A program made the position numbers and the translations under genes. A stretch of 64,000 nt of DNA from a virus (taxonomy: Duplodnaviria; Caudoviricetes), in IMG/VR virus record IMGVR_UViG_3300046460_000097. The stretch is one strand, 5' to 3'. This document shows, one piece after another, positions 1 to 64,000 of the stretch (positions are counted from its first letter, which is position 1; each line of letters begins with the position of its first letter). The notes under the pieces were generated by a model. That model was not told the DNA's origin. It was given only the letters and a program-made list of their open reading frames with translations, and made no database searches.

Positions 1-2
1 GG

Positions 3-920
3 ATTAAGCCTAAGGGTCGTGCTGATACACCGGATGACATGTGGGCAAAGATTGGCAGCCTGCAGTTGGGTGATGAAGTTATCGACCGTTACGGCAATGT
101 GTGTAACGTGATCGGTGTACACCCTCAAGGGTTGAAGCGACTGTACCGGGTTTACGCCAGCGACGGTCGTTACGTCGATGCCGGTCCTGAACATCTGTGG
201 ACAATGGGTGACCATTCTCGCAAGGTTAACGAAGAACCGATCTGGGATGACTACACCACTGCTGAGATGCTGACCAAGCACAATCAGAAAGTGAAGATGG
301 AGTTCCCCCTCATCGATCCTGAGTTGGGCAAGAAGAAGACATTGGCTATTGACCCCTACGTCATGGGGACATTGGTCAGTGGTAGTCGTGTTGGTGGCAA
401 GATTGTTATTCGCAAGGTCTCTGAACAGGCAGACGAATACATTCAAGCCAACCTGCCTGATGGGCTGGAGCTGATTTGCAAGGGTAGTCGTCGTACTATC
501 CAGATGATCGAAGAAGGCAAGGAGATTGTCTTCGATCCAGAGATGGGGGTTCCCGCACACTACCTCGAAGGGGCTCTGCAAGACCGCCTAACGCTGTTAC
601 AAGCGTTTCTCGATCAAGGGGTCATCACTGAGGAGGGTGTGGCGTATCGTTCTGCTAGCCGCATTATAAGCGGACACATCCAATACCTCGCTCGTGGTCT
701 TGGTGGTACTGCGCTGAAAGCAAACGGTAAGGTGACGGTTACCCTGCCTAATACGTTGGGTTACTTCAAGTTCAAGCATTCGACTGAGGATGAGTGGACC
801 TTCCCTAACCAGTTGTTCGTGGATCGCATCGAGTATCTCGGTGAGGCGCCTTGTACCTGCATTGAAGTGGACAACGAGGAGCATCTGTACGTTACCGATG
901 ACTTCTTGGTTACCCACAAC
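3..920 (+). mobile_element. Class-3-type intein (N-terminus upstream of window) with degenerate LAGLIDADG region
   Basis: Hint motifs IGSLQLGDEVI, GVHPQG, AGPEHLW; block F/G CTCIEVD...FLVTHN followed by Thr+1 (AAC ends at 920). Endonuclease remnants DPYVMGTLVSG and LLQAFLDQG. Confidence 0.88.
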
Positions 921-2705
921 ACTGTATCGGTGCAGGTGATCAAGTTCTGGTTGACGTTCATCATGGGTCGAGGCTACAAGTCTCACTTGGTTACCCTGAA
1001 GAGTGATAACCGGGCTCAGTTCATCGATGCCATCAAGAAGATCCGAACCTGTCTGCCGAAGTATCTGGTTAACCCAACCTACAAGGACAAGGACGCAGGT
1101 ACTTACCTGACGTACAAAGCCTTCGGTGACGATCAGGTGAATACCCTGACCATCTCCGTACCTCAGATGGGTGAAGCGGCTGCAGGCGACTTGGGACGGG
1201 GTCTCACGGTAGGTACCACGAACTATGACGAACCGGGATACATCTCCTGGATTGAGTCGATCATCAACGGTTGCTCTCCTTCTGCTTTGACAGAGATGGA
1301 GCTTTGCCGTGAAGCGGGTATTCCGTACGGGATCAACTACATCACGACACCGAACACGACATTGCATCCAAGCGGTGCGTTCATGTTCGAGAAACTGATG
1401 TCCTCGACGGAGTGGCGTGAGAAGTTCTTCGACTCGTACAGCGAGAGCCATCTGAAAGCCCGTCTGTTGCGTGCCTCGCCTAAGAAGACAACTTCGCCTT
1501 CTGTGGCCATGGTGTACAACTACCTGCAACTGGGTAAAGACAAAGAGTGGGTTAAGGAGACGATTGACTCCCTCGGTCTGTCGTTGGCTAAGGCCAAGAT
1601 CGACTTGCTCCTCATGTGGGTGGAAGACGGTGAGAACCGTTTGTTCGACGACATTACTCGTGAAGCGATCAACAACGTTAAGCGGGATAAGGTCTGGAGT
1701 AAGGAGTTCAGAAGTAGCGGGTTGTTCGTGGACTTCTTTGTCACGCAACAACAGCTGATGGAGATGGGCAAGAAGGAGCACAACGACTACTTCCTCATCG
1801 GGGTGGATACGTCGCAGGCTATCAACAAGGACGCCTGTACGTTGATTATCCGCAGCATGCGCTCGGGTAAGGTGATAGGGGTAGGACGGTTTGCACTGGC
1901 GTTCCTGGATGACGTGACCGCGATCATTGTCGACATGCTGGAGACTCTCAACAACAGCCTGCTGATTATCGAACGCAACTACGCTCACCACATGATCGAT
2001 AACCTGTTGATCATGCTGCCAGCCAAAGGGATGGATCCGTTCACTCGGATTTACAACACGGTCTTCCAAGACCCTGTTAACAACCCTAAGGAATACGAAG
2101 CCGTTCAACACACCAAGTTCGCACACCGTACCAAGAACTTCTACTTGAAGTACAAGCAGTACTTTGGCTTCAACACCACCTCTACGTCGCGTCAAGTGCT
2201 GTACGGGCTGATTCAGGAAGCGGTCGGTATCACCGGCTACGGAATCAACTACGACAGGCTAGCGGACGAGCTGATCAACCTGCGTACTAAGTCGGACCGC
2301 ATTGACCACGACACCAAGCAACACGATGACTTGGTCATTGCATGGCTGTTGACGTACTGGTTCATCAAGCTGGGGGCTAACAAGCCGATGTACGGTATCC
2401 CTACTGGGATTGCCTTGACGGATACCCGCAACCTATTGGAAGTGGGCAAGACTAAGAATGCTCCTGATGTTGACCCGAGCATCCTGCAGTTTGTTGATAG
2501 CGTGAGAACACGTGTCGCTAAGCTGACGGATGAACTGCTCAATACCAACGACAACATTCTGGCCATGCGTCTGGAAGCAGAGATACACAAGCTGACGAAG
2601 CTGCTACCAGTCGAAACTGTTAAGCTGTTGACTGTCGACGACCTGTTGGCGGATGCCAAGCTACAACGCAACAAGCGGATGCTACAAAACCGAAGAGCAG
2701 CATAA
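3..2705 (+). CDS. terL: Terminase large subunit (5' partial) containing an intein
   Basis: Frame is open from the window start. After the intein end (VTHN|T) come a Walker-B-like segment (RGLTVGTTNYDEPG) and RNase H-like nuclease motifs (FLIGVDTSQ, HDDLVIAWL). Length and position fit phiKZ-type terminases. Confidence 0.85.
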   Translation: MKPKGRADTPDDMWAKIGSLQLGDEVIDRYGNVCNVIGVHPQGLKRLYRVYASDGRYVDAGPEHLWTMGDHSRKVNEEPIWDDYTTAEMLTKHNQKVKMEFPLIDPELGKKKTLAIDPYVMGTLVSGSRVGGKIVIRKVSEQADEYIQANLPDGLELICKGSRRTIQMIEEGKEIVFDPEMGVPAHYLEGALQDRLTLLQAFLDQGVITEEGVAYRSASRIISGHIQYLARGLGGTALKANGKVTVTLPNTLGYFKFKHSTEDEWTFPNQLFVDRIEYLGEAPCTCIEVDNEEHLYVTDDFLVTHNTVSVQVIKFWLTFIMGRGYKSHLVTLKSDNRAQFIDAIKKIRTCLPKYLVNPTYKDKDAGTYLTYKAFGDDQVNTLTISVPQMGEAAAGDLGRGLTVGTTNYDEPGYISWIESIINGCSPSALTEMELCREAGIPYGINYITTPNTTLHPSGAFMFEKLMSSTEWREKFFDSYSESHLKARLLRASPKKTTSPSVAMVYNYLQLGKDKEWVKETIDSLGLSLAKAKIDLLLMWVEDGENRLFDDITREAINNVKRDKVWSKEFRSSGLFVDFFVTQQQLMEMGKKEHNDYFLIGVDTSQAINKDACTLIIRSMRSGKVIGVGRFALAFLDDVTAIIVDMLETLNNSLLIIERNYAHHMIDNLLIMLPAKGMDPFTRIYNTVFQDPVNNPKEYEAVQHTKFAHRTKNFYLKYKQYFGFNTTSTSRQVLYGLIQEAVGITGYGINYDRLADELINLRTKSDRIDHDTKQHDDLVIAWLLTYWFIKLGANKPMYGIPTGIALTDTRNLLEVGKTKNAPDVDPSILQFVDSVRTRVAKLTDELLNTNDNILAMRLEAEIHKLTKLLPVETVKLLTVDDLLADAKLQRNKRMLQNRRAA

Positions 2706-2714
2706 ACCAGCCAT

Positions 2715-2748
2715 AACCCTACCCAGTCCTTTCGGGCCGGGTAGGGTT
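2715..2748. terminator. Bidirectional hairpin between convergent genes (hairpin plus TATGGCTG family)
   Basis: AACCCTACCC / GGGTAGGGTT inverted repeat. CAGCCATA at 2708-2715 reads TATGGCTG on the minus strand. Confidence 0.75.
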
Positions 2749-2769
2749 TAGCTTTGCTACATAAAATAT

Positions 2770-3450
2770 TTATACAGCGCCGTGTGTAACGGAGAGCTCG
2801 GAGATCACAGACATCGAACCGTCTTCTACCGGAGTATCGTCGGTGTAGTCAATCTGGTTGTAGACACCGCCGTGGAACTGGAGAACCTGATCCTGCCAAG
2901 AGTCATCCAACTTCCAAGACAGCTTGATGGAAGAGATACCCTTACACAGGACGTTGATCGACACAGACCCGTTGGAGGTCACGCCAATGCTGAGTTTAAA
3001 CGTAGCGCCCAAAGGCACATCGTTATGGATCACAGTGTTGACGATTTCAGGGTTGGTGAAACTACGACGGAAGCCAATCGTAATCTTGCCCTTGTTCCAG
3101 AACACCTTCAGCGGAGGAGTGGTAGCATCCTTGACATGGATCTGTCCGATAACTACCTTCTGGGCCGAGTTGACTTTGCCGAGGGTGATCTCTTGGCGAC
3201 TCCAGTGACGCGCTGCGGAGTTCAAAGCCCAGTACTCAGGCTCTTTCCATTCGCAGCGGGTACGCTTGGTGCTCTTGCTCGAAGCGCCTTTGGTAGGAGC
3301 AGTGAACAGAACAGCACCCGTAGGCCACTGGCTGATTACTGTAGGGCATTGCACGAGTGCAAGGTCGCCCATGAGTTCCAGAGCCACCGGGTTCGTATCA
3401 GAAACCGGCAGAGGTGTTGCGATGAGGAACTTGGTGATATCAACCGACAT
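2770..3450 (-). CDS. Polysaccharide lyase family 7 (alginate lyase-like)
   Basis: PL7 motifs RTRCEWKE (RxELRE-like), IGQIH, and FHGGVYNQ (YFKAGxYxQ-like); 226 aa; no evident signal peptide. Confidence 0.85.
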   Translation of the reverse strand: MSVDITKFLIATPLPVSDTNPVALELMGDLALVQCPTVISQWPTGAVLFTAPTKGASSKSTKRTRCEWKEPEYWALNSAARHWSRQEITLGKVNSAQKVVIGQIHVKDATTPPLKVFWNKGKITIGFRRSFTNPEIVNTVIHNDVPLGATFKLSIGVTSNGSVSINVLCKGISSIKLSWKLDDSWQDQVLQFHGGVYNQIDYTDDTPVEDGSMSVISELSVTHGAV

Positions 3451-3736
3451 GGTTCTTATCCAGGAAGGCGATCATTTCGCCCTTGCTACGGCCGTTGAAG
3501 CTGTTGCCGAGTTTGTCGAATGGAACACCAGCCTGCAGGTCGAGGAAGGCGGTACGCGCCAGCAGCGGGCTGCGATAGAAACGAGCACTCTCGTTGTCGA
3601 CTGCGGTGTCTGCGTTCAACTGCGCCAGCATGTACACTTCGCTGGTGCGTTCTTTACCGTATGGCAAGTGTGTCTTGGCTGCCACGAACTTTTCGGTACG
3701 CTGAATGATTTGAATTTCAGTGTTAGGGGTAGACAT
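3440..3736 (-). CDS. Hypothetical protein (98 aa)
   Basis: Co-oriented ORF overlapping the lyase start; codon usage fits neighbours. Confidence 0.7.
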   Translation of the reverse strand: MSTPNTEIQIIQRTEKFVAAKTHLPYGKERTSEVYMLAQLNADTAVDNESARFYRSPLLARTAFLDLQAGVPFDKLGNSFNGRSKGEMIAFLDKNHVG

Positions 3737-3745
3737 GCCGCTTCC

Positions 3746-5122
3746 TTACTCGTAATAGTCTTTGGAAAGGATCCGCAAAACGATGTACAGACTCAACGCT
3801 GTGCGAATCAGTTGAACGGTTTGTTGGGTTTTAACGCCGGTTTGCTCTTTGATGATGTCATCACCAATAGTGCGAATTACTTTGACCGTGTCGTTCTTAC
3901 TTCGAGGAGCACCATAGGCGCCGCGCATCTTGGTAAGTACATCGTAGACGTTGGTCTTCTTGATACCATTAGCATGCAGGTATTCAAACATGTGCATGAG
4001 AACGGCATCGGCGAACTCTTTGTACTGGGGCTTCTTCGGGTTGTTGTACAACGCAGGGAAGCGCTGAATCACATACGCCAACTTGTCCCGTGGTACGTTT
4101 TCCAAGGCGTTGGCCGAATAGGTAATCAGCTCTTCCTTGTAGAACGAGGTTTCTTCGGTGAGGATGCGATCGAGGTACAGGCTCAGCTGGGTTACTTCCT
4201 TGGTCTGAGACTTCAGACTGAGTTCGTCCCCCAAGTTAACCTTGGCCCCATCGGTCTTCACGATGTTGGTTTTGTTCTTCACGTCGTGGAATACCTTGTT
4301 GATGTCGTTAATCGCACGACGCAACCGGTTCTGGATATCGCCGACCATGTAAACGATCTTCTTGTCGTCATCCATTTTGGAGAACGCATCGAAGTGGATA
4401 CCAGTCTTCGGGTTGATAATGAACTCAGCCCGAGCCTCGATCAGCATACGCCAGCTACCGTACCGCTTGATATCGTACTTCAGACTCAAACGGTTGTAGG
4501 TTTCCAGTACCACTTCTTTCCGTGCCATGAACGGATAGTCGTTGTGAATGATCGAAGTCAAACACTTGTAGTGGTACATGCACACCAAGTCAATCAGCGC
4601 TTGGTGTTTGTCTTTTGGGTCCAGCTTGGACTTGTAGACACGATGCATCAGGTACGGAATAGTCAGGTTGAATGTATCGCCTACTACACTCCATTCCTTG
4701 TTCACAGCTTTGGCTGCGTGGAGGTTCTCTTTGAGTTCCTCCTCATCCACGTCGAAGATCTCGGAGAACCACTGGTTCCGATCCGCCGTGGTGAAGGTGA
4801 TCTTGTGCAAACCAAGGTACGGAGAACCGAAGAACTCCATGTGGTCTACCAACCCGACCTTACGGGTGATGAACGCATAAACATAGCGTCGCAGTTGCAG
4901 AGCCCACTTAGGGGTGATCTCCAGATAAGTGGAGAATCGGTCACACACTTCGAGGATAGCGTTGTTGCTATCGAAGTTAACACCAGACAGCAGCGCCTCG
5001 TTACCGGTAACACCTTGGATCTCGCTTGGGTGCAACGGCTCCAGATACAACCCACCCTTGGCTAGCAATGAGTGTTCTTCGAGCCCTTCGAACAAACTGA
5101 AAATATCAAGAAACGCGGTCAT
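3746..5122 (-). CDS. Conserved jumbo-phage virion protein (458 aa)
   Basis: Long biased-codon ORF. The N-terminus carries G-x-E motifs (EGLE, TGNE) like those in the head-protein propeptides elsewhere in the window. Confidence 0.65.
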   Translation of the reverse strand: MTAFLDIFSLFEGLEEHSLLAKGGLYLEPLHPSEIQGVTGNEALLSGVNFDSNNAILEVCDRFSTYLEITPKWALQLRRYVYAFITRKVGLVDHMEFFGSPYLGLHKITFTTADRNQWFSEIFDVDEEELKENLHAAKAVNKEWSVVGDTFNLTIPYLMHRVYKSKLDPKDKHQALIDLVCMYHYKCLTSIIHNDYPFMARKEVVLETYNRLSLKYDIKRYGSWRMLIEARAEFIINPKTGIHFDAFSKMDDDKKIVYMVGDIQNRLRRAINDINKVFHDVKNKTNIVKTDGAKVNLGDELSLKSQTKEVTQLSLYLDRILTEETSFYKEELITYSANALENVPRDKLAYVIQRFPALYNNPKKPQYKEFADAVLMHMFEYLHANGIKKTNVYDVLTKMRGAYGAPRSKNDTVKVIRTIGDDIIKEQTGVKTQQTVQLIRTALSLYIVLRILSKDYYE

Positions 5123-5133
5123 GGGAAATCCCT

Positions 5134-5979
5134 TTACATCCGACGTGGAACGGAGCGGCGTACGGAATCGTTTACACGCTGGCGGTCAGAGTACGCCATA
5201 CGCTTGGTCCATTCACCGGTGAGAAATTCTTCATACGAAGTCCAAGCATCGCGGTATTCGTTGATGTCGTCTTTGATGTCATCAAGAGGAACACCAGAAC
5301 GCAGGATCGCTTCTTGAGTAGGACGACGGCAAGCACGGTAGATGTAAGCCTTAACGGCGAAGCCTACCAACTTGGCGAAGTGTTCGTACTGACGAGTACT
5401 GATGCTGCTCATACCTTCGTCGAACTCTAGGATGCATTTCCCCGTCATGGAGAAGGTGCCCGAGTTCAGCCCGTAGATCACGAAGCAGTTGTTGCCCGTC
5501 ATGTGGATGTTGTTGTAGGTGATCGGCATGGAACGGCTAGGCGATAAAGAGTCAATCAGCCCTTGAGTCATGTCAGTCACCGAACCCTGTCCGCACATGG
5601 CGTTGGAGTTCATCGACATACCGAGCATACCGGTCGACGAGGTCATGGAACCCAAGTAGACTTCGGTTACCGAGATAATCTTGCGACCACCCGTAAGTAT
5701 GTCCGGCACGTTAACTTCTACGCAGCCGTTGCCGAGGTCTCGAATCGGAGCACCCGAGAAGTCGATGAGTTCAGTCTTACCGCCGTTGACGTTACAAGCA
5801 GGCAGTACGGTGCGGTGCAAAACCTTTTCGCGGATACCCTGTTCAACGGTGGTGTGGTTCACCATGTTGTACCAGTTGCCGGCGAAGTTACCATTGGGTT
5901 TTTCGAACGCCAACTTGAGGAGATAATCGTCGATGTCCGAGTTCATCACCCGGTTGATTGCATAGTCAACGCAACTCAT
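5134..5979 (-). CDS. Conserved virion structural protein, possibly neck/head-completion (281 aa)
   Basis: ORF in operon with 3746-5122. The neck-type role is inference only. Confidence 0.55.
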   Translation of the reverse strand: MSCVDYAINRVMNSDIDDYLLKLAFEKPNGNFAGNWYNMVNHTTVEQGIREKVLHRTVLPACNVNGGKTELIDFSGAPIRDLGNGCVEVNVPDILTGGRKIISVTEVYLGSMTSSTGMLGMSMNSNAMCGQGSVTDMTQGLIDSLSPSRSMPITYNNIHMTGNNCFVIYGLNSGTFSMTGKCILEFDEGMSSISTRQYEHFAKLVGFAVKAYIYRACRRPTQEAILRSGVPLDDIKDDINEYRDAWTSYEEFLTGEWTKRMAYSDRQRVNDSVRRSVPRRM

Positions 5980-6354
5980 ATGAATAGTCTCGTTTGGGTG
6001 AGTGGAAGTGGTCTATAGCATTTCAAAAACCACCGTGAACGTCGGGGAGGAAGACCTTCCAAAATCGCCTGTAAAAGTAGATCTGTTAAAACTGGTGGGT
6101 CAGCTTGTCCGACGGGGTGAAAACCTTGCCAAGAGCTTCGTAGGGCCCTTAGCGGAGATTCTGAGTGGGTATCTGGAGGTGGGTTTCCATCTTCAGGAAT
6201 AAGAACCTAATTGATTTTCCATCTACCTATATATTTTATTTGGTGGCTGCGCCGGGGCGCCGGGGGTAGATGTTTATTTTTGCTTTTCACTTCCCTTCGG
6301 GAACAGTAGGCGAAAATGGAATAAACTTTTGTGGTTAATTTCTTCGCTTTTTCG

Positions 6355-6504
6355 TTCCCTTCTCTATTACGCGTGCGCACGCGCTCCGTGCGCTAAAGAA
6401 CCTATAAATATATTTATATATTTATTATTCTTTATTGCTTTTACTGCTTTTAAAAAGCATGGAAACGCCTGCGCGTGTACGCACACGAGGTAAACAGAAG
6501 GGAA
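6355..6504. repeat. Long imperfect inverted repeat enclosing an AT-rich core
   Basis: Arms TTCCCTTCT / AGAAGGGAA, CACGCGC / GCGCGTG and TCCGTGC / GCATGGA; perfect palindromes at 6370-6383 and 6403-6418. Confidence 0.75.
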
Positions 6505-6639
6505 GAATATCTCAGACCTAAATTATCAGGGTGACAGGTAGAAATATTAAATCACTTGCGAAATGATTTATAGATTATACCACGGATTCGCGTTTTGTAC
6601 CAGAAATTAATCGATGTATTGTATACGGAGCACTGAAAC

Positions 6640-7203
6640 ATGACGACAGTGTGTTACGACGGGCAACACATGGTCAGCGACTCACAGAGTACGTTCGGCC
6701 AGATGAGTAGTCTTACCCCTTTCCAGAAAATCCATACACCCGAAGAGGGCGACTACTGGGAAGTGAACGGTGTCAAGGCAATCGTGTTTGGCATTTCGGG
6801 GAATGCCATGGCGGTTGAGAACCTCAAGGAGAAACTCCGCGAGAACCTGACCTACAAGACTCGGTTCAACGAGGAGGAGATGCAGTTCTCCACGATCATC
6901 GTCGATGAGAACGGCCGGACCTATCGCTGGAACTGCAACAAGACTCGCACTCGCCCAATGGAGATTCTGGAACTCCTGCCCACCATGCCCCCTGTGGCGG
7001 TAGGTTCTGGTTACCAGTTCGCCATGGGTATCCTCGCTATCGGCAAGGACGCGAAGTCTGCTGTGAAGACAGCGATCCGTTTGGACCCTCACTCCGGTGG
7101 GGAACTCCAAGTCTGGGAATTCCCGGGCAAACCTGACAAACCTTCGGTTCGACCTGCAAAGGCCAAACCCACTGCCAAGAAATCCGCTGGAGCAAAAGCA
7201 TGA
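6640..7203 (+). CDS. Ntn-hydrolase, HslV/proteasome-beta-like peptidase, paralog 1
   Basis: N-terminal Thr (MTTVCYDG), SDSQ, QKIH, GISG, AVGSG and DPHSGG motifs. Confidence 0.8.
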   Translation: MTTVCYDGQHMVSDSQSTFGQMSSLTPFQKIHTPEEGDYWEVNGVKAIVFGISGNAMAVENLKEKLRENLTYKTRFNEEEMQFSTIIVDENGRTYRWNCNKTRTRPMEILELLPTMPPVAVGSGYQFAMGILAIGKDAKSAVKTAIRLDPHSGGELQVWEFPGKPDKPSVRPAKAKPTAKKSAGAKA

Positions 7204-7763
7204 CCACGATAGCCTACGACGGCTCGCTACTGGTAAGTGATTCGGCCATGACGGTCGATAGCACCATGTATCCTGCCGCCTTCCGCAAGATCTACACACC
7301 CGAGGAAGGAGAGTACTGGGATATCAACGGGGTTCGTATCCTGGCTTTCGGTCATGCGGGTGACGTTGAGACCATTCACTTGGTCAAGGAAGCTCTGGCC
7401 GACGGGATCACCTACAAGACCACTCTCGACGCGCCGAACATGGGTTTCTCAACCATCATGATCGACGAGAACGGTTTGGCTCACATGTGGTTGTTCTCGA
7501 ACAACAAGGGTCAGGACAGTTACACCCTGCTCCCGATGTTGCCTCCGGTAGCGGTTGGTTCGGGTAGCGACTTTGCCATGGCCGTAATGACCATCGGTAA
7601 GAGCGCCAAGGTGGCAGTGAAGGCATCCATCAAGTTGGATATCAACTCGGATGGTAATCTTCAGATCTTCGAATTCCCTGGAAGACCTGAGAAACCTTCA
7701 AAGCGACCAGAGATCGAGGCACCGACCTTGCCAGAGGCTGTGACCGAGAAAGGTGCTGACTAA
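7200..7763 (+). CDS. Ntn-hydrolase, HslV/proteasome-beta-like peptidase, paralog 2
   Basis: MTTIAYDG, SDSA, RKIY, GHAG, AVGSG, DINSDG; ATGA overlap with paralog 1; same length (187 aa). Confidence 0.8.
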   Translation: MTTIAYDGSLLVSDSAMTVDSTMYPAAFRKIYTPEEGEYWDINGVRILAFGHAGDVETIHLVKEALADGITYKTTLDAPNMGFSTIMIDENGLAHMWLFSNNKGQDSYTLLPMLPPVAVGSGSDFAMAVMTIGKSAKVAVKASIKLDINSDGNLQIFEFPGRPEKPSKRPEIEAPTLPEAVTEKGAD

Positions 7764-7952
7764 CGAAATTTATCTATCCTATGCGTGGACCTGTGAGTGC
7801 ACCTCCCTGAAGAAGATAGTTCGTTAGTGGTTCCGCGATGATAGTTTGGAGTACCTACTCGCACTGACCGGTCATGTCCCCCCGTTAGCATCCGGTCAGC
7901 CAGCAATCTATCGCTGGGAAAAACTCCACCTGTACAAACCTGCCCCCTATGG

Positions 7953-8000
7953 TGCCCAGACCCTCCTGCCGGGGTCTGGGTGCTGTGGGTTCTTTTTTTT
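7953..8000 (+). terminator. Intrinsic terminator
   Basis: CCCAGACCC / GGGTCTGGG stem followed by a T-rich tract. Confidence 0.7.
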
Positions 8001-8150
8001 GCATTTTGTTTTAACCGGAAGAGTTTATTTTATACTTGCCTACGTCGTGTCGTTTCCTTGGTTGGGTTTTGACATGCGTAGACATAGGGAGTGGGTCCGA
8101 AATTTACTTCCTGTAGCAGGTAACTCCTCTTCAAGCAATTGTTTCTTCGG

Positions 8151-8193
8151 AAACCCCCTTACTGGCTAACTATGCGGTAAGGGTTTATTTTTT
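8151..8193 (+). terminator. Hairpin plus T tract upstream of the phuZ promoter
   Basis: AAACCC(CC)TTACTG / CGGTAAGGGTTT stem followed by ATTTTTT. Confidence 0.55.
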
Positions 8194-8244
8194 ACTTGAG
8201 AGCCATTTTCTTAGGATGTAGGTAACGGGCTGAAATATTTCAGG

Positions 8245-8257
8245 CCTACATCATTAG
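8245..8257 (+). promoter_or_regulatory. Putative phage early promoter (CCTAYATYAY motif)
   Basis: CCTACATCATTAG preceded by ATTTCAGG, 60 nt before the phuZ ATG; one of six copies. Confidence 0.65.
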
Positions 8258-8317
8258 TGCGTAATCAGTAAATGATTGCACGAATTCATTAACGGTAACT
8301 TCAAAGAGAAAATTTAC

Positions 8318-9316
8318 ATGAATGTTAATAACTCGCAACTCGCTTACTTCCTCTGCGGTGGTACCGGTATCAACGTTGGTGTGGCTCTGAAGGGTGATTC
8401 CAAAACCGACAACAACAAGTCGGCCTTCTTCGTAGGTCTGGATTCCTCCAGCGCCAACTCTTCTCACGGCCTGTTCGAAATCGAATACATGGTCAAAGCC
8501 GGCAGCGCCGACGAGAAGACCCAAGGTTCCGGTAAAGTCAAAGCGACCAACTACCCACAAGCTGAACAGTTCGTTGCCCAGACTCTGGCCAAGCACAAAC
8601 CGCGTCCTTACAACGTCGTGGTCTGCAACACCGCTGGCGGTACCGGTTCGATGCTGGGCTTCGTGCTGGCACGTACGCTGCTGGCTCAAGGTCACCTGGT
8701 CGTGCTGTGCCTGATCAACGACATGACCTCCCAGGTCGAGATGTCCAACGCCGTCGGCTCCCTGCGCTCCTTCGCCAACCAAACCGGCCCGAACTTCCTG
8801 GACACGGTAATCCCGTACCTGGAATTCAACAACACCCTGGAAAACACTCGCGGCGAAGTCAACAGCAACATCGTTGACAAACTGAACATCCTCAGCCTGT
8901 TCCTGACCGGCGAGAATGGCGAGATGGACTACCAGGACGTCAAGAACCTGCTCAGCTACTCGAAGCACTACGGCGTACCGGCGGCTCTGTCGCGCATCCG
9001 TTTCTTCGACGCCGACGCAGTGGCTCAGTTCACTGGCAAAGTTCCGGTGGCCGTTGCTTCCCTGTTCAAGGACAGCAACAGCGTGATCCCTCGCTTCAAC
9101 GGTACCGTGATCCGTTCGACCGGTGTGTTCGCCAAAGACGTAGCCCGTCCGAAGAACACTGACGAACTGCACATGGTCCTGGACCACGGCGAAGCTCTGC
9201 AAGAGCTGGAGCAGAAGATGAAAGAGCTGGACGACCGTAAGGTTGCCTCGTCTTCCAACTTCGTTCAGCAGAAAGATCTGAGCGCCGGCGCTGATGCTTC
9301 GGGCTTCGTACCTTAA
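8318..9316 (+). CDS. phuZ: Phage tubulin PhuZ/TubZ
   Basis: CGGTGINVG T1 loop and NTAGGTGS tubulin signature; short C-terminal tail ending ASGFVP. ATG at 8318 is the likely start. Confidence 0.93.
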   Translation: MNVNNSQLAYFLCGGTGINVGVALKGDSKTDNNKSAFFVGLDSSSANSSHGLFEIEYMVKAGSADEKTQGSGKVKATNYPQAEQFVAQTLAKHKPRPYNVVVCNTAGGTGSMLGFVLARTLLAQGHLVVLCLINDMTSQVEMSNAVGSLRSFANQTGPNFLDTVIPYLEFNNTLENTRGEVNSNIVDKLNILSLFLTGENGEMDYQDVKNLLSYSKHYGVPAALSRIRFFDADAVAQFTGKVPVAVASLFKDSNSVIPRFNGTVIRSTGVFAKDVARPKNTDELHMVLDHGEALQELEQKMKELDDRKVASSSNFVQQKDLSAGADASGFVP

Positions 9317-9335
9317 GCACCTAGCAATATAGACG

Positions 9336-9374
9336 TAGGGTACCGGGGAGCGATCCTCGGTGCCTTATGGCTGC
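9336..9374 (+). terminator. Hairpin plus TATGGCTGC element after phuZ
   Basis: TAGGGTACCGGGGA-GCGA-TCCTCGGTGCCTTA stem, then TATGGCTGC at 9366-9374. Confidence 0.7.
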
Positions 9375-9449
9375 TATATTGTTTTTTGATATTTTCTTCT
9401 ACAGCTTCGCAATATCTATAGGAGATTATTCATTGGGAGGGGCAAGAAG

Positions 9450-9746
9450 GTGTCTAGAAGCTTCTGCATTGATTTTAAATCATACTCCCTACTCTATGTA
9501 GTGGGTGCAGATCGAAACGTCTTGAAGCGATGCGTGGACGGAATTGATCTTGCGTCTATTTTGATAGATGAGGGCTTCAATAACTTCGAGAATCCTTACG
9601 TGTATAACCGCATGAAGGGTCGCGATATCAATTCATTAAGGGAGCAAGTAGCTGGCGCTGTATTGGGGATTCCCAGGGACGCGTTGGTAAGTGTAAGGCG
9701 CTTGGGGAATAATCAGCACATCGTGTTGGTTACGCTAAAGTACTAA
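9450..9746 (+). CDS. Hypothetical protein (small-gene array 1)
   Basis: GTG start after a GGAGG-like tract; 98 aa. Confidence 0.55.
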   Translation: MSRSFCIDFKSYSLLYVVGADRNVLKRCVDGIDLASILIDEGFNNFENPYVYNRMKGRDINSLREQVAGAVLGIPRDALVSVRRLGNNQHIVLVTLKY

Positions 9747-9756
9747 AGGGGCTACC

Positions 9757-10305
9757 GTGATTTCATTCGACGTTCAACACTTGGCAAACAGTCTGCTTAT
9801 GGAGACTGGTGATACATATGCAGTAAAGGAAGAAATTGCAATACGAATGGTCGAAGCAGCAATCGATATCATCAACGAGCCTAGAAAGCAAGACGCCATT
9901 CTGGACCCGTTGAATCATATCTGGGAAACGCATTACGGACTGGTAACACCAGACCTTGTTATCCTAGCGGTCGTAGACGATCTACAGAAACAAATCAGAC
10001 AGCACAACTGGGATACACGGTTGGTTGTCAAGCCGACATTTAAGAAAGTGTCGAACACGTTCCATCGGGCTACTGTGCAGATGGATCTGGATGCCACCCT
10101 CGCCAGACAAAAGACCAAGCCCAAAAAGAAACGCGCTGTCCGGGCACAAGTAACGGCGACGACGGTGAGCGATAATCCTAGTGCGGAAGATATCAATGAA
10201 TTCCTTGATGTTGTTGAACGCAGGAGTGAGCGACGAACTCCGCTACTTTCAGATCGACACCCAAAATTTATTGCAGAACCTTTTGCAAGAGATCGGCGGG
10301 ATTAG
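9757..10305 (+). CDS. Hypothetical protein (small-gene array 1)
   Basis: GTG start with upstream GGGG; 182 aa; basic patch near the C-terminus. Confidence 0.65.
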   Translation: MISFDVQHLANSLLMETGDTYAVKEEIAIRMVEAAIDIINEPRKQDAILDPLNHIWETHYGLVTPDLVILAVVDDLQKQIRQHNWDTRLVVKPTFKKVSNTFHRATVQMDLDATLARQKTKPKKKRAVRAQVTATTVSDNPSAEDINEFLDVVERRSERRTPLLSDRHPKFIAEPFARDRRD

Positions 10306-10669
10306 TACAGGTATTCCTCCGGACTTTGATCGCTATAAGGAAATGGCGTGGGGACTGCTTGAAATGGGTGTGATGTATTTCGGGGTAGGTAAAGGTCGCA
10401 GGATCGATGAGCAGCGTTACAACCAAGCGTTAGTAAACAAGTTCACCTTGGCTGCTGATCGGGATGACATTATAACCGACATTGCTTCAGCGTTGCATAC
10501 GCAACTGAGCACTGTGCTGGACAAGACTGCTTTGGAATACCCGTTTGCATATCAGATGTTGGCGAATGGGGACATCCTGATCGGGATCGATGTACGGGAC
10601 TTTATTCCAACCCCGACAGACGATTTCGATCCTAATGAGGAGTGGGTTGATTATGAGCAGAGCACGTAG
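10271..10669 (+). CDS. Hypothetical protein (small-gene array 1; start uncertain)
   Basis: Frame of ORF 10181-10669; TTG at 10271 or a later ATG is the likely start. Confidence 0.55.
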   Translation: MQNLLQEIGGISTGIPPDFDRYKEMAWGLLEMGVMYFGVGKGRRIDEQRYNQALVNKFTLAADRDDIITDIASALHTQLSTVLDKTALEYPFAYQMLANGDILIGIDVRDFIPTPTDDFDPNEEWVDYEQST

Positions 10670-11021
10670 CATCCCACTAGGCGTCCTCCCCACGATATTC
10701 AAGAAGTTTGGGTATCTAGATGGGGAGGTCACCACCCTCATGACGATTTTGTTAATGATGTGCCGGACTAATGAAGAGACGTATCTCGAAGATATCATCT
10801 CGGAGTTCATTCGGACCGAAATGGATTTAGATCCGCTGCAAGCCCAGATCTTCATTCTGGAAGCGCTCCCAACCTTATTGGACATAGGCACACAGTTCAG
10901 GCGATTGGCATTGACCGGTCACCTGTTACGGTATGACGTGTTCGGATACACCATTCTTTTGGAAGTCGACGATGACTACTCGAACCTTCAGCCACTCAGT
11001 GTCGGTCCCACCACTGACTGA
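10653..11021 (+). CDS. Hypothetical protein (small-gene array 1)
   Basis: ATG at 10653 preceded by GAGGAG; overlaps the upstream stop. Confidence 0.6.
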   Translation: MSRARSIPLGVLPTIFKKFGYLDGEVTTLMTILLMMCRTNEETYLEDIISEFIRTEMDLDPLQAQIFILEALPTLLDIGTQFRRLALTGHLLRYDVFGYTILLEVDDDYSNLQPLSVGPTTD

Positions 11022-11274
11022 TGTACCAGAAATGCTGGGTGCATACGGAACCCTGTTCCAGTCGCTCGGCATCTCGTTTGCACAACCGTTTCCTTTTCCT
11101 CTGAGCACGGGGTTTACTCACCCGATCCCAGAGGAGAACAAGAAGCTTACCGATGAGTTCTTCATGACCTCAATGCAGCTGACTAGCGCCAGCCAGATGA
11201 ACGGCCCGCTATCGTTTGTAAACGCCAGTGTATCCAGTTCTATGGTGACATTCATTTTCCAGTACAACGAGTAA
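10972..11274 (+). CDS. Hypothetical protein (small-gene array 1)
   Basis: ATG at 10972 preceded by GGAAG; frame of ORF 10933-11274. Confidence 0.5.
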   Translation: MTTRTFSHSVSVPPLTDVPEMLGAYGTLFQSLGISFAQPFPFPLSTGFTHPIPEENKKLTDEFFMTSMQLTSASQMNGPLSFVNASVSSSMVTFIFQYNE

Positions 11275-11278
11275 CGAT

Positions 11279-11593
11279 ATGTGTAAACGCATCGTACAAA
11301 TTGATTACGAGGAGCTTGCGGATCATCTTCTAGTTTGTCATGCGTTAGACACACCAGCCGAATTGCTGACCTTCGAACGGGCGAGGGTTATCTTAGCTGA
11401 ACACGTCGAACTCATTATGGACGAGAGTGATTACTATAGCCCGGATGCTGTCCTGACCGATATCTTGTTTAAGCACCACACCTTTGGGTCTATTAAAGAT
11501 GTACATGTGACAACTGTCCCAGGTACCGTGGTGATTCGCGATGGCCATCCTTTGAAGCTTCCTCTGGTACTAATCGAGTTAGACTTTCTATAA
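11279..11593 (+). CDS. Hypothetical protein (small-gene array 1)
   Basis: ATG 4 nt after the upstream stop; 104 aa. Confidence 0.6.
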   Translation: MCKRIVQIDYEELADHLLVCHALDTPAELLTFERARVILAEHVELIMDESDYYSPDAVLTDILFKHHTFGSIKDVHVTTVPGTVVIRDGHPLKLPLVLIELDFL

Positions 11594-11605
11594 GGAGCAT
11601 GTTGT

Positions 11606-12019
11606 ATGGCAACCCCAAACCCCGCCCAGGGAGATATCGTCACTTTCCAACTGGTGGTCAACAGCGTCAACGGTGATGAGCGTGTGGATGTAAAGGTAGA
11701 CGGCCTGCTGAACTACTCCACTGCGCGCATGATCGACCCGCAACTTGTGATCAAGCACAAGAACCTTTATCCTTACTTCAAGGACAAGGTAAACCAAGTC
11801 GACGATCCGGCGATGTACAAATACCTAGCGCTGATCGGCCGTAACGGCGCTACCGAGATCATCGGTATCCCGTGGATTAACGATTCGACCTTCCGTGTCA
11901 TTGATGGTCGTAACGCTACGGTCGGCATTACCAACTGGCGTGAAGACTTCCGGGCTCCCCTGGCAACCTTCATGCAAGGGTTGGGCGCTTCCTACACACT
12001 CAACGTCTTCGATAAGTAA
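11606..12019 (+). CDS. Conserved hypothetical protein upstream of the DNA polymerase (phiKZ gp49 position)
   Basis: AAGGAG SD; strong codon bias; syntenic position. Confidence 0.7.
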   Translation: MATPNPAQGDIVTFQLVVNSVNGDERVDVKVDGLLNYSTARMIDPQLVIKHKNLYPYFKDKVNQVDDPAMYKYLALIGRNGATEIIGIPWINDSTFRVIDGRNATVGITNWREDFRAPLATFMQGLGASYTLNVFDK

Positions 12020-12030
12020 GGTGTGTAATT

Positions 12031-12083
12031 GATTACCGTGATTCCCATTAATAAGGGAGTCGCGGTAAATCACTTTATTTTTT
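12031..12083 (+). terminator. Intrinsic terminator
   Basis: TACCGTGATTCCC / GGGAGTCGCGGTA stem followed by a T tract. Confidence 0.65.
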
Positions 12084-12129
12084 GGTCCATCCATTTTTTA
12101 TTTAAAGAATCACCTAGGGATTAACTTAC

Positions 12130-14208
12130 ATGACCGCCATGGCTCAGCATCTGTCTCCGTTCATGGAGGTGGAATACAAACCGAACAAGGCGCTGCTGAA
12201 GAACTACCACTACCTCGCGGCTTCGTATCTGTCCGTGATGTACCAGTGGGATTACGACACAGTTCTTGAGTTGTGCGAAAAGATCTTCATTCCAAATGAG
12301 AACGGCTTTAAAGAAGCCAAGTTCAAGGTCTTTCAGAAGAACAAGTATGGCGACCGTGTTCCAGTCGTTATGCCTGCGCGTGAATTCTTTCAAACGGTAC
12401 AGGACAAGAACTACCACCTGTCTCCGTCGTTGGTGGCCTACACCCACACTGACGAAAAGCAATCCGTCAACGCTATTGGCACCGACACCTTTATTGAATT
12501 CCGCCGTTTGTATAAAGGCAAGCGTAAAGGCGTTCCGCACGGTAGCGACGACTGGCAAGCGTTCAACGAAATCCAGAACGCCCTGAAGATCTTCAACAAC
12601 GCCCAGTCGGGCGGTATGTCGTCTTCGGGTACTCCGCTGTTCAACAAGTCTGGCCACACCACACTGACCAGCACCTGCCGTGCATTGACTTCGACGGCTA
12701 ACCTGATTAACGAGCGGTTGATTACAGGTAACAGACTCCTGCTCAGTTACAACAAGTCCATGGAACTGTTTGTCAGTACCTTGGCATTCTCGGATCGCAA
12801 GCTGATCCAGAAAGTGATCGACGACTTCCAAATGAAGTACGCAACAGCCGATCAAGTAATGGACATGATCAAACGTTGCAGCGCTTACTACTGGAACAAT
12901 CCAAGTAGCATCAAAGCGATGGAGATGTTCGTTAAGAACCTTACTCCACTGGAACTGACGATCCTGCTCTGCACCATGGACTTGCGTGGTCTGTACACGA
13001 CCAACCCTGAGATGATGCGGACGTTCTTCGACGAGTGGTGTGCAATCCCTGCCATTCCAGAAGTGGGTAAACCAGAAGACTTCGTTAAACCAGCCAACGA
13101 TGACTACAAGGTTCTTTGTGTCACTAAGCTGGGCAAGAGTGCAACTGCTGAACAGATCAACCACCTCAACGCTTACCACATTACGCTGGAGCAGAAGTGG
13201 GGCGAGTTCATCAAGGCGTTCCTCAAGTCTGAGATCCCACCAACCGGTATCTTCAGCGTTAAAGAGATCGTGCGTGAAAACGTATTGACCTCCGACACAG
13301 ACTCCATGATCTACTCTGTGGACATGATCGTTGACGACTACGTTAAGGGTCCTGAATCCGGTCTGTGCTTCAACGGTGTATTGACCTACTTCATTCGTTC
13401 GATCTCTGTAGACCAGCATGCTCGTCTCAGTAAGAACATGAACGTAGCGAACCGCTACCTGCACCGTCTGAACATGAAGAACGAATACCTGTTCGGTTCG
13501 TATGTGACGACCTCGATGTCGAAGCACTACTACGCACTGCAGTTGATGATTGAAGGTATCCTCAACGATGAGCCGGATCTCGAAACCAAAGGCGTTCACT
13601 TGCGCGGTATCAAGATCGCCATGAAGGTACGTGAGTTCACCAACAAGTTGATGCGAGATGTATTGAACTGCATCTACAACGGTGGGCAACTCGATGCACC
13701 TGATCTGTTGCAGCAAGTGGCTGATCTGGAACGTGCTCTGTTCGAAGAGATCGAAGCAGGTGGCTGGAGCTGGTTGACCAAGAACGGGATTAAGGAAGAA
13801 GCGGCCTACACCACTCCTGAGTCGTCGATCTACTTCTACCACGAGATGTGGGTGAAGGTGTTCGCTGAGAAGTATGGCGCGGCTCCTGAGCTGCCGTACC
13901 GTGCGTACAAGGTTAACTTGGACATGAACAACAAGACGAAGATGAAGAACTACTTCGACTTGGTTAAGGATACTGAGGTCGGTAAGAAGTTTGAAGCTTA
14001 CATCACCGAGCGTAGTTCCTTGACATCCGTTTATATCCCGGTCGACATGATCGAATCGATTGGCGGTATCCCGAAAGAGATCTTGCCAATTGTAGATACT
14101 CGATTGTTGATCGCACAGAACTTCAAATCCATTTATGCCATTCTGGAATCACTTGGTTTGTTCATTATGAACTCCAAGGTATCCCGTCTGGTATCCGATG
14201 AACATTAA
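12130..14208 (+). CDS. Split family-B DNA polymerase, motif B/C (palm-thumb) subunit (phiKZ gp50-like)
   Basis: KIFNNAQSG (motif B-like) and LTSDTDSMIY (motif C); ETKGVHLRG; no exonuclease motifs. Confidence 0.85.
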   Translation: MTAMAQHLSPFMEVEYKPNKALLKNYHYLAASYLSVMYQWDYDTVLELCEKIFIPNENGFKEAKFKVFQKNKYGDRVPVVMPAREFFQTVQDKNYHLSPSLVAYTHTDEKQSVNAIGTDTFIEFRRLYKGKRKGVPHGSDDWQAFNEIQNALKIFNNAQSGGMSSSGTPLFNKSGHTTLTSTCRALTSTANLINERLITGNRLLLSYNKSMELFVSTLAFSDRKLIQKVIDDFQMKYATADQVMDMIKRCSAYYWNNPSSIKAMEMFVKNLTPLELTILLCTMDLRGLYTTNPEMMRTFFDEWCAIPAIPEVGKPEDFVKPANDDYKVLCVTKLGKSATAEQINHLNAYHITLEQKWGEFIKAFLKSEIPPTGIFSVKEIVRENVLTSDTDSMIYSVDMIVDDYVKGPESGLCFNGVLTYFIRSISVDQHARLSKNMNVANRYLHRLNMKNEYLFGSYVTTSMSKHYYALQLMIEGILNDEPDLETKGVHLRGIKIAMKVREFTNKLMRDVLNCIYNGGQLDAPDLLQQVADLERALFEEIEAGGWSWLTKNGIKEEAAYTTPESSIYFYHEMWVKVFAEKYGAAPELPYRAYKVNLDMNNKTKMKNYFDLVKDTEVGKKFEAYITERSSLTSVYIPVDMIESIGGIPKEILPIVDTRLLIAQNFKSIYAILESLGLFIMNSKVSRLVSDEH

Positions 14209-14220
14209 TAGGAGACGGCC

Positions 14221-14586
14221 ATGGGCACGTTGCATTCCTTAGAAGCAGCTAGGTATAAACGTGCCGTGCAAACGGAGTCATCCGCCAAGGCACGCGAACT
14301 GGCACAGTTGGTTAATCAGTGTTTAACTGCGTATCTGAAGTCAGCTAGTGAAGTGGCGTACGCTAAGAACGCGTTAGCTGCATATGACCAGAAGCCGTGG
14401 TGGTACCGCTTCTGCACAAGGACTGAAAAGTCAATATTGTTAACTGTGCTCGAAAATAGAACGTGGATCTGTACTCATCATTACAACGAACTGCGTCGTG
14501 CACGCGGGTACCTCCGTGAGCTGAGAGAGAAGGCCGACTGGCTAGCGAACCATCCGTGCATGACCAAACTGATAACTCCTGAGTGA
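14221..14586 (+). CDS. Hypothetical accessory protein (121 aa)
   Basis: AGGAG SD; helical, with a KPWWYRF segment. Confidence 0.6.
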   Translation: MGTLHSLEAARYKRAVQTESSAKARELAQLVNQCLTAYLKSASEVAYAKNALAAYDQKPWWYRFCTRTEKSILLTVLENRTWICTHHYNELRRARGYLRELREKADWLANHPCMTKLITPE

Positions 14587-14604
14587 GATACAGTTGAAGT
14601 CAGA

Positions 14605-14614
14605 CCTACATTAC
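14605..14614 (+). promoter_or_regulatory. Putative phage early promoter
   Basis: CCTACATTAC, 45 nt before the ATG at 14659. Confidence 0.6.
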
Positions 14615-14658
14615 TTGTGTGATAGATGTAATTATTAATTCAGGTAAGGGGGCAATAC

Positions 14659-15180
14659 ATGAGTCGTGAAATTCGCAAAGTACCTAAAGACTGGGCGCAC
14701 CCTATTGACCCTCGTGGCCATCACCATGACGGTAGTGTGTGGTACATTCCTCAGCACGACGGTAGCCGGTGGCATAGCGACAGCACCGACTATGACGAGG
14801 AAAAAGCTAAGTGGGACCGGGGCGAATATCCTGACTACACCTCTGAGGATAGCAAGAGGCTGTCTTATGAGGCATGGAACGGCAAGCGCCCTGAAAGGAA
14901 CCGGTATATGCCGGTCTGGGCTGAAGAAGAGAAGACACACTTCATGCTCTACGAAACCACAACGGAAGGTACACCAAAGAGTCCTGCATTCGACAACATC
15001 GAAGAGTTGGCTCAGTGGTTGGCCGTTACCAAAGCCACAACCTTCGGACGCGAGGTAGGGTCCTATGAGACCTGGCTGGCGTTCTGTCAGAAGGGGAGTA
15101 CCTGCGGGGTCGGCTTCGTCATGGATTCTGATGGTAGTAACTTTGCCACAGGTGTAGATGTTGTAGCCAAGCAACCATAA
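14659..15180 (+). CDS. Hypothetical accessory protein (173 aa)
   Basis: AAGGGG SD; Trp/acid-rich; has its own promoter motif. Confidence 0.7.
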   Translation: MSREIRKVPKDWAHPIDPRGHHHDGSVWYIPQHDGSRWHSDSTDYDEEKAKWDRGEYPDYTSEDSKRLSYEAWNGKRPERNRYMPVWAEEEKTHFMLYETTTEGTPKSPAFDNIEELAQWLAVTKATTFGREVGSYETWLAFCQKGSTCGVGFVMDSDGSNFATGVDVVAKQP

Positions 15181-15187
15181 ACCTATA

Positions 15188-15219
15188 ACTCCTACTGCCC
15201 CGCAAAGGGCAGTAGGAGT
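15188..15219. terminator. Bidirectional hairpin between convergent genes
   Basis: ACTCCTACTGCCC / GGGCAGTAGGAGT perfect 13-bp stem. GCAACCATAA at 15171-15180 reads TTATGGTTGC on the minus strand. Confidence 0.8.
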
Positions 15220-15311
15220 ATAAGGATTTTCAATTTATTTTCATTTTTATTTGTAAAAAAGGAAGTACTTCGTCGGATTAAACCGTTAAGTCTTCTCCCG
15301 TAAGATGAAAA

Positions 15312-16412
15312 TCAATTAAAATTGACGATGTTCAGTTCTTTTACTTCTTTCGCCAGATCGATCAACACCTGTCTGAAACTATTACCCGGCACACTTCTGT
15401 AGCGGTTAATCATAGTGTCAATGCAACGGTTGATAGGAACGTTGATGTCACTCGCCTTGTAGCCCATGCGGTTACCGATCGCCAGATAGATGGCGTACAG
15501 CTTCAGCACTTGTGGTTCCCAAGCCCACACAGTTTGCGAGAACACATTGTTCTGACCCGGATCAACATAGTTGAAGAACGGCTCCCGATATACACTACCG
15601 ATCTGGGTGATCAGGTTACCCACATCTATTAGACGACGATCCGTGAGAGTGTCAATAAGGAAGACCAGATATTCCTTGAGCAGCTTCTCCTCACCCAACG
15701 TGTTGAACACCACATTGTTAGTAGAGAGGAGAATCTTCAGCGGCTCTTCCTTTACAAAGAACTCGTAGAGGATGTTCGTGACCGTCAACTGGTTGTGTAT
15801 CAGTGTAGCGGTGACCAGCGGGTACTGACAGACATACGCATGGATGCCCGTGTTGGTCAGGCGGTCTTGGTTCATGTACAACCACCAGCCCAGCGCCAGC
15901 TCTACCAGATCGATACCGATGATGGCACAGTCCTTGAACTGTCCTTTAATGACGGGTTTCTCGACAGTGTGTTTGTACCCACGTTCCAATACCGTAGAGA
16001 ACAACGGGATAACCGGTTTCAGTTTTTCTACACGAAGGTCGTCATTATAGGCGTAGGTCTTCGTGTTATCGATCAGAACCCAGTGCTCTTGAACGTTCTC
16101 ACGATAGAAACCATCAACCGTCGTGTCACCGATGTGGTTGATAGAAGTAATCTTAAACGTGGTGCACAATGAATTAGCACGGAAACGTGTATACTTTACC
16201 ACGTAATCGAGTTCCCAGTCTGGATCGATGCTGAGCATCTGCAACAACCCTACCAGCCGGTGCTGGTTCTCCAGATTGAAAGGTGTGCGGTCAACGTAGT
16301 CACGGAAGTCTTTGCGGTTGATTTCAGTGACACGTTGAAGGTTATCCATTCCAGCAAAGCGACTACGGGGGTAGACGAACTTTCCGATATCAGGTAAAGA
16401 AAGGGTAAGCAT
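15312..16412 (-). CDS. Conserved protein divergent from chimallin (phiKZ gp52 position, probable virion protein)
   Basis: 366-aa ORF; the call rests on synteny. Confidence 0.6.
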   Translation of the reverse strand: MLTLSLPDIGKFVYPRSRFAGMDNLQRVTEINRKDFRDYVDRTPFNLENQHRLVGLLQMLSIDPDWELDYVVKYTRFRANSLCTTFKITSINHIGDTTVDGFYRENVQEHWVLIDNTKTYAYNDDLRVEKLKPVIPLFSTVLERGYKHTVEKPVIKGQFKDCAIIGIDLVELALGWWLYMNQDRLTNTGIHAYVCQYPLVTATLIHNQLTVTNILYEFFVKEEPLKILLSTNNVVFNTLGEEKLLKEYLVFLIDTLTDRRLIDVGNLITQIGSVYREPFFNYVDPGQNNVFSQTVWAWEPQVLKLYAIYLAIGNRMGYKASDINVPINRCIDTMINRYRSVPGNSFRQVLIDLAKEVKELNIVNFN

Positions 16413-16541
16413 GGGATAGCCTTCTGGAAATAAAGTTTCAGATGAATGCTATTATATGTGGATACACACATCAGGGGTAATTCCCTGAAGGGACCATAGC
16501 GTAATTTAAAAATTCGTGGTGTGGGTTTTAATGCCACTTTG

Positions 16542-16551
16542 CCTATATCAT
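16542..16551 (+). promoter_or_regulatory. Putative phage early promoter, upstream copy at chmA
   Basis: CCTATATCAT preceded by TTTG. Confidence 0.5.
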
Positions 16552-16597
16552 CCTAGACGTTTAGGGTGTAAACGGGGTGGGCTAAGAAAATTTGAAG

Positions 16598-16607
16598 CCT
16601 ACATTAC
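16598..16607 (+). promoter_or_regulatory. Putative phage early promoter for chimallin
   Basis: TTTGAAG-CCTACATTAC; overlapped by the dyad ATTACTA / TAGTAAT. Confidence 0.68.
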
Positions 16608-16693
16608 TAATGGGACTAGTAATACAGATGTTCGACATTTGTGAATATGGTCTCGCTTAAGCAAACTATCTTCGTACACAAGGAAATTATACC

Positions 16694-18694
16694 ATGACTT
16701 TGAACACTGGCGACAGCAGCGCTTGGGGCACCAGCGACGACAACACCGGCAAGCCTACTGGCGGCAACAATGCTCCTGTCGGCGGCCTGGCAGGTTTGTT
16801 CCGTCTCCCGTCCATGACCTCGGACAACCGCAACCTGAAAGAAGTCTCCGAAACCATGGAGAAGGTTGCACAGATCTACGAGAACGCGAAGAAGTCCACC
16901 ACCAACGAACTGCAGCGCAAGATCATTCCAACGATCGAATCCCTGACCTCCTCGATCTCGCCGCTGCTTCCCGGCCTGGGCCTGTACTGCACCTACGAAG
17001 GCACCATGTACGTCATGGGCGTCCTGTTCTCCAACCGCAACCTGACCATCGGTTCTGAGCGCATCACCATCAGCGGCATGAACAACATGACCCAACAGGT
17101 TTCGATCCCTGTTGCCCCGGCCCAATACGCCAACGGTCAGTTCCTGGAAAAGCTGAAAGGTCACTACGTCCGTCACGCCGAAAGCCAAGGCGTCAAGAAC
17201 GTATCCGTGATCAACATGATCGTGGTGGATTTGGAGATGCTCGCGCATCCCGAAGCCGGCGAGCAGAAAGACTGGCCTCACAACATCGCCAACTACCTGG
17301 CGAGCGAGTGGGAAGAAGCCATCATGGTCAAATCGGTTCAGGAAATCTGCGCCGCTGGCTATGCAACTCCAAACCCGTTCGCAACTCCTGAGCAGCCATA
17401 CGGCAAGGACAACTGCGCCGAAGCTCGCGTTAGCGCCATCAGCAACCGTGTAACCAAAGGTCGTACTCTGACCGCGGCCAACATGGAAGTGATCGCTTCC
17501 ACCATCAACAACAACAGCAACATCAGCAACTACTCCGGCAACTCGAAAGAGATCGCTCGAGCTACTGCGATCGTTGGCCTGAACGCTGTTAGCTGGGAAG
17601 AGCACAACCGCTTCATCATGTCGCACCGCACTCCAGACCAGATGTCGAACCTCCAGAACTTCCTGGGCGCCGGCGGCATGGGTGGTGCAGTGTTCCCGAA
17701 CGGTTACCGTCCACTGCGTCCAGTAATCACCGTGGAAGCGGTGCAAGCTGGTGAGCAACTGCAGAACAACGGCGGTCTGTACCCGTTCTTCTACGGCCTG
17801 TACCTGCTGATGTCCACCAACAACAACTACGTCTTCGCAGAAGCCTTGCGTCGTCACAGTGTTGGTGCACGCGGCAACCTGGCTGACCTGGAAGTTCGCA
17901 TCAACCAGATGCTGGCTCAGATCCCTGGCGGTCTGCAAGCTCAGCGCATCACTCTGGACGACAAGAAGATCGCGGATACCGATCTGGTGAACCAATGGAT
18001 TCGCCAGAATGTGTCCCCACATGCAACGTTCCAGGTCAACCTGATCTCGAGCGGTCCGCATGCGTCGATCATGAACTTCCTGTTCCGCCTGGCCGGCAAG
18101 TCCAACGTGAACGAGGTCAAGACCACGATCGCTCTGATCGATGCAATGACCAACAACAAGCTGTCCGAAATCATCAAGCGCAACCTGGCAGCCAACAGCG
18201 GCTGGAACCCTGGCAAGCCAGTGCTCCTGCCTACCGGCATGATCGCAGTAAACGGCCTGGCCGAGTACGGCGACAAGAAGCTCAACACCCAGGAAGTGGA
18301 CGAGATGATGATCTCGCACGTCAAGGGCAAGGGCGGCCAAGCAGCGATCGAGTCGTACCTGGGCACTCAGTACGGGTCCAACCCGCACGAAGAGTTCAAG
18401 CAACGCGCTCAGAAACTGCGTGTTGAACTGTCGTCGTCGATCTTCGATGGCAAGGTTCACATCAACGGTTTCGCACAACCGCACATCTGGGCACCGGACT
18501 TCATGTCGGCACTGGGTGAAGCAATGGACAGCATCGGTCAACTGAACGTGGCGAACAACCTCGGCAGCTGGCGTTCGAACGCTCTGGTGTACGCACCGGG
18601 CGTAGGTCTGGCCACTGTGTCGGCCGCCGGTTCCAACAACCCGACTGGTTCGGGCCTGGGCGTGGCGTACAACATGGGTCAATCCTTCATGTAA
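16694..18694 (+). CDS. chmA: Chimallin, major phage nuclear shell protein
   Basis: 666 aa, directly upstream of the nvRNAP beta-prime gene. Segments TFQVNLISSG, PVLLPTGM and INGFAQPHIWAPDFMSAL align with recalled chimallin blocks. Extreme codon bias. Confidence 0.85.
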   Translation: MTLNTGDSSAWGTSDDNTGKPTGGNNAPVGGLAGLFRLPSMTSDNRNLKEVSETMEKVAQIYENAKKSTTNELQRKIIPTIESLTSSISPLLPGLGLYCTYEGTMYVMGVLFSNRNLTIGSERITISGMNNMTQQVSIPVAPAQYANGQFLEKLKGHYVRHAESQGVKNVSVINMIVVDLEMLAHPEAGEQKDWPHNIANYLASEWEEAIMVKSVQEICAAGYATPNPFATPEQPYGKDNCAEARVSAISNRVTKGRTLTAANMEVIASTINNNSNISNYSGNSKEIARATAIVGLNAVSWEEHNRFIMSHRTPDQMSNLQNFLGAGGMGGAVFPNGYRPLRPVITVEAVQAGEQLQNNGGLYPFFYGLYLLMSTNNNYVFAEALRRHSVGARGNLADLEVRINQMLAQIPGGLQAQRITLDDKKIADTDLVNQWIRQNVSPHATFQVNLISSGPHASIMNFLFRLAGKSNVNEVKTTIALIDAMTNNKLSEIIKRNLAANSGWNPGKPVLLPTGMIAVNGLAEYGDKKLNTQEVDEMMISHVKGKGGQAAIESYLGTQYGSNPHEEFKQRAQKLRVELSSSIFDGKVHINGFAQPHIWAPDFMSALGEAMDSIGQLNVANNLGSWRSNALVYAPGVGLATVSAAGSNNPTGSGLGVAYNMGQSFM

Positions 18695-18720
18695 GACGGC
18701 CATCGCGTCGTAATGAACCA

Positions 18721-18770
18721 GAGAGCGAGGAGGGTAACACCTCTTCGCTTTCTAGTTCTTTTTTCTCTTT
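18721..18770 (+). terminator. Intrinsic terminator after chmA
   Basis: AGAGCGAGGAGG / CCTCTTCGCTTT stem followed by T tracts. Confidence 0.65.
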
Positions 18771-18785
18771 TTTCTGGAGTCAGTC

Positions 18786-20402
18786 ATGTACCTTCCCGAA
18801 CTTACTCCTTCCAATGAAAAAGCTATTGCTGCACTAACACAGTACAGCGAAGAAGCACTGGATCCGATTCCGCACTTCACAGCGTTTGCCAAGAAGTTCG
18901 GTAAGTCCTTGGAAGACGACCCGCTTTACTCTCGTCCGTTGTATATCGACTTCGAGGATTTCGACTATCTTCACGATACCAGTCGCCTCAAGCCGGTCTA
19001 CCTGAACGACTTCGATTTCAACATCCAGGAAGATCGCGATACACTGGCGCGTCTCACTCGGATGGAGTTCAATGGTAACTCGTTTGAAACGGTTGCACGT
19101 TGTACTTGTGGTAAGCTGCGGGGTAACTACCGACTGAAGCAAGGCAAAGCCTGTGACGTCTGTGGTGATGTCCCTGAGCTGTTCTTGGACAAGGGCGAGG
19201 ATACTCGTCTGTGGTTGCGTTGTCCTGAAGGTGTAACTGCTTTCATCAACATCGGCTTCTTCACAACCTTCTTTAACAAGGTGGGTATTGGTAGCCCGAA
19301 GGTCTGTGTGCCGCGTTACTTCATTGACCCGGTCTATCGTGCTCAGGTCAATAAACAGAAGAACACCACTCAGGTACTTCTGCGCAACATGTTGGAAGAA
19401 CTCCAGATCACTCAGATCGACCTCAATACGTTCCACGAGCGTTGCGACGACCTGATGCACTGGATGTTGATCGGTAACGGCAAACGTCACTGCACCACTT
19501 CTCACGAAGGCGTGTTGTTGATGGATGTGTACCAGAAGAACCGCCACTTGGCCTTCTGCAAATACATCAAGGTACCGAACCGTTACGCTACTGTGTTGGA
19601 GAAGGCGGGTAAAGAGATTTACTCGTACAGTCACCAACCAGAAACGGCTAAGCTGTATTTTGCCATCGCCGACACCAAGCGTTCCAATCAGGTAGTCAAA
19701 CTGTCTCAGGTTGATCTGAAGAAGAACGTAGCGATCGTTGGTAAGACTCTGGTCAATCTGGCGGATCAGTACCGGAAGATCAACAACCCGAAAGCGTTGT
19801 TTGGTAAACCGGCTATCAACCGTAAGCACGTGGCGTCTGGTGCATTGCCATTCACCGGTCGTTCTGTGATCACCTCGCAGACTGGTATCATCAACCCGGA
19901 CGAACTGTTGGTTCCGTGGAAGATGTGCTTGTCGATGCTGGAGTATCACATCACCTCGTTCCTGTATCGTCGTGGTCATACTCCGTACGAAGCAATTCGT
20001 CGAATTAACCAAGCGGCGTACAATATTGATCCACTGATCGATGAATTCTTTACGGATCTGGAGGTAAACCGTAAGTGTGTCATCGAAGCTGGTCGAAATC
20101 CGTCGATTGAATATCTCAGTCTGCGGGCATTCTTCCTGCGTATCAACCGGGACCTTGAAGACGAAAGTATCAAGATTCCAATCTTGGCAGTTAAAGAGGC
20201 CAACGCCGACTTTGACGGTGACAACGTGTATGTTGTTATCATGGTTGACAACGAATCCAAAGCGAAAGCTTACGGCGCATTCGGTCACCACCAAGTGCTG
20301 GACCGCAACATTCCGTTCAGGGTTGGCGACTACGCTGGGCAGGCGGCCACTAACCTTATGAACCTTAACACGCTGATGTCGCAAACACCGATCTTGGCGT
20401 AA
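18786..20402 (+). CDS. Non-virion RNA polymerase beta-prime N-terminal subunit (phiKZ gp55-56.1-like)
   Basis: Zn motif CTCG...CDVCG; GRSVIT; catalytic NADFDGD at 20202-20222; uninterrupted frame. Confidence 0.92.
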   Translation: MYLPELTPSNEKAIAALTQYSEEALDPIPHFTAFAKKFGKSLEDDPLYSRPLYIDFEDFDYLHDTSRLKPVYLNDFDFNIQEDRDTLARLTRMEFNGNSFETVARCTCGKLRGNYRLKQGKACDVCGDVPELFLDKGEDTRLWLRCPEGVTAFINIGFFTTFFNKVGIGSPKVCVPRYFIDPVYRAQVNKQKNTTQVLLRNMLEELQITQIDLNTFHERCDDLMHWMLIGNGKRHCTTSHEGVLLMDVYQKNRHLAFCKYIKVPNRYATVLEKAGKEIYSYSHQPETAKLYFAIADTKRSNQVVKLSQVDLKKNVAIVGKTLVNLADQYRKINNPKALFGKPAINRKHVASGALPFTGRSVITSQTGIINPDELLVPWKMCLSMLEYHITSFLYRRGHTPYEAIRRINQAAYNIDPLIDEFFTDLEVNRKCVIEAGRNPSIEYLSLRAFFLRINRDLEDESIKIPILAVKEANADFDGDNVYVVIMVDNESKAKAYGAFGHHQVLDRNIPFRVGDYAGQAATNLMNLNTLMSQTPILA

Positions 20403-20421
20403 CCAGTTAGAGGCAGGACTA

Positions 20422-21063
20422 ATGAACAGTGCTCACGCATTTACGTACGCTATTTCAGGTAGCTATACGGAAAACCAAATGCAGAAGTACTCCAACTACA
20501 CGAACCAAGTCGCGCAAGCATTCCAGCAGGGTGGAGGCTGGCTAGCTGATCAAGCTACTCGAGCGCTAGACGGGTTCAATACGTTTGTAAATTCCCGAGC
20601 ATGGGAAATGAGCAAGCGGTTGTTGGGTAAGTCTGATGGCGATTACGTCAGTCGGTTTGAAATTGGTTACCTCGGCAGTGTCAATGGTCTGCAAGGTGCT
20701 CAGGGTTTCATGCGCGATTACATCATGGCGCACACTGGCATTCAGCAGGATTACCAGAACGACCTGATCGAGGGTTACGAGGGCAACTTCAGCAAGCTGT
20801 GTGTCGGTATTGGTGAGGAAAACATTTTCTATCGTCGTGCTATGAACGGCATGCTTCATATCGAAACGGTCGATGACAAGCAACAGGCTCGACACACTCA
20901 CTACATGGAAAGCATGGGTGGTGGATTGTCGTTCCGTGAGCGAGTAGATGTCCATAAGACTTGGGCCGCTATCGACCATCATCGTGCGAAGAAACTGTTC
21001 GACGTTACCAGCGAGCGCAACAACCCGCTGGCTACTGCTGAGACCTCGTCAGACGACGAATAA
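20422..21063 (+). CDS. Conserved hypothetical protein (213 aa)
   Basis: GAGG/AGGA SD; core-block position after the beta-prime gene. Confidence 0.7.
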   Translation: MNSAHAFTYAISGSYTENQMQKYSNYTNQVAQAFQQGGGWLADQATRALDGFNTFVNSRAWEMSKRLLGKSDGDYVSRFEIGYLGSVNGLQGAQGFMRDYIMAHTGIQQDYQNDLIEGYEGNFSKLCVGIGEENIFYRRAMNGMLHIETVDDKQQARHTHYMESMGGGLSFRERVDVHKTWAAIDHHRAKKLFDVTSERNNPLATAETSSDDE

Positions 21064-21072
21064 GCAACTTTA

Positions 21073-21113
21073 ATAAACCAGGGGAGGGTGTGCCTTCCTT
21101 GGTTTATTTTTTT
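21073..21113 (+). terminator. Intrinsic terminator
   Basis: ATAAACCAGGGGAGGG / CCTTCCTTGGTTTAT stem followed by a T tract. Confidence 0.65.
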
Positions 21114-21183
21114 GTTTCACGCATCTTACAGCGCTTTGCTGTTTTATTCTTATAGAGGGTCCGATCACTAAAGGGTTTCCATC

Positions 21184-21588
21184 ATGGCAGGTTATTGCGT
21201 AGGGACTATGTCCTCCAAAGTTGGTTGGGAAATCAAATCCCCACAAGAAGCACTGGCACTTCATTTCATGTACTGGTTCACCACGCGCCGAGATCAAGGC
21301 AAGGTAATCGGGCAGGTTCCTTCTTTTTATTATCTCTGGGCTACCCATGGTACTACACCGGAGACCATGGTAGATCGCACCAAGACTGAGTTCGACAGCT
21401 ACATTAAAGAGCTCTTCCCAAAGTCTGAAGTGAACGTGACCATGGAGAAGGTTGAAGGCCAGAAAAACAATTACCATCTGTTACTGGCAGCCAAGATCAT
21501 CGTGGACGGTATTGTTTACGATCTGTCGAAGGTTGTACTGGTGACGGGTGAAAAATACAAAGTACTTGATCAGAAGAGGCTCGGATAA
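21184..21588 (+). CDS. Conserved hypothetical protein, possibly gp25-like baseplate fold
   Basis: 134 aa; helix followed by a beta-rich C-terminus. The fold is inference. Confidence 0.5.
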   Translation: MAGYCVGTMSSKVGWEIKSPQEALALHFMYWFTTRRDQGKVIGQVPSFYYLWATHGTTPETMVDRTKTEFDSYIKELFPKSEVNVTMEKVEGQKNNYHLLLAAKIIVDGIVYDLSKVVLVTGEKYKVLDQKRLG

Positions 21589-21590
21589 CA

Positions 21591-22391
21591 ATGGCAGCTC
21601 AGCATTTGTCTAAGGAAGAACGTGCAGAAATTATCAAGGAAGATTTCCGTTTCCTTGATGAAGTTCAGATTCAGAAGGTTAACGGTAAGCCGATGATGAG
21701 TGACGGCACCATGCCGCACAACGTATCGCACGTCATCTACGAGAAAGAGTTCGTAGAGAAGTGGCTGATGGGGTTCGCGTTGGGCAACTACCGCGGTATC
21801 AACTACTTCAAAGCTGACGAATGGTTCAGTTTGTCGGCCAACGGCACCCGCGCCGTAATGGTAGTGGACGATGACCACAAGCCACTGCTGGTGATTGCTC
21901 CAATGATCACCCACAACCTGTCGCCGCGTGAGTTTCAGCTGCTGCAACAGGCCAGTCGCTACATCCACAGCAACAGCGTGGACACCATCAAGGCGAACGA
22001 TCCGAACGCCAACCTAGGTATCGCTCGCAAGATCAAAGAAACGCTCGCTGAGAAGAAGCGTATCACTCTGACCGAGATGGTTATCCCAGAGTTCTACGAG
22101 AAACACGGCGTCATCCCTGAAGTTGAACAGCAGGTCTATTATATCAAGGACAACCTGCTGCAAGGTGCTGCGCCGATCGACGATATCAACCGCCTGCGCC
22201 ACGTTCTCTATGCGAACTACCGTAAAGAGAACATCAGCCAGGAAGAGTTCGAACTCGTCGAGCGTCTGACCCGTAACACTCCTCTGGTGTTCCAGTTCAA
22301 CCCAGAGTGCCTCAACGCTGTAAAGGTAAACGCCACCAAAGGCGTAGCTGCGGAAACACGGGAGACACCGGTAGACCCGCTTGAATGTTAA
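21591..22391 (+). CDS. Conserved hypothetical protein (266 aa)
   Basis: Coupled ORF with strong codon bias. Confidence 0.7.
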   Translation: MAAQHLSKEERAEIIKEDFRFLDEVQIQKVNGKPMMSDGTMPHNVSHVIYEKEFVEKWLMGFALGNYRGINYFKADEWFSLSANGTRAVMVVDDDHKPLLVIAPMITHNLSPREFQLLQQASRYIHSNSVDTIKANDPNANLGIARKIKETLAEKKRITLTEMVIPEFYEKHGVIPEVEQQVYYIKDNLLQGAAPIDDINRLRHVLYANYRKENISQEEFELVERLTRNTPLVFQFNPECLNAVKVNATKGVAAETRETPVDPLEC

Positions 22392-22406
22392 TTAGGATTA
22401 GGGGAT

Positions 22407-23534
22407 TTGCAAGTGCGTTTTCTATGGAGCTCTGACCATCACACGCTACACCAGATTACCCCTACGACTCACATCTTGGGTAACCTGTCGAAGTTCCTGT
22501 GGATCGATCATGACTTGGCTAAGGTCAACATGGTTGTATTCGGTGGTGATTTCATGGAACGAGTTGTTGATTCCCCTAATGCTGATAACTTCAAGATCAA
22601 GGATTGGGGAAGGGAGTTTCTGGATAAGGCCCATGAAGCCAATCCGGATATGGTTGTTATCTGGTTAGAAGGGACTTCGTCTCATGACTGGGGGCAGCCA
22701 CGTCACTTCCTCAATCTAGCACCTCGGGGATTCGATGTCCGTTATATCGACACCTTATGCATTCAGGTGTTCGAGCAGTTTGATGATCTGTCGGTTATGT
22801 ATGTACCCGACAACATGGGCAAGATGACTCCGGATGATATCTGGGATCTCGCTCTGAAAGAATTGAAATCCAAGAACATGGATAAGGTCGATCTGATCTA
22901 CTTCCATGGTGGGTTCGAATTCCAGTTGCATGCTGCGGCTCGCCACAGTGCGCACAACCTCGATCGATGGGAATCCATCGCCGAGTACGGGATCTTCGCT
23001 GGTCACATCCACACGCCCGTACAGAAGGGCAAGCTGTGGACTTCTGGCTCGTTCGATCGTACCGCTCATGGTGAAGAACATCCCAAGGGCGGTTACTGTG
23101 TAGATCTCGATAAGAAGACCAATAAGTTTAATCCGGTCTTCTGGGAAAACAAAAATGCTTTGCCTTATGTCACCATGAAAGTGGATAAAGAGACTGGGGC
23201 AGAACAACTGGTTAAAGATGTTCACGAGTTCATTGCAAAAAAGAAACTCCCGCTACACGCGCAACTGCGTATTAAAGGAGGATCTTCTGAAGTTGTTAAC
23301 CCGGTAATGGCGGTACTCGCCAAGGACTACCCGTACCTAGGGTTCAAGTCTGACAACGAGGTGGATAAAGGGATCCTAGTAGACGACACGATGTTTGATT
23401 CGAACGTTTACGTAGGTGTGTCTTTAACCAAAGAGAACCTTAACGATTCGTTACTTCCAGAAATCTCAGACGAACTTGAAGCGGCTGGGATTTCGGTAGA
23501 CGAAGCCTGGGCGGTTCTTGAGGAGTTCACATGA
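22407..23534 (+). CDS. Mre11/SbcD-like metallophosphoesterase nuclease
   Basis: SDHH, GGDF, EGTSSHD, FHGG and AGHIH motifs. Confidence 0.85.
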   Translation: MQVRFLWSSDHHTLHQITPTTHILGNLSKFLWIDHDLAKVNMVVFGGDFMERVVDSPNADNFKIKDWGREFLDKAHEANPDMVVIWLEGTSSHDWGQPRHFLNLAPRGFDVRYIDTLCIQVFEQFDDLSVMYVPDNMGKMTPDDIWDLALKELKSKNMDKVDLIYFHGGFEFQLHAAARHSAHNLDRWESIAEYGIFAGHIHTPVQKGKLWTSGSFDRTAHGEEHPKGGYCVDLDKKTNKFNPVFWENKNALPYVTMKVDKETGAEQLVKDVHEFIAKKKLPLHAQLRIKGGSSEVVNPVMAVLAKDYPYLGFKSDNEVDKGILVDDTMFDSNVYVGVSLTKENLNDSLLPEISDELEAAGISVDEAWAVLEEFT

Positions 23535-24325
23535 CCAGAGCAGTTGGTGGGCTCGGGATGTCCGTAGGTACGTCATATGCCATCGAGAACGGTGGCGCTG
23601 ACGCAATGCGGGGAGCAGATACAATTCTGTTCAACCTGCGGACCCTGATCCGTAACGCGCAAGCGTCTTATGAAGCAGCAGATCCGGATTACAACAAAGT
23701 CGACCAACTCGTTAAAGATGTTGAGAGCGACTTGTTGTTACTCGGCAAATTCATCGAACAGAACCGAAAGGGGAAGCCGATTCAGATGGTGGTGTACGCG
23801 CCATCGTACCGTGGGCTGAAGAGTCGTTTCAAGCACGCTGACTTGTACGTTCCTAAAGAGAACTCGAAGAAAGAAGCCTACCTCAAGGTAGCCGAAAAGG
23901 TCTTCGATGCTGTCCTGAAGAAGTACGATAAGCTGCTGGTCAAGACTGATGTCGGCATGCCTGAGTTTAAAGGCAAAGGCATTGTATTGACACACCATGT
24001 CGTAGACCTGACGGAAGTGTCAGGCATTGGCAGACTCTATCTATTGGAGTCGCACACGGGGAATTTGAAATCCTTTACCATGTGGAACACCAAGTTAACT
24101 GGAGGGGATAAACTTCACTACATTCCTTTTAACCGACTCACCATCCAGATCTTCGGTGACAACTCGGTCAACTTTAAGTCCTCCTCGCATGCGATCAAGG
24201 AACTGGTGAAGAAGATCGCGATAGATGCCAAATGGACCTCAGCTACCTCGATGACTCGAGTACGAGGAGCCATTAACGATCTTCCTCAGGGAGTGGATAA
24301 AGCAGGTCTTTTGATGATGCTTTAA
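23531..24325 (+). CDS. Conserved protein, possible PIN/FEN-like nuclease fold
   Basis: ATGA overlap with the nuclease gene; DTILFNLRTLIRN and LTHHVVDL segments. The fold is inference. Confidence 0.45.
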   Translation: MTRAVGGLGMSVGTSYAIENGGADAMRGADTILFNLRTLIRNAQASYEAADPDYNKVDQLVKDVESDLLLLGKFIEQNRKGKPIQMVVYAPSYRGLKSRFKHADLYVPKENSKKEAYLKVAEKVFDAVLKKYDKLLVKTDVGMPEFKGKGIVLTHHVVDLTEVSGIGRLYLLESHTGNLKSFTMWNTKLTGGDKLHYIPFNRLTIQIFGDNSVNFKSSSHAIKELVKKIAIDAKWTSATSMTRVRGAINDLPQGVDKAGLLMML

Positions 24326-24394
24326 TTCCACGGTAATGCCATTAATATAGACTAAACACCCTCTTTTTCAGCTTGTACAAAAGGTAGAGAACAC

Positions 24395-25108
24395 ATGAAC
24401 GGACAGCAACAAGCACCGCGTCAACAACGGAAGAAAACATTCCTGAACGACTACCGTCAGGCACACCCTTGCACCGACGAGCCAATGCCAGGCGGCAAGT
24501 ATCCTGCTCAGCTGATGTTCGAGCAGAAGATCACCGGCCAGATCGTGCTGAAGGTGAACGACGGTGTCTTCAAGGAAGGCAAGTCCACTCACAAAGAAGT
24601 TGAGATGGACGCCTACGATCGCGGTATCCTGTTCGAAGCTCTGAACGAAGCTGCCAACAACGCCGACTTCAAAACCAAGAAGCTGGTGTTCGCCAAGCAT
24701 CAGTTCGTGTTCCAGGGCGGTTCGGGTCGTATGTCCGACAAGCCAGTGGTTCAGGTCAACATGGTCATCACTCGTGACGACAATGGCCAGATCACTGTGG
24801 GCTACAGCAAGGGCGATTACAAGGCGGTGTTCCGCTTCAAGGGTCCGCGCAGCACTGTGGTAATGGTGCGTAACGCTGCTGGCGAAACCGTGGAAGATCA
24901 CGGTGTAATGTCCCGCTGGGCCGTGCGTCACTGGACCAGCTTCATGAAGCCAGTTCTGGAACACATGGAACTGACCGGCTGGGAACCACCGAAGCCTCGT
25001 GGTGATGCTGGTGGTGGCGGTCAACGCAGTGGCGGTAACAGCTACAACGGCGGTGGTGGCGGTGGCGAGTCCAGCGGTGGCGATGCGGACTTCGACGACG
25101 ACTTCTAA
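24395..25108 (+). CDS. chmC: Single-stranded nucleic-acid-binding protein, ChmC-like (phiKZ gp67 position)
   Basis: Lies directly upstream of the gp68-like gene. Q/R-rich N-terminus; Gly-rich C-terminal IDR ending in acidic DADFDDDF. Confidence 0.6.
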   Translation: MNGQQQAPRQQRKKTFLNDYRQAHPCTDEPMPGGKYPAQLMFEQKITGQIVLKVNDGVFKEGKSTHKEVEMDAYDRGILFEALNEAANNADFKTKKLVFAKHQFVFQGGSGRMSDKPVVQVNMVITRDDNGQITVGYSKGDYKAVFRFKGPRSTVVMVRNAAGETVEDHGVMSRWAVRHWTSFMKPVLEHMELTGWEPPKPRGDAGGGGQRSGGNSYNGGGGGGESSGGDADFDDDF

Positions 25109-25132
25109 TCGTCGAGCAAACAACTCCCATAT

Positions 25133-25175
25133 TAGAGCAGAAGGGGCAACCCTCTGCTCTATACCCCTATGGCTG
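25133..25175 (+). terminator. Hairpin plus TATGGCTG element
   Basis: TAGAGCAGAAGGG-GCAA-CCCTCTGCTCTA stem; TATGGCTG at 25168-25175. Confidence 0.7.
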
Positions 25176-25211
25176 ATAACTGTTTTTTGGTGACGCTAAA
25201 AGAATTTAAAG

Positions 25212-25224
25212 CCTACATTATTAG
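25212..25224 (+). promoter_or_regulatory. Putative phage early promoter
   Basis: ATTTAAAG-CCTACATTATTAG upstream of the gp68-like gene. Confidence 0.68.
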
Positions 25225-25259
25225 GTTAGTGACATCAAATATGTTTGGAGATTGATTAC

Positions 25260-26816
25260 ATGTTAGAACTTACGATTCGCCGAACCTCCAGCAAGAAGTT
25301 TGAGAGTATTCTGGTCACTTTCAACGAACAGACTTTGAAGTTCAATGGGGAAGCCGGTATCAAGCTGGAACGTGCAATTCGTGATCGTAACGAAGCGACG
25401 TACAACCTGTTTGATTGCTTGAACGATTATATCCAAGGCACCATGGATCATGATCAGCAACTGGAACTGTTCTCCCTGTACCAGAAAGCGTGGAACATTG
25501 TGGAGGTAGGGAAGTTCCAAGACTACAACGAAGACTTGGCAGAACTGAAGCCGGTCATCAACGAGATCTTGGATTTCATCAACATCTACAAGTACTGCTC
25601 GTTCATCCAGTATTCGAAGTACCTACAGATCCCTAAAGATCTGAGCGAAGCCGCCAGCAAAGGCGACTATCCAGAACAAACCACGATCATGGATCACGAT
25701 TACGTAGAGCTGGTGAAACTAGCATTCGTGGTGCGGTCTATCTACCCAATCATCTTTGGCCTGATGTTCCGGTTCGAAGACATCATGGGTTCTGGTTTCA
25801 GTGATCTGGTATGCGGTGACCTGATCAAGGACAACCCAACCATCACAGGCATGCCGGGTTGGCATAAGCTGAAGACCTACGTGGACTTCGCTTTCAACAA
25901 ACGCGGGATCCCAGCACAGCCAGATAGCGTGGTCAGTGTTGAGAACTTTGTGGACAAGGTATTGTTTAACACCGTGTTCAATCGTTTATGTTGTGCCGCA
26001 ATCCCTGAAACCGAAGAAGGCAAGAACATTGCTACCGCAATTAACGCTTCGGTTAAGCAACACGAATCGGTCGGCACCAACTTCACTAAACGGGATTACC
26101 CGAGTGAGTCGGATGACGACAAGCGTTCGATCTATGACAAGTATCAGATTAGCGAAGATGTTCGTCCGTCTGATGAAGCGGTCAGCGCAGAGTTCTTCAG
26201 CTTCGGTCTGTTTGACGAAGAAGATAACCCTCGGTACAAAGATCGGTTCAAGTACGCCTGTATCGCTTTGAAGGTGAATCAGCCATTACTGGTTGAGAAG
26301 ATCTACGACAACCTGTCGCCTAACTGGGACTTCGAACTCGAAGATCATATCCTCAAGCTGCTGCAACTGACCTTTGCGTGGAAGGTCTCGCCCTTCATCT
26401 ATGAAGCAGCTGGTTACGATCAGTTGATGGCGGCCATCTGTCTTGCGCAAGTAAGGCTGGCGGAAATGGGTTTCAAGTATCTGCCGACTGTACTGGGTGC
26501 TATTAAAGATCCAACTGGGATTCGTACCTATCCTGACGGCATGAAACTGAATGAGGATGACAAGGAGTTCTTGGCATCTATCTGTGACATCCAAACACGT
26601 AACAACGAAGGGCGTTCATTTAACGAAGCCCTGGTAGCCGCCAATGAATTCCTTGAGAAGTTCAGCAACGGCATCTGGAGATCCAACTTGGAATACGGGG
26701 TGTTGGATGATCTGGAAGTATATGCTTTGGTGAAGCAAGGTGCTTTGTTTGGCATCGACATCAGCATCGAAGTAAAGAACGAGTTCATGGAATTGGTCCG
26801 GCAGGTCAATTCCTAA
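25260..26816 (+). CDS. nvRNAP promoter-specificity (sigma-like) subunit, phiKZ gp68-like
   Basis: About 518 aa from ATG 25260 (GGAG SD). Size and position between the ChmC-like and PicA-like genes match gp68. Confidence 0.65.
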   Translation: MLELTIRRTSSKKFESILVTFNEQTLKFNGEAGIKLERAIRDRNEATYNLFDCLNDYIQGTMDHDQQLELFSLYQKAWNIVEVGKFQDYNEDLAELKPVINEILDFINIYKYCSFIQYSKYLQIPKDLSEAASKGDYPEQTTIMDHDYVELVKLAFVVRSIYPIIFGLMFRFEDIMGSGFSDLVCGDLIKDNPTITGMPGWHKLKTYVDFAFNKRGIPAQPDSVVSVENFVDKVLFNTVFNRLCCAAIPETEEGKNIATAINASVKQHESVGTNFTKRDYPSESDDDKRSIYDKYQISEDVRPSDEAVSAEFFSFGLFDEEDNPRYKDRFKYACIALKVNQPLLVEKIYDNLSPNWDFELEDHILKLLQLTFAWKVSPFIYEAAGYDQLMAAICLAQVRLAEMGFKYLPTVLGAIKDPTGIRTYPDGMKLNEDDKEFLASICDIQTRNNEGRSFNEALVAANEFLEKFSNGIWRSNLEYGVLDDLEVYALVKQGALFGIDISIEVKNEFMELVRQVNS

Positions 26817-26850
26817 TCAGGGTTTAAGCATTCACGAGGTAGTAGCACAC

Positions 26851-28284
26851 ATGGCAGAGATTCTTCTAACCGAAGCCATCTTCGGTATGGGCAACGCAAA
26901 CCACGACCACGTACACCGTCACAACCAGCTGAACGTCAGCACCATGAACATCGACGCTCTGAAGATGGAACAATTTCAGGGCGGCGTTACTCCGGTAACC
27001 ATGAACAAGATTGCCAATGAGTCCGGCAACTTGAGTCAGATGCCACAAGGTTGGGTGAACATCGAAGACGGTTTCAACATCCGTCGCGGTATCGGTCTGT
27101 TGCGTTTCATTGTTGAGAGCAACTCGCTGGAAAGTTCTGAGCTGTCGGTAATGGGTTACATCACTGGGGGTGGTGCAACTCACGAAGGCATTGAAGGACA
27201 CGCCATGTTTGTACCGGTACGTTCCTGGACTACCAACACGCGTCAGACAGCTGACAATATGGGCCTGCCAATGGCAAGTACTGCTGTGATCAACTCACAC
27301 CAGTTCCTGCAAGGCGATCCAATGGCACAGCACAACCTGAAAGCAATCCGTCCTGCGGATGTGGCACAGGAAGTGTTGGGCTACATGGCTTGCGAGACTG
27401 ACGGTCACGCCGGTGCTTTCGACGGTATCTTGGCAGCAGACCTCAGCAAGAACGTGGTCATGTCCAAGACTGACAACCTTAACCCGGCACACCATGCTCG
27501 CGAACTGTTGAAGATCGCAGCTAACGTGTCTAACGAAGCACGCTTCGGTCAGGTAGAGAACGCTATTGGTGATTCGTTGAACTCGCCTGGCATTCTGGAA
27601 ACGCCGTTGACTGGTAACGACTTCTTCCGCACCATGATGATGAGCACCGGCACTGTGTCGATGGTTGGCTTCATGGGCTGGACGATGGCGGAGATCAACA
27701 ATGTCTTCTCCAACCTGCTCGACGTAATGAACCTGAACCTGTTGAACCCAACGTCCTTTGGGGCTGTGGACAATCTGTTCGGTTCCAAGGAATACGGCAG
27801 CGCCAGTCCGTTCGAAGTAATCGCTTCGGAAGTCGCTTACCTGACAGTTCACCTGCTGATCAAGTGTGGTCTTACCCACCTAGACTTCAGCGCCACCAAC
27901 AACCCGCATCACACGCAAGGTATCGTGGGATCCGATGATGGGGTGGAAATCATCACTGGTGCATTCGGCTCGGTACTCCACCATGACGAATACGCAATCA
28001 ACCGCGTGGAACAGTTCAAGCAACTGCTGAAGCAACACTTCTTTGCCAAGCACACGACTGGCTTCATGCACACCACCACCATCATCAGCGTGAACGTTCA
28101 ATGTTCGGTGTTCGGTGAGACGTCCGTTGAGTTGTTCTTCAACGGTAATCAAGAAGACACTCGCCGCTTTGTCAATGCTACGTACTGTATCAACCGTACG
28201 AGCACCAACATCGCCGGCTCTGAACTCGGCCTCCAAGAAGCCAAGAACTTCATGGACAACATCACTGAATACTTTGCAAAGTAA
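26851..28284 (+). CDS. picA: Phage-nucleus protein import factor PicA/Imp1-like (phiKZ gp69 position)
   Basis: GAGG SD; 477 aa; the call rests on synteny (gp68-gp69-gp70-beta). Confidence 0.58.
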   Translation: MAEILLTEAIFGMGNANHDHVHRHNQLNVSTMNIDALKMEQFQGGVTPVTMNKIANESGNLSQMPQGWVNIEDGFNIRRGIGLLRFIVESNSLESSELSVMGYITGGGATHEGIEGHAMFVPVRSWTTNTRQTADNMGLPMASTAVINSHQFLQGDPMAQHNLKAIRPADVAQEVLGYMACETDGHAGAFDGILAADLSKNVVMSKTDNLNPAHHARELLKIAANVSNEARFGQVENAIGDSLNSPGILETPLTGNDFFRTMMMSTGTVSMVGFMGWTMAEINNVFSNLLDVMNLNLLNPTSFGAVDNLFGSKEYGSASPFEVIASEVAYLTVHLLIKCGLTHLDFSATNNPHHTQGIVGSDDGVEIITGAFGSVLHHDEYAINRVEQFKQLLKQHFFAKHTTGFMHTTTIISVNVQCSVFGETSVELFFNGNQEDTRRFVNATYCINRTSTNIAGSELGLQEAKNFMDNITEYFAK

Positions 28285-28294
28285 GGACTGACAA

Positions 28295-29770
28295 ATGAAC
28301 GAATTGAACAAGCTCTATCGATCCATGCTGATGTCGTGGGGCGGCGTGATCAAGGACGATGGCAAAATCCTGTTCACTATGAACAACCAGAAGGAAGAAT
28401 ACCCGGTACGCATCGACGAGCACGATCTGTACCTGCCGCTGTCCGAAGTGCTGGACGGTAACTGCATGGACAAGGCGTTCTTCCACCCGGCGTGTGAGAA
28501 CATCACGTCGAAAGAAACCGAGGTGTTCAAGATCATCCGCAAGATGACCACGGCCAAGTTGCTGGATACCTTCCGCAACTATCCGGCGGTTCTGTTTGGC
28601 ATTGCCAGCCAGAAGCCAAAGGGTTCGTGGCGTCAGGACATCCTGGACATGCTGGAACCACTCAAGGGTACCAAGCGTACTGTGCGTGACGAACTGAGTG
28701 CTCTGTTCGCTCGTATGAACGTAGAACTGGAAGACAACGGGCTCGACAACCGTTTCATCCACTTTAAGGTTACCAAGGGTGGCGGGCGTAGTACCAAGAC
28801 CGGCGAGAAGGTCTACTACAAAACCAAGGCGCAGTTCCCGTTCTACAACGAGATCACCAAGCGTCTGGCGCGTAGCGAAGGTCAGTCTGACAACCAGCAA
28901 CTGGAACTGAACAACTTCAGCGTATCCCGTGGGGCTCTGAAGCTGGCGCAACATCTGTTCCAGTGCATTCTGCCAATCGTGCAATCGCCTGACGATATCG
29001 AATACGAATCCACCAGCCAAGTGGCCGCGCGTTTGATCTCGTACCTCGGCGCTTACGCCGAGATCGCTGACCAGTTGAATCGAGTTCAGAACACCTTCCG
29101 TGCTGACTTCGACAAGATGGGTCTCTATCCGCTGGATACCGGCTGGATGGAACACATGGACGATCTGGGCGACTGGTACCGTCAGGTTCCAATGCTGGAC
29201 TACAACAGCCACAACACGAACGACGAAAACGACACGTCTCAACAGAACGTGCCAAGTAACTCGAACATGTTCTCGGTTAATCGTCCCCAGCAGAACCAGA
29301 ACCAGCAGCCGCAGGTCAACAACAACCAAAACAACAACCAGCCTAACCTGGGTGGTAATGTGAATGTCGGCGACTACGACACCACAGTTCCACAGATGCA
29401 GCCAGGTGACAAGTACCTGAAGACCGAAATTGACTACATGAACAATAAGGTCCTCCACTACGCGATCAACACGATCACCGGTGGTCAGGTTGTGTATCAG
29501 TGCACCCGCTACGCTAACGTACTGGGCCGCATCGAGAACAACAACATGATGGGTGGCAACATGATGGGCATGGGTATGGGCATGCCTGGCATGGGTGGTA
29601 TGGGCGGCATGGGTAACATGGGCATGATGAACATGATGCCACAGCAAATGATGATGATGCCAAACGGCATGGGTGGCATGATGATGATGCCGCAATCGCC
29701 TACTACTGCTTCTTCGGCAGGTGGTGGTATGGTTGACTTCACTGGCGCCGCAGCGACAACTACGTTCTAA
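28295..29770 (+). CDS. Conserved core protein (phiKZ gp70 position) with Q/N-rich and Met/Gly-rich low-complexity C-terminus
   Basis: AAGGA SD; 491 aa; low-complexity tracts are directly visible. Confidence 0.7.
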   Translation: MNELNKLYRSMLMSWGGVIKDDGKILFTMNNQKEEYPVRIDEHDLYLPLSEVLDGNCMDKAFFHPACENITSKETEVFKIIRKMTTAKLLDTFRNYPAVLFGIASQKPKGSWRQDILDMLEPLKGTKRTVRDELSALFARMNVELEDNGLDNRFIHFKVTKGGGRSTKTGEKVYYKTKAQFPFYNEITKRLARSEGQSDNQQLELNNFSVSRGALKLAQHLFQCILPIVQSPDDIEYESTSQVAARLISYLGAYAEIADQLNRVQNTFRADFDKMGLYPLDTGWMEHMDDLGDWYRQVPMLDYNSHNTNDENDTSQQNVPSNSNMFSVNRPQQNQNQQPQVNNNQNNNQPNLGGNVNVGDYDTTVPQMQPGDKYLKTEIDYMNNKVLHYAINTITGGQVVYQCTRYANVLGRIENNNMMGGNMMGMGMGMPGMGGMGGMGNMGMMNMMPQQMMMMPNGMGGMMMMPQSPTTASSAGGGMVDFTGAAATTTF

Positions 29771-29771
29771 A

Positions 29772-29826
29772 GCGGCTATAAGGCTAGCAATCTGGGGAGT
29801 ACCCCAGATTGCTATTACCTTTTATT
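29772..29826. terminator. Bidirectional hairpin with TATAGCCGC variant on the minus strand
   Basis: TAGCAATCTGGGG-AGTA-CCCCAGATTGCTA perfect stem at 29785-29814. Confidence 0.78.
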
Positions 29827-29828
29827 TT

Positions 29829-30158
29829 TTAGCCTTGTGTGGTGTTATTTCGCGCAATGGCTTTATACAGATCGGTTTCGTCAACCTGTAAGAAGGAACG
29901 CATTTCCGAGATGTCCTGGTTGGGATCAATAACATCATTAAGATAGGCAACAGTCCAACGCAAATGGGCCGGTACCTTCATTGTCCGCAGCAGTCGGTAG
30001 AAGTCTGTACGGAAAGCATACACCATGCTCAGGTCAGTAAACGGTACTACCGAAGCACCTCTGAGCAGGATCTCCTTCTCAGAACGAACCAGGGTTTTAT
30101 AACGATCAGTGTAGAAGAGTGTCTTATCACTGTCCGACTCATTATTCGGGATCGGCAT
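29829..30158 (-). CDS. Small protein, possible LysM-like baseplate wedge (T4 gp53-like)
   Basis: DFYRLL...LRWTVAYLNDVIDP resembles the gp53-type W..+..N.+.DP pattern. Confidence 0.5.
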   Translation of the reverse strand: MPIPNNESDSDKTLFYTDRYKTLVRSEKEILLRGASVVPFTDLSMVYAFRTDFYRLLRTMKVPAHLRWTVAYLNDVIDPNQDISEMRSFLQVDETDLYKAIARNNTTQG

Positions 30159-30201
30159 GACTGTATACCTTAAAGAATTGGGGGCGTTAACCGTTTTTAA
30201 A

Positions 30202-30214
30202 CCTATATCATTAG
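30202..30214 (+). promoter_or_regulatory. Putative phage early promoter
   Basis: TTTTTAAA-CCTATATCATTAG upstream of the beta subunit gene. Confidence 0.68.
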
Positions 30215-30285
30215 GAAGAGACGTATAAGAATTTGGATCTCCTTTAACTAGGGGATCATGTGACTACAGTAAGGAGAGTTGTATC

Positions 30286-32658
30286 GTGAGCATTGTAACT
30301 AAAGAGTCTCCTAAACTGCAGTATGCTGGGAAAGAAAACCAATTACATCCGGCCCTCATGGGTATTTGTGCAAACCTGGTAGCTTTCCCTTGGGTATCTT
30401 CGCCGACTCGTATCTACATGGTCGGTAACATGATTCCCAAAGCTGTGGTGACATCGGGAGCAAGTGAGCGTAAACTCAAGACCGGCTTCGAATATCAGTA
30501 CGCCAAAACTGCGCGTCGTATCGAAGCGCCTTCAAACATGGTCATTGAAGAAATCTTCTACGTAAACACTCTGGGCAATCAGGGTGAGATGACCGACAAA
30601 TGGAACCCGGTCTATATCGTTTTCAAGAACGATGAAAAGAACATGTACGACATTCTGGAGCTGCCGCGTTACAACACCCAGAACACGTACGTAGGTTTCG
30701 AGTATGTGTATGATAAGAACATCATGCGCAAACTGACCAAGGGTGCAGCATTCCCTAAAGGTACGATCTTCGCCAAATCTCCACGTATCAGTAAGACTGG
30801 TGAATGGAACTTCGGCATGGACCTCAAGGTTGCTCCGGCATCCTTCCACTTTACCGAGGAGGACGGCATTGCGATCACGCAGAGCTGCGCGCAGAACAAA
30901 CTGCGTTGCATGTTCAAGCATGAGCGTAAACATAGCTGGAACGAGGAAGAGTGGATTCCGTTGATGCTGTACGGAACTGACGAGAACCCGAAACCGTTCC
31001 CAGAGAGTGGTGAGTCGATTCGTCCGGATGGTCTGGTCATGGGCTTCCGTCGTCGGGTAACCGAGAACGCGCTGGTGTCTCTGACCAAGAAGGCACTGCG
31101 TATTCCGGATGAGATCCACGACATCCTGTTCAAGGCGCCGATCAACTCTGAAGTGATGGCTGTAGAAGTCCTCAGCGATCGCATGAAGAACCGTTCGAAC
31201 AATCGGTCTACCGAGTACATCGAGCAAGCCCACAACGCCGTCCTGGACCGCTATGAGCGTCGTCAGAACGATATGTGGAACGATGTTAAACGTTGGTACC
31301 ATGGTCGCGTTCAAGCTAACCGTGGCAACGACATCGCAACGACCGAGGCTCTGGATAACTTCCTGCGCTTTGCTCTAGGTAACTACACTCGTGACAACAC
31401 CACCGGCAAGATCAACCCGCTGAGTCGTGGTGTCAAGCGAGTCAAACTGAAAGACTGGAACATCAACATCACCCTGCGTGAAATCGTTCCGGGTCGTACC
31501 AAGTTCAAGATGTCTGGTATGAATGGTGACAAGGGCGTAATTGTTCGGGTAATTCCGGATGAAGATGCTCCGCGTTACGACGACGGTACTGTCTGCGAGA
31601 TCATGGTGAACAACACACCAGCATTCCGTAGGCAGATCTTCTCGATGCTGATGGAGCAATCCATTAACTTCATTAACATCAACATCCATAAAGAAGTGGT
31701 CAAACTGCGTAACGCAGGTGAATACATCGAAGCGATGGCGAAGTTGATGGAGTTCTACGATACTGGCTTCCCAGAGTTTGGGGATCTGGTGCGTACGGTG
31801 ACTGTTACTCGCGAAGACATCATCGAGCACGTGGACTACGTGGCGGCGAACCAGATCAGTGTGCAGGTGCGTAGCGATACCAAGCGATACGGTATCGAGA
31901 TCATCAGTGAACTGCGCAAGGTTTACAGCTACAAGCCGGAACACATTACCTTCAAGAACTCTTTGGGGGAAATGGTACGTTCGGTTAACCCTGTGTTGAT
32001 CACCAACCAGCACTTCATGCTGTTGGACAAGTTCGGTACGGATATGTCGGCGCAGTCGTTGCCGATGGCTAACCCATTCGGGATGCCAGCCAAGCTGAAC
32101 GAAGCCAACAAGTACAGCAGTTATCTGCGGGCGATCTGGAACCGGAACTCCGGTGAAACTGAAACTCGTTTGCGAGTCAGCCAGGTAGGTGCCAAAGAAA
32201 CGGTCAAGCAATTGGCCATGGGGTACTCTCCTGAACTGCGGAACCGTATGGCACAGCGTATCATTCGTGCTGACGATCCGATGAACATCAACCAGATCAT
32301 CAAACCTGATGAGTACGGCTACAACCGAGCAGTCCGTATGTCTTCGAGCATGCTGTCTGACTCTGGCTACACTCTGCGACATGAAGTGGAGTCTGACCGG
32401 ACTGAACCTAATCTGGTTATGGCAACACAGATCCCAATCGTTGAGGACCTCAGCAAGCTGATTCAACCTGAGAACCTAGCGCCTCCTGCGCCCAAGCTCC
32501 TCGAGGATCACAATACGTTGATTCGACATGAGCGCCTGACCGCTCCAGTTGTCAAGGATAAGGTCAAGCGTAACCCAGCGCCAGCGATCGAGGCGGATGT
32601 ATTGGAACTCATCGAACAGTTGTCCAATGAAAACGACGTACTGGAAGGAATCAATTAA
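30286..32658 (+). CDS. Non-virion RNA polymerase beta C-terminal subunit (phiKZ gp71-73-like)
   Basis: KFKMSGMNGDKGVI (GDK/GNKG-type motif), EDGIAI and RNSGETETR; AAGGAG SD with GTG start. Confidence 0.9.
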   Translation: MSIVTKESPKLQYAGKENQLHPALMGICANLVAFPWVSSPTRIYMVGNMIPKAVVTSGASERKLKTGFEYQYAKTARRIEAPSNMVIEEIFYVNTLGNQGEMTDKWNPVYIVFKNDEKNMYDILELPRYNTQNTYVGFEYVYDKNIMRKLTKGAAFPKGTIFAKSPRISKTGEWNFGMDLKVAPASFHFTEEDGIAITQSCAQNKLRCMFKHERKHSWNEEEWIPLMLYGTDENPKPFPESGESIRPDGLVMGFRRRVTENALVSLTKKALRIPDEIHDILFKAPINSEVMAVEVLSDRMKNRSNNRSTEYIEQAHNAVLDRYERRQNDMWNDVKRWYHGRVQANRGNDIATTEALDNFLRFALGNYTRDNTTGKINPLSRGVKRVKLKDWNINITLREIVPGRTKFKMSGMNGDKGVIVRVIPDEDAPRYDDGTVCEIMVNNTPAFRRQIFSMLMEQSINFININIHKEVVKLRNAGEYIEAMAKLMEFYDTGFPEFGDLVRTVTVTREDIIEHVDYVAANQISVQVRSDTKRYGIEIISELRKVYSYKPEHITFKNSLGEMVRSVNPVLITNQHFMLLDKFGTDMSAQSLPMANPFGMPAKLNEANKYSSYLRAIWNRNSGETETRLRVSQVGAKETVKQLAMGYSPELRNRMAQRIIRADDPMNINQIIKPDEYGYNRAVRMSSSMLSDSGYTLRHEVESDRTEPNLVMATQIPIVEDLSKLIQPENLAPPAPKLLEDHNTLIRHERLTAPVVKDKVKRNPAPAIEADVLELIEQLSNENDVLEGIN

Positions 32659-34652
32659 TGGCCTTGGAATTTAACCTTCGCGAGTTTGCTAATCTGTCGG
32701 AAGAGAAAGCTCTCCGCTGGAGAGGGTTCCGACTGGCTGTCGAGGTCACGGATGACTTCGGCGAGAAAATGATGACGGACACGTATTCCCTGTTGCTGAC
32801 TTGGCAGGGAATGATGCTGCACCGCATCTACGACAAACTTCCTTACTCGATCAAGGAGATCATTCCGGCTGGTAAGGAAATTGTCTATAACGACAAGACC
32901 CTCGCAATCCCGATGAACTATACGTTGGGTGAAGTGGGTCCGGATATCCACGACCCAGCCGAGTGGGACCGCAACAAACGCGTTGTCCACATGTGGCAAA
33001 CCAAGTTGAACAATCTCATTGTGGTAATGAGTGAGACTTCAATTATCTCTGCAGTAGCAGAGTCTGTGGATGACCTGAAGGCCGATCCTGGGATTGCTGA
33101 GATCAAGCGCAAGGTTCTGGCCAAAGAAGTGACGATCGACGACGGGGAGATGCTGTTCAGCGTTTACCTGAAAGAAGCCGAGAGTCTGAACGACAACACT
33201 GTGGCACTGTTGGCACGTACAGGTGGTGTGAGTATCAACCAAGCGTATCAGACTGCGATCATTCGTGGTTCGGTATTCGACCTGAACAACACCATCATGC
33301 CGAACGCGGTAACCTCCAACTACGCGGAGGGGATCGTTAACCTGGTCGACTCCTTGGGGGACAGTCGCGGTTCTGGTAAGTCGCTTAACTCTAACGGTCG
33401 TGGCCTGAAGGACTCCGAGTGGTTCCACCGCAAGATTCACTTGTTCACTGCGGTTATCCATTCGATCGGTCACGTCACCGACTGTGGTTCTTTGGAGACG
33501 GTTCCAACTCGGGTTGCTTCTACCGAGATGGCCACTTCGATGTTGGGCAAGTACAGGATCCTAGATGACGGTAAGCTAGACCTGATCACCAACAAGAACC
33601 TCAAGACAATCAAGGCAGGCGATCTACTCAACCTGCGTTCGGTTGGCTTCTGTAACAGCCCACCGGGTAGTCCGTGTGGTGTGTGCTATGGCATGATGAA
33701 GTCGGCCATTCCGTACAACACCATCATGGGCAAGGATGCGAACATCGGGATGTATTCCGGTACGACCATCTGTAACCCGTTGGGTCAGAAAATGCTGTCG
33801 ACTAAGCACTTCATCCGAAATGCTGTCAGCAAGAAGTTTGTACCTCACCAACGGGATAAGGACGTTATCCATTCCAATGGTGACGAAATCTTCTTGTCGG
33901 GTGAACTGTGTAAAGAAGGGACACGACTGATCCTCAAGTCAGTCATCGTGAAGGACCTTTCCGATTTGCGTTCGTTGGATGTATTGGACGAAGTGTCGTT
34001 GGATAAACTGCCTTACTTCGGCGAAGTAACGTTCCAGTATGAAGTCGAAGACATCATGGTGGGCGGCACTACTACTCAACAGCACCCAGCAATTACGTCA
34101 GTATCTTCTCGCCACGCCCGCTTTTCTATGGGATTCCTCCGGTATATTCTGGAGAATGGCTGGACGGTACAGGACAAGAAGTTCATCTCGGTGGACCTCG
34201 CCAACTGGAACTCGATCGACCCAATGTTCGTACTCCCATATGTCCGTGAGGACTTGGATGCGCACCGGGCTCGGGTAGAGAACTTCCTGACGTTCAACAA
34301 ACGTAACGCAGCTTGGAAGAAGCAAGTGGTCACGCCTAAGATCTTCGGTGAAGTCATGACCGAGTTCTGGACTCTGATTAACGCAGAGACCAAAGGTATC
34401 AACATGATCCACGTGGAAATGATTCTGGCATGTGCTTTGGCTAAGGATCCGGCAAACAACTCTTACGCATTGGCTACGCAACCGGGCGAGAAGTACTTCG
34501 CCAGTTTCATTAGTTGCATCGATAACCGCGGCAGTGGCGGGATGATGATCTTTGAGCGTCAACAGAACACCATCAACATCCCACGCACCTTTGCTGTGAA
34601 AGATCGACAAGCCAGTCCGTTGGAATGTTTCCTCCATCATGGAGTGTCATAA
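32658..34652 (+). CDS. Non-virion RNA polymerase beta-prime C-terminal subunit (phiKZ gp74-like)
   Basis: SEWFHRKIHL...DCGS bridge-helix region; LRSVGFC...CGVCYG Zn motif; GQKMLSTKH trigger-loop-like segment. Confidence 0.9.
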   Translation: MALEFNLREFANLSEEKALRWRGFRLAVEVTDDFGEKMMTDTYSLLLTWQGMMLHRIYDKLPYSIKEIIPAGKEIVYNDKTLAIPMNYTLGEVGPDIHDPAEWDRNKRVVHMWQTKLNNLIVVMSETSIISAVAESVDDLKADPGIAEIKRKVLAKEVTIDDGEMLFSVYLKEAESLNDNTVALLARTGGVSINQAYQTAIIRGSVFDLNNTIMPNAVTSNYAEGIVNLVDSLGDSRGSGKSLNSNGRGLKDSEWFHRKIHLFTAVIHSIGHVTDCGSLETVPTRVASTEMATSMLGKYRILDDGKLDLITNKNLKTIKAGDLLNLRSVGFCNSPPGSPCGVCYGMMKSAIPYNTIMGKDANIGMYSGTTICNPLGQKMLSTKHFIRNAVSKKFVPHQRDKDVIHSNGDEIFLSGELCKEGTRLILKSVIVKDLSDLRSLDVLDEVSLDKLPYFGEVTFQYEVEDIMVGGTTTQQHPAITSVSSRHARFSMGFLRYILENGWTVQDKKFISVDLANWNSIDPMFVLPYVREDLDAHRARVENFLTFNKRNAAWKKQVVTPKIFGEVMTEFWTLINAETKGINMIHVEMILACALAKDPANNSYALATQPGEKYFASFISCIDNRGSGGMMIFERQQNTINIPRTFAVKDRQASPLECFLHHGVS

Positions 34653-34712
34653 GCGAGGGGTCTCCCGTAAGGGGGACTCCGGTCCCCTTTAAATGGTTTA
34701 GAGGCTTTTTGT

Positions 34713-37007
34713 ATGCGGTATGTGGCGACTATCTCGAAGGCCCACAACTACCTGCGTATTTACGGTTACTACGATGACTTCTGTGCAAAGGTGATTGTGC
34801 CTTTCTGCAAATCTCATCTGTACAGGACCGGGAAGGTTCCAGTTCCTGGGACCAACCAGCAGGTGTGGAAAGTAACCCATGTGTTCGCTCGGTCTAATCA
34901 CGATAAGACTGAGTACCGAATTCCGAGTAGCCTCCTCAAGGAATTGATTGAATTCGCCCAGTATCGCGGCTATAACCCATCACGCATTCAACAGCATGAT
35001 GAGCCAGAGATCGTGGGTGCAGATTGTACGTTTAAGTTGAAAGCAGGCTTTGAGGTTCCTCGTGAGGGCCAAAAGGAATGGATCGACTATCAGTTAGCTG
35101 ACGGTGCTGTCAAGATTAACAATGCCGCCACAGGTTACGGTAAGGCACTGGCCAACGATACACCGGTCAGAACAATACACGGTTGGAGGCCTATTGGTCA
35201 GATCAGGGTTAATGACCTTGTGATGGCTCCTGACGGCTCCCACACGTACGTTACAGGCGTTTACCCACAAGGCAGGACCAAGGCCTACCGTTTGACGTTT
35301 GAAGACGGCAGGACGATCGTAGCGTGTCCTGAGCATCAGTGGGAAGTACGACCGGACGGCAGCAATCAATGGCGGGTAATGACCACTCAACAGTTGTTGG
35401 ATAACCCGGACCAAGTCTGGCGCATTCCTTTAACAGCCAGTGAGCGTAATGTGGACCGTTGGGATATCCACGACCCTTACCTCATTGGTAAGACCGATCG
35501 GGTCTTGGGTGAGAAGTATCTGGAAGGTTCCCATTCTCAACGGATGGGGTTGCTGCGCGGCCTGATGGATAATGGTGGTGAGCCTCAACCTGATGGTGCA
35601 ATTGTGTTCCGTAGTCAATACGGGATTACAGCCAAGATGGTTCGGGATCTGGTGCGAAGTGTTGGTGGCGTTGCCAAAGCAGTCTTCAAGAACTTTGACA
35701 ACGTTGTTGCTATCAGACACCGGACTCCAGAGATCTTCTTTACCGATGAGGCGAAGATAGATCAACTGCGGGGTAAAGAGAATCGTGATCTGGCACTGAA
35801 GATTGTGTCCATCGACGAAACCATCCGCGTAGAAACTACCTGCATCTCTGTAGAGCATCCGTCGCACTGCTTCGTTGTCAAAGATTACATTGTGACTCAC
35901 AACACCTACATGGGGTTGTTCACGATGGTCAAGTTGGGTAAGCGTGCGTTGATTACCATACAACCTCGCTACATCACAACCTGGCTCAATGACATCGCCA
36001 AGATGATTGAGGTTAGACCCGAGGACATCTGTGTCTGGGAGAACGCCTCACTGCCACTATTGGGAGAGCAAATCGAGAAGGGGATCATCAATCCGAAGAT
36101 TGTCATTCTGCCGATGACACGCATCTCCGGTTACCTGCGTAATACCCGCAAAGATCCACTTGCGGTTCCGTTGGATACTATCTTCCGGAAGATCAACGCT
36201 GGTTATCGGATCATCGACGAAGGGCATGAGTCTTTCCATGAGGTCAGTCTGTCTTTGATGTATGGTAACATGAGGAAGGTTCTCCTGTTGTCCGCAACGT
36301 TGAAGGCAGACGATCCATTCATGGACAAGATGTATCGGATCATGTTGCCGGTGAATCTCAGGCTTAAGGAACCTGATGCCGAAAACTACATCGATATCTA
36401 CGCATACATCTATCACCTGTGTCAGCGCAAGTTCTTCCTGAAGACTGTACAGTTCGGGATTTACAACGACATGGCGTTGGAGGCGTCGATCCTCAAGTCA
36501 CCGATCTTAACCAAGTTCTATTTCCATATCGCCAACAAAGCGTTCCGGGAGTATTACTTGGATGTGCGTGAAGAAGGGACTAAGTGTTTGTTCTTCTTCT
36601 CTCGAATTGATATGTGCGAGACCATGCTGGCTATGTTCCAAAAGGAATATCCTGACATGGACTTCTGTACGTATCTGGGGACGAAGGATAAGAAGACACC
36701 GACGAAGTATCTGGAACACGAGATCGTTATTACCACTCCAGGTAGTTGCGGTACCGGTAAAGACATTCCAGGGTTGGTGACGACCATTTGTTTCCACACT
36801 GTGTTCTCAATTCAACGTAACAAACAGATGATTGGTCGGCTTCGTGCGTTGCTGGGTAAATTCGGCGATCGCATCACACCTCGGTTTGTATTCCCTGTGT
36901 GTAACGATTTGGGCAAGCATCAGGAATGCTTACAGAAGCGCAAGGTTGCGTTCGAAAGTAAGCAGAAAAGCTTCAAGCTGATTGAATCGAGCTGCTCCCT
37001 CAATTGA
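34713..37007 (+). CDS. SF2 (UvsW-like) helicase containing an intein; 511 aa after splicing
   Basis: Walker A ATGYGK|T is split by the intein; IIDEGHE, LSAT, GTGKDIP and QMIGRLR motifs follow. Confidence 0.9.
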   Translation: MRYVATISKAHNYLRIYGYYDDFCAKVIVPFCKSHLYRTGKVPVPGTNQQVWKVTHVFARSNHDKTEYRIPSSLLKELIEFAQYRGYNPSRIQQHDEPEIVGADCTFKLKAGFEVPREGQKEWIDYQLADGAVKINNAATGYGKALANDTPVRTIHGWRPIGQIRVNDLVMAPDGSHTYVTGVYPQGRTKAYRLTFEDGRTIVACPEHQWEVRPDGSNQWRVMTTQQLLDNPDQVWRIPLTASERNVDRWDIHDPYLIGKTDRVLGEKYLEGSHSQRMGLLRGLMDNGGEPQPDGAIVFRSQYGITAKMVRDLVRSVGGVAKAVFKNFDNVVAIRHRTPEIFFTDEAKIDQLRGKENRDLALKIVSIDETIRVETTCISVEHPSHCFVVKDYIVTHNTYMGLFTMVKLGKRALITIQPRYITTWLNDIAKMIEVRPEDICVWENASLPLLGEQIEKGIINPKIVILPMTRISGYLRNTRKDPLAVPLDTIFRKINAGYRIIDEGHESFHEVSLSLMYGNMRKVLLLSATLKADDPFMDKMYRIMLPVNLRLKEPDAENYIDIYAYIYHLCQRKFFLKTVQFGIYNDMALEASILKSPILTKFYFHIANKAFREYYLDVREEGTKCLFFFSRIDMCETMLAMFQKEYPDMDFCTYLGTKDKKTPTKYLEHEIVITTPGSCGTGKDIPGLVTTICFHTVFSIQRNKQMIGRLRALLGKFGDRITPRFVFPVCNDLGKHQECLQKRKVAFESKQKSFKLIESSCSLN
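35145..35903 (+). mobile_element. Class-3 intein (253 aa, Ala1) with partially deleted LAGLIDADG endonuclease
   Basis: Starts ALANDTPV, ends TCISV...YIVTHN then Thr+1. Carries the Trp (EHQW), Cys (block F) and Thr (block G) triplet. Confidence 0.92.
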
Positions 37008-37033
37008 GGGAGTCATCTCCTGTGGGACTAATC

Positions 37034-37486
37034 ATGAACAATGAAACCCAACCGAAACTCGTGGCTCTAGTCCTGGAGTGCCCCGACCTTAATAAAGCAA
37101 ACACTGTTGTTTTAAGTGTGTTCGAAGATTTGTTGGCTGACTTTGTCCTGTACTACGAACACGACGATGAACGTATCGACGACAAGTGGTATCGGGATCA
37201 GATTTACGATAGAGTTTACAACGAACACGGCGAGATAGTGTTACCATGGTCATTTACGTTTGAGGAGCAACAAGCCTTCATTCAAGATCCCATGGGACAC
37301 ATCATGCGTTTCGCTGGACAAGTTGAAGACTACATCAGGACAGCTACCAGCCTCAATGAGGAACAGATCGATTGCATGCATCGGACCATGGCAGTCGACT
37401 GTATTACGATAAGCCAAAAACTCAATAACCACGTAACACTGCTTGTGAGAGGAAATTACCATGGCGTTCCGCACCGAGTTCGTTAA
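37034..37486 (+). CDS. Hypothetical protein (small-gene array 2)
   Basis: ATG at 37034 after GTGGGA; frame of ORF 37004-37486. Confidence 0.6.
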   Translation: MNNETQPKLVALVLECPDLNKANTVVLSVFEDLLADFVLYYEHDDERIDDKWYRDQIYDRVYNEHGEIVLPWSFTFEEQQAFIQDPMGHIMRFAGQVEDYIRTATSLNEEQIDCMHRTMAVDCITISQKLNNHVTLLVRGNYHGVPHRVR

Positions 37487-37838
37487 GACCCCTGGCATTG
37501 AAACCTGCCGCAACTACCACCTCGTTCAGCGCCTCATTCAGGAGCGTATTCGTTCCGTGCTGATGGGTGATCCGTTCGTGGACCAGTCTCAGTTCCTGGC
37601 CGCCCAGTTCCTGGAAGCTCCCGCTGCTATCATCTCCCCTGATGAAATGCGCAAGCACTTCCAGCAGGAAGGCAAAGAAGTACTGGCGGCTTTCCACCAG
37701 TACGAAAAGAACCCTGAGTACGCCGAGAGCATTCGTTTGCTCAAGCAGTACGAAGGCAAGATCTTCAACATCACCAACACCACGATGTCTGGTATCATGG
37801 TTGTTATCGATACCGAAGAAAACGAAGCGGTTGCCTGA
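37461..37838 (+). CDS. Hypothetical protein (small-gene array 2)
   Basis: GAGGA SD; biased codons. Confidence 0.7.
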   Translation: MAFRTEFVKTPGIETCRNYHLVQRLIQERIRSVLMGDPFVDQSQFLAAQFLEAPAAIISPDEMRKHFQQEGKEVLAAFHQYEKNPEYAESIRLLKQYEGKIFNITNTTMSGIMVVIDTEENEAVA

Positions 37839-37840
37839 TA

Positions 37841-38380
37841 ATGGCGGCTACCTTCGTTATAAAGGTCGATCCACAAGTTAGGGAAGAACTCTACTCAGAT
37901 ATTGCTCTGGAGTTCTTGGACCTCATCTTCATTGAGGGACTCTTCGTAGTTATTCAGATGACCAAACCATTTGAATGGCCAATCAGCGATGACCCGTTGT
38001 ATTATTGTGACGACCCTGAGTCTCAGTTCGAGAGCTCTGTCGAGTACTTGTTGAGCATCTTGCACGACAAGAACAAAGAGGACGGGGTGCAGTTACCGGG
38101 TGACGAGCTAGTGGAGTATTGCCCGCAGTATCGCGAAGCAATCTGCATCAAGCTGGGGATGATCGTAGATTCGATCCGTGACTTCAATGACATCAGCGAA
38201 ATCATGGCAATCAAGAGTGTGCTCGAACAGCCTGAGTTCTCTAAGCGGTTTGAGCATGCCTCGATGCATCTAACGGACAGGGTGATGTTCACCATCTATC
38301 CTGACACTTCATTCTCCTTTCCGGTGTTACCCCCGGGCGCCCCTCTTATCGGTTTAGAGCCGCTCTTTGCTCCACTATGA
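37841..38380 (+). CDS. Hypothetical acidic protein (small-gene array 2)
   Basis: ATG 2 nt after the upstream stop; 179 aa. Confidence 0.65.
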   Translation: MAATFVIKVDPQVREELYSDIALEFLDLIFIEGLFVVIQMTKPFEWPISDDPLYYCDDPESQFESSVEYLLSILHDKNKEDGVQLPGDELVEYCPQYREAICIKLGMIVDSIRDFNDISEIMAIKSVLEQPEFSKRFEHASMHLTDRVMFTIYPDTSFSFPVLPPGAPLIGLEPLFAPL

Positions 38381-38387
38381 CCTGTAC

Positions 38388-38450
38388 CAGCCATAGCGTC
38401 CCTAACAGCCTGTGAGGGCTGTTAGGGGGCTTAGGTTGTTTATTTTTTTG
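38388..38450. terminator. Bidirectional hairpin with TATGGCTG on the minus strand
   Basis: CCCTAACAGCC / GGCTGTTAGGG stem at 38400-38427; CAGCCATA at 38388-38395. Confidence 0.75.
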
Positions 38451-39746
38451 CTACTTGATTGCAGTCTTGAGGTTGAGGACCACTGTGTTCGAACCGGCTT
38501 GGTGGTGCGCCTTCATTCGTTGCAGCATCATCTCAGTTGGTACGCGCACCACTTCAGCAGACAGACGGGTAGCAATCTTGCTCAAGCCTTCGCCCAAGCA
38601 GGTCTTGCAGTAGTCACCATCAACAGTCAGACAGAACTGAGGAACCCGCATAGCCACAGGCTTGCCAATGATCTTGTTCAGTTCTTCCTTGTCAATGAAG
38701 ATCACTTTGCCATTGGAGATATAACTGCTACCCATCCAATAGCTGGCGCTGTCCTTCAGGACGATCTTCATCTCGCCACGAGGAGTACCGCAGTCAGTGC
38801 CTTCTACCTTGCTACGGCCAATCAGACGCAGTGTTTCTTTTACAGCAGAACCACCTTCACCTGTAGCCATGGAACGGGAGTAGGCACCGGAGACCGCAGT
38901 GTTCACCTGAGTAACGATCTGCTCAGGGTCAAGGCCTTGGTCCAGAGAACGCGGCAACGCCACCCAGCCAGTGCTGGTAGGGTTCTCTTCAATACCGAAC
39001 GCAATGAACATACGTTTACGCGCAGTACCAATGAACTTGTCGTTAATAAAGAAGTTCTTGGACTTGCCCTTCATCATCTCTGCACGGTCCATTGCCACCA
39101 GCTCATCCAAGATGGCAGTGAAGACAACAGGATCGTTCAGTTCGTGGGCGTGTTGCTTCAGGAGTTCGTCCTTACGCTTGAGGATCTCCTTGGACACAGT
39201 CAGTGCATCCACACCGCCCGGCTTAACGAAGTGAGCACCCAGCCCTTCGAGGTAGTAGCAGTTCTCGGTGAACTTCAGACAGTCTGCAACCGACGCCTTA
39301 CCTTCAGGAACAGTTTCCCCTTCCTTAGGGTTGTCCACCATCAAACGACTGATGTGACCCTCGATAAGCTTCTTGGTGAAGAACGTGTTAACGTAGTCCA
39401 CCTTACCCATGAAGGGTTCCCACCACAGGATCACGTTGAACAGCATGAGCCCGAAAGTAGACTCAACAGCTTGATCTTTGAGGATAGGGTGGAAGTCACC
39501 GGGGAAGCTGAACTTGGTGTCCATTACCGCGAAGGGTTCTTCCACATTACCTTCTAGGGTGACTTGCTCACCGTCTAGCATGGCGTGGAACTTACCCTTC
39601 TCTACGAACACCGCCCCAGGGATCTTCTTGAAGGCGCCAGCTGAGTCTTCATCATCCAGCTGAATAGCAATGACAGACTGTACAGCTGCCTTGCTTCCAT
39701 ACGCTTTCATTTCGAACCAGCGTTTAAAGAAGTCGATCTTAAGCAT
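38451..39746 (-). CDS. Virion RNA polymerase beta-prime fragment (phiKZ gp80-like)
   Basis: SRSMATGEGG...EGTDCGT (bridge helix, DCGT) and MRVPQFC...YCKTCLG Zn motif. Confidence 0.85.
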   Translation of the reverse strand: MLKIDFFKRWFEMKAYGSKAAVQSVIAIQLDDEDSAGAFKKIPGAVFVEKGKFHAMLDGEQVTLEGNVEEPFAVMDTKFSFPGDFHPILKDQAVESTFGLMLFNVILWWEPFMGKVDYVNTFFTKKLIEGHISRLMVDNPKEGETVPEGKASVADCLKFTENCYYLEGLGAHFVKPGGVDALTVSKEILKRKDELLKQHAHELNDPVVFTAILDELVAMDRAEMMKGKSKNFFINDKFIGTARKRMFIAFGIEENPTSTGWVALPRSLDQGLDPEQIVTQVNTAVSGAYSRSMATGEGGSAVKETLRLIGRSKVEGTDCGTPRGEMKIVLKDSASYWMGSSYISNGKVIFIDKEELNKIIGKPVAMRVPQFCLTVDGDYCKTCLGEGLSKIATRLSAEVVRVPTEMMLQRMKAHHQAGSNTVVLNLKTAIK

Positions 39747-40647
39747 AAGTGAGCTCTTCCAATTTTTCCACTAACTGCTCAATGGCAATCAGCGCAAGGT
39801 GATCGGTCACGACGTTGTTCAGATAGACGAGGAGTTGCTCACGCATCTGCTGATCATTCAATTCAGAGATCAGATAAATGGCGATGACTTCCTTACCATA
39901 CTGTACGAGGTTGTCGTGATCGGGATAGTCGATGAGCTTTTGCAGCTCAGGCTTGAAGAAGGACAGCAATGTATCTACTGAGCTCCCTACGCGACCGTTA
40001 GAGGTGACGTGCTGAAAGGCGTACGTACCACGGATGTTCTCGACGTTGGCCCGTATACGCTTGATCAGGGTCTCTGGGATACCATCTTCAACATCGGCCT
40101 GCTTCAGGTTGTCACGAACCGCCTTCAACGTCACTTCACTGACGTCTTCGATCAGCAGTTCATGCTCGCCGAGGTCAGCGTTGTCGCCCAGATACTTCTG
40201 GAGGATCAGTAGGAACCGACTAACAGGGGGAATGTCAGTAGAATCCAGAACATCACCCAAACCAATGAGGTCTTCATAGTTGTCCATCTCGTAGAAGAAG
40301 TTGCCGATCTCGATCAACTGCTCAACGCGCTCATGAGTAACTTCATCGAGGTTGATGATGAAACCCATTTTGGTAAGTACGTCGATTATATTGTTGGTGA
40401 TCAGTTCATAGATCTGTTTCTTCTTGATGTTCGTGTCGTACTCTTCGCCGATGAGTATCTCGGTGATGACTCCCGGCATTAACGACTCAGGTTCAGACAA
40501 CAGAATTAAATTGAACCCATCGGTCAATATTTTAGCCTGAGGCGCGGGGACAGCGTCCTTAAAGCTAACCCAAATACCACCGAGGAGGGTGGCTGCAAAG
40601 TCTTCTCCTTCGCTTACAATAACTGCTTCGTTAGTCTCGATGAGCAT
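39739..40647 (-). CDS. Conserved acidic hypothetical protein, probably virion-associated (302 aa)
   Basis: Overlaps the start of the vRNAP subunit gene; same operon. Confidence 0.6.
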   Translation of the reverse strand: MLIETNEAVIVSEGEDFAATLLGGIWVSFKDAVPAPQAKILTDGFNLILLSEPESLMPGVITEILIGEEYDTNIKKKQIYELITNNIIDVLTKMGFIINLDEVTHERVEQLIEIGNFFYEMDNYEDLIGLGDVLDSTDIPPVSRFLLILQKYLGDNADLGEHELLIEDVSEVTLKAVRDNLKQADVEDGIPETLIKRIRANVENIRGTYAFQHVTSNGRVGSSVDTLLSFFKPELQKLIDYPDHDNLVQYGKEVIAIYLISELNDQQMREQLLVYLNNVVTDHLALIAIEQLVEKLEELTYA

Positions 40648-40686
40648 TGAGGCTATCCTATTAGATTAATCAGGGAATCATAGCAT

Positions 40687-41502
40687 ATGTCTAGCAATAA
40701 ACAAGCCAAGCGTGCGGCAGCTTCGAAACAGAAAAAGAAAGCTGCGAACATCGAGCGTGCCAAGACACAGCAACAGCTGGGACGCCGACAAGAGCAACAG
40801 GACCGTCGTTCACCACAAGCCAAAGCCGCCCGTAACGCACGCGTCGGTTATGCCGTTGCCACCAAAGGCGTGATCGACACAGCCAAAGAACTCCAGAAAG
40901 ATCCTGAGTTCGCCAAGACCAAGATCAAAGCGCTGACCAACATCGAAGTGCTCACCGGCATCAACGAAATGATCCCGGTCCTCGGCGGTGTGCATGGCGG
41001 TATCGAAATCGTTACCCGTCTCAGCGACATGAAGAAGTACGACATCCTGCCGCATCAGGCCGAGATGATCGAAGCCTTCGACCGCAAGGTGATCTCGATC
41101 TCGGAAGACATCCACGCGATGTACGAGTTCATCAACGCCGAGAAGCAGGTCGAAGATTACATGCCGATCTTCATCCACTACATCGACACTCTGGCCGACG
41201 TTGTTCAGTTCGCTATCCCGGAGCTGATGGAAGGTCTGCTGCAGCCGATCGAAGCACTGATCAACGAATACGTGAACGAGCACAAGGCAGAAGGCGAACA
41301 CTCCTCTGCGTTCGGCGCACGCGTCTCCGACGAGCGTATCGTTCGTATCGCTCCTGAATACCGCACCATGCGTCCGCTGGAAGACTTCCTGCCAGACGCT
41401 GATGCTGAAGGCGAAGCAGAACCGACCCCACTGGTAGGCGAACTGCAGCAAGTCGACGAAGCTGGCGCTCTGGAAGCTTCGCTGGCCAAAGAAATCCTCT
41501 GA
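40687..41502 (+). CDS. Hypothetical protein with basic N-terminal and acidic C-terminal tails
   Basis: 271 aa; strong codon bias. Confidence 0.7.
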   Translation: MSSNKQAKRAAASKQKKKAANIERAKTQQQLGRRQEQQDRRSPQAKAARNARVGYAVATKGVIDTAKELQKDPEFAKTKIKALTNIEVLTGINEMIPVLGGVHGGIEIVTRLSDMKKYDILPHQAEMIEAFDRKVISISEDIHAMYEFINAEKQVEDYMPIFIHYIDTLADVVQFAIPELMEGLLQPIEALINEYVNEHKAEGEHSSAFGARVSDERIVRIAPEYRTMRPLEDFLPDADAEGEAEPTPLVGELQQVDEAGALEASLAKEIL

Positions 41503-41524
41503 CCATTAACAAGGACTTATCTTC

Positions 41525-43294
41525 ATGACTGATACTCCTAACACCGACAGCACAGGTACTGAACTGAGTGGTGCTGTCGGCGAAGCTGGTATTGTAGGCC
41601 AAGCATCTGCGCCAGCACAGCCTGCAGCCCCTGTGCAACCTGCGGTAGCGAAAGCTACCCACCAGGACAAGCACAATGCTGCAAACACCACCATGACCAA
41701 CATGGTGCCTCCTGCATCCCCTCTGCTTGCCGAGCTGTCGGTTGCTGAGCGTGAGGCTGGCGGTTACCTGACTGTCTTCTTGGGCAACAGCAAGAAAGAC
41801 GTGCTGGAAGCTCAACAGCTGATCGGTAAGTGGTTCACGTTCAATAGCTTCGTGTCGATGGCACAAGAAGGGCGTGTTAACCAATCGACCATGAACAAGG
41901 CCAATGCCGACTGGGAACAGTACGTTGCAGAAACCTATCCTGGTCGTACTCCGAAAGAGATCGCCGATCATGCTGCTGACCTGTATGCGTACATGTCGGA
42001 GATCCAGGACGAGATCAAGGTTCGTAGTCACGTCTGCAACGAAGCGGGTATCACCAACCTCAGCGATCGTGGCGGCAACTACGTTACTGGCGACATCGTC
42101 GGTAAGAAGCCTGCTCGTTCTACCAAGGGTTTCTCTGCAGCTGAAGTAATGCGTCGCTCTGCACTGCGTTCGAACGGCGACAAGCTGATCTTCGACGTAC
42201 TGCTGCGTGACTCCTTCGTCAGCCTGTCGTTCACTCGTCCTAACCGTCTGGAAATGGGCGACCTGCTGAACGATATCCGTCGTACCATCGTCGGCTATGT
42301 GCGTGAGATCAACAACAACAGTGCGGTCCTTGCTCGCATTGCGTCGATCCGCGTCATCTGGAACTTCCTGGCCACGCGCATTACCTCGTGCAGCGTCTCG
42401 GACATCAGCGACTTCCGCCAACTGGCCAACGTTATCACCCTGAACGATATGGAACAGTTCGTGGTGGCGTTGATCGAGTCCCTGAACACCAAGGGTGTCA
42501 ACCTGAACCTGCGCTGCTTGGCACCTTCCTGCAAGTGGGATGCTTTCCACCTGGTAGAGCCGAGCAAGCTGGTACAGATCCGTCCTTCGCTGCGTGTTCC
42601 AGAAGAGCTGGCTATCTATGCCAACCTCATCAACGGTCATGCGAAGTACACCATCGAAGAAACGCTGGCAATGAGTCGTGCGGCGACCTACGGTTTGGAA
42701 ACGAACCGTGTCTACAACGACGACAAGACCATGTGCTTCCTGATTGCGCCACCTGTGTTGACCGAAGCGTTCAATACCTTCGACTACTTCATCGGCCGGG
42801 TTAACCCTCAGCTGTTCGACATCCGTCAAAAGGTTGTTGATCCAGACGAGTATGCAACCCAAATCACCATGGCTCACAACGAGCTGGGTTCGACGGAATA
42901 CATCCACTGGGTATCGGGTTACATCAACCTGCCAACTCCAGGTACTGACGAAGAAGAGATCATCATTCTTCGTAAGGACACGGATGACACCGAGTTCAAC
43001 GAAGGCGTGATGGCGGTCATTCTGGATCACCCAGACATGAACCGTAACCTGACTCGCTTTATCCTGAACAAGACCCCGTACATGTCTCGCACCTTCATCG
43101 GTGTGCAGAACTACGTGTGCCCTGTGTGCAGCAAGCAGTCGGGCGACCTCCAGGACCCGGAACACTTCCTGGACCGCAAGTTGGGTTATACTCCTATTGA
43201 CCCAATCATGAGTTTTTTTACCCTCACCCAGTTGGCGATGCTGGCGCAAGCGGTGGAGTCGGGCAGAGCCAAGTCCGAAGCCCTCTCCGAATAG
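41525..43294 (+). CDS. Zn-finger virion-assembly protein (T4 gp26/gp51-like baseplate-hub or tail-assembly chaperone); short form of a putative frameshift pair
   Basis: CLAPSC and YVCPVCSK Cys pairs near the C-terminus; ends PIDPIMSFF over the T-TTT-TTT run. Confidence 0.65.
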   Translation: MTDTPNTDSTGTELSGAVGEAGIVGQASAPAQPAAPVQPAVAKATHQDKHNAANTTMTNMVPPASPLLAELSVAEREAGGYLTVFLGNSKKDVLEAQQLIGKWFTFNSFVSMAQEGRVNQSTMNKANADWEQYVAETYPGRTPKEIADHAADLYAYMSEIQDEIKVRSHVCNEAGITNLSDRGGNYVTGDIVGKKPARSTKGFSAAEVMRRSALRSNGDKLIFDVLLRDSFVSLSFTRPNRLEMGDLLNDIRRTIVGYVREINNNSAVLARIASIRVIWNFLATRITSCSVSDISDFRQLANVITLNDMEQFVVALIESLNTKGVNLNLRCLAPSCKWDAFHLVEPSKLVQIRPSLRVPEELAIYANLINGHAKYTIEETLAMSRAATYGLETNRVYNDDKTMCFLIAPPVLTEAFNTFDYFIGRVNPQLFDIRQKVVDPDEYATQITMAHNELGSTEYIHWVSGYINLPTPGTDEEEIIILRKDTDDTEFNEGVMAVILDHPDMNRNLTRFILNKTPYMSRTFIGVQNYVCPVCSKQSGDLQDPEHFLDRKLGYTPIDPIMSFFTLTQLAMLAQAVESGRAKSEALSE

Positions 43295-43758
43295 ATCCGC
43301 GTGGGCGAAGAGGGGAAATAGTCTTCAGTCCTGTTTACAGACAGGTCTACAGTCAGTTGGTCGGTGTGTCTACCGCTCACTTGCCTGAGGAGTCAATGGT
43401 GTTCAGTGAGTCAATGCTCCACGACTTAAACATGAACTACTACAACACCAAGACTAAGACCCCTTTCTCGTCGGTACAGTACTTCAAAGAAGAGCACGAG
43501 TATTATCACCCGTGGTCTCTTAAGTCGAGTGGGAAGATGTTCGGGTTCCACAAGCTCCATGAGGTTATTAGTCTCAAAGACTTCATGGAGTGGCCGATGT
43601 GCGTGACCGATGAGTTGCTGGACGGCATTACGGAGGGAAGGAATGAACGGGATAAGCTGGACAACCCTAACCCTCCGGATGCCGATGGTAAGTCGTCTAC
43701 CAACAAAGATCTTAAAGCAATTATGCAGCAGCTGGGTTTGGATAAAAAGCTCTTTTGA
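43201..43758 (+). CDS. -1 frame extension, giving a fusion product of about 744 aa
   Basis: The open frame begins 12 nt before the slippery site and runs into ORF 43357-43758. The first in-frame ATG is only at 43396. Confidence 0.7.
   Translation, partial: PNHEFFYPHPVGDAGASGGVGQSQVRSPLRIDPRGRRGEIVFSPVYRQVYSQLVGVSTAHLPEESMVFSESMLHDLNMNYYNTKTKTPFSSVQYFKEEHEYYHPWSLKSSGKMFGFHKLHEVISLKDFMEWPMCVTDELLDGITEGRNERDKLDNPNPPDADGKSSTNKDLKAIMQQLGLDKKLF
43213..43219 (+). other. Putative -1 programmed ribosomal frameshift site (T TTT TTT)
   Basis: In-frame AGT TTT TTT ACC. The -1 frame has a stop at 43198-43200 and is then open to 43758. Confidence 0.72.
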
Positions 43759-43796
43759 TTAATACCCCGGGGGCCTTTGGGTTCCCGGGGTATTAA
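43759..43796 (+). terminator. Hairpin after the frameshift extension ORF
   Basis: TTAATACCCCGGG / CCCGGGGTATTAA perfect arms. Confidence 0.7.
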
Positions 43797-43864
43797 CCGT
43801 ATTTTATGTCGCGACGGCTTTACCAGACACCCTTATTTAAATTCTCATACGAAAGGGCCCTTTC

Positions 43865-44506
43865 ATGAGCAAAGACACCTTTACCTCTCCTCAGGTTACT
43901 GACCTGAGCGGGAAAGCGCCGGCTGAAGCCGAAGCTGCTCCAGTGGTTACCAAGGAAGTTGCACCAGTTGCTGCTCCTCCTGCTGCCGCTGCCCCTGCTA
44001 CCGCCGAAGCTTCCTTCGTGCCTAAGCAAGACGTTATCGCCATTAACAAAATGGTGAACGCCAAGGGTACCGTTACCACCGACGTCATTGTTGCTCGTAT
44101 CAAGCAACACATGGAGTTCTTGTCTGGCGCCAAGCGCTACAAGAGCAAGGAAGAAGAAGTTCAGGAACAAGTGAGCTTCATCGAGACCGTCGGCAACACG
44201 CTGAAACTCGACTTCCCTCAGTACGCCCTGGTGACTGACGAACTGTTGAACGCCATCCGCGACAACAAGGACGTCTTCCAGAAAGGCACCCAGTTCCGCT
44301 TCACCATGGGTCTGGACAAAACCTACCCTGCTCAGTACATCCGCACCTACCAGGTCTACATGACCTTCCTGGCGATGGTTGCGAAGAACTGGGTGTCCCG
44401 CTACAAGCTGGACAAGTTGGTTGACCTGGCTCACGTGATCCACGACTTTGACCGTAAAGGCAAAGAGAACCTCACGCAGTACTTCCGCTACCTGACCCAA
44501 GTCTAA
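43865..44506 (+). CDS. Conserved hypothetical protein with Ala/Pro-rich N-terminal linker
   Basis: 213 aa; strong codon bias. Confidence 0.7.
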   Translation: MSKDTFTSPQVTDLSGKAPAEAEAAPVVTKEVAPVAAPPAAAAPATAEASFVPKQDVIAINKMVNAKGTVTTDVIVARIKQHMEFLSGAKRYKSKEEEVQEQVSFIETVGNTLKLDFPQYALVTDELLNAIRDNKDVFQKGTQFRFTMGLDKTYPAQYIRTYQVYMTFLAMVAKNWVSRYKLDKLVDLAHVIHDFDRKGKENLTQYFRYLTQV

Positions 44507-44552
44507 CCACGGCCGTCAGTTTAACCCAACCCTCCTTGCAAGGAATAGATTC

Positions 44553-45635
44553 ATGAACGAAGAATACCAACCGGATGGCGACGGCTTCGGTTTGCCAGAC
44601 AGCCCGCACATGGAAATCATGTTCGATTCCCTGACCGACACCGTCGACCAGATGGACATCGCGGGTACTGAGTCCCTGACTCTCACTCCAGCCCAGCACT
44701 ACGCTCAAGGCGTTCTGAGCGCTGCTGGTATCGTTTCCGCTGCCCAGGTAACTGGTAACGAAGGCATCTTCTCGGCCATCGGCGACGGCTTCAAAGCGGT
44801 GTATGACTACATCGTTAAAACCTTCAAGTCCATCTGGGACTTCTTCTTCAACCGTGACAGCGCCAAAGAAGCAGAAGTGGCCAAGACTGCGGTTGACGAG
44901 AACACCAAAGAACTGCAGGCTGCTGAAGCCGGTACTCAGACCGAAGAAGAAGCCAACAAGCAGATCGCTGCTATGGCTACCGTTGCCAACGCTGAAGGCG
45001 GCGACAAAGCTCTGGCTGAAGATCTGGCCGAAGCCAAGAAGGGCGACCTCAAGGAAAAGCGTAAAGCTATCCATGAAGCTCTCAAGACCCTGCCGAAGCT
45101 GAAAGGCGCCGCCAAGCACAACCTGGAAAAGACCATCGAAAGCGCGGTCAAGGTGAAGATGGCATTCACCACCAAAGGTCTGGGCGGCGGCGACAGCAAA
45201 GCTGAAGGCGACGCTGCTGACCACCTGATGGGCAGCAACAAAACCGCCAACGACCTGGTCGACCTGACGGCTGAGATCACCAAGTTCACCATCAAGGACG
45301 CACACTTCATTACCGCTCTGAAGGGTGCTACCTCGATCAACAGCATCGACAAGGCCATTGCGTTCAGCAAAGCCTGCTCGGCCAACATCCAGATGGTGAA
45401 AGAGTTCTCCGACGTTGTCAAAGGCAAGAAGTCGAAGATCGAAGCACTGCTGCATGCTGCTGAAGCCAAGATGAAGTCCGCCAAAGACGGCAAAGACAAA
45501 GACGCACTGTCGAAAGACATCGCCGCTCTGCGTCTGATCGTTGTGATGGGCACTCGCCTGGCCAAGCTGATCGAGCAGAACTACATCAAAGTCAAGGCTG
45601 CTTCGGAAGCCATGAACAAGGTGTTCTGTATCTAA
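44553..45635 (+). CDS. Internal head protein, paralog family with cleavable propeptide
   Basis: AGTE|S and TGNE|G motifs followed by amphipathic GIFSAIGDGFKAVYDYIVKTFKSIWDFF. Confidence 0.75.
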   Translation: MNEEYQPDGDGFGLPDSPHMEIMFDSLTDTVDQMDIAGTESLTLTPAQHYAQGVLSAAGIVSAAQVTGNEGIFSAIGDGFKAVYDYIVKTFKSIWDFFFNRDSAKEAEVAKTAVDENTKELQAAEAGTQTEEEANKQIAAMATVANAEGGDKALAEDLAEAKKGDLKEKRKAIHEALKTLPKLKGAAKHNLEKTIESAVKVKMAFTTKGLGGGDSKAEGDAADHLMGSNKTANDLVDLTAEITKFTIKDAHFITALKGATSINSIDKAIAFSKACSANIQMVKEFSDVVKGKKSKIEALLHAAEAKMKSAKDGKDKDALSKDIAALRLIVVMGTRLAKLIEQNYIKVKAASEAMNKVFCI

Positions 45636-45651
45636 ACCGTGCAGCATGAAT

Positions 45652-45697
45652 AACCCTACCCACTCCCGACAACGGAGTGGGTAGGGTTTATGGCTGC
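45652..45697 (+). terminator. Hairpin plus TATGGCTGC element between convergent genes
   Basis: AACCCTACCCACTCC / GGAGTGGGTAGGGTT 15-bp stem; TATGGCTGC at 45689-45697. Confidence 0.8.
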
Positions 45698-47548
45698 TTA
45701 TGCTGCTTTCTTCATTTCTTCTACGGTTGGTTCTACTGCTGGTGCAGGAGTAGGGAACGATACTACGTTGTCAACGCTAACTTCTTCTGGCAGGTTTGCG
45801 CGCATCTCTTTAACCAACTCACCGAAACCTTTGTTGATCAGAGCAGCTTCGAACACTTGCTTGATCTTGTCGATTTCTGGGAAGCGGAACAGGTCATGGC
45901 ACAGACCAATCGCATTCGCCTGCGTACTGGACGCATAGTTAACTGCGATCTCACGGAACTTCGATGGACCAGCCCCTTGGATACCGTACACTTCCATTTG
46001 GGTTGTGTAGTTACTGGCGTTGTTAGCCAGAGTACCGGTTGGGTAAGCACCTTCAACGTCAAGGTCAGAAGTACTGCTACGACCCGAACTGATAACGTCA
46101 TCCAGACCCACAAACAGAGCACGACCCTTGGTGGCGTTCTTCTCAGTATCGAGGAGAGCAATCCAGTCGTCCAGAGTAGGTAGCTTATCGGTGAAGGACT
46201 TATCACGCTGCGAAGGAGTGCTACCCCAGACGTATCCGTTATCCTTGGCAATAAACGACAAGGTGTCCGAGATAAGGCTAGGCTGCGAAACGAAGTTGAA
46301 GTACTCCGAGTAACGAAGCAACATTGGAATCGACAGAGTGAAGTCCAGAGTCTTTTCGTTAATCTCTTCAATTGGGAAGTTATCCCCGATGTTGTATGAA
46401 GAGTACAGATACTTGTACTGCCGTTGCATGTTCCGGTGCCACTGGCCGCTACCCGGGCCCCAAGACATGCCTTCCTCGGTATACAGCTTACCTTTAACGT
46501 TTTCACGCTGAGAGATAGCTTCTAGGCTGTAGCTTTCCAGCTTACCGAATGGGAAACGTTTAATAGCGTAACCCGACATGGCATCCGCCCACTGCCATTT
46601 AGCCATGGTGCGAACGGTAGGGAACTTCTCTTGTGGTTCCAGAGGAGTACGGTCGCCGTTCTCCTTAACCTTGTGAGTACGACCGAGGTTAAGGTTGTAG
46701 GTACGGAACTCTTTTGGAATGCTTGGATCGCTGTAGACGTCTGGAAGGTTGTACCCGTCAGCAATCAAAGCGCGCTCACAGGCTTCCATGTCATAGCTTG
46801 CGTTCCAGCTCAATACCCAGTCAGGCTCCCACTCGTGGAACTTCTGAATACAGGCATAAGCCACTTGGCCCGGAGTATCGAACAACTCGTAAACAACTGT
46901 GCACTTACGACGCTCCAAGTGTTCCTTCAAATACTTGTCTTCTGCTTCCTTGAGCTTACGGAAGATAGTCTCATCATCCGGTTCGTCATACCAACTACGA
47001 ATCGCTGCGAAGTAAGCTTTGTTCTTCATGGTGACAGACGCCATCATGATTGGCTTGTTCTCACCCGGGAAGTCCATGTCCGCTTCAACGTCGAAAGCTG
47101 CTACGGTGTACGGTTCCTTCTCCTGATACTCCCCATACTTCTGGAAGAACTTCTGCTTGAAGTGAACAGGGGTGGTTTGGTCTAACCCGAATACGAACTG
47201 ATGACCCGGGCAACCCTTAACGTCACGAATGGTAGCCTTATAGTCAGCTGCCCCAAACAACTGCTTCTTGACTTCAAACGGAATCTTGCAACGTGGAGCC
47301 TTGTACTCTCTTACCAAACGTTCTTCGATGTAATCTTTAGGCTGGTTAAAACGACGATGGTCATCTTTAACGATCCAGAACGGTTGCTTGTAATTCTCTA
47401 ACGAAATAAACGAGTTGCTGCGGCTACCATCTTCGTGGACGTTAGTAATTTTCGCACACAACAGGTCTTTGCCTTTATCGAAACGACTCATCGCATAAGC
47501 CGCATGCTTGCAAACTTTTGCGATAATAGGTGAAGTGTTTTGTGTCAT
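45698..47548 (-). CDS. Split family-B DNA polymerase, 3'-5' exonuclease plus motif A subunit (phiKZ gp82-like)
   Basis: ExoI AFDVEAD, ExoII WNASYD, ExoIII YNIGD and motif-A-like DLDVEGAYP. Start at 47548 or 47563. Confidence 0.82.
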   Translation of the reverse strand: MTQNTSPIIAKVCKHAAYAMSRFDKGKDLLCAKITNVHEDGSRSNSFISLENYKQPFWIVKDDHRRFNQPKDYIEERLVREYKAPRCKIPFEVKKQLFGAADYKATIRDVKGCPGHQFVFGLDQTTPVHFKQKFFQKYGEYQEKEPYTVAAFDVEADMDFPGENKPIMMASVTMKNKAYFAAIRSWYDEPDDETIFRKLKEAEDKYLKEHLERRKCTVVYELFDTPGQVAYACIQKFHEWEPDWVLSWNASYDMEACERALIADGYNLPDVYSDPSIPKEFRTYNLNLGRTHKVKENGDRTPLEPQEKFPTVRTMAKWQWADAMSGYAIKRFPFGKLESYSLEAISQRENVKGKLYTEEGMSWGPGSGQWHRNMQRQYKYLYSSYNIGDNFPIEEINEKTLDFTLSIPMLLRYSEYFNFVSQPSLISDTLSFIAKDNGYVWGSTPSQRDKSFTDKLPTLDDWIALLDTEKNATKGRALFVGLDDVISSGRSSTSDLDVEGAYPTGTLANNASNYTTQMEVYGIQGAGPSKFREIAVNYASSTQANAIGLCHDLFRFPEIDKIKQVFEAALINKGFGELVKEMRANLPEEVSVDNVVSFPTPAPAVEPTVEEMKKAA

Positions 47549-47628
47549 CGGTATACCCTGCATTTTATGCCCGCTTTTAGCGCTATACTAATAGTGCCCC
47601 AGTACTAAAAATAGAGGAGTACTCATTA

Positions 47629-49038
47629 ATGATCTCGATGGATTTTTTGAAACACTCAGTGTCAGGTATGGAGTTCATCGACTTCCAGAGCTCTGACTTT
47701 TACACCAAGCTGTCGTCGTACCTTGAAAGTCAGATTGATGCGGAAGGTTTCCTGTCGCCTGAATCAGCAAAGGGCATCAAACCCCTCATCGCTGAATACA
47801 CTGGTTTCAAGAACATCGACATCAAGTTCGAACAGTCCGGCAACCTGTCTGTTGACACTGGCTACTTCTCCCCGAACCACGTCCTCAACAACGACATGGT
47901 CGACGAACTGCTGAAGACCACGGAGACTACATTGTACCGTTGGTTCACGCAGAACACCGATAAGCTGTTCCGTGGCGGTATCGACTACAAGACCGGCAAG
48001 GTTACGGGTAGCTTTCAAACAGTCCCTGTTACCCTGCGCATCAACGTCAACCTGAATCAGACCTTCCCAAAAGATAAGGTGGGTAAGTTCGGTATCCCGT
48101 TGCAAGGTATTCTGTGCGGTGCTATCGCTCACGAATTGGGTCATGTGTTCAGCGGCTGTATGATGATGTCCACAGTGGTATCTGACAACTTGACCGCCAA
48201 GGCTGCCCTGCGTTTCTATCGCACTTCGAATACCGAAGAAGATCGGGTCGTGGTGCTCAAGGATATCGGTGCTCTGCTGGATGTCCCTGCTGCCAAGCAA
48301 GCCGAACTGCAACGTCTGGCTCAAGACCCTGACGATAAAGCAGTGTTCATGTACTTCGACAAAATGGTGTCGCAACGTAATATGCGTCGCAGTCTTTCTG
48401 TCGGCGTAGAACGTATGTCGTCTGAAGTAGTGGCCGACATGTACGCCATTCGCATGGGCTGTGACAAGGGTATCATTGCGGCTATCTCCATCCTGACTGA
48501 CCACGGCTGCATCCAGACCGTAGTCAACAGCCTGCTGACCGCAACCATGTTCACCCTGCTGCTGTTCCCATCTGCCCTGATGATGAGCCTCGGTGCTGGT
48601 GGTATCGCTGTGGCATTGATGTTCAGCTTCTTCACGTTCACGTTCGTCTTCGTGATGGACTATTTCAGCAAGGGCTACTCTGGTGTGTACAACGCCGACC
48701 ACCGTCGTTTCGATGACGCTGCTCGTCAGTTGATCCAGAAGCTGAAAGAAGACAAATCTGCTCCTGCTAGCCAGAAGGCGCAGATGGTTAAAGAAATCGA
48801 TCAACTGATGGTGCACGCTAAAACCCTGCGCCCTTGGTACGAGTCGACTGTTATCCATCGCTTCATGGGTTGGGTGTTCAGTCAGAGCGATTTTAAATTG
48901 CAAGAGATCGAGCATTATACTGGGGTTGTGGCAAACCATGAGGTCAACACCTTCTCGCATAAACTCCAAGCTCTTAAAGCACGCCGTGACCCTGATAACC
49001 GGGGTGAACCGGAAACCGACAAGACTTACGAATTCTAA
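47629..49038 (+). CDS. Virion protein with HExxH zinc-metallopeptidase motif and hydrophobic membrane segments
   Basis: SGME|F propeptide motif, AIAHELGH, SEVVADMYA, and a hydrophobic stretch of about 45 aa. Confidence 0.7.
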   Translation: MISMDFLKHSVSGMEFIDFQSSDFYTKLSSYLESQIDAEGFLSPESAKGIKPLIAEYTGFKNIDIKFEQSGNLSVDTGYFSPNHVLNNDMVDELLKTTETTLYRWFTQNTDKLFRGGIDYKTGKVTGSFQTVPVTLRINVNLNQTFPKDKVGKFGIPLQGILCGAIAHELGHVFSGCMMMSTVVSDNLTAKAALRFYRTSNTEEDRVVVLKDIGALLDVPAAKQAELQRLAQDPDDKAVFMYFDKMVSQRNMRRSLSVGVERMSSEVVADMYAIRMGCDKGIIAAISILTDHGCIQTVVNSLLTATMFTLLLFPSALMMSLGAGGIAVALMFSFFTFTFVFVMDYFSKGYSGVYNADHRRFDDAARQLIQKLKEDKSAPASQKAQMVKEIDQLMVHAKTLRPWYESTVIHRFMGWVFSQSDFKLQEIEHYTGVVANHEVNTFSHKLQALKARRDPDNRGEPETDKTYEF

Positions 49039-49062
49039 CCACTATCCCCAGGAGTACTACCC

Positions 49063-49461
49063 ATGTCTCATTTGATCCACGTCCTCGACTACAAGAAGTA
49101 CCTGACCGAACAAGGCATCACCTGCCCTGTAGAACAAAGCGCCATCCTGGTGGAACCATTCGCCCGTGCGCTGATCCGTCACGCCTACCGCACCGGCGGC
49201 CAGTGGACTTCTGCTGTCGACGCCAAGGCTTGGACCATGCTGGAGAAGTGGAACAGCGTGTCGCCGATCAATGCCCCTCTGGTTCACCAGAAGGCCCTGT
49301 GGCGCATCAACAACCTGAACGGCGCCATGGCCCAGACCGGTACCCTGCCAAAGGCTGAGGAATACACCTGCGTCATCAACGACAAAGATGTAACTCAGAA
49401 CGAGCAGTTCAACACTCTGGTGGCTTACCTGTTGAAAGAGCTGGAGGCCGGCCGTGAGTGA
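49063..49461 (+). CDS. Small virion-cluster protein (132 aa)
   Basis: AGGAG SD; biased codons. Confidence 0.65.
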   Translation: MSHLIHVLDYKKYLTEQGITCPVEQSAILVEPFARALIRHAYRTGGQWTSAVDAKAWTMLEKWNSVSPINAPLVHQKALWRINNLNGAMAQTGTLPKAEEYTCVINDKDVTQNEQFNTLVAYLLKELEAGRE

Positions 49462-50959
49462 ATCGCAACTCGACTCCTACTTCCAGCTGGGTAACAGTGC
49501 GCCTACCGACGCCTACCAGCCAGGTGAAGACAAGCAACGTATTGACCTGACCGAGTTCTATCGGGACAGTGATCAAGACAACGCAACTGTTATGGTCATG
49601 GGTGCGGAAGAGCTGGCGCTGGGTAAGTTGTCCAAGCGTACCGCTATCCTGCTCAGCCTGTCGGGTACTGAGAGCTACGATCCGTTCCCATCTGAGCGTA
49701 ACGCACGCATGGGCACCGAAGGCTTCTTCAGCACCATTGCAGAGGGTTTCAAGAAGTTCATTGAAACCATCATCAAGTACATCCGCATGGCCATCGACTG
49801 GGTTATCGACCTGATCCAAGGCATCTTCGGTTTCCGTAAGAGCGCCCGCATCAACGAAGAGATCAACAAGTCTCTCGACGAGATGAAGATCGAGTTCGCC
49901 AAGACCCTGAACGGTTTGGGCTTCCCTGGCAACGTGTACAACGTGGAAACCTTCTTGGGTGACCTGCCACCGAACCAAGACCGCCAAGCGCAACTGCACC
50001 TGCTGCGTAGCAAGTTCGACAAGGACAGTGATCAAGTCAAGAAATTGTCTGACACCGTTCCCCTGTTGCAACAGGCCATGGGCAAGATCAAGCAGATCGG
50101 CGAGCGGGCTGAGCGTACGTTCAAGACCTTCAAGAAGACCTTGGGCGAAGAGTTCAACCGTAGCAAGGTTCGTCACCACACCGCCAACAACACCGCGCCG
50201 CTGACCGAAGTCAACCGCGTGATGAAGGCTATCGAGGAAGCTACTCTCGCGCTGGATTCGACTGAGCTGGTGGGTCTGGTGTCGAAGACCTACAGCACCC
50301 TGTTCGGTATCACCTTCACCAACGAAGAGCTGACCAACGGCTTCACTGAAGTGCAGAAGAAGCTTCAGGAAAACGTCAAGCTGGAAGTGGTTAAGCTGGA
50401 CAAGGTCAATGTGGGCGAGACCCTGAGCAACATCCAGGATCTGAACACCCGCTACATGGGCATGGTCAGCGACGAGATCGATATCTCCAAGGTCAACTGG
50501 AAGGCGATGGGTACCATGATCGACCGTTCGGATGCCGAGAAGGTTGAGCTCATGTCGAAGATGTACAACGCTCCGACCATGTTGGCCAACTATCAGAAGC
50601 TGTCGTTGAACATCCGCAACTTCACTCAGTTCTGCTTCTTCGTAACGAACGAGCTGCGCCGGGTAGAGAAGCAGATCACCGACCTGATCGAATGGCACCA
50701 GCGGACCCATGCGTACTACTACGCCGGTTTCGTTAACGACCTGGATAAGCTCAAGGAGATCGTTCTTGATGCTCAAAGCAAGGGTCACGCGCCTTTGATC
50801 GGCAACGATCACATGGTCTTCATCAAGGCGGCCGACGCACAGACCTTCATGGAGAAGCTCTCGGCTAACATTAACTTCGGTCTGGAGAACGATATCGGTG
50901 GTCTGAAGACTATCGTTAACAACTTCTCCAAACAGACTGGTTGGGGTAAACTGATATGA
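49454..50959 (+). CDS. Internal head protein, paralog family (501 aa)
   Basis: SGTE|S and MGTE|G motifs followed by amphipathic GFFSTIAEGFKKFIETIIKYI. Confidence 0.75.
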   Translation: MSESQLDSYFQLGNSAPTDAYQPGEDKQRIDLTEFYRDSDQDNATVMVMGAEELALGKLSKRTAILLSLSGTESYDPFPSERNARMGTEGFFSTIAEGFKKFIETIIKYIRMAIDWVIDLIQGIFGFRKSARINEEINKSLDEMKIEFAKTLNGLGFPGNVYNVETFLGDLPPNQDRQAQLHLLRSKFDKDSDQVKKLSDTVPLLQQAMGKIKQIGERAERTFKTFKKTLGEEFNRSKVRHHTANNTAPLTEVNRVMKAIEEATLALDSTELVGLVSKTYSTLFGITFTNEELTNGFTEVQKKLQENVKLEVVKLDKVNVGETLSNIQDLNTRYMGMVSDEIDISKVNWKAMGTMIDRSDAEKVELMSKMYNAPTMLANYQKLSLNIRNFTQFCFFVTNELRRVEKQITDLIEWHQRTHAYYYAGFVNDLDKLKEIVLDAQSKGHAPLIGNDHMVFIKAADAQTFMEKLSANINFGLENDIGGLKTIVNNFSKQTGWGKLI

Positions 50960-51714
50960 GTCGTGAATCCCTGTGGGCGGAAATCAGCCAGCTTAAAGCG
51001 GTTGCTACTACCGTATCCCAGCAAATGGCCGACGAGACCGTTCAGCTGACCAAGAGCATGGAGGATGGGATTACCCTTCCTGTGGCTCTGCGCATCGTCA
51101 ACACGATCTGGGGTACTCATACTCAGTCGTCGCAGAAGCTCAAAGTTCAGTTGTCGGACACGTTCCCGAAGACCAACCGTGACGTTATTCGTTACACTGC
51201 GTTGCCTGCGGATGAGCTGCGCAAGCTCACTGGTGAAATGGAAGAGGTAGTGTCTTACTTCGGCCTGATCCACGAGTACATCGAGAAACTGGTGTGCGCT
51301 ATCACCGCGGCGTTGGTTAAGGGCGAGCCTACCCCTGAAGGCCAAGAAACTGTTGACGAGTTCCGTCGTAACGTGTTGCAGTACTGCTGCTACATCAACG
51401 GCTACTTCTACGAAGTCAAAGATATGGTAAACGACGAGGCCTGTACGGCTTGGGACCATATCCGCATCGTACCAACTGGCGTACTGGATGGTGACTACCT
51501 GTTCATCCAGTCTTTCAAGGATCAGTTGGCGACAGACCACGCAGAATTCCTCAAGCGTACGTTCTTCCGTCAAGAACGTGATTACTGGTCGCTGGAAGAT
51601 ATCAAGTGGTCCTCGGATCGTCTGGTGCCTTTCATCAAGTTGCCGTTCCTCTTCGCAGAGTGGCTGAATGCTACCTACGCAGACGTTGTACTCGCAGAAC
51701 CTGCTGGCGAATAA
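50956..51714 (+). CDS. Hypothetical protein in the virion gene cluster (252 aa)
   Basis: ATGA-type overlap with the upstream gene. Confidence 0.65.
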   Translation: MSRESLWAEISQLKAVATTVSQQMADETVQLTKSMEDGITLPVALRIVNTIWGTHTQSSQKLKVQLSDTFPKTNRDVIRYTALPADELRKLTGEMEEVVSYFGLIHEYIEKLVCAITAALVKGEPTPEGQETVDEFRRNVLQYCCYINGYFYEVKDMVNDEACTAWDHIRIVPTGVLDGDYLFIQSFKDQLATDHAEFLKRTFFRQERDYWSLEDIKWSSDRLVPFIKLPFLFAEWLNATYADVVLAEPAGE

Positions 51715-51730
51715 GCTGTACCGGCCATAT

Positions 51731-51777
51731 CCCCTCCTATCCCTTTGCGGGGATAGGAGGGGTAGGCTTATAGCTGC
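51731..51777. terminator. Bidirectional hairpin plus TATAGCTGC element
   Basis: CCCCTCCTATCCC / GGGATAGGAGGGG 13-bp stem; motif at 51769-51777. Confidence 0.8.
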
Positions 51778-51778
51778 T

Positions 51779-54715
51779 TTACACCGGACCCAGGCTTACC
51801 ATGGATACGTCGTGTGGCAAGAAGACGATGTCAATGTCTTCAACGATGGACAACAGCCCATCAGAACTTTCCTGCAACAGTTTACGCACACAGAAGCCAG
51901 TCAGACTGTCGGCGTTACTGATAACGTCAACCGAACTGTCACCAGCCAATGCACTCATCTTCACCGATACCACTTCACTCGAAGTACCGTCCTTCAGCAA
52001 CTTGGTTAACCCACTCACGTCGATGGTAGTAGCACCGAACAACGCTTCGTTGATGACCTGAGGGGTGCTGGCGGTAAGCGCGTCTTTGAGGCTGACGTTC
52101 TTGTAGCCAGTTGCAGTAAGGTAGAAGGTTACAACAAAGCCCAGGTCCTGTTTGACGTAGGACTGATAGTTGCTGTTGACCACCACCTTCTGGTAACCCA
52201 TCTTGTTGCGTGGCTGGTACATCAGTGTGGTCATGTCGAGCAAGGACGAGTTGAACGAGTCCATGTCCTGACCGATGTGGTTGACGAAGTAATCTTTGGT
52301 CTGCTGAGCAAACTCCAGATCATAATCGTCTTTGGTGAAGTAGTACGCACCGTCGAATGCGATGAAGTCCCAGTGGTACTGCAAGTCACGAGGAGCGACT
52401 TCCACATATTGACCTTCGTCATCCAACACGAAGTCACCAATGCTGTACTTCAGGATAACCTGAGGTGGCACGGTGTTGGTATACATGACGTCACCTGCTT
52501 TATGCAGGATAACCGGCTTACCGTCGACCAGATCCAGTTCGCCGTTCTCTTTACGCTTGAGTACAGTGGCGGGATAGGTTTCAGGAACCGGGGTGGTGTG
52601 ACGTTTGTACTGCGCTTCACCGATGAGAGGCCGTATACGGCTGTACAGGTTGCCCAGCTTCTGACCCAGTGTAACCGCGTACTGGGTTTCGATGATCGCC
52701 ACCATCGGCACTGTGAACAGCGTAGGATCGATCTTCTGATCCGACAAGGTACCAGTGTTGGCGCTATCGCCTTGCATGGTGAAGATAAACGTCATGCCCA
52801 GATTCAGCGGAGTGCCCGTGTTAGGCTGCACACTGCCGAACTGCGAGAAGTTGGTGAAGTAGATAACGTCGTTGACATCCACATCGAAGTTGGTATCCAA
52901 CGCAAACTGCCAGATCCGCTCACCGCCTTCCGTTTGCCCGTAGTACGTAGCCCCTATGCTAGCCAGGCTGTTCGAGTCCTCGGGTTGGATAGACAATTGT
53001 ACGCCCACCTGAGAGTCATCCAGGTCTTTGTAGCTTTTGCCAGACTCAGTAACCAAGGTAACAAGATAGCCACCCTCGCGTTGTTCAATGTTGATTTGCC
53101 CAACGCCTACTTCGATGCCCAGTGTGCTGTTTTCAGTCACAAAGGTCTGGTTGTTAACAACCGGCTCATCGAGATGGTAGGTACGCAACACCGCTTGGGT
53201 GTTTGTCAGGTCCATGACGTAGTAGAAAGGCGTGTAGACCAACGTCTGGTCCGATACCAAGTCTACCAGCGCAGCGTTGCTCTTAGCCGCGTAGGAGGCC
53301 TTGATGACCGCGTTAACCAAGACAGTGCTTGGCTTACTGATGTCGAACAACACGTTGTGAGGAATGGTGATACGCTGACCGTTGTCAATCACCACACCGC
53401 TGTCGATCAGGTTATTCACCGAGCACAGGTAACTGCCCACGAAGCACGCCATTGGAGCGAAGAACTTGGAGTTGTCAGGAATCGGCAGCTCTTTGGTCAG
53501 GGAGTACTTACGGCCGGTCGTGTAGTCGATGGTCTTGACAGAGTCGTAACCATAGTTCTCAACAGTACCGGTCAGGTTGTTCTGTGTGATTGGCAACACA
53601 CGCTGACGACGACCCTGAATGAAGGAAGCCTTCAACTGAGCAAAGGACTTGGCATTGCTACCGCCTGTGGTACCGTTGATAGCACGCCATGCCACACCAC
53701 CCGTGTTCTTCAGGGCAGAGGAGTAAGGACCCAGAGTACCCGCACCAAAACGATAGTCTTGGTAGTTGATGCCCACCTCATCCAGCTTGACCTCGGTAAA
53801 GTCCTTGGTCAACTCACCCTTGGTCGTGTAGGTATAGATGTCAATCACACCGATACCCGAACCGTTGGCGATATAAACGTCAGGGATCTCGTAGTCGAAA
53901 GACCCATTGCTAACGTTTAGGTTAATCGACAGAGTTACAGTCGACGGGTTGAACACGTCTTGGTCGTAGGTCACCAAGATCTCGCGTTTAACCCCGTTGG
54001 TGGTCATGAACGCACGAACGCCGTACAGGTCGTCTTTGAAGTTGATGGTACCGTTGCAACCAGAACTCAAGTTGGACGTCAAGTTCTCGGTAGGCTTGCA
54101 AGCGATCTGACGCGCGGGGATAACGATCGTCAGGTAGACGTTGTCATTGATCTCACGCAGCGCTTTCTTCAGCAGGTTGGTAGAGATCGGCGCAATCGGG
54201 TTGTTGGTAGTGTCGTCGTATACCACTTGATAGCTGGTCTGTTCGCTGTAACGGATTTCAATACCGTTCTCAATAGCGAAGGTGTAACCATTGAACTCGA
54301 CTTCGGTGTCCTTCGGCAGCAACAGCATTTTGTACGTGAAGGACGTCTTACCCGACTGTACCGTTACGTCTTTAGCCAGCGACAGAAACACCGACTCCAG
54401 AATAGCGAACTGCAACTGCACGATCGACGGGTTACCGAACATACCGTACTGTTCTTCTTCCGACATGTGGCGGCTGAGATCAGAGGTAGACCGTGCGTGC
54501 GCTGGGAACAACTTGGCAATGGCGTCGTCTACCCGGTTAAGGATACCATAGCCAGTACCGAGGATGAGGTCGGTTGCGTAGATGAAAGGGTGAGACTTGC
54601 TGTTCTGCGAGATGGCTCTGTCGAACCAAGCGGTCTCGAGATCGTTAACGACAGTGTTAACCCCACGGATAGGGTTGTTGGCCAGACTGACCAGTTGGTC
54701 TTGAGTTAATGCCAT
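51779..54715 (-). CDS. Large baseplate wedge-type structural protein (phiKZ gp87 position, about 978 aa)
   Basis: Beta-rich. ATG at 54715 overlaps the upstream TAA. The segment TGGSNAKSFAQLK resembles baseplate wedge GG..E motifs. Confidence 0.62.
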   Translation of the reverse strand: MALTQDQLVSLANNPIRGVNTVVNDLETAWFDRAISQNSKSHPFIYATDLILGTGYGILNRVDDAIAKLFPAHARSTSDLSRHMSEEEQYGMFGNPSIVQLQFAILESVFLSLAKDVTVQSGKTSFTYKMLLLPKDTEVEFNGYTFAIENGIEIRYSEQTSYQVVYDDTTNNPIAPISTNLLKKALREINDNVYLTIVIPARQIACKPTENLTSNLSSGCNGTINFKDDLYGVRAFMTTNGVKREILVTYDQDVFNPSTVTLSINLNVSNGSFDYEIPDVYIANGSGIGVIDIYTYTTKGELTKDFTEVKLDEVGINYQDYRFGAGTLGPYSSALKNTGGVAWRAINGTTGGSNAKSFAQLKASFIQGRRQRVLPITQNNLTGTVENYGYDSVKTIDYTTGRKYSLTKELPIPDNSKFFAPMACFVGSYLCSVNNLIDSGVVIDNGQRITIPHNVLFDISKPSTVLVNAVIKASYAAKSNAALVDLVSDQTLVYTPFYYVMDLTNTQAVLRTYHLDEPVVNNQTFVTENSTLGIEVGVGQINIEQREGGYLVTLVTESGKSYKDLDDSQVGVQLSIQPEDSNSLASIGATYYGQTEGGERIWQFALDTNFDVDVNDVIYFTNFSQFGSVQPNTGTPLNLGMTFIFTMQGDSANTGTLSDQKIDPTLFTVPMVAIIETQYAVTLGQKLGNLYSRIRPLIGEAQYKRHTTPVPETYPATVLKRKENGELDLVDGKPVILHKAGDVMYTNTVPPQVILKYSIGDFVLDDEGQYVEVAPRDLQYHWDFIAFDGAYYFTKDDYDLEFAQQTKDYFVNHIGQDMDSFNSSLLDMTTLMYQPRNKMGYQKVVVNSNYQSYVKQDLGFVVTFYLTATGYKNVSLKDALTASTPQVINEALFGATTIDVSGLTKLLKDGTSSEVVSVKMSALAGDSSVDVISNADSLTGFCVRKLLQESSDGLLSIVEDIDIVFLPHDVSMVSLGPV

Positions 54716-55788
54716 TACAGAGGACTCCAGTATTCCATTTCCATGCTGTTCACGTTGATCCATGGATAAGCAGCATAACCACCTTCGAAGTATTCGCTTA
54801 CCTTCAACTGGCGGAAGTTCTGTTCACGGACCTGAGCACTCATGTTTGGGTTGAAGAAGAGAGTAGTGCGGTTGAACATATCCGCAATACGAATGTTGTT
54901 GTAACGGAAGGCGATACTTGGGAAGGTGATCTCTACTTCATCCTGCCCTTGGCCCCGCAGACTGTTCTGTGTGCGGTCGATAGCGCTGAACGCACCCGAT
55001 GGGTAGGTGTTAGGCCAAGAGTAGCCGTTACAGAACAGACCTTCGATACTGCGCATGTTCTTGTTCATGATGACATGGTAGATGCGCATGTCATAATCGC
55101 GGTAATTCTGTAGCAACGCTTCTGGATAAGGTTCCAGCCCTTCATCGCCCAGCGTTACCCCTTCGATGTAGTGGTTGATCACGTCGAAGATAAAGGGAAC
55201 GAAGTTAGGCTTAGGGTTGTGGAAGCTCAAACGCATGTCGTAGTCATAGTTGACTTTGAGGATGCCGCTCACGTACTGGTAGACTTCCTTACGGATACCA
55301 GGTTGCGACTTCTCTACGTTCAACGACACGTCTGGGAAACCAGAACTGACTTTAAGACAGTTGGTCAATCCAGCCATCCACGGGTACATCGGGTCATGCA
55401 GCGCATCGTTACCACTGTTTGCTCGACCCCATACAGGGTCCAACAATCCCTTGACGTAATGCTGTAACGAGTTGCGAGTCGGTTCATAAAGCGGCAACAG
55501 TTGAGGGTGTTTTATCACGTTTTCATCGGATAAGTTCAACAGCGGCCGGTTAATGAAGACTAATCCTATGGTGTCGTCGGGGATGGGAGCCATCTGGTTC
55601 CCGGGACCTAAAATACGGACGCCCTTGAGCATGTTGACCAAAGCACTGTTGTACCCCGGACCACCGTTTTCTCTGAAGACGTATTCTCGCCATTCTTCAA
55701 CAGTGTTCGAGTCGAGTGCAATAGTAGGTTGTTCATTTCCCGGGGTCTTATCGTACCATCCATCGTAAAGATTCGGATCATCAGCCAT
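54715..55788 (-). CDS. Tail-tube-fold baseplate/hub protein (phiKZ gp88 position)
   Basis: GLVFINRP and WPNTYPSG tube-like patterns; coupled to the large baseplate gene. Confidence 0.55.
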   Translation of the reverse strand: MADDPNLYDGWYDKTPGNEQPTIALDSNTVEEWREYVFRENGGPGYNSALVNMLKGVRILGPGNQMAPIPDDTIGLVFINRPLLNLSDENVIKHPQLLPLYEPTRNSLQHYVKGLLDPVWGRANSGNDALHDPMYPWMAGLTNCLKVSSGFPDVSLNVEKSQPGIRKEVYQYVSGILKVNYDYDMRLSFHNPKPNFVPFIFDVINHYIEGVTLGDEGLEPYPEALLQNYRDYDMRIYHVIMNKNMRSIEGLFCNGYSWPNTYPSGAFSAIDRTQNSLRGQGQDEVEITFPSIAFRYNNIRIADMFNRTTLFFNPNMSAQVREQNFRQLKVSEYFEGGYAAYPWINVNSMEMEYWSPL

Positions 55789-55823
55789 GTCGTTGGCTCC
55801 CGTTATTAAGAGGTGAAGTATTC

Positions 55824-56942
55824 ATGATTAACCAAATTGTAGGTCTGGGGTCTTTCCTGCTGGACATTGCGGCAAAACTGTATCCCGACAGTAAAGACAT
55901 AAACTCCGCTGCCAACGTGGCAGGTCAAGTACGACGTTCATACAATGTGGTTTCTACCACCTCGGTCCATGAGAGCGCCAACCGCGCAATCATTGCTCCA
56001 ATGGTGGCCGTAGAAGCCTCGCTGTTGCACCAAGAATTCATGTCGGACTTGATGCAAATCGTTATGCTGCGAGATATCGTCGCTACCCTGACGCACATCG
56101 CACTGCAAGGCTCTGTGGGCCTCGGCGTGAAGGTTGAGAACATCATCGGCGGTATCAACCCTAACCGGGCTGGCATGATGTCTCTGGCTGGCTGTGAATC
56201 GCTGGATGACAACATCCGCGCTGTTACTGGTAACGAGGAAGACGACAAGGCCAAGCTGCCTGAAGTTGACACCGTTCGTATCGACGGCAAGAACGTTCCT
56301 GATATGGCTGAGTACACCCCACTCGCCGTCGGTAAAGTGGTTATGGCCACTCTGTACAACGACAACGGCACCAAGATCGACTTCCCGTTGACCTTCCGCC
56401 AGATCCCAGTTCCGTTGCCGGCCAAAGACCTGAAGCGTATCTTCAGTGCGGCCAAGATCGAAGAAGGTTTCTTCGCTCGCCTGCTGATGGCCAAGACCAA
56501 GGAAATCACTTATCCTGAATTCCTCTCCGGTCGTGACATCATCAAAGACCGCTTCAACATCCGCAACGAAGAGATGTCCGGCTATTACAAGGAAGCGCAG
56601 AAGCGCGAGAACGGTAACAAGCTGGCTGCTGTTCGTACTGGTCTGGTTAGCTTCAACAGCATGGCCAACACCTTCATCATGTCGAAAGATGCGGCTACTC
56701 AGCTGGAACTCGACATCGGTAAGCGTTTCAACAACGCCTCTTCCCGTGAAGGCATCTTCAAGGCCGTTGTAGCCAACACCATTGTTGTCTGCGACGAAGA
56801 CCGTGGTATCTACACGTTCTACACGCACGGTAGCGATATGCACGAGACTTACACTCGTAAAGACATCGCCATCAAATCCAAAAAAGATTCGGGTTCCAAC
56901 ACTTTGGCGGACCTGGTCAAGTTGCTCAACGGAGGCATGTGA
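55824..56942 (+). CDS. Head/inner-body protein (phiKZ gp89 position)
   Basis: 372 aa; AGCE|S and TGNE|E motifs; synteny. Confidence 0.65.
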   Translation: MINQIVGLGSFLLDIAAKLYPDSKDINSAANVAGQVRRSYNVVSTTSVHESANRAIIAPMVAVEASLLHQEFMSDLMQIVMLRDIVATLTHIALQGSVGLGVKVENIIGGINPNRAGMMSLAGCESLDDNIRAVTGNEEDDKAKLPEVDTVRIDGKNVPDMAEYTPLAVGKVVMATLYNDNGTKIDFPLTFRQIPVPLPAKDLKRIFSAAKIEEGFFARLLMAKTKEITYPEFLSGRDIIKDRFNIRNEEMSGYYKEAQKRENGNKLAAVRTGLVSFNSMANTFIMSKDAATQLELDIGKRFNNASSREGIFKAVVANTIVVCDEDRGIYTFYTHGSDMHETYTRKDIAIKSKKDSGSNTLADLVKLLNGGM

Positions 56943-57823
56943 TGGATATCACTCAATACGTCGGTGGCGTCAAGACGGTCAAGCAGAACGAAATCCTTTC
57001 CACTATCCTCAACGTGGAAGTCGCTGCGGCTGATCTGGATGCTGGTCTGGAAAGCATCATCAACAACAGCATCGACCTGTCGACCCAGATCGAGAAGTGG
57101 GTTCTGACCAAGGGCGTGAACAAGGCGATCCATCAGGCCGGCTTTAAAGCTGATACCCTGATCGAGTTCACTCGTCACGGGCTGGGTGTTATCAAGGCGC
57201 TGAGCCCTGAGATCACCAAGATGGTCAAGAGCTACAAGGAAACCCTGTGGGACGGTAAGCTGATGTCCGTCAAACAGGCTAACGTCCTGAACGTCATCGA
57301 GTACATGAACTTCTGGGTCAAGTACTCCCGCATGATGTACGAAGTTCTGCTGACCATGAACAACGAAGGTGTTGAGCCTTCCAAGTACCTGACCGGCATG
57401 GACCTCAAGTGGATGAACGGTAGCGAGATGTTCTACCGCATGTTCACCATCGACCTGATGAAGGGCGGCCGCTACATCCTCGACAACATGGCCAAGCTGC
57501 CAGACATCGAAGTGTCGCCGACCTCTCTGGACGTGCTGAAGGCCTCCGAAGGTAGCGGTCATATCGACGTCCTGAACAAAGGCTTCGGTATCCACAACGT
57601 CAACCCGCTGTTCTGGCTGGGCCTGGGTATCAGCAAGATCCAGGGCATGTGGATCGACAAGCTGCGTCGCGACAACGAATACTTCGCTATGAAGATCTCG
57701 CAAGCGATCAACAAGCGTAACGGTTCGCCTGATCCTGATCTGGATCGTCGCATCGAGATCTACCAGGACAAGATCATCAAGAACGATCACTCCATCTCTG
57801 AAATCGAGGCCCAATATGCCTGA
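56939..57823 (+). CDS. Head/inner-body protein (phiKZ gp90 position)
   Basis: 294 aa; AGLE|S motif; GGAGG SD; synteny. Confidence 0.65.
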   Translation: MMDITQYVGGVKTVKQNEILSTILNVEVAAADLDAGLESIINNSIDLSTQIEKWVLTKGVNKAIHQAGFKADTLIEFTRHGLGVIKALSPEITKMVKSYKETLWDGKLMSVKQANVLNVIEYMNFWVKYSRMMYEVLLTMNNEGVEPSKYLTGMDLKWMNGSEMFYRMFTIDLMKGGRYILDNMAKLPDIEVSPTSLDVLKASEGSGHIDVLNKGFGIHNVNPLFWLGLGISKIQGMWIDKLRRDNEYFAMKISQAINKRNGSPDPDLDRRIEIYQDKIIKNDHSISEIEAQYA

Positions 57824-58334
57824 GTATCGGATTACCCCAAATGGTTACGCGAATGCTGCCCTGGGTGACTCCGATCTTGGGGTGATCTTCAAGAACCTTC
57901 AGTGTCTGCGGAACGACGCTTACGTCGACTTCGATCTGATCATGAAGGGCGCAGTAACCATCGAAACCCTGCGTGAAGCTAACCTCCTCACCGGTCGTTC
58001 CTTTGCTCAGTTTCTGGAAGTCAACTTTGATTCCGGCAAAGGACCCTTGGCCAGTCTGGTACGCGACATCGTTCATTATCTGAATGGTCGTTGCGGTCAC
58101 CAGACTATCATCACCTCGCTTAACATCGAGGAGAATAAACTCCGCAGTCTGACTAAGGCTCGCCATGGCACTTACACGCCAGCGATCCGTAGCGGCGGCG
58201 GGGAGGCTTTCCTGAAAGATCAGGACAAGGTTTACGACAACGATCTGTACCGTTTGATGTCTGGCGTTGGTGCCGGCGTGGTCGGGCGGATCCTTTTGCT
58301 CCTAGGAGGAGACAGCTACTATGGGTCAAATTAA
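57816..58334 (+). CDS. Hypothetical virion-cluster protein (172 aa)
   Basis: Overlaps both neighbours; GAGG SD. Confidence 0.6.
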   Translation: MPEYRITPNGYANAALGDSDLGVIFKNLQCLRNDAYVDFDLIMKGAVTIETLREANLLTGRSFAQFLEVNFDSGKGPLASLVRDIVHYLNGRCGHQTIITSLNIEENKLRSLTKARHGTYTPAIRSGGGEAFLKDQDKVYDNDLYRLMSGVGAGVVGRILLLLGGDSYYGSN

Positions 58335-59631
58335 TCAGGACCTGCAGTTGGCTGCTGAAATGGCGGCGGTCTCTGTAGTCAAGTCTGAAGAAATCGTTAG
58401 CTTGGCTCGCGACACTGGTCAACTGGACCGCTTCCAGCAACGACTGGACGATTCGAAAGACCGTGTTGCTATGGTCAGGTCTGTGTTGCGTGATACCGAG
58501 CCGCATCAGGTCACTCCTGAGCTCGCTTCGGCCATGGACAATGCACTGGTACGTTCTGAGGTGGACATTCCGCCTGTAGACGGTCTGGAGCACGTTCAGG
58601 GCGCCGAAAGCCTTGGACGCACTCTGATGCCTAGCCAATTCATTTTCACGCGTCTGGTGGGCTGTGAGAACTTCCTGGGGGATTTCATCAAGAAGTCCCG
58701 TGAAGTAATCCTGCGTTCCAACATCGCGTTCAAGGAAGCTTACATCGTTTTCACTCAGAACCAAGAGTCTCTGACTGAAGCGGTAGATGCACTGGAACGT
58801 GGGCTGGAAGCGTCGGGTTCCTTCGACAATAAGGAAACCCTGCTGCTGGGTAGTCGTCTGTTCAACCTGTTCAAGATCAACGGTAAGGTCTCCGAAGACT
58901 GGACTGGTGACGTGAGCAAGCTGAGCCGCACCATCGCTGCGTTGTCGGGTAACTACTACCTGAACAGCAAGAACGCCATGAACGCAACCATGAGCTACTT
59001 CGGTGGGTTCGCTGGTAACACTCAGGAAGAAGCATTGTCTCGCTTCCTGCTGCTGCCTGTGTCGATCCCTTCGGAACGCTTCAAGGAATGCACCTACCCT
59101 AACAAGGAACACACTACTGCGCGCATCACCGCCCGTCAGTCTGTGGAACTCATGGGTGGCGCTTACTTCATCGATGCCCGTCAGACCAAGCCTGCTTATA
59201 AGGCTGATACGACGGATGACGTGGATAACTATCTGCGCCTGTATCTGGAAGAAGAATACACCGGCTTCCAGAACAGCTCCGAAATCATCTTCCCTAAACT
59301 GGGCAATGAAGTGAAGAGTCTGTCGTCCGGTCAGTGCAAGGCGATCGGCAAGCACCTGCATGAGCTGTTGAAAGAATGGCGCAAGGCCTTCGACAACGGC
59401 GACAAGTACAAGTTGGCTGACAGTGACTACAACGATATCACCAAAGGTATCTACGAGTCAGAGATGTCCGACGAGTTGAAGGATCAAGTGCTTACAGCGT
59501 TCTCTGCTGTTGTGCGCAAGAACCAGATGGAACTGTTGACACTTCGTGCTTCGGTTACCAACTACCTCACGCTGATCATCAATGGGTTGATCGAACTGAG
59601 CAACCTGTCGGTCAAGGCAAACACCCAGTAA
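58321..59631 (+). CDS. Internal head protein (436 aa)
   Basis: DGLE|H, QGAE|S and VGCE|N motifs; AGGAGG SD. Confidence 0.7.
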   Translation: MGQINQDLQLAAEMAAVSVVKSEEIVSLARDTGQLDRFQQRLDDSKDRVAMVRSVLRDTEPHQVTPELASAMDNALVRSEVDIPPVDGLEHVQGAESLGRTLMPSQFIFTRLVGCENFLGDFIKKSREVILRSNIAFKEAYIVFTQNQESLTEAVDALERGLEASGSFDNKETLLLGSRLFNLFKINGKVSEDWTGDVSKLSRTIAALSGNYYLNSKNAMNATMSYFGGFAGNTQEEALSRFLLLPVSIPSERFKECTYPNKEHTTARITARQSVELMGGAYFIDARQTKPAYKADTTDDVDNYLRLYLEEEYTGFQNSSEIIFPKLGNEVKSLSSGQCKAIGKHLHELLKEWRKAFDNGDKYKLADSDYNDITKGIYESEMSDELKDQVLTAFSAVVRKNQMELLTLRASVTNYLTLIINGLIELSNLSVKANTQ

Positions 59632-59646
59632 GGGTCGGGGGTCAGG

Positions 59647-60672
59647 ATGAGTAGCACGAAACGTCTGTATCGTGAAGGGCTGGAGTCACACACAGTCCTG
59701 CGTGAAGATCAGCGTGAAGTCGAAATCCTGGGCAAGCTGCTACTGGAGGCCCCACACCGGCTAACAGTAGCAGTGGCTGGTAACGAGGACTTTAAAGAGA
59801 CCTTGGTTACTGGCATGAAGGATTTGGGATCCGGTCTGTTCTCTGTGAGCAAATGGGTTGGCGGTACTACTGTCAGTTTGTTTGGTAAGGCACTGGGCGC
59901 TGCTGGTAATGGGCTCTACAAGGCTTTCAGCGAGAACGACGTACTGATCAAGAAGCTGTTACAGAACTTTAGCAAGGTAGAGGATCACGAGCTTAACCTC
60001 TCGAAAGAAACCATTGCCTTGTTGACGTCTGAAGGGGACATAGACCGTATCGGGCATGATATGGATCTATTGCTGCGTGCGTTGGATATCCTGGATCAAC
60101 ACAGCAAGGGCTTGTTGAGCTTCCTGGATAAGCAGTTGATCGTAGCACGCAAGTTGAAAGGTGTTAGCACAGCTGAAGGCATCTTCGCCGTGGTAGAGGA
60201 GTTCCAAGGGCTGAAGTACCCAATGTTTAATCTGCCCCACTCCAAAGGTGATACCCATAGCTCAGACGTACTGCCAGGTGGCAAGACGTGGGAGTTCGTG
60301 TACAACGAAGGTAAGTCACCTAAATATCTTATAGGCGGAGACGCACCTGCAGAGGCAGGATCTGGTGTCACCTTCTCGCGCTCCGAAGTCAGCTCATTGC
60401 TGAACAAGCTCGATAAGGTTAACTCTATGCACAAACGCTTGAAGACGTCGTACGACAGTTACCTGTCTTTTATCAAGTCGTGGTCAGAAATGGTCAAGGC
60501 TGTCGACACTAACCTTAGCAAGTTGGATAAGGTTAGCTCAAGCGCAATGGCTGAGGGTGAAAAGATCCTGGCTGGAGAACCGAACGCTCTGGCATTTTAT
60601 AGCGGATTCACTCCACGAGTGGTTAGCTACACTGACAGGTACATTCATGGTGTGCTTGGTGTTTTCGCCTAA
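59647..60672 (+). CDS. Internal head protein (341 aa)
   Basis: EGLE|S and AGNE|D motifs. Confidence 0.68.
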   Translation: MSSTKRLYREGLESHTVLREDQREVEILGKLLLEAPHRLTVAVAGNEDFKETLVTGMKDLGSGLFSVSKWVGGTTVSLFGKALGAAGNGLYKAFSENDVLIKKLLQNFSKVEDHELNLSKETIALLTSEGDIDRIGHDMDLLLRALDILDQHSKGLLSFLDKQLIVARKLKGVSTAEGIFAVVEEFQGLKYPMFNLPHSKGDTHSSDVLPGGKTWEFVYNEGKSPKYLIGGDAPAEAGSGVTFSRSEVSSLLNKLDKVNSMHKRLKTSYDSYLSFIKSWSEMVKAVDTNLSKLDKVSSSAMAEGEKILAGEPNALAFYSGFTPRVVSYTDRYIHGVLGVFA

Positions 60673-60724
60673 ACTGTTTAATTAAACACTCAATTTTCCT
60701 TCGTTAACGAAAAAGGATGTAAAG

Positions 60725-61984
60725 ATGAATCTTCTCGATATGTACGCTGGTGTTGAAGACCTGGAACTGGGCGCTGCTGCTGGCGACGTGGTTGAAGCTG
60801 TTGAAGAAGCAGTGAAGACCGAAGTGGCCGAAGTTGCCGTCGTCATCGAAGAGCAGTCCAACCAGATCGAACAACTGGTTGAACAAGTCACCGACCTCGA
60901 AGAAGCCGTTGAAGAAGCGGTCGAAGTTGTTGACGGCCTGGAATCCCTGCTGGGCTCCGGCAACTTCAACAGCGTTGCGTTCTCGCAGCTCTACAACCGC
61001 GGCGTGAAGCTGGCGAACAAACTGGGCGGCAACATCCAGGGCGATCGCATGGGTGCTGAATCCATCTCCGACGCAGCCACTGCTCAGCTGATGGCGCGCA
61101 CCGGCATGGAGTCCATCATGGACACCATCAAAGAATACGGTCGCAAAGCGATCGAATTCATCAAGCACATCTTCAACACCGTGATCAACTTCTTCGTGTC
61201 GATCTTCAACCAGGCCGATGGCGTGGTACGTCGCACCGAGCAGCTGCGCAAGCGTCTGAACGACGGCGCCAAGATCAAGGAACAAGTCAAGCTGGGCGGC
61301 TGGAACGTCTACTTCGACTACGCCAAGAACGGCCTGAGCGGTTCGAGCAAAGCCAAGCCATGGGACGCTACCCAAGACGCCGTTGCTGCACTGGCTACCC
61401 TGGGCAACAACGTTTCGGGCATCACCCTGGAAGGCTTCAAGTCGGCTTACGCCAGCGTGATCTCGGCCATCAAGTCCGACGCCAAAGCTGCCGGCAAGTA
61501 CAACGAGAAGAAGTCGGGCAACACTGACGTCCTCATCTCGATCGACGCCGGTATCCGCGTTCAGGCGTCCTTCGCCGACAACGAGATCAAAGATCTGGGC
61601 GACGCAGCTACCCACGCTCGCAGCCTGAAGATCGTGATCATGAAAGACCCAGAAGCCAAGAAATTGTCTTCCGGCGAAACCAAGGCCAAGCTGGACAAGT
61701 CGGCTCTGCTGGGCATCCTGGACCACAACAAAGCAGCTGCCAACGGCACCCGCGGCGACAAAGTGGCCAAGAAGTTCACCAACGCAGAGCGTGACCGCGT
61801 TGTTGGCAGCCTGAACGCCATCAAGGCTTCGGACAGCGACAAGACTGCCGAGATCAACAAGCAAGTGACCCTGGTTAAAGCGATCTTCGCTTCGGCTGCT
61901 TCGGTTACTCAAGCGGTCTCCAAGCACACCATGTCGACTCTGAAAGCCAGCTGCGACGGCGTTGCTGCTCACCTGTCGTTCTAA
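60725..61984 (+). CDS. Abundant internal head protein, phiKZ gp93-type paralog family (419 aa)
   Basis: Acidic propeptide with AGVE, DGLE, MGAE and TGME motifs, then an amphipathic helix; extreme codon bias. Confidence 0.78.
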   Translation: MNLLDMYAGVEDLELGAAAGDVVEAVEEAVKTEVAEVAVVIEEQSNQIEQLVEQVTDLEEAVEEAVEVVDGLESLLGSGNFNSVAFSQLYNRGVKLANKLGGNIQGDRMGAESISDAATAQLMARTGMESIMDTIKEYGRKAIEFIKHIFNTVINFFVSIFNQADGVVRRTEQLRKRLNDGAKIKEQVKLGGWNVYFDYAKNGLSGSSKAKPWDATQDAVAALATLGNNVSGITLEGFKSAYASVISAIKSDAKAAGKYNEKKSGNTDVLISIDAGIRVQASFADNEIKDLGDAATHARSLKIVIMKDPEAKKLSSGETKAKLDKSALLGILDHNKAAANGTRGDKVAKKFTNAERDRVVGSLNAIKASDSDKTAEINKQVTLVKAIFASAASVTQAVSKHTMSTLKASCDGVAAHLSF

Positions 61985-62016
61985 TCCGGCCGGTGCTGCT
62001 GTAAAGACGTAAAGTA

Positions 62017-62060
62017 ACTACTATCGGGGAGCAATCCCCGATAGTAGTCTTTATGGCTGC
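62017..62060 (+). terminator. Hairpin plus TATGGCTGC element
   Basis: ACTACTATCGGGGA-GCAA-TCCCCGATAGTAGT 14-bp stem; motif at 62052-62060. Confidence 0.8.
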
Positions 62061-62123
62061 AATTTGTTTTTTCGAAGGATGCTATAGGTTCAGCCTATAT
62101 TTATAACCCAAAGGTATTCTCAC

Positions 62124-63179
62124 ATGACTACGTCGGTACTTGCTCGTCGTTTTGTTAATACCCCTACAGTGATGGAGCTTTACGAGAGCGAAGCCGGTGG
62201 GGATCAATTGCCAGTTGCAGAGAAGGTCGAAGACAAACTGTCTGATGAATACGACCAAGTCGATGGTAGCGAAGGTTACTACCGTTATACCTTGCAGCAC
62301 CTGCCACGTGCTCACGCCGATCTGGACGGTGTTGTTGGTAACGAAGGTTTGATCCAATGGGTCAAAGACACTGTGGGTACTCTTATCCAAGCGGTGAAGA
62401 ACTTCTTCAAGTGGTTGTTCAGCTTCTTTACCAGCAAGAGCAAGATCGCTGAGACGAAGATGAAGAAGCTGGAAGCCGCTCTGGACAAGAACGGTGTTAA
62501 GGGAGGCTACCATGCTTACCCTCCGGTTTACATCAACCTGTGGGCCAGTAAGGCCAAGGTACCGGATCATCTGGACTGGATGGCCAAGTCGCTCGATACA
62601 CTTGAAGCAGCCATCGTTAAAGGCCAGGAATACGTCAAGGCTATCGAGTGGTTCTCTAATGACACTAAGCAGACTGTTCTGGCTCACGGTCAGCTCAGCA
62701 AAGCTTGGGAGCACTACCAAGACGGTGAGAAGCAGTTCCACGACAAGCTGGAGAAGATCTTCGGTAAGGAGAACTCCCTGTTCATCGGCGGTACTCACGT
62801 TACCGTTATGGCCGGTGGCAAAGTTCAGATCGATCCGGATCCTGAATTGCTCGAAGCAGATAAGGAAGGGAAGTGGACCACCAACGATACCACGGTCCGT
62901 ACCCTGTTCAAGAAACTCGATCGCTGCAACACCGCGTTCGACAAGTTGCTGACAGACATTACCAAACTGGAGTCTGAGTTCATCAAGACTCTGGAGAAGA
63001 CTGTTACTGCCGCCAACGAAATGGAACAACTGGATCTGCTGAATGCGGACAAGGTTGTCTCCGGGGTTAAGAAACAAGTCTCTCAAGCGATGGCCAGTAT
63101 CAAGGTATTGGAAACGCTGTTCCTTAAGGTCATCAGCGCTGGCATTACCGTAGTGACCGCCACTGTTAACCAAGGGTAA
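62124..63179 (+). CDS. Internal head protein, paralog family (351 aa)
   Basis: DGSE|G and VGNE|G motifs, then GLIQWVKDTVGTLIQAVKNFFKWLFSFF. Confidence 0.75.
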   Translation: MTTSVLARRFVNTPTVMELYESEAGGDQLPVAEKVEDKLSDEYDQVDGSEGYYRYTLQHLPRAHADLDGVVGNEGLIQWVKDTVGTLIQAVKNFFKWLFSFFTSKSKIAETKMKKLEAALDKNGVKGGYHAYPPVYINLWASKAKVPDHLDWMAKSLDTLEAAIVKGQEYVKAIEWFSNDTKQTVLAHGQLSKAWEHYQDGEKQFHDKLEKIFGKENSLFIGGTHVTVMAGGKVQIDPDPELLEADKEGKWTTNDTTVRTLFKKLDRCNTAFDKLLTDITKLESEFIKTLEKTVTAANEMEQLDLLNADKVVSGVKKQVSQAMASIKVLETLFLKVISAGITVVTATVNQG

Positions 63180-63184
63180 CCACC

Positions 63185-63670
63185 ATGCGTCTTAATTGCT
63201 TGAATCGCACCATCATTGTCGGGGGCAGTCTTGAACGTCTGCGCATTACCGACCTGAATCCACGTTTCGGTTTGGCTCTCGAACTGGATGCCAATACGTT
63301 CAAGTATTCGGTACTGGGTAACGAGGGCACCAAGGGTGTCATTATCGATAAGGTTAGCTTGAATGACCTGTTCGATGGTATCCCTCAGGACATCACCGGT
63401 ATCAACTTTGATTTTGTAACGGGGTCTGTGGCTCCGGGGTTTGATATCGACCTTGCTGTAGAAGAGCCGATCATCGACGACGTCCCTCTTGAAGAACCGG
63501 GGACACACGACGATGCGCTGTCTGTGCACTTCTGCAACTGGAAACGGTTGGTGGGGTTGAATGACCTGAGTCGCGCTGAAGTCGACTTGGGAACCGCGGA
63601 TGACTACCTGTATGTAGAAGCCCGCAAGTCTACTATCTATCGCGGCTCAGTTGCGATCAAGATCAAGTAA
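63185..63670 (+). CDS. Hypothetical virion-cluster protein (161 aa)
   Basis: AAGGG SD; beta-rich. Confidence 0.6.
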   Translation: MRLNCLNRTIIVGGSLERLRITDLNPRFGLALELDANTFKYSVLGNEGTKGVIIDKVSLNDLFDGIPQDITGINFDFVTGSVAPGFDIDLAVEEPIIDDVPLEEPGTHDDALSVHFCNWKRLVGLNDLSRAEVDLGTADDYLYVEARKSTIYRGSVAIKIK

Positions 63671-63681
63671 GGAGTATCGCG

Positions 63682-64000
63682 ATGAGCCTTTATTTTGAAT
63701 TAGGGTTAATCGGTATCTTGTTGTCGGGTAAAGAGAAAGCCCTGACAGAAGAAAGCAACCCGGTGATGGTCAATACCCTGCGTTCCCTGGGTTACGGTTA
63801 CGTTGTAGACGGCGGTGGTGATATTGCTGCTGTTAAAGAGCGTCTCTACGCCATCACTGCCGCGCTGGAAAGTCGACTGGCTTACTACGATTCGTCGGAG
63901 ATGCTGGTTAACACTCCACTGAATCAGTACCTCGGTGAATTGCTGGCTAATGCAGCCAACGGTTCTTTCGATCCTTCCAAGAACGTCGCTATGATGATCT
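63682..64000 (+). CDS. Hypothetical protein, 3' partial
   Basis: AAGGAG SD, ATG at 63682 (MSLYFELG...), frame open to the window end. Confidence 0.65.
   Translation, partial: MSLYFELGLIGILLSGKEKALTEESNPVMVNTLRSLGYGYVVDGGGDIAAVKERLYAITAALESRLAYYDSSEMLVNTPLNQYLGELLANAANGSFDPSKNVAMMI

Follow-up and report, generated by a model that had tools for sequence, protein, structure and literature searches.

A conserved candidate -1 frameshift site joining two annotated genes of nucleus-forming jumbo phages

Two overlapping reading frames at the locus

The window (the whole 64,000-nt stretch of phage DNA analysed here) carries a plus-strand gene for a 589-aa protein whose orthologues are phiKZ gp077, PhiPA3 gp074, 201phi2-1 gp136 and EL ORF047 (phrog_4585). 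Near the 3' end of this gene a second frame opens in the -1 phase, and the features of the locus are as follows.

41525..43294, + strand: zero-frame gene, 589 aa, 65.3 kDa
43201..43294, + strand: overlap in which both frames are open
43213..43219, + strand: slippery heptamer T_TTT_TTT, codons AGT TTT TTT, encoding Phe564-Phe565
43219..43758, + strand: -1-frame extension, 179 codons plus stop
43295..43395, + strand: apparent intergenic gap, coding in the -1 frame, with the conserved motif FSPxF..V...LLGKS..PE
43396..43758, + strand: separately callable 120-aa ORF (phrog_19747), starting at the first -1-frame ATG (43396)
43759..43796, + strand: terminator-like 17-pair hairpin directly after the extension stop

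We found that the zero-frame gene reads ATG AGT TTT TTT ACC at 43208-43222, which sets its run of seven T's in the phase T_TTT_TTT. In the -1 frame, a TGA lies at 43198-43200, and from 43201 onward no further stop occurs until the one at 43756-43758. The first 59 codons of the extension can be read only after a shift, and the gap holds no canonical start before 43357, where there is a TTG. A shift at the heptamer would give a product of 565 + 179 = 744 aa (83.1 kDa, as compared to 65.3 kDa for the 589-aa product) with the junction peptide ...MSFF/YPHPVGDAG. The initial annotation of this stretch had given the 589-aa ORF, the T-TTT-TTT site, the TGA, the open frame to 43758, the first -1-frame ATG and the fusion with its junction peptide, and all of these proved correct when they were rechecked in the sequence.

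Where the two frames overlap, the zero frame encodes a C-terminal helix and the -1 frame encodes a Gly/Ser/Pro/Arg-rich linker, and nucleotide conservation is the highest among the three stretches compared. The sequence between the two ORFs has neither a terminator nor a promoter-like site, and the hairpin at 43759..43796 marks the probable end of a shared transcript.

Conservation of the site and of the -1 frame

A megablast search of the region against GenBank phages gave no match, and relatives were found at the protein level, where 1634 sequence clusters match the profile of the large protein. We compared 59 distinct orthologous loci with identity to the window protein down to ~12%, including those of phiKZ, 201phi2-1, PhiPA3, EL, Goslar, RAY, SPN3US-like phages, PCH45, RSL2, vibriophages and metagenomes. 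The T-run has at least six T's and the first Phe codon is TTT in all 59; the heptamer is T_TTT_TTT in 36 loci, T_TTT_TTC in 9, G_TTT_TTT in 7 and A_TTT_TTT in 7. A slippery motif is defined as X_XXY_YYZ, or at least as a Z_ZZN tetramer (PMC4066793). Measured against this definition, 45 of the 59 loci have a perfect heptamer and the other 14 are N_TTT_TTT with the U_UUU tetramer retained; in these 14, P-site re-pairing would be imperfect because position 1 of the heptamer is G or A. Elsewhere the base preceding TTT is T though its codon varies (Ser, Asn, Ala, Thr, Leu, Val, Gly), and every locus with TTC as its second Phe codon has this T, so that the heptamer stays perfect.

F564 and F565 are invariant in the three alignments that contain the window protein, and in the 45 distant homologues one of the two residues never varies and its partner is retained in at least 90%. 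Because the FF pair is conserved in the protein itself, and also in T4 gp26, the T-run partly reflects an amino-acid constraint. Within the window, TTT accounts for 19% of Phe codons, and 47 of the 48 FF dipeptides in its 46 long ORFs begin with TTC, the only TTT TTT being the slip site. Runs of seven T's as such are no commoner in the window than expected (5 as compared to 8.3), but the recurrence of the site with its open -1 frame in all 59 loci goes beyond chance.

Relative to the large ORF, the downstream ORF lies in the -1 frame in all 59 loci, and this frame has no stop from a point ahead of the T-run onward into the small ORF. Among the first 31 loci, nearly all have a +1 frame that closes after 1-6 codons. 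We counted stops from the end of the zero frame to codon 60 past the slip site and found none in 1591 -1-frame codons, as compared to 91 and 128 stops in the other two frames. Differences within the gap in the window's clade fall on codon positions 1, 2 and 3 in a ratio of 477/375/803, an excess at the third position, and dN/dS there is 0.22 as compared to 0.185 in the annotated small ORF. Conserved residues of the extension come before the earliest possible start codon (ATG, GTG or TTG), which is found at extension codon 85 in phiKZ/KTN4, 66 in L018/L019 and 56 in Phabio, and ~33 profile positions of phrog_12109 precede Phabio's annotated start. The initial annotation had proposed a -1 shift that fuses the 589-aa protein to a start-less frame, and this proposal has strong comparative support from the 59 loci and the gap signature: the T-run and the open -1 frame are both kept in 59 of 59 orthologous loci, and orthologues without the run or with -1 stops make up 0 of 59.

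A proposed ribosomal shift and its alternatives

On the strength of these comparisons, we consider it likely that the family has a conserved -1 programmed ribosomal frameshift at T_TTT_TTT. We observe the slip site and its phase, an open -1 frame, a gap with a coding signature and the conservation of these features across the family, and we infer that the shift is ribosomal in nature. The majority of ribosomes would stop at 43294 to give the 589-aa protein ending in the C-terminal helix, while a minority would slip one base back, with the two Phe codons of 43213-43219 in the P and A sites, and would read the -1 frame to 43758 to give the 744-aa product. The shift would thereby swap the last 24 residues for a flexible linker of ~30 residues and a helical domain of ~145 residues. 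Because slipped ribosomes would read through it, the downstream 'small gene' would chiefly be the 3' end of the long isoform's reading frame rather than a gene of its own. RNAalifold, applied to local nested pairing in 13 sequences, gave 0 conserved pairs for a downstream stem-loop, the window RNA fold at the site is no better than that of shuffled sequence (z = +1.07), and inspection by eye of the window sequence ahead of the T-run gave no SD-like element. Because no stimulator was found, the efficiency of the shift is presumably low. In E. coli, U_UUU_UUU is reported to shift far less readily than A_AAA_AAG (PMC5009743).

The same fusion could arise by transcriptional slippage, in which one extra U is occasionally incorporated at the 6-8 T's by the RNA polymerase of the phage or host, and some mRNAs then encode the 744-aa protein in one frame. 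The unusual multisubunit RNA polymerases of the Chimalliviridae count for this explanation. So do the lack of a detected RNA stimulator for a ribosomal shift and the finding that strict conservation extends to six or more consecutive T's and not to a perfect X_XXY_YYZ heptamer, position 1 being G or A in 14 of 59 loci; UUUUUUU is also avoided in all frames of E. coli genes, possibly owing to slippage (PMC4066793). Against it, the run is six T's long in these 14 loci and in five T_TTT_TTC loci of the vibriophage/LAh10 group, and TTC as the second Phe codon always comes with a T ahead, which preserves the perfect heptamer. For known bacterial RNA polymerases, six T's make a short run for productive slippage. 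All sites are also in the sole phase that permits A-site re-pairing, a weak argument as FF codons fix the phase too. We consider transcriptional slippage unlikely.

The GenBank records examined each annotate two CDSs, except SEGD1, in which both ORFs are fused into a single 795-aa ORF; this counts in favour of the long product, but is one record that may be an assembly error, and its sister genomes keep two ORFs. There are no proteins of fusion length among the 150 best-scoring homologous proteins, a result that is expected either way because gene callers would not output such a protein. If the two were ordinary genes, the small protein would come solely from its own initiation (at ATG 43396 here and at varied or non-canonical starts elsewhere), and the T-run and open frame would be by-products of the FF motif, which is indeed conserved at the protein level. 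A GAGGAG 3 nt ahead of ATG 43396 makes an independent 120-aa start conceivable, and T4 gene 26 has a second product made by internal initiation, annotated 26', with AUU as its start codon. However, the GAGGAG spans the Glu-Glu codons after the conserved Pro-Glu (PE) motif, the ATG falls in a conserved M/L column of the ortholog alignment, and the annotated small-ORF starts scatter from 9 nt to 218 nt past the large-ORF stop; this ATG is probably an internal Met after the PE motif rather than a conserved start. Two ordinary genes would leave unexplained the -1 phase in 59 of 59 loci, the -1 frame that is open back past the large-ORF stop to the T-run in every locus, the absence of stops from 1591 gap codons, the purifying selection on gap codons upstream of any start and the exclusive use of the rare TTT codon, and this explanation is very improbable.

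Relation to phage assembly chaperones

Conserved -1 frameshifts are found in the tail assembly genes of dsDNA phages, as in lambda gpG/gpGT and P2 E/E' (reviewed in PMC5009743). By ortholog comparison the two-isoform architecture of the G/GT type is present here: like the lambda and P2 pairs, the locus has a -1 slip a few codons before the upstream-ORF stop, a downstream frame without a conserved start of its own and an arrangement that is kept though the sequences diverge, and the short and long isoforms that we infer would share an N-terminal body. T7 10A/10B and E. coli dnaX likewise each yield two products that differ at the C-terminus, through a -1 slip at a homopolymeric heptamer close to the gene's 3' end. 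dnaX differs from the window site in its strong SD and stem-loop stimulators and in that the slip shortens its protein, and T7 10B adds a short tail where here a whole domain would be added. The upstream product, at 530-720 aa, is also 4-5 times larger than gpG (~140 aa) and, unlike gpG, has a four-Cys site. Lambda G/GT lies between the tube and tape-measure genes, whereas the neighbours of the window gene are RNA polymerase beta, DNA polymerase and genes without assigned function, and the same RNA-/DNA-polymerase neighbourhood is found in phiKZ-like, EL, RisingSun and Miami loci. No tail, tube or tape-measure gene adjoins the window gene, as the initial annotation had noted for tape measure.

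Structure searches with the window protein gave weak matches to tail assembly chaperones: an ESM Atlas cluster with Phage_TAC_4 in 85% of members (TM 0.59 over 103 residues, covering residues 213-349) and an AFDB 'Tail assembly chaperone' (E 0.39, probability 0.89, covering residues 392-521). Pfam gave no tail-assembly-chaperone match for this protein. In the lambda system the G part binds the tape measure and the T part the tube protein, and the chaperone is absent from virions. The orthologue in phage Churi, gp256, is listed among the non-virion proteins 15 min after infection, and Churi proteomics lists the large protein only (PMC11849849). The names 'gp81' and 'gp081', which may correspond to Goslar_00081, are absent from the Goslar virion cryo-EM paper. 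The 'gp77' of the Goslar paper and the 'gp136' of PhiPA3 papers are other proteins. The chaperone pair of G/GT type that had been proposed for this locus is partly supported by its architecture, its weak fold matches and its non-virion orthologues, and is opposed by the negative or sub-threshold Pfam and hhalign results, the size of the protein and the location of the gene; a G/GT-like tail-assembly chaperone identity is only a lead.

Ortholog alignments show that C331, C336, C532 and C535 are invariant or nearly so, the RSL2 ortholog being without the second pair. These four cysteines fit a zinc site, which is compatible with the zinc finger that had first been assigned to the 589-aa protein. 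A PDB sequence profile search gave 0 matches, Foldseek against the PDB gave none at E <= 0.001, and VIA-align wide gave generic helical hairpins alone (Z < 7). Neither the large protein nor the annotated small ORF of 120 aa matched a Pfam family, and the DT01, Phabio and LAh10 orthologues gave no match either, PF12322 included. For the extension, the AF2 model is poor (pLDDT 60, pTM 0.32) and the ESM Atlas gave no usable match. An hhalign comparison gave no evidence of an internal duplication into two chaperone-like modules in the large protein (probability 1.5%).

A second comparison is with the T4 hub-assembly chaperones gp26 and gp51 (PF12322). The ESM Atlas gave a weak match to a cluster with PF12322 in 87% of members (TM 0.55 over 247 residues, rmsd 4.7), BFVD gave weak matches to several T4-like hub assembly proteins (E 1e-3 to 0.3; TM 0.51 by target for the match at E 1e-3), and a language-model feature search gave a cluster with PF12322 in 24% of members (score 0.90). 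The PF12322 HMM has sub-threshold matches in 3 of 45 homologues (best E 1.1e-3) and matches neither the window protein nor anything in the nearest genome record (G001), and hhalign against T4 gp26, gp51 and the gp26-family alignment gave probabilities of 1.8-13%. Like the window protein, T4 gp26 has two separated Cys pairs (C82, C84 and C190 are invariant in its family and C187 nearly so); its C-terminal motif CPxCGKTH...FF resembles that of SPN3US-like orthologues, and gene 26 also gives two products (26 and 26'). By comparison, the window protein is ~2.5 times longer. T4 gp26 keeps the FF pair, and because this is encoded TTC TTT and gene 25 follows directly, T4 gene 26 has no such frameshift.

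The gene is a core gene of the nucleus-forming jumbo phages and belongs to a very large family, with members in every Chimalliviridae lineage sampled. In phiKZ, 201phi2-1, PhiPA3, Goslar, RAY, SPN3US-like phages and PCH45 the locus is now annotated as two 'hypothetical' genes with inconsistent start sites, and a recoded 740-800-aa isoform, once recognised, corrects these annotations. We found no description of the frameshift site in the phiKZ, jumbo-phage and Chimalliviridae literature or genome annotations examined, and none was known to the initial annotation for this phage family. The long isoform is a predicted new protein species to be sought in existing proteomic and ribosome-profiling data, and the site is a candidate natural case of efficient-enough frameshifting on U_UUU_UUY without a detectable RNA stimulator. 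The two isoforms may jointly serve as an assembly factor that is not part of the virion and is related to T4 gp26/gp51, and the locus offers a testable handle on tail/baseplate assembly in these jumbo phages. More speculatively, these phages and the larger myovirus set (1634 clusters) could build their tail/baseplate hub with a giant gp26/gp51-related chaperone whose two forms result from a -1 frameshift in the style of G/GT, a possibility that we hold tentatively. If true, this would supply the 'missing' tail-assembly frameshift of phiKZ-like phages and would tie the T4 hub-assembly and lambda G/GT tail-assembly chaperones together as one ancient system; two kinds of phage assembly chaperone so far treated apart may prove to be connected.

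Proposed slip site and reading frames

The initial annotation proposed that the large ORF is fused by a -1 programmed frameshift to a start-less downstream frame. In the window sequence, we confirmed all coordinates of the ORF, the T-run and the open -1 frame on which this proposal was built:

41525-43294, + strand: large ORF, 589 aa
43198-43200, + strand: TGA in the -1 frame, upstream limit of the open -1 frame
43208-43222, + strand: slip-site codons ATG AGT TTT TTT ACC, within the large ORF
43213-43219, + strand: T7 run in phase T_TTT_TTT, within the large ORF
43357 and 43396, + strand: TTG and ATG, the earliest canonical starts in the -1 frame
43756-43758, + strand: -1-frame stop, ending 185 open codons after the TGA at 43198-43200
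43759-43796: perfect-looking 17-pair hairpin, arms TTAATACCCCGGG / CCCGGGGTATTAA, then a T-rich tail, directly 3' of the extension stop

A -1 shift after Phe565 would add the 179 -1-frame codons that follow the T-run (the extension). The recomputed product of 565 + 179 = 744 aa (83.1 kDa, as compared to 65.3 kDa computed for the zero-frame product) matches the fusion length first proposed, and the -1 frame indeed lacks an ATG before 43396, which TTG 43357 precedes. We refer to the ATG-started, 120-aa part of the extension as the small ORF and to the apparent intergenic stretch before it as the gap.

The codon context of the slip-site T-run is exceptional, unlike T7 runs as such, which occur no more often than expected across the window (5 observed vs. 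8.3 expected). Across the 46 long ORFs of the window, TTT accounts for 19% of Phe codons and 47 of 48 FF dipeptides start with TTC; the sole T_TTT_TTT is the slip site. The remaining T7/T8 runs on the + strand are at 7993-8000, 21107-21113 and 38443-38449. An antisense ORF of 662 aa (41261-43249, - strand) spans nearly the whole large gene, probably as an artefact of coding-strand composition.

Conservation of the -1 frame

The large-ORF family is very large and is found in every sampled Chimalliviridae lineage. Residues 28-575 match phrog_4585, the small ORF matches phrog_19747, and a profile search for the large-protein family returned 1634 sequence clusters at E ≤ 0.001. By tblastn, both ORFs are adjacent in 69 GenBank jumbo phages; with the Phabio orthologue as query, 168 more distantly related ones were found to carry the large ORF. 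According to the PhiPA3 record, the large ORF corresponds to phiKZ gp077, 201phi2-1 gp136 and EL ORF047, and the small ORF to 201phi2-1 gp135.

To compare DNA at 59 distinct two-ORF loci, we drew on the window and 30 close loci, 14 distant named phages (DT01, Phabio, KTN4/phiKZ, PhiPA3, Goslar, RAY, SEGD1, SPFM2, MET_P1, PCH45, RSL2, Eowyn, CR5 and D6), 17 phiKZ-like IMG/VR loci and 4 further metagenomic lineages. In 59/59 loci the small ORF lies in the -1 frame relative to the large ORF, and in 59/59 that frame is open from 5' of the T-run through into the small ORF; an ortholog check for a missing slippery run or early -1 stops found neither. The extension is 151-183 codons long wherever the contig continues past it. 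Heptamers are of the form T_TTT_TTT (36 loci), T_TTT_TTC (9), G_TTT_TTT (7) or A_TTT_TTT (7), with at least 6 T's strictly conserved. The first slip-site Phe codon is TTT in all loci, and the base before it is T across seven differing preceding amino acids and at every locus that has TTC as the second Phe codon. In phage RSL2, the C-terminal region of the large ORF lacks the second Cys pair of a near-invariant four-Cys site; its T-run, a T8, and its open -1 frame are retained.

In a single record, that of Salmonella phage SEGD1, the large and small ORFs form one 795-aa ORF, caused by a ~30-nt divergent patch with one extra base immediately 5' of the T-run (about 2805-2845); the Seoulvirus sisters SPFM2 and MET_P1 retain two ORFs. 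The SEGD1 fusion may bypass the frameshift naturally, or the record may be misassembled.

From the zero-frame stop to codon 60 past the site, stops are absent from the -1 frame (0/1591 codons), as compared to 91 and 128 in the other two frames. In the window's clade, gap differences by codon position number 477/375/803, a third-position excess, and dN/dS is 0.22 in the gap and 0.185 in the annotated small ORF. Because the -1-frame translation served as guide for aligning these sequences, that frame is somewhat favoured, a bias of which the stop counts are free. The overlap region has the highest nucleotide conservation in this clade and shows no third-position excess, the pattern that dual coding predicts.

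The -1 translations can be aligned end to end and share a conserved block, FSPxF..V...LLGKS..PE, inside the gap; in many lineages it lies 5' of any ATG, GTG or TTG. The earliest such codon is extension codon 85 in phiKZ/KTN4, 66 in two close loci (L018/L019) and 56 in Phabio. ATG 43396 is probably not a conserved start, because it sits in a Met/Leu alignment column and the GAGGAG ahead of it covers two Glu codons following a conserved Pro-Glu motif; independent initiation there may still occur in the window phage. Annotated small-ORF starts are inconsistent (9 nt past the large-ORF stop in vibriophages, 218 nt past it in KTN4, a 136-nt overlap with the large ORF in RAY), and the phrog_12109 profile reaches about 33 positions before Phabio's annotated start.

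Transcript and proposed slippage mechanism

Nothing resembling a promoter or a terminator was found between the two window ORFs, and the hairpin after the extension is probably the terminator of a shared transcript; together these fit one transcript. Ribosomes probably slip -1 on T_TTT_TTT at low efficiency, and the shift would replace most of the C-terminal helix of the large protein (residues 560-588 in the AlphaFold2 model) by the extension. We expect low efficiency because no RNA stimulator was found and because of published motif rankings. RNAalifold gave 0 conserved pairs 3' of the slip site in 13 sequences, the window's own RNA fold downstream has z = +1.07 against shuffled sequence, and inspection by eye found no evident SD-like element 5' of the T-run. 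Motifs for -1 shifts are defined as X_XXZ_ZZN heptamers or Z_ZZN tetramers, and E. coli genes avoid UUUUUUU (PMC4066793); U_UUU_UUU is far below A_AAA_AAG in the E. coli ranking, and the lambda G:GT ratio is 30:1 (PMC5009743).

Transcriptional slippage on the T-run, in place of a ribosomal slip, would agree with the presence of six or more T's at every locus and with the 14 loci that have G or A at position 1, where only a U_UUU tetramer and partial P-site pairing are left; we regard it as a serious though unlikely alternative. Nucleotide-level conservation marks the T-run, the ACC CTN after it and the GAAGCCCTCTC block at the zero-frame stop, and because all lie in dual-coded sequence, a signal role is inseparable from coding constraint. 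GAAGCCCTCTC, an 11-nt block (window 43280-43294), encodes EALS in frame 0 and RSPL in frame -1. It hardly varies among the 30 close loci, even at ~40% protein identity, and may represent a functional motif at the C-terminus, a motif of the linker or a signal in the RNA. The frameshift evidence is all comparative; how efficient the shift is, whether it is ribosomal or transcriptional, and what it serves are inferences.

Comparison with known assembly chaperones

The AlphaFold2 model of the large protein (19 sequences) is confident (pLDDT 80.8, pTM 0.79). The extension model is poor (pLDDT 60), with its first 24 residues disordered and helices 38-48 and 57-70 encoded in or at the gap. For the large protein, searches of solved structures returned nothing informative. 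A BFVD search placed orthologues at the top, next a 'Baseplate protein' (E 6e-18) and, further down, several T4-like proteins of ~250 aa annotated as 'baseplate hub assembly protein/hub subunit', at E 1e-3 to 0.3 and TM 0.44-0.59 by target. ESM Atlas matches included a cluster with PF12322 in 87% of members (TM 0.55, 247 residues aligned) and one with Phage_TAC_4 in 85% (TM 0.59, 103 residues, covering 213-349); AFDB matches were a protein of 258 aa over residues 204-565 (E 5.5e-5) and, over residues 392-521, a 'Tail assembly chaperone' of 119 aa (E 0.39). A language-model feature search found a cluster with PF12322 in 24% of members.

The T4 baseplate hub assembly chaperones gp26 and gp51 are both PF12322. 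T4 gp26 has two Cys pairs and the C-terminus ...CPECGKTH...EFFELL (L045, the T4 locus, 7803-8429), which the ...CPACGKTH...VFFVLS ending of SPN3US-like orthologues (SPFM2, L043) resembles. T4 gene 26 also yields a second product, 26'; its FF is encoded TTC TTT and gene 25 follows directly, and T4 is therefore without such a frameshift. Sequence statistics do not confirm the link: PF12322 had no match in the window protein, the DT01, Phabio and LAh10 orthologues or the nearest genome record searched, sub-threshold matches occurred in only 3/45 homologues (best E 1.1e-3), and hhalign gave a probability of 1.8%. Kinship of the large protein to these chaperones is likely but unproven.

The Churi orthologue gp256 (= phiKZ gp077) was detected 15 min after infection and is listed as non-virion (PMC11849849), and the Goslar virion cryo-EM paper does not mention 'gp81' or 'gp081' (numbers assumed for Goslar_00081); both points fit an assembly factor and do not prove one. 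Our literature search found no paper describing a frameshift at this site in the phiKZ gp077 family; subscription journals were mostly outside its coverage, and a prior description is possible. The GenBank records examined do not annotate ribosomal slippage there.

The initial annotation had read the locus as a G/GT-like chaperone pair with no adjacent tape-measure gene. Its neighbours in the window are genes for RNA polymerase beta, DNA polymerase and unknown-function proteins, not tail parts. As in lambda G/GT and P2 E/E', the -1 slip would come just before a stop and give short and long isoforms with a common body. The large ORF departs from that family in position and size, and its fold resembles theirs weakly. 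The locus is best described as a phage assembly-gene frameshift variant on a large Cys4 protein that may be related to T4 gp26/gp51.
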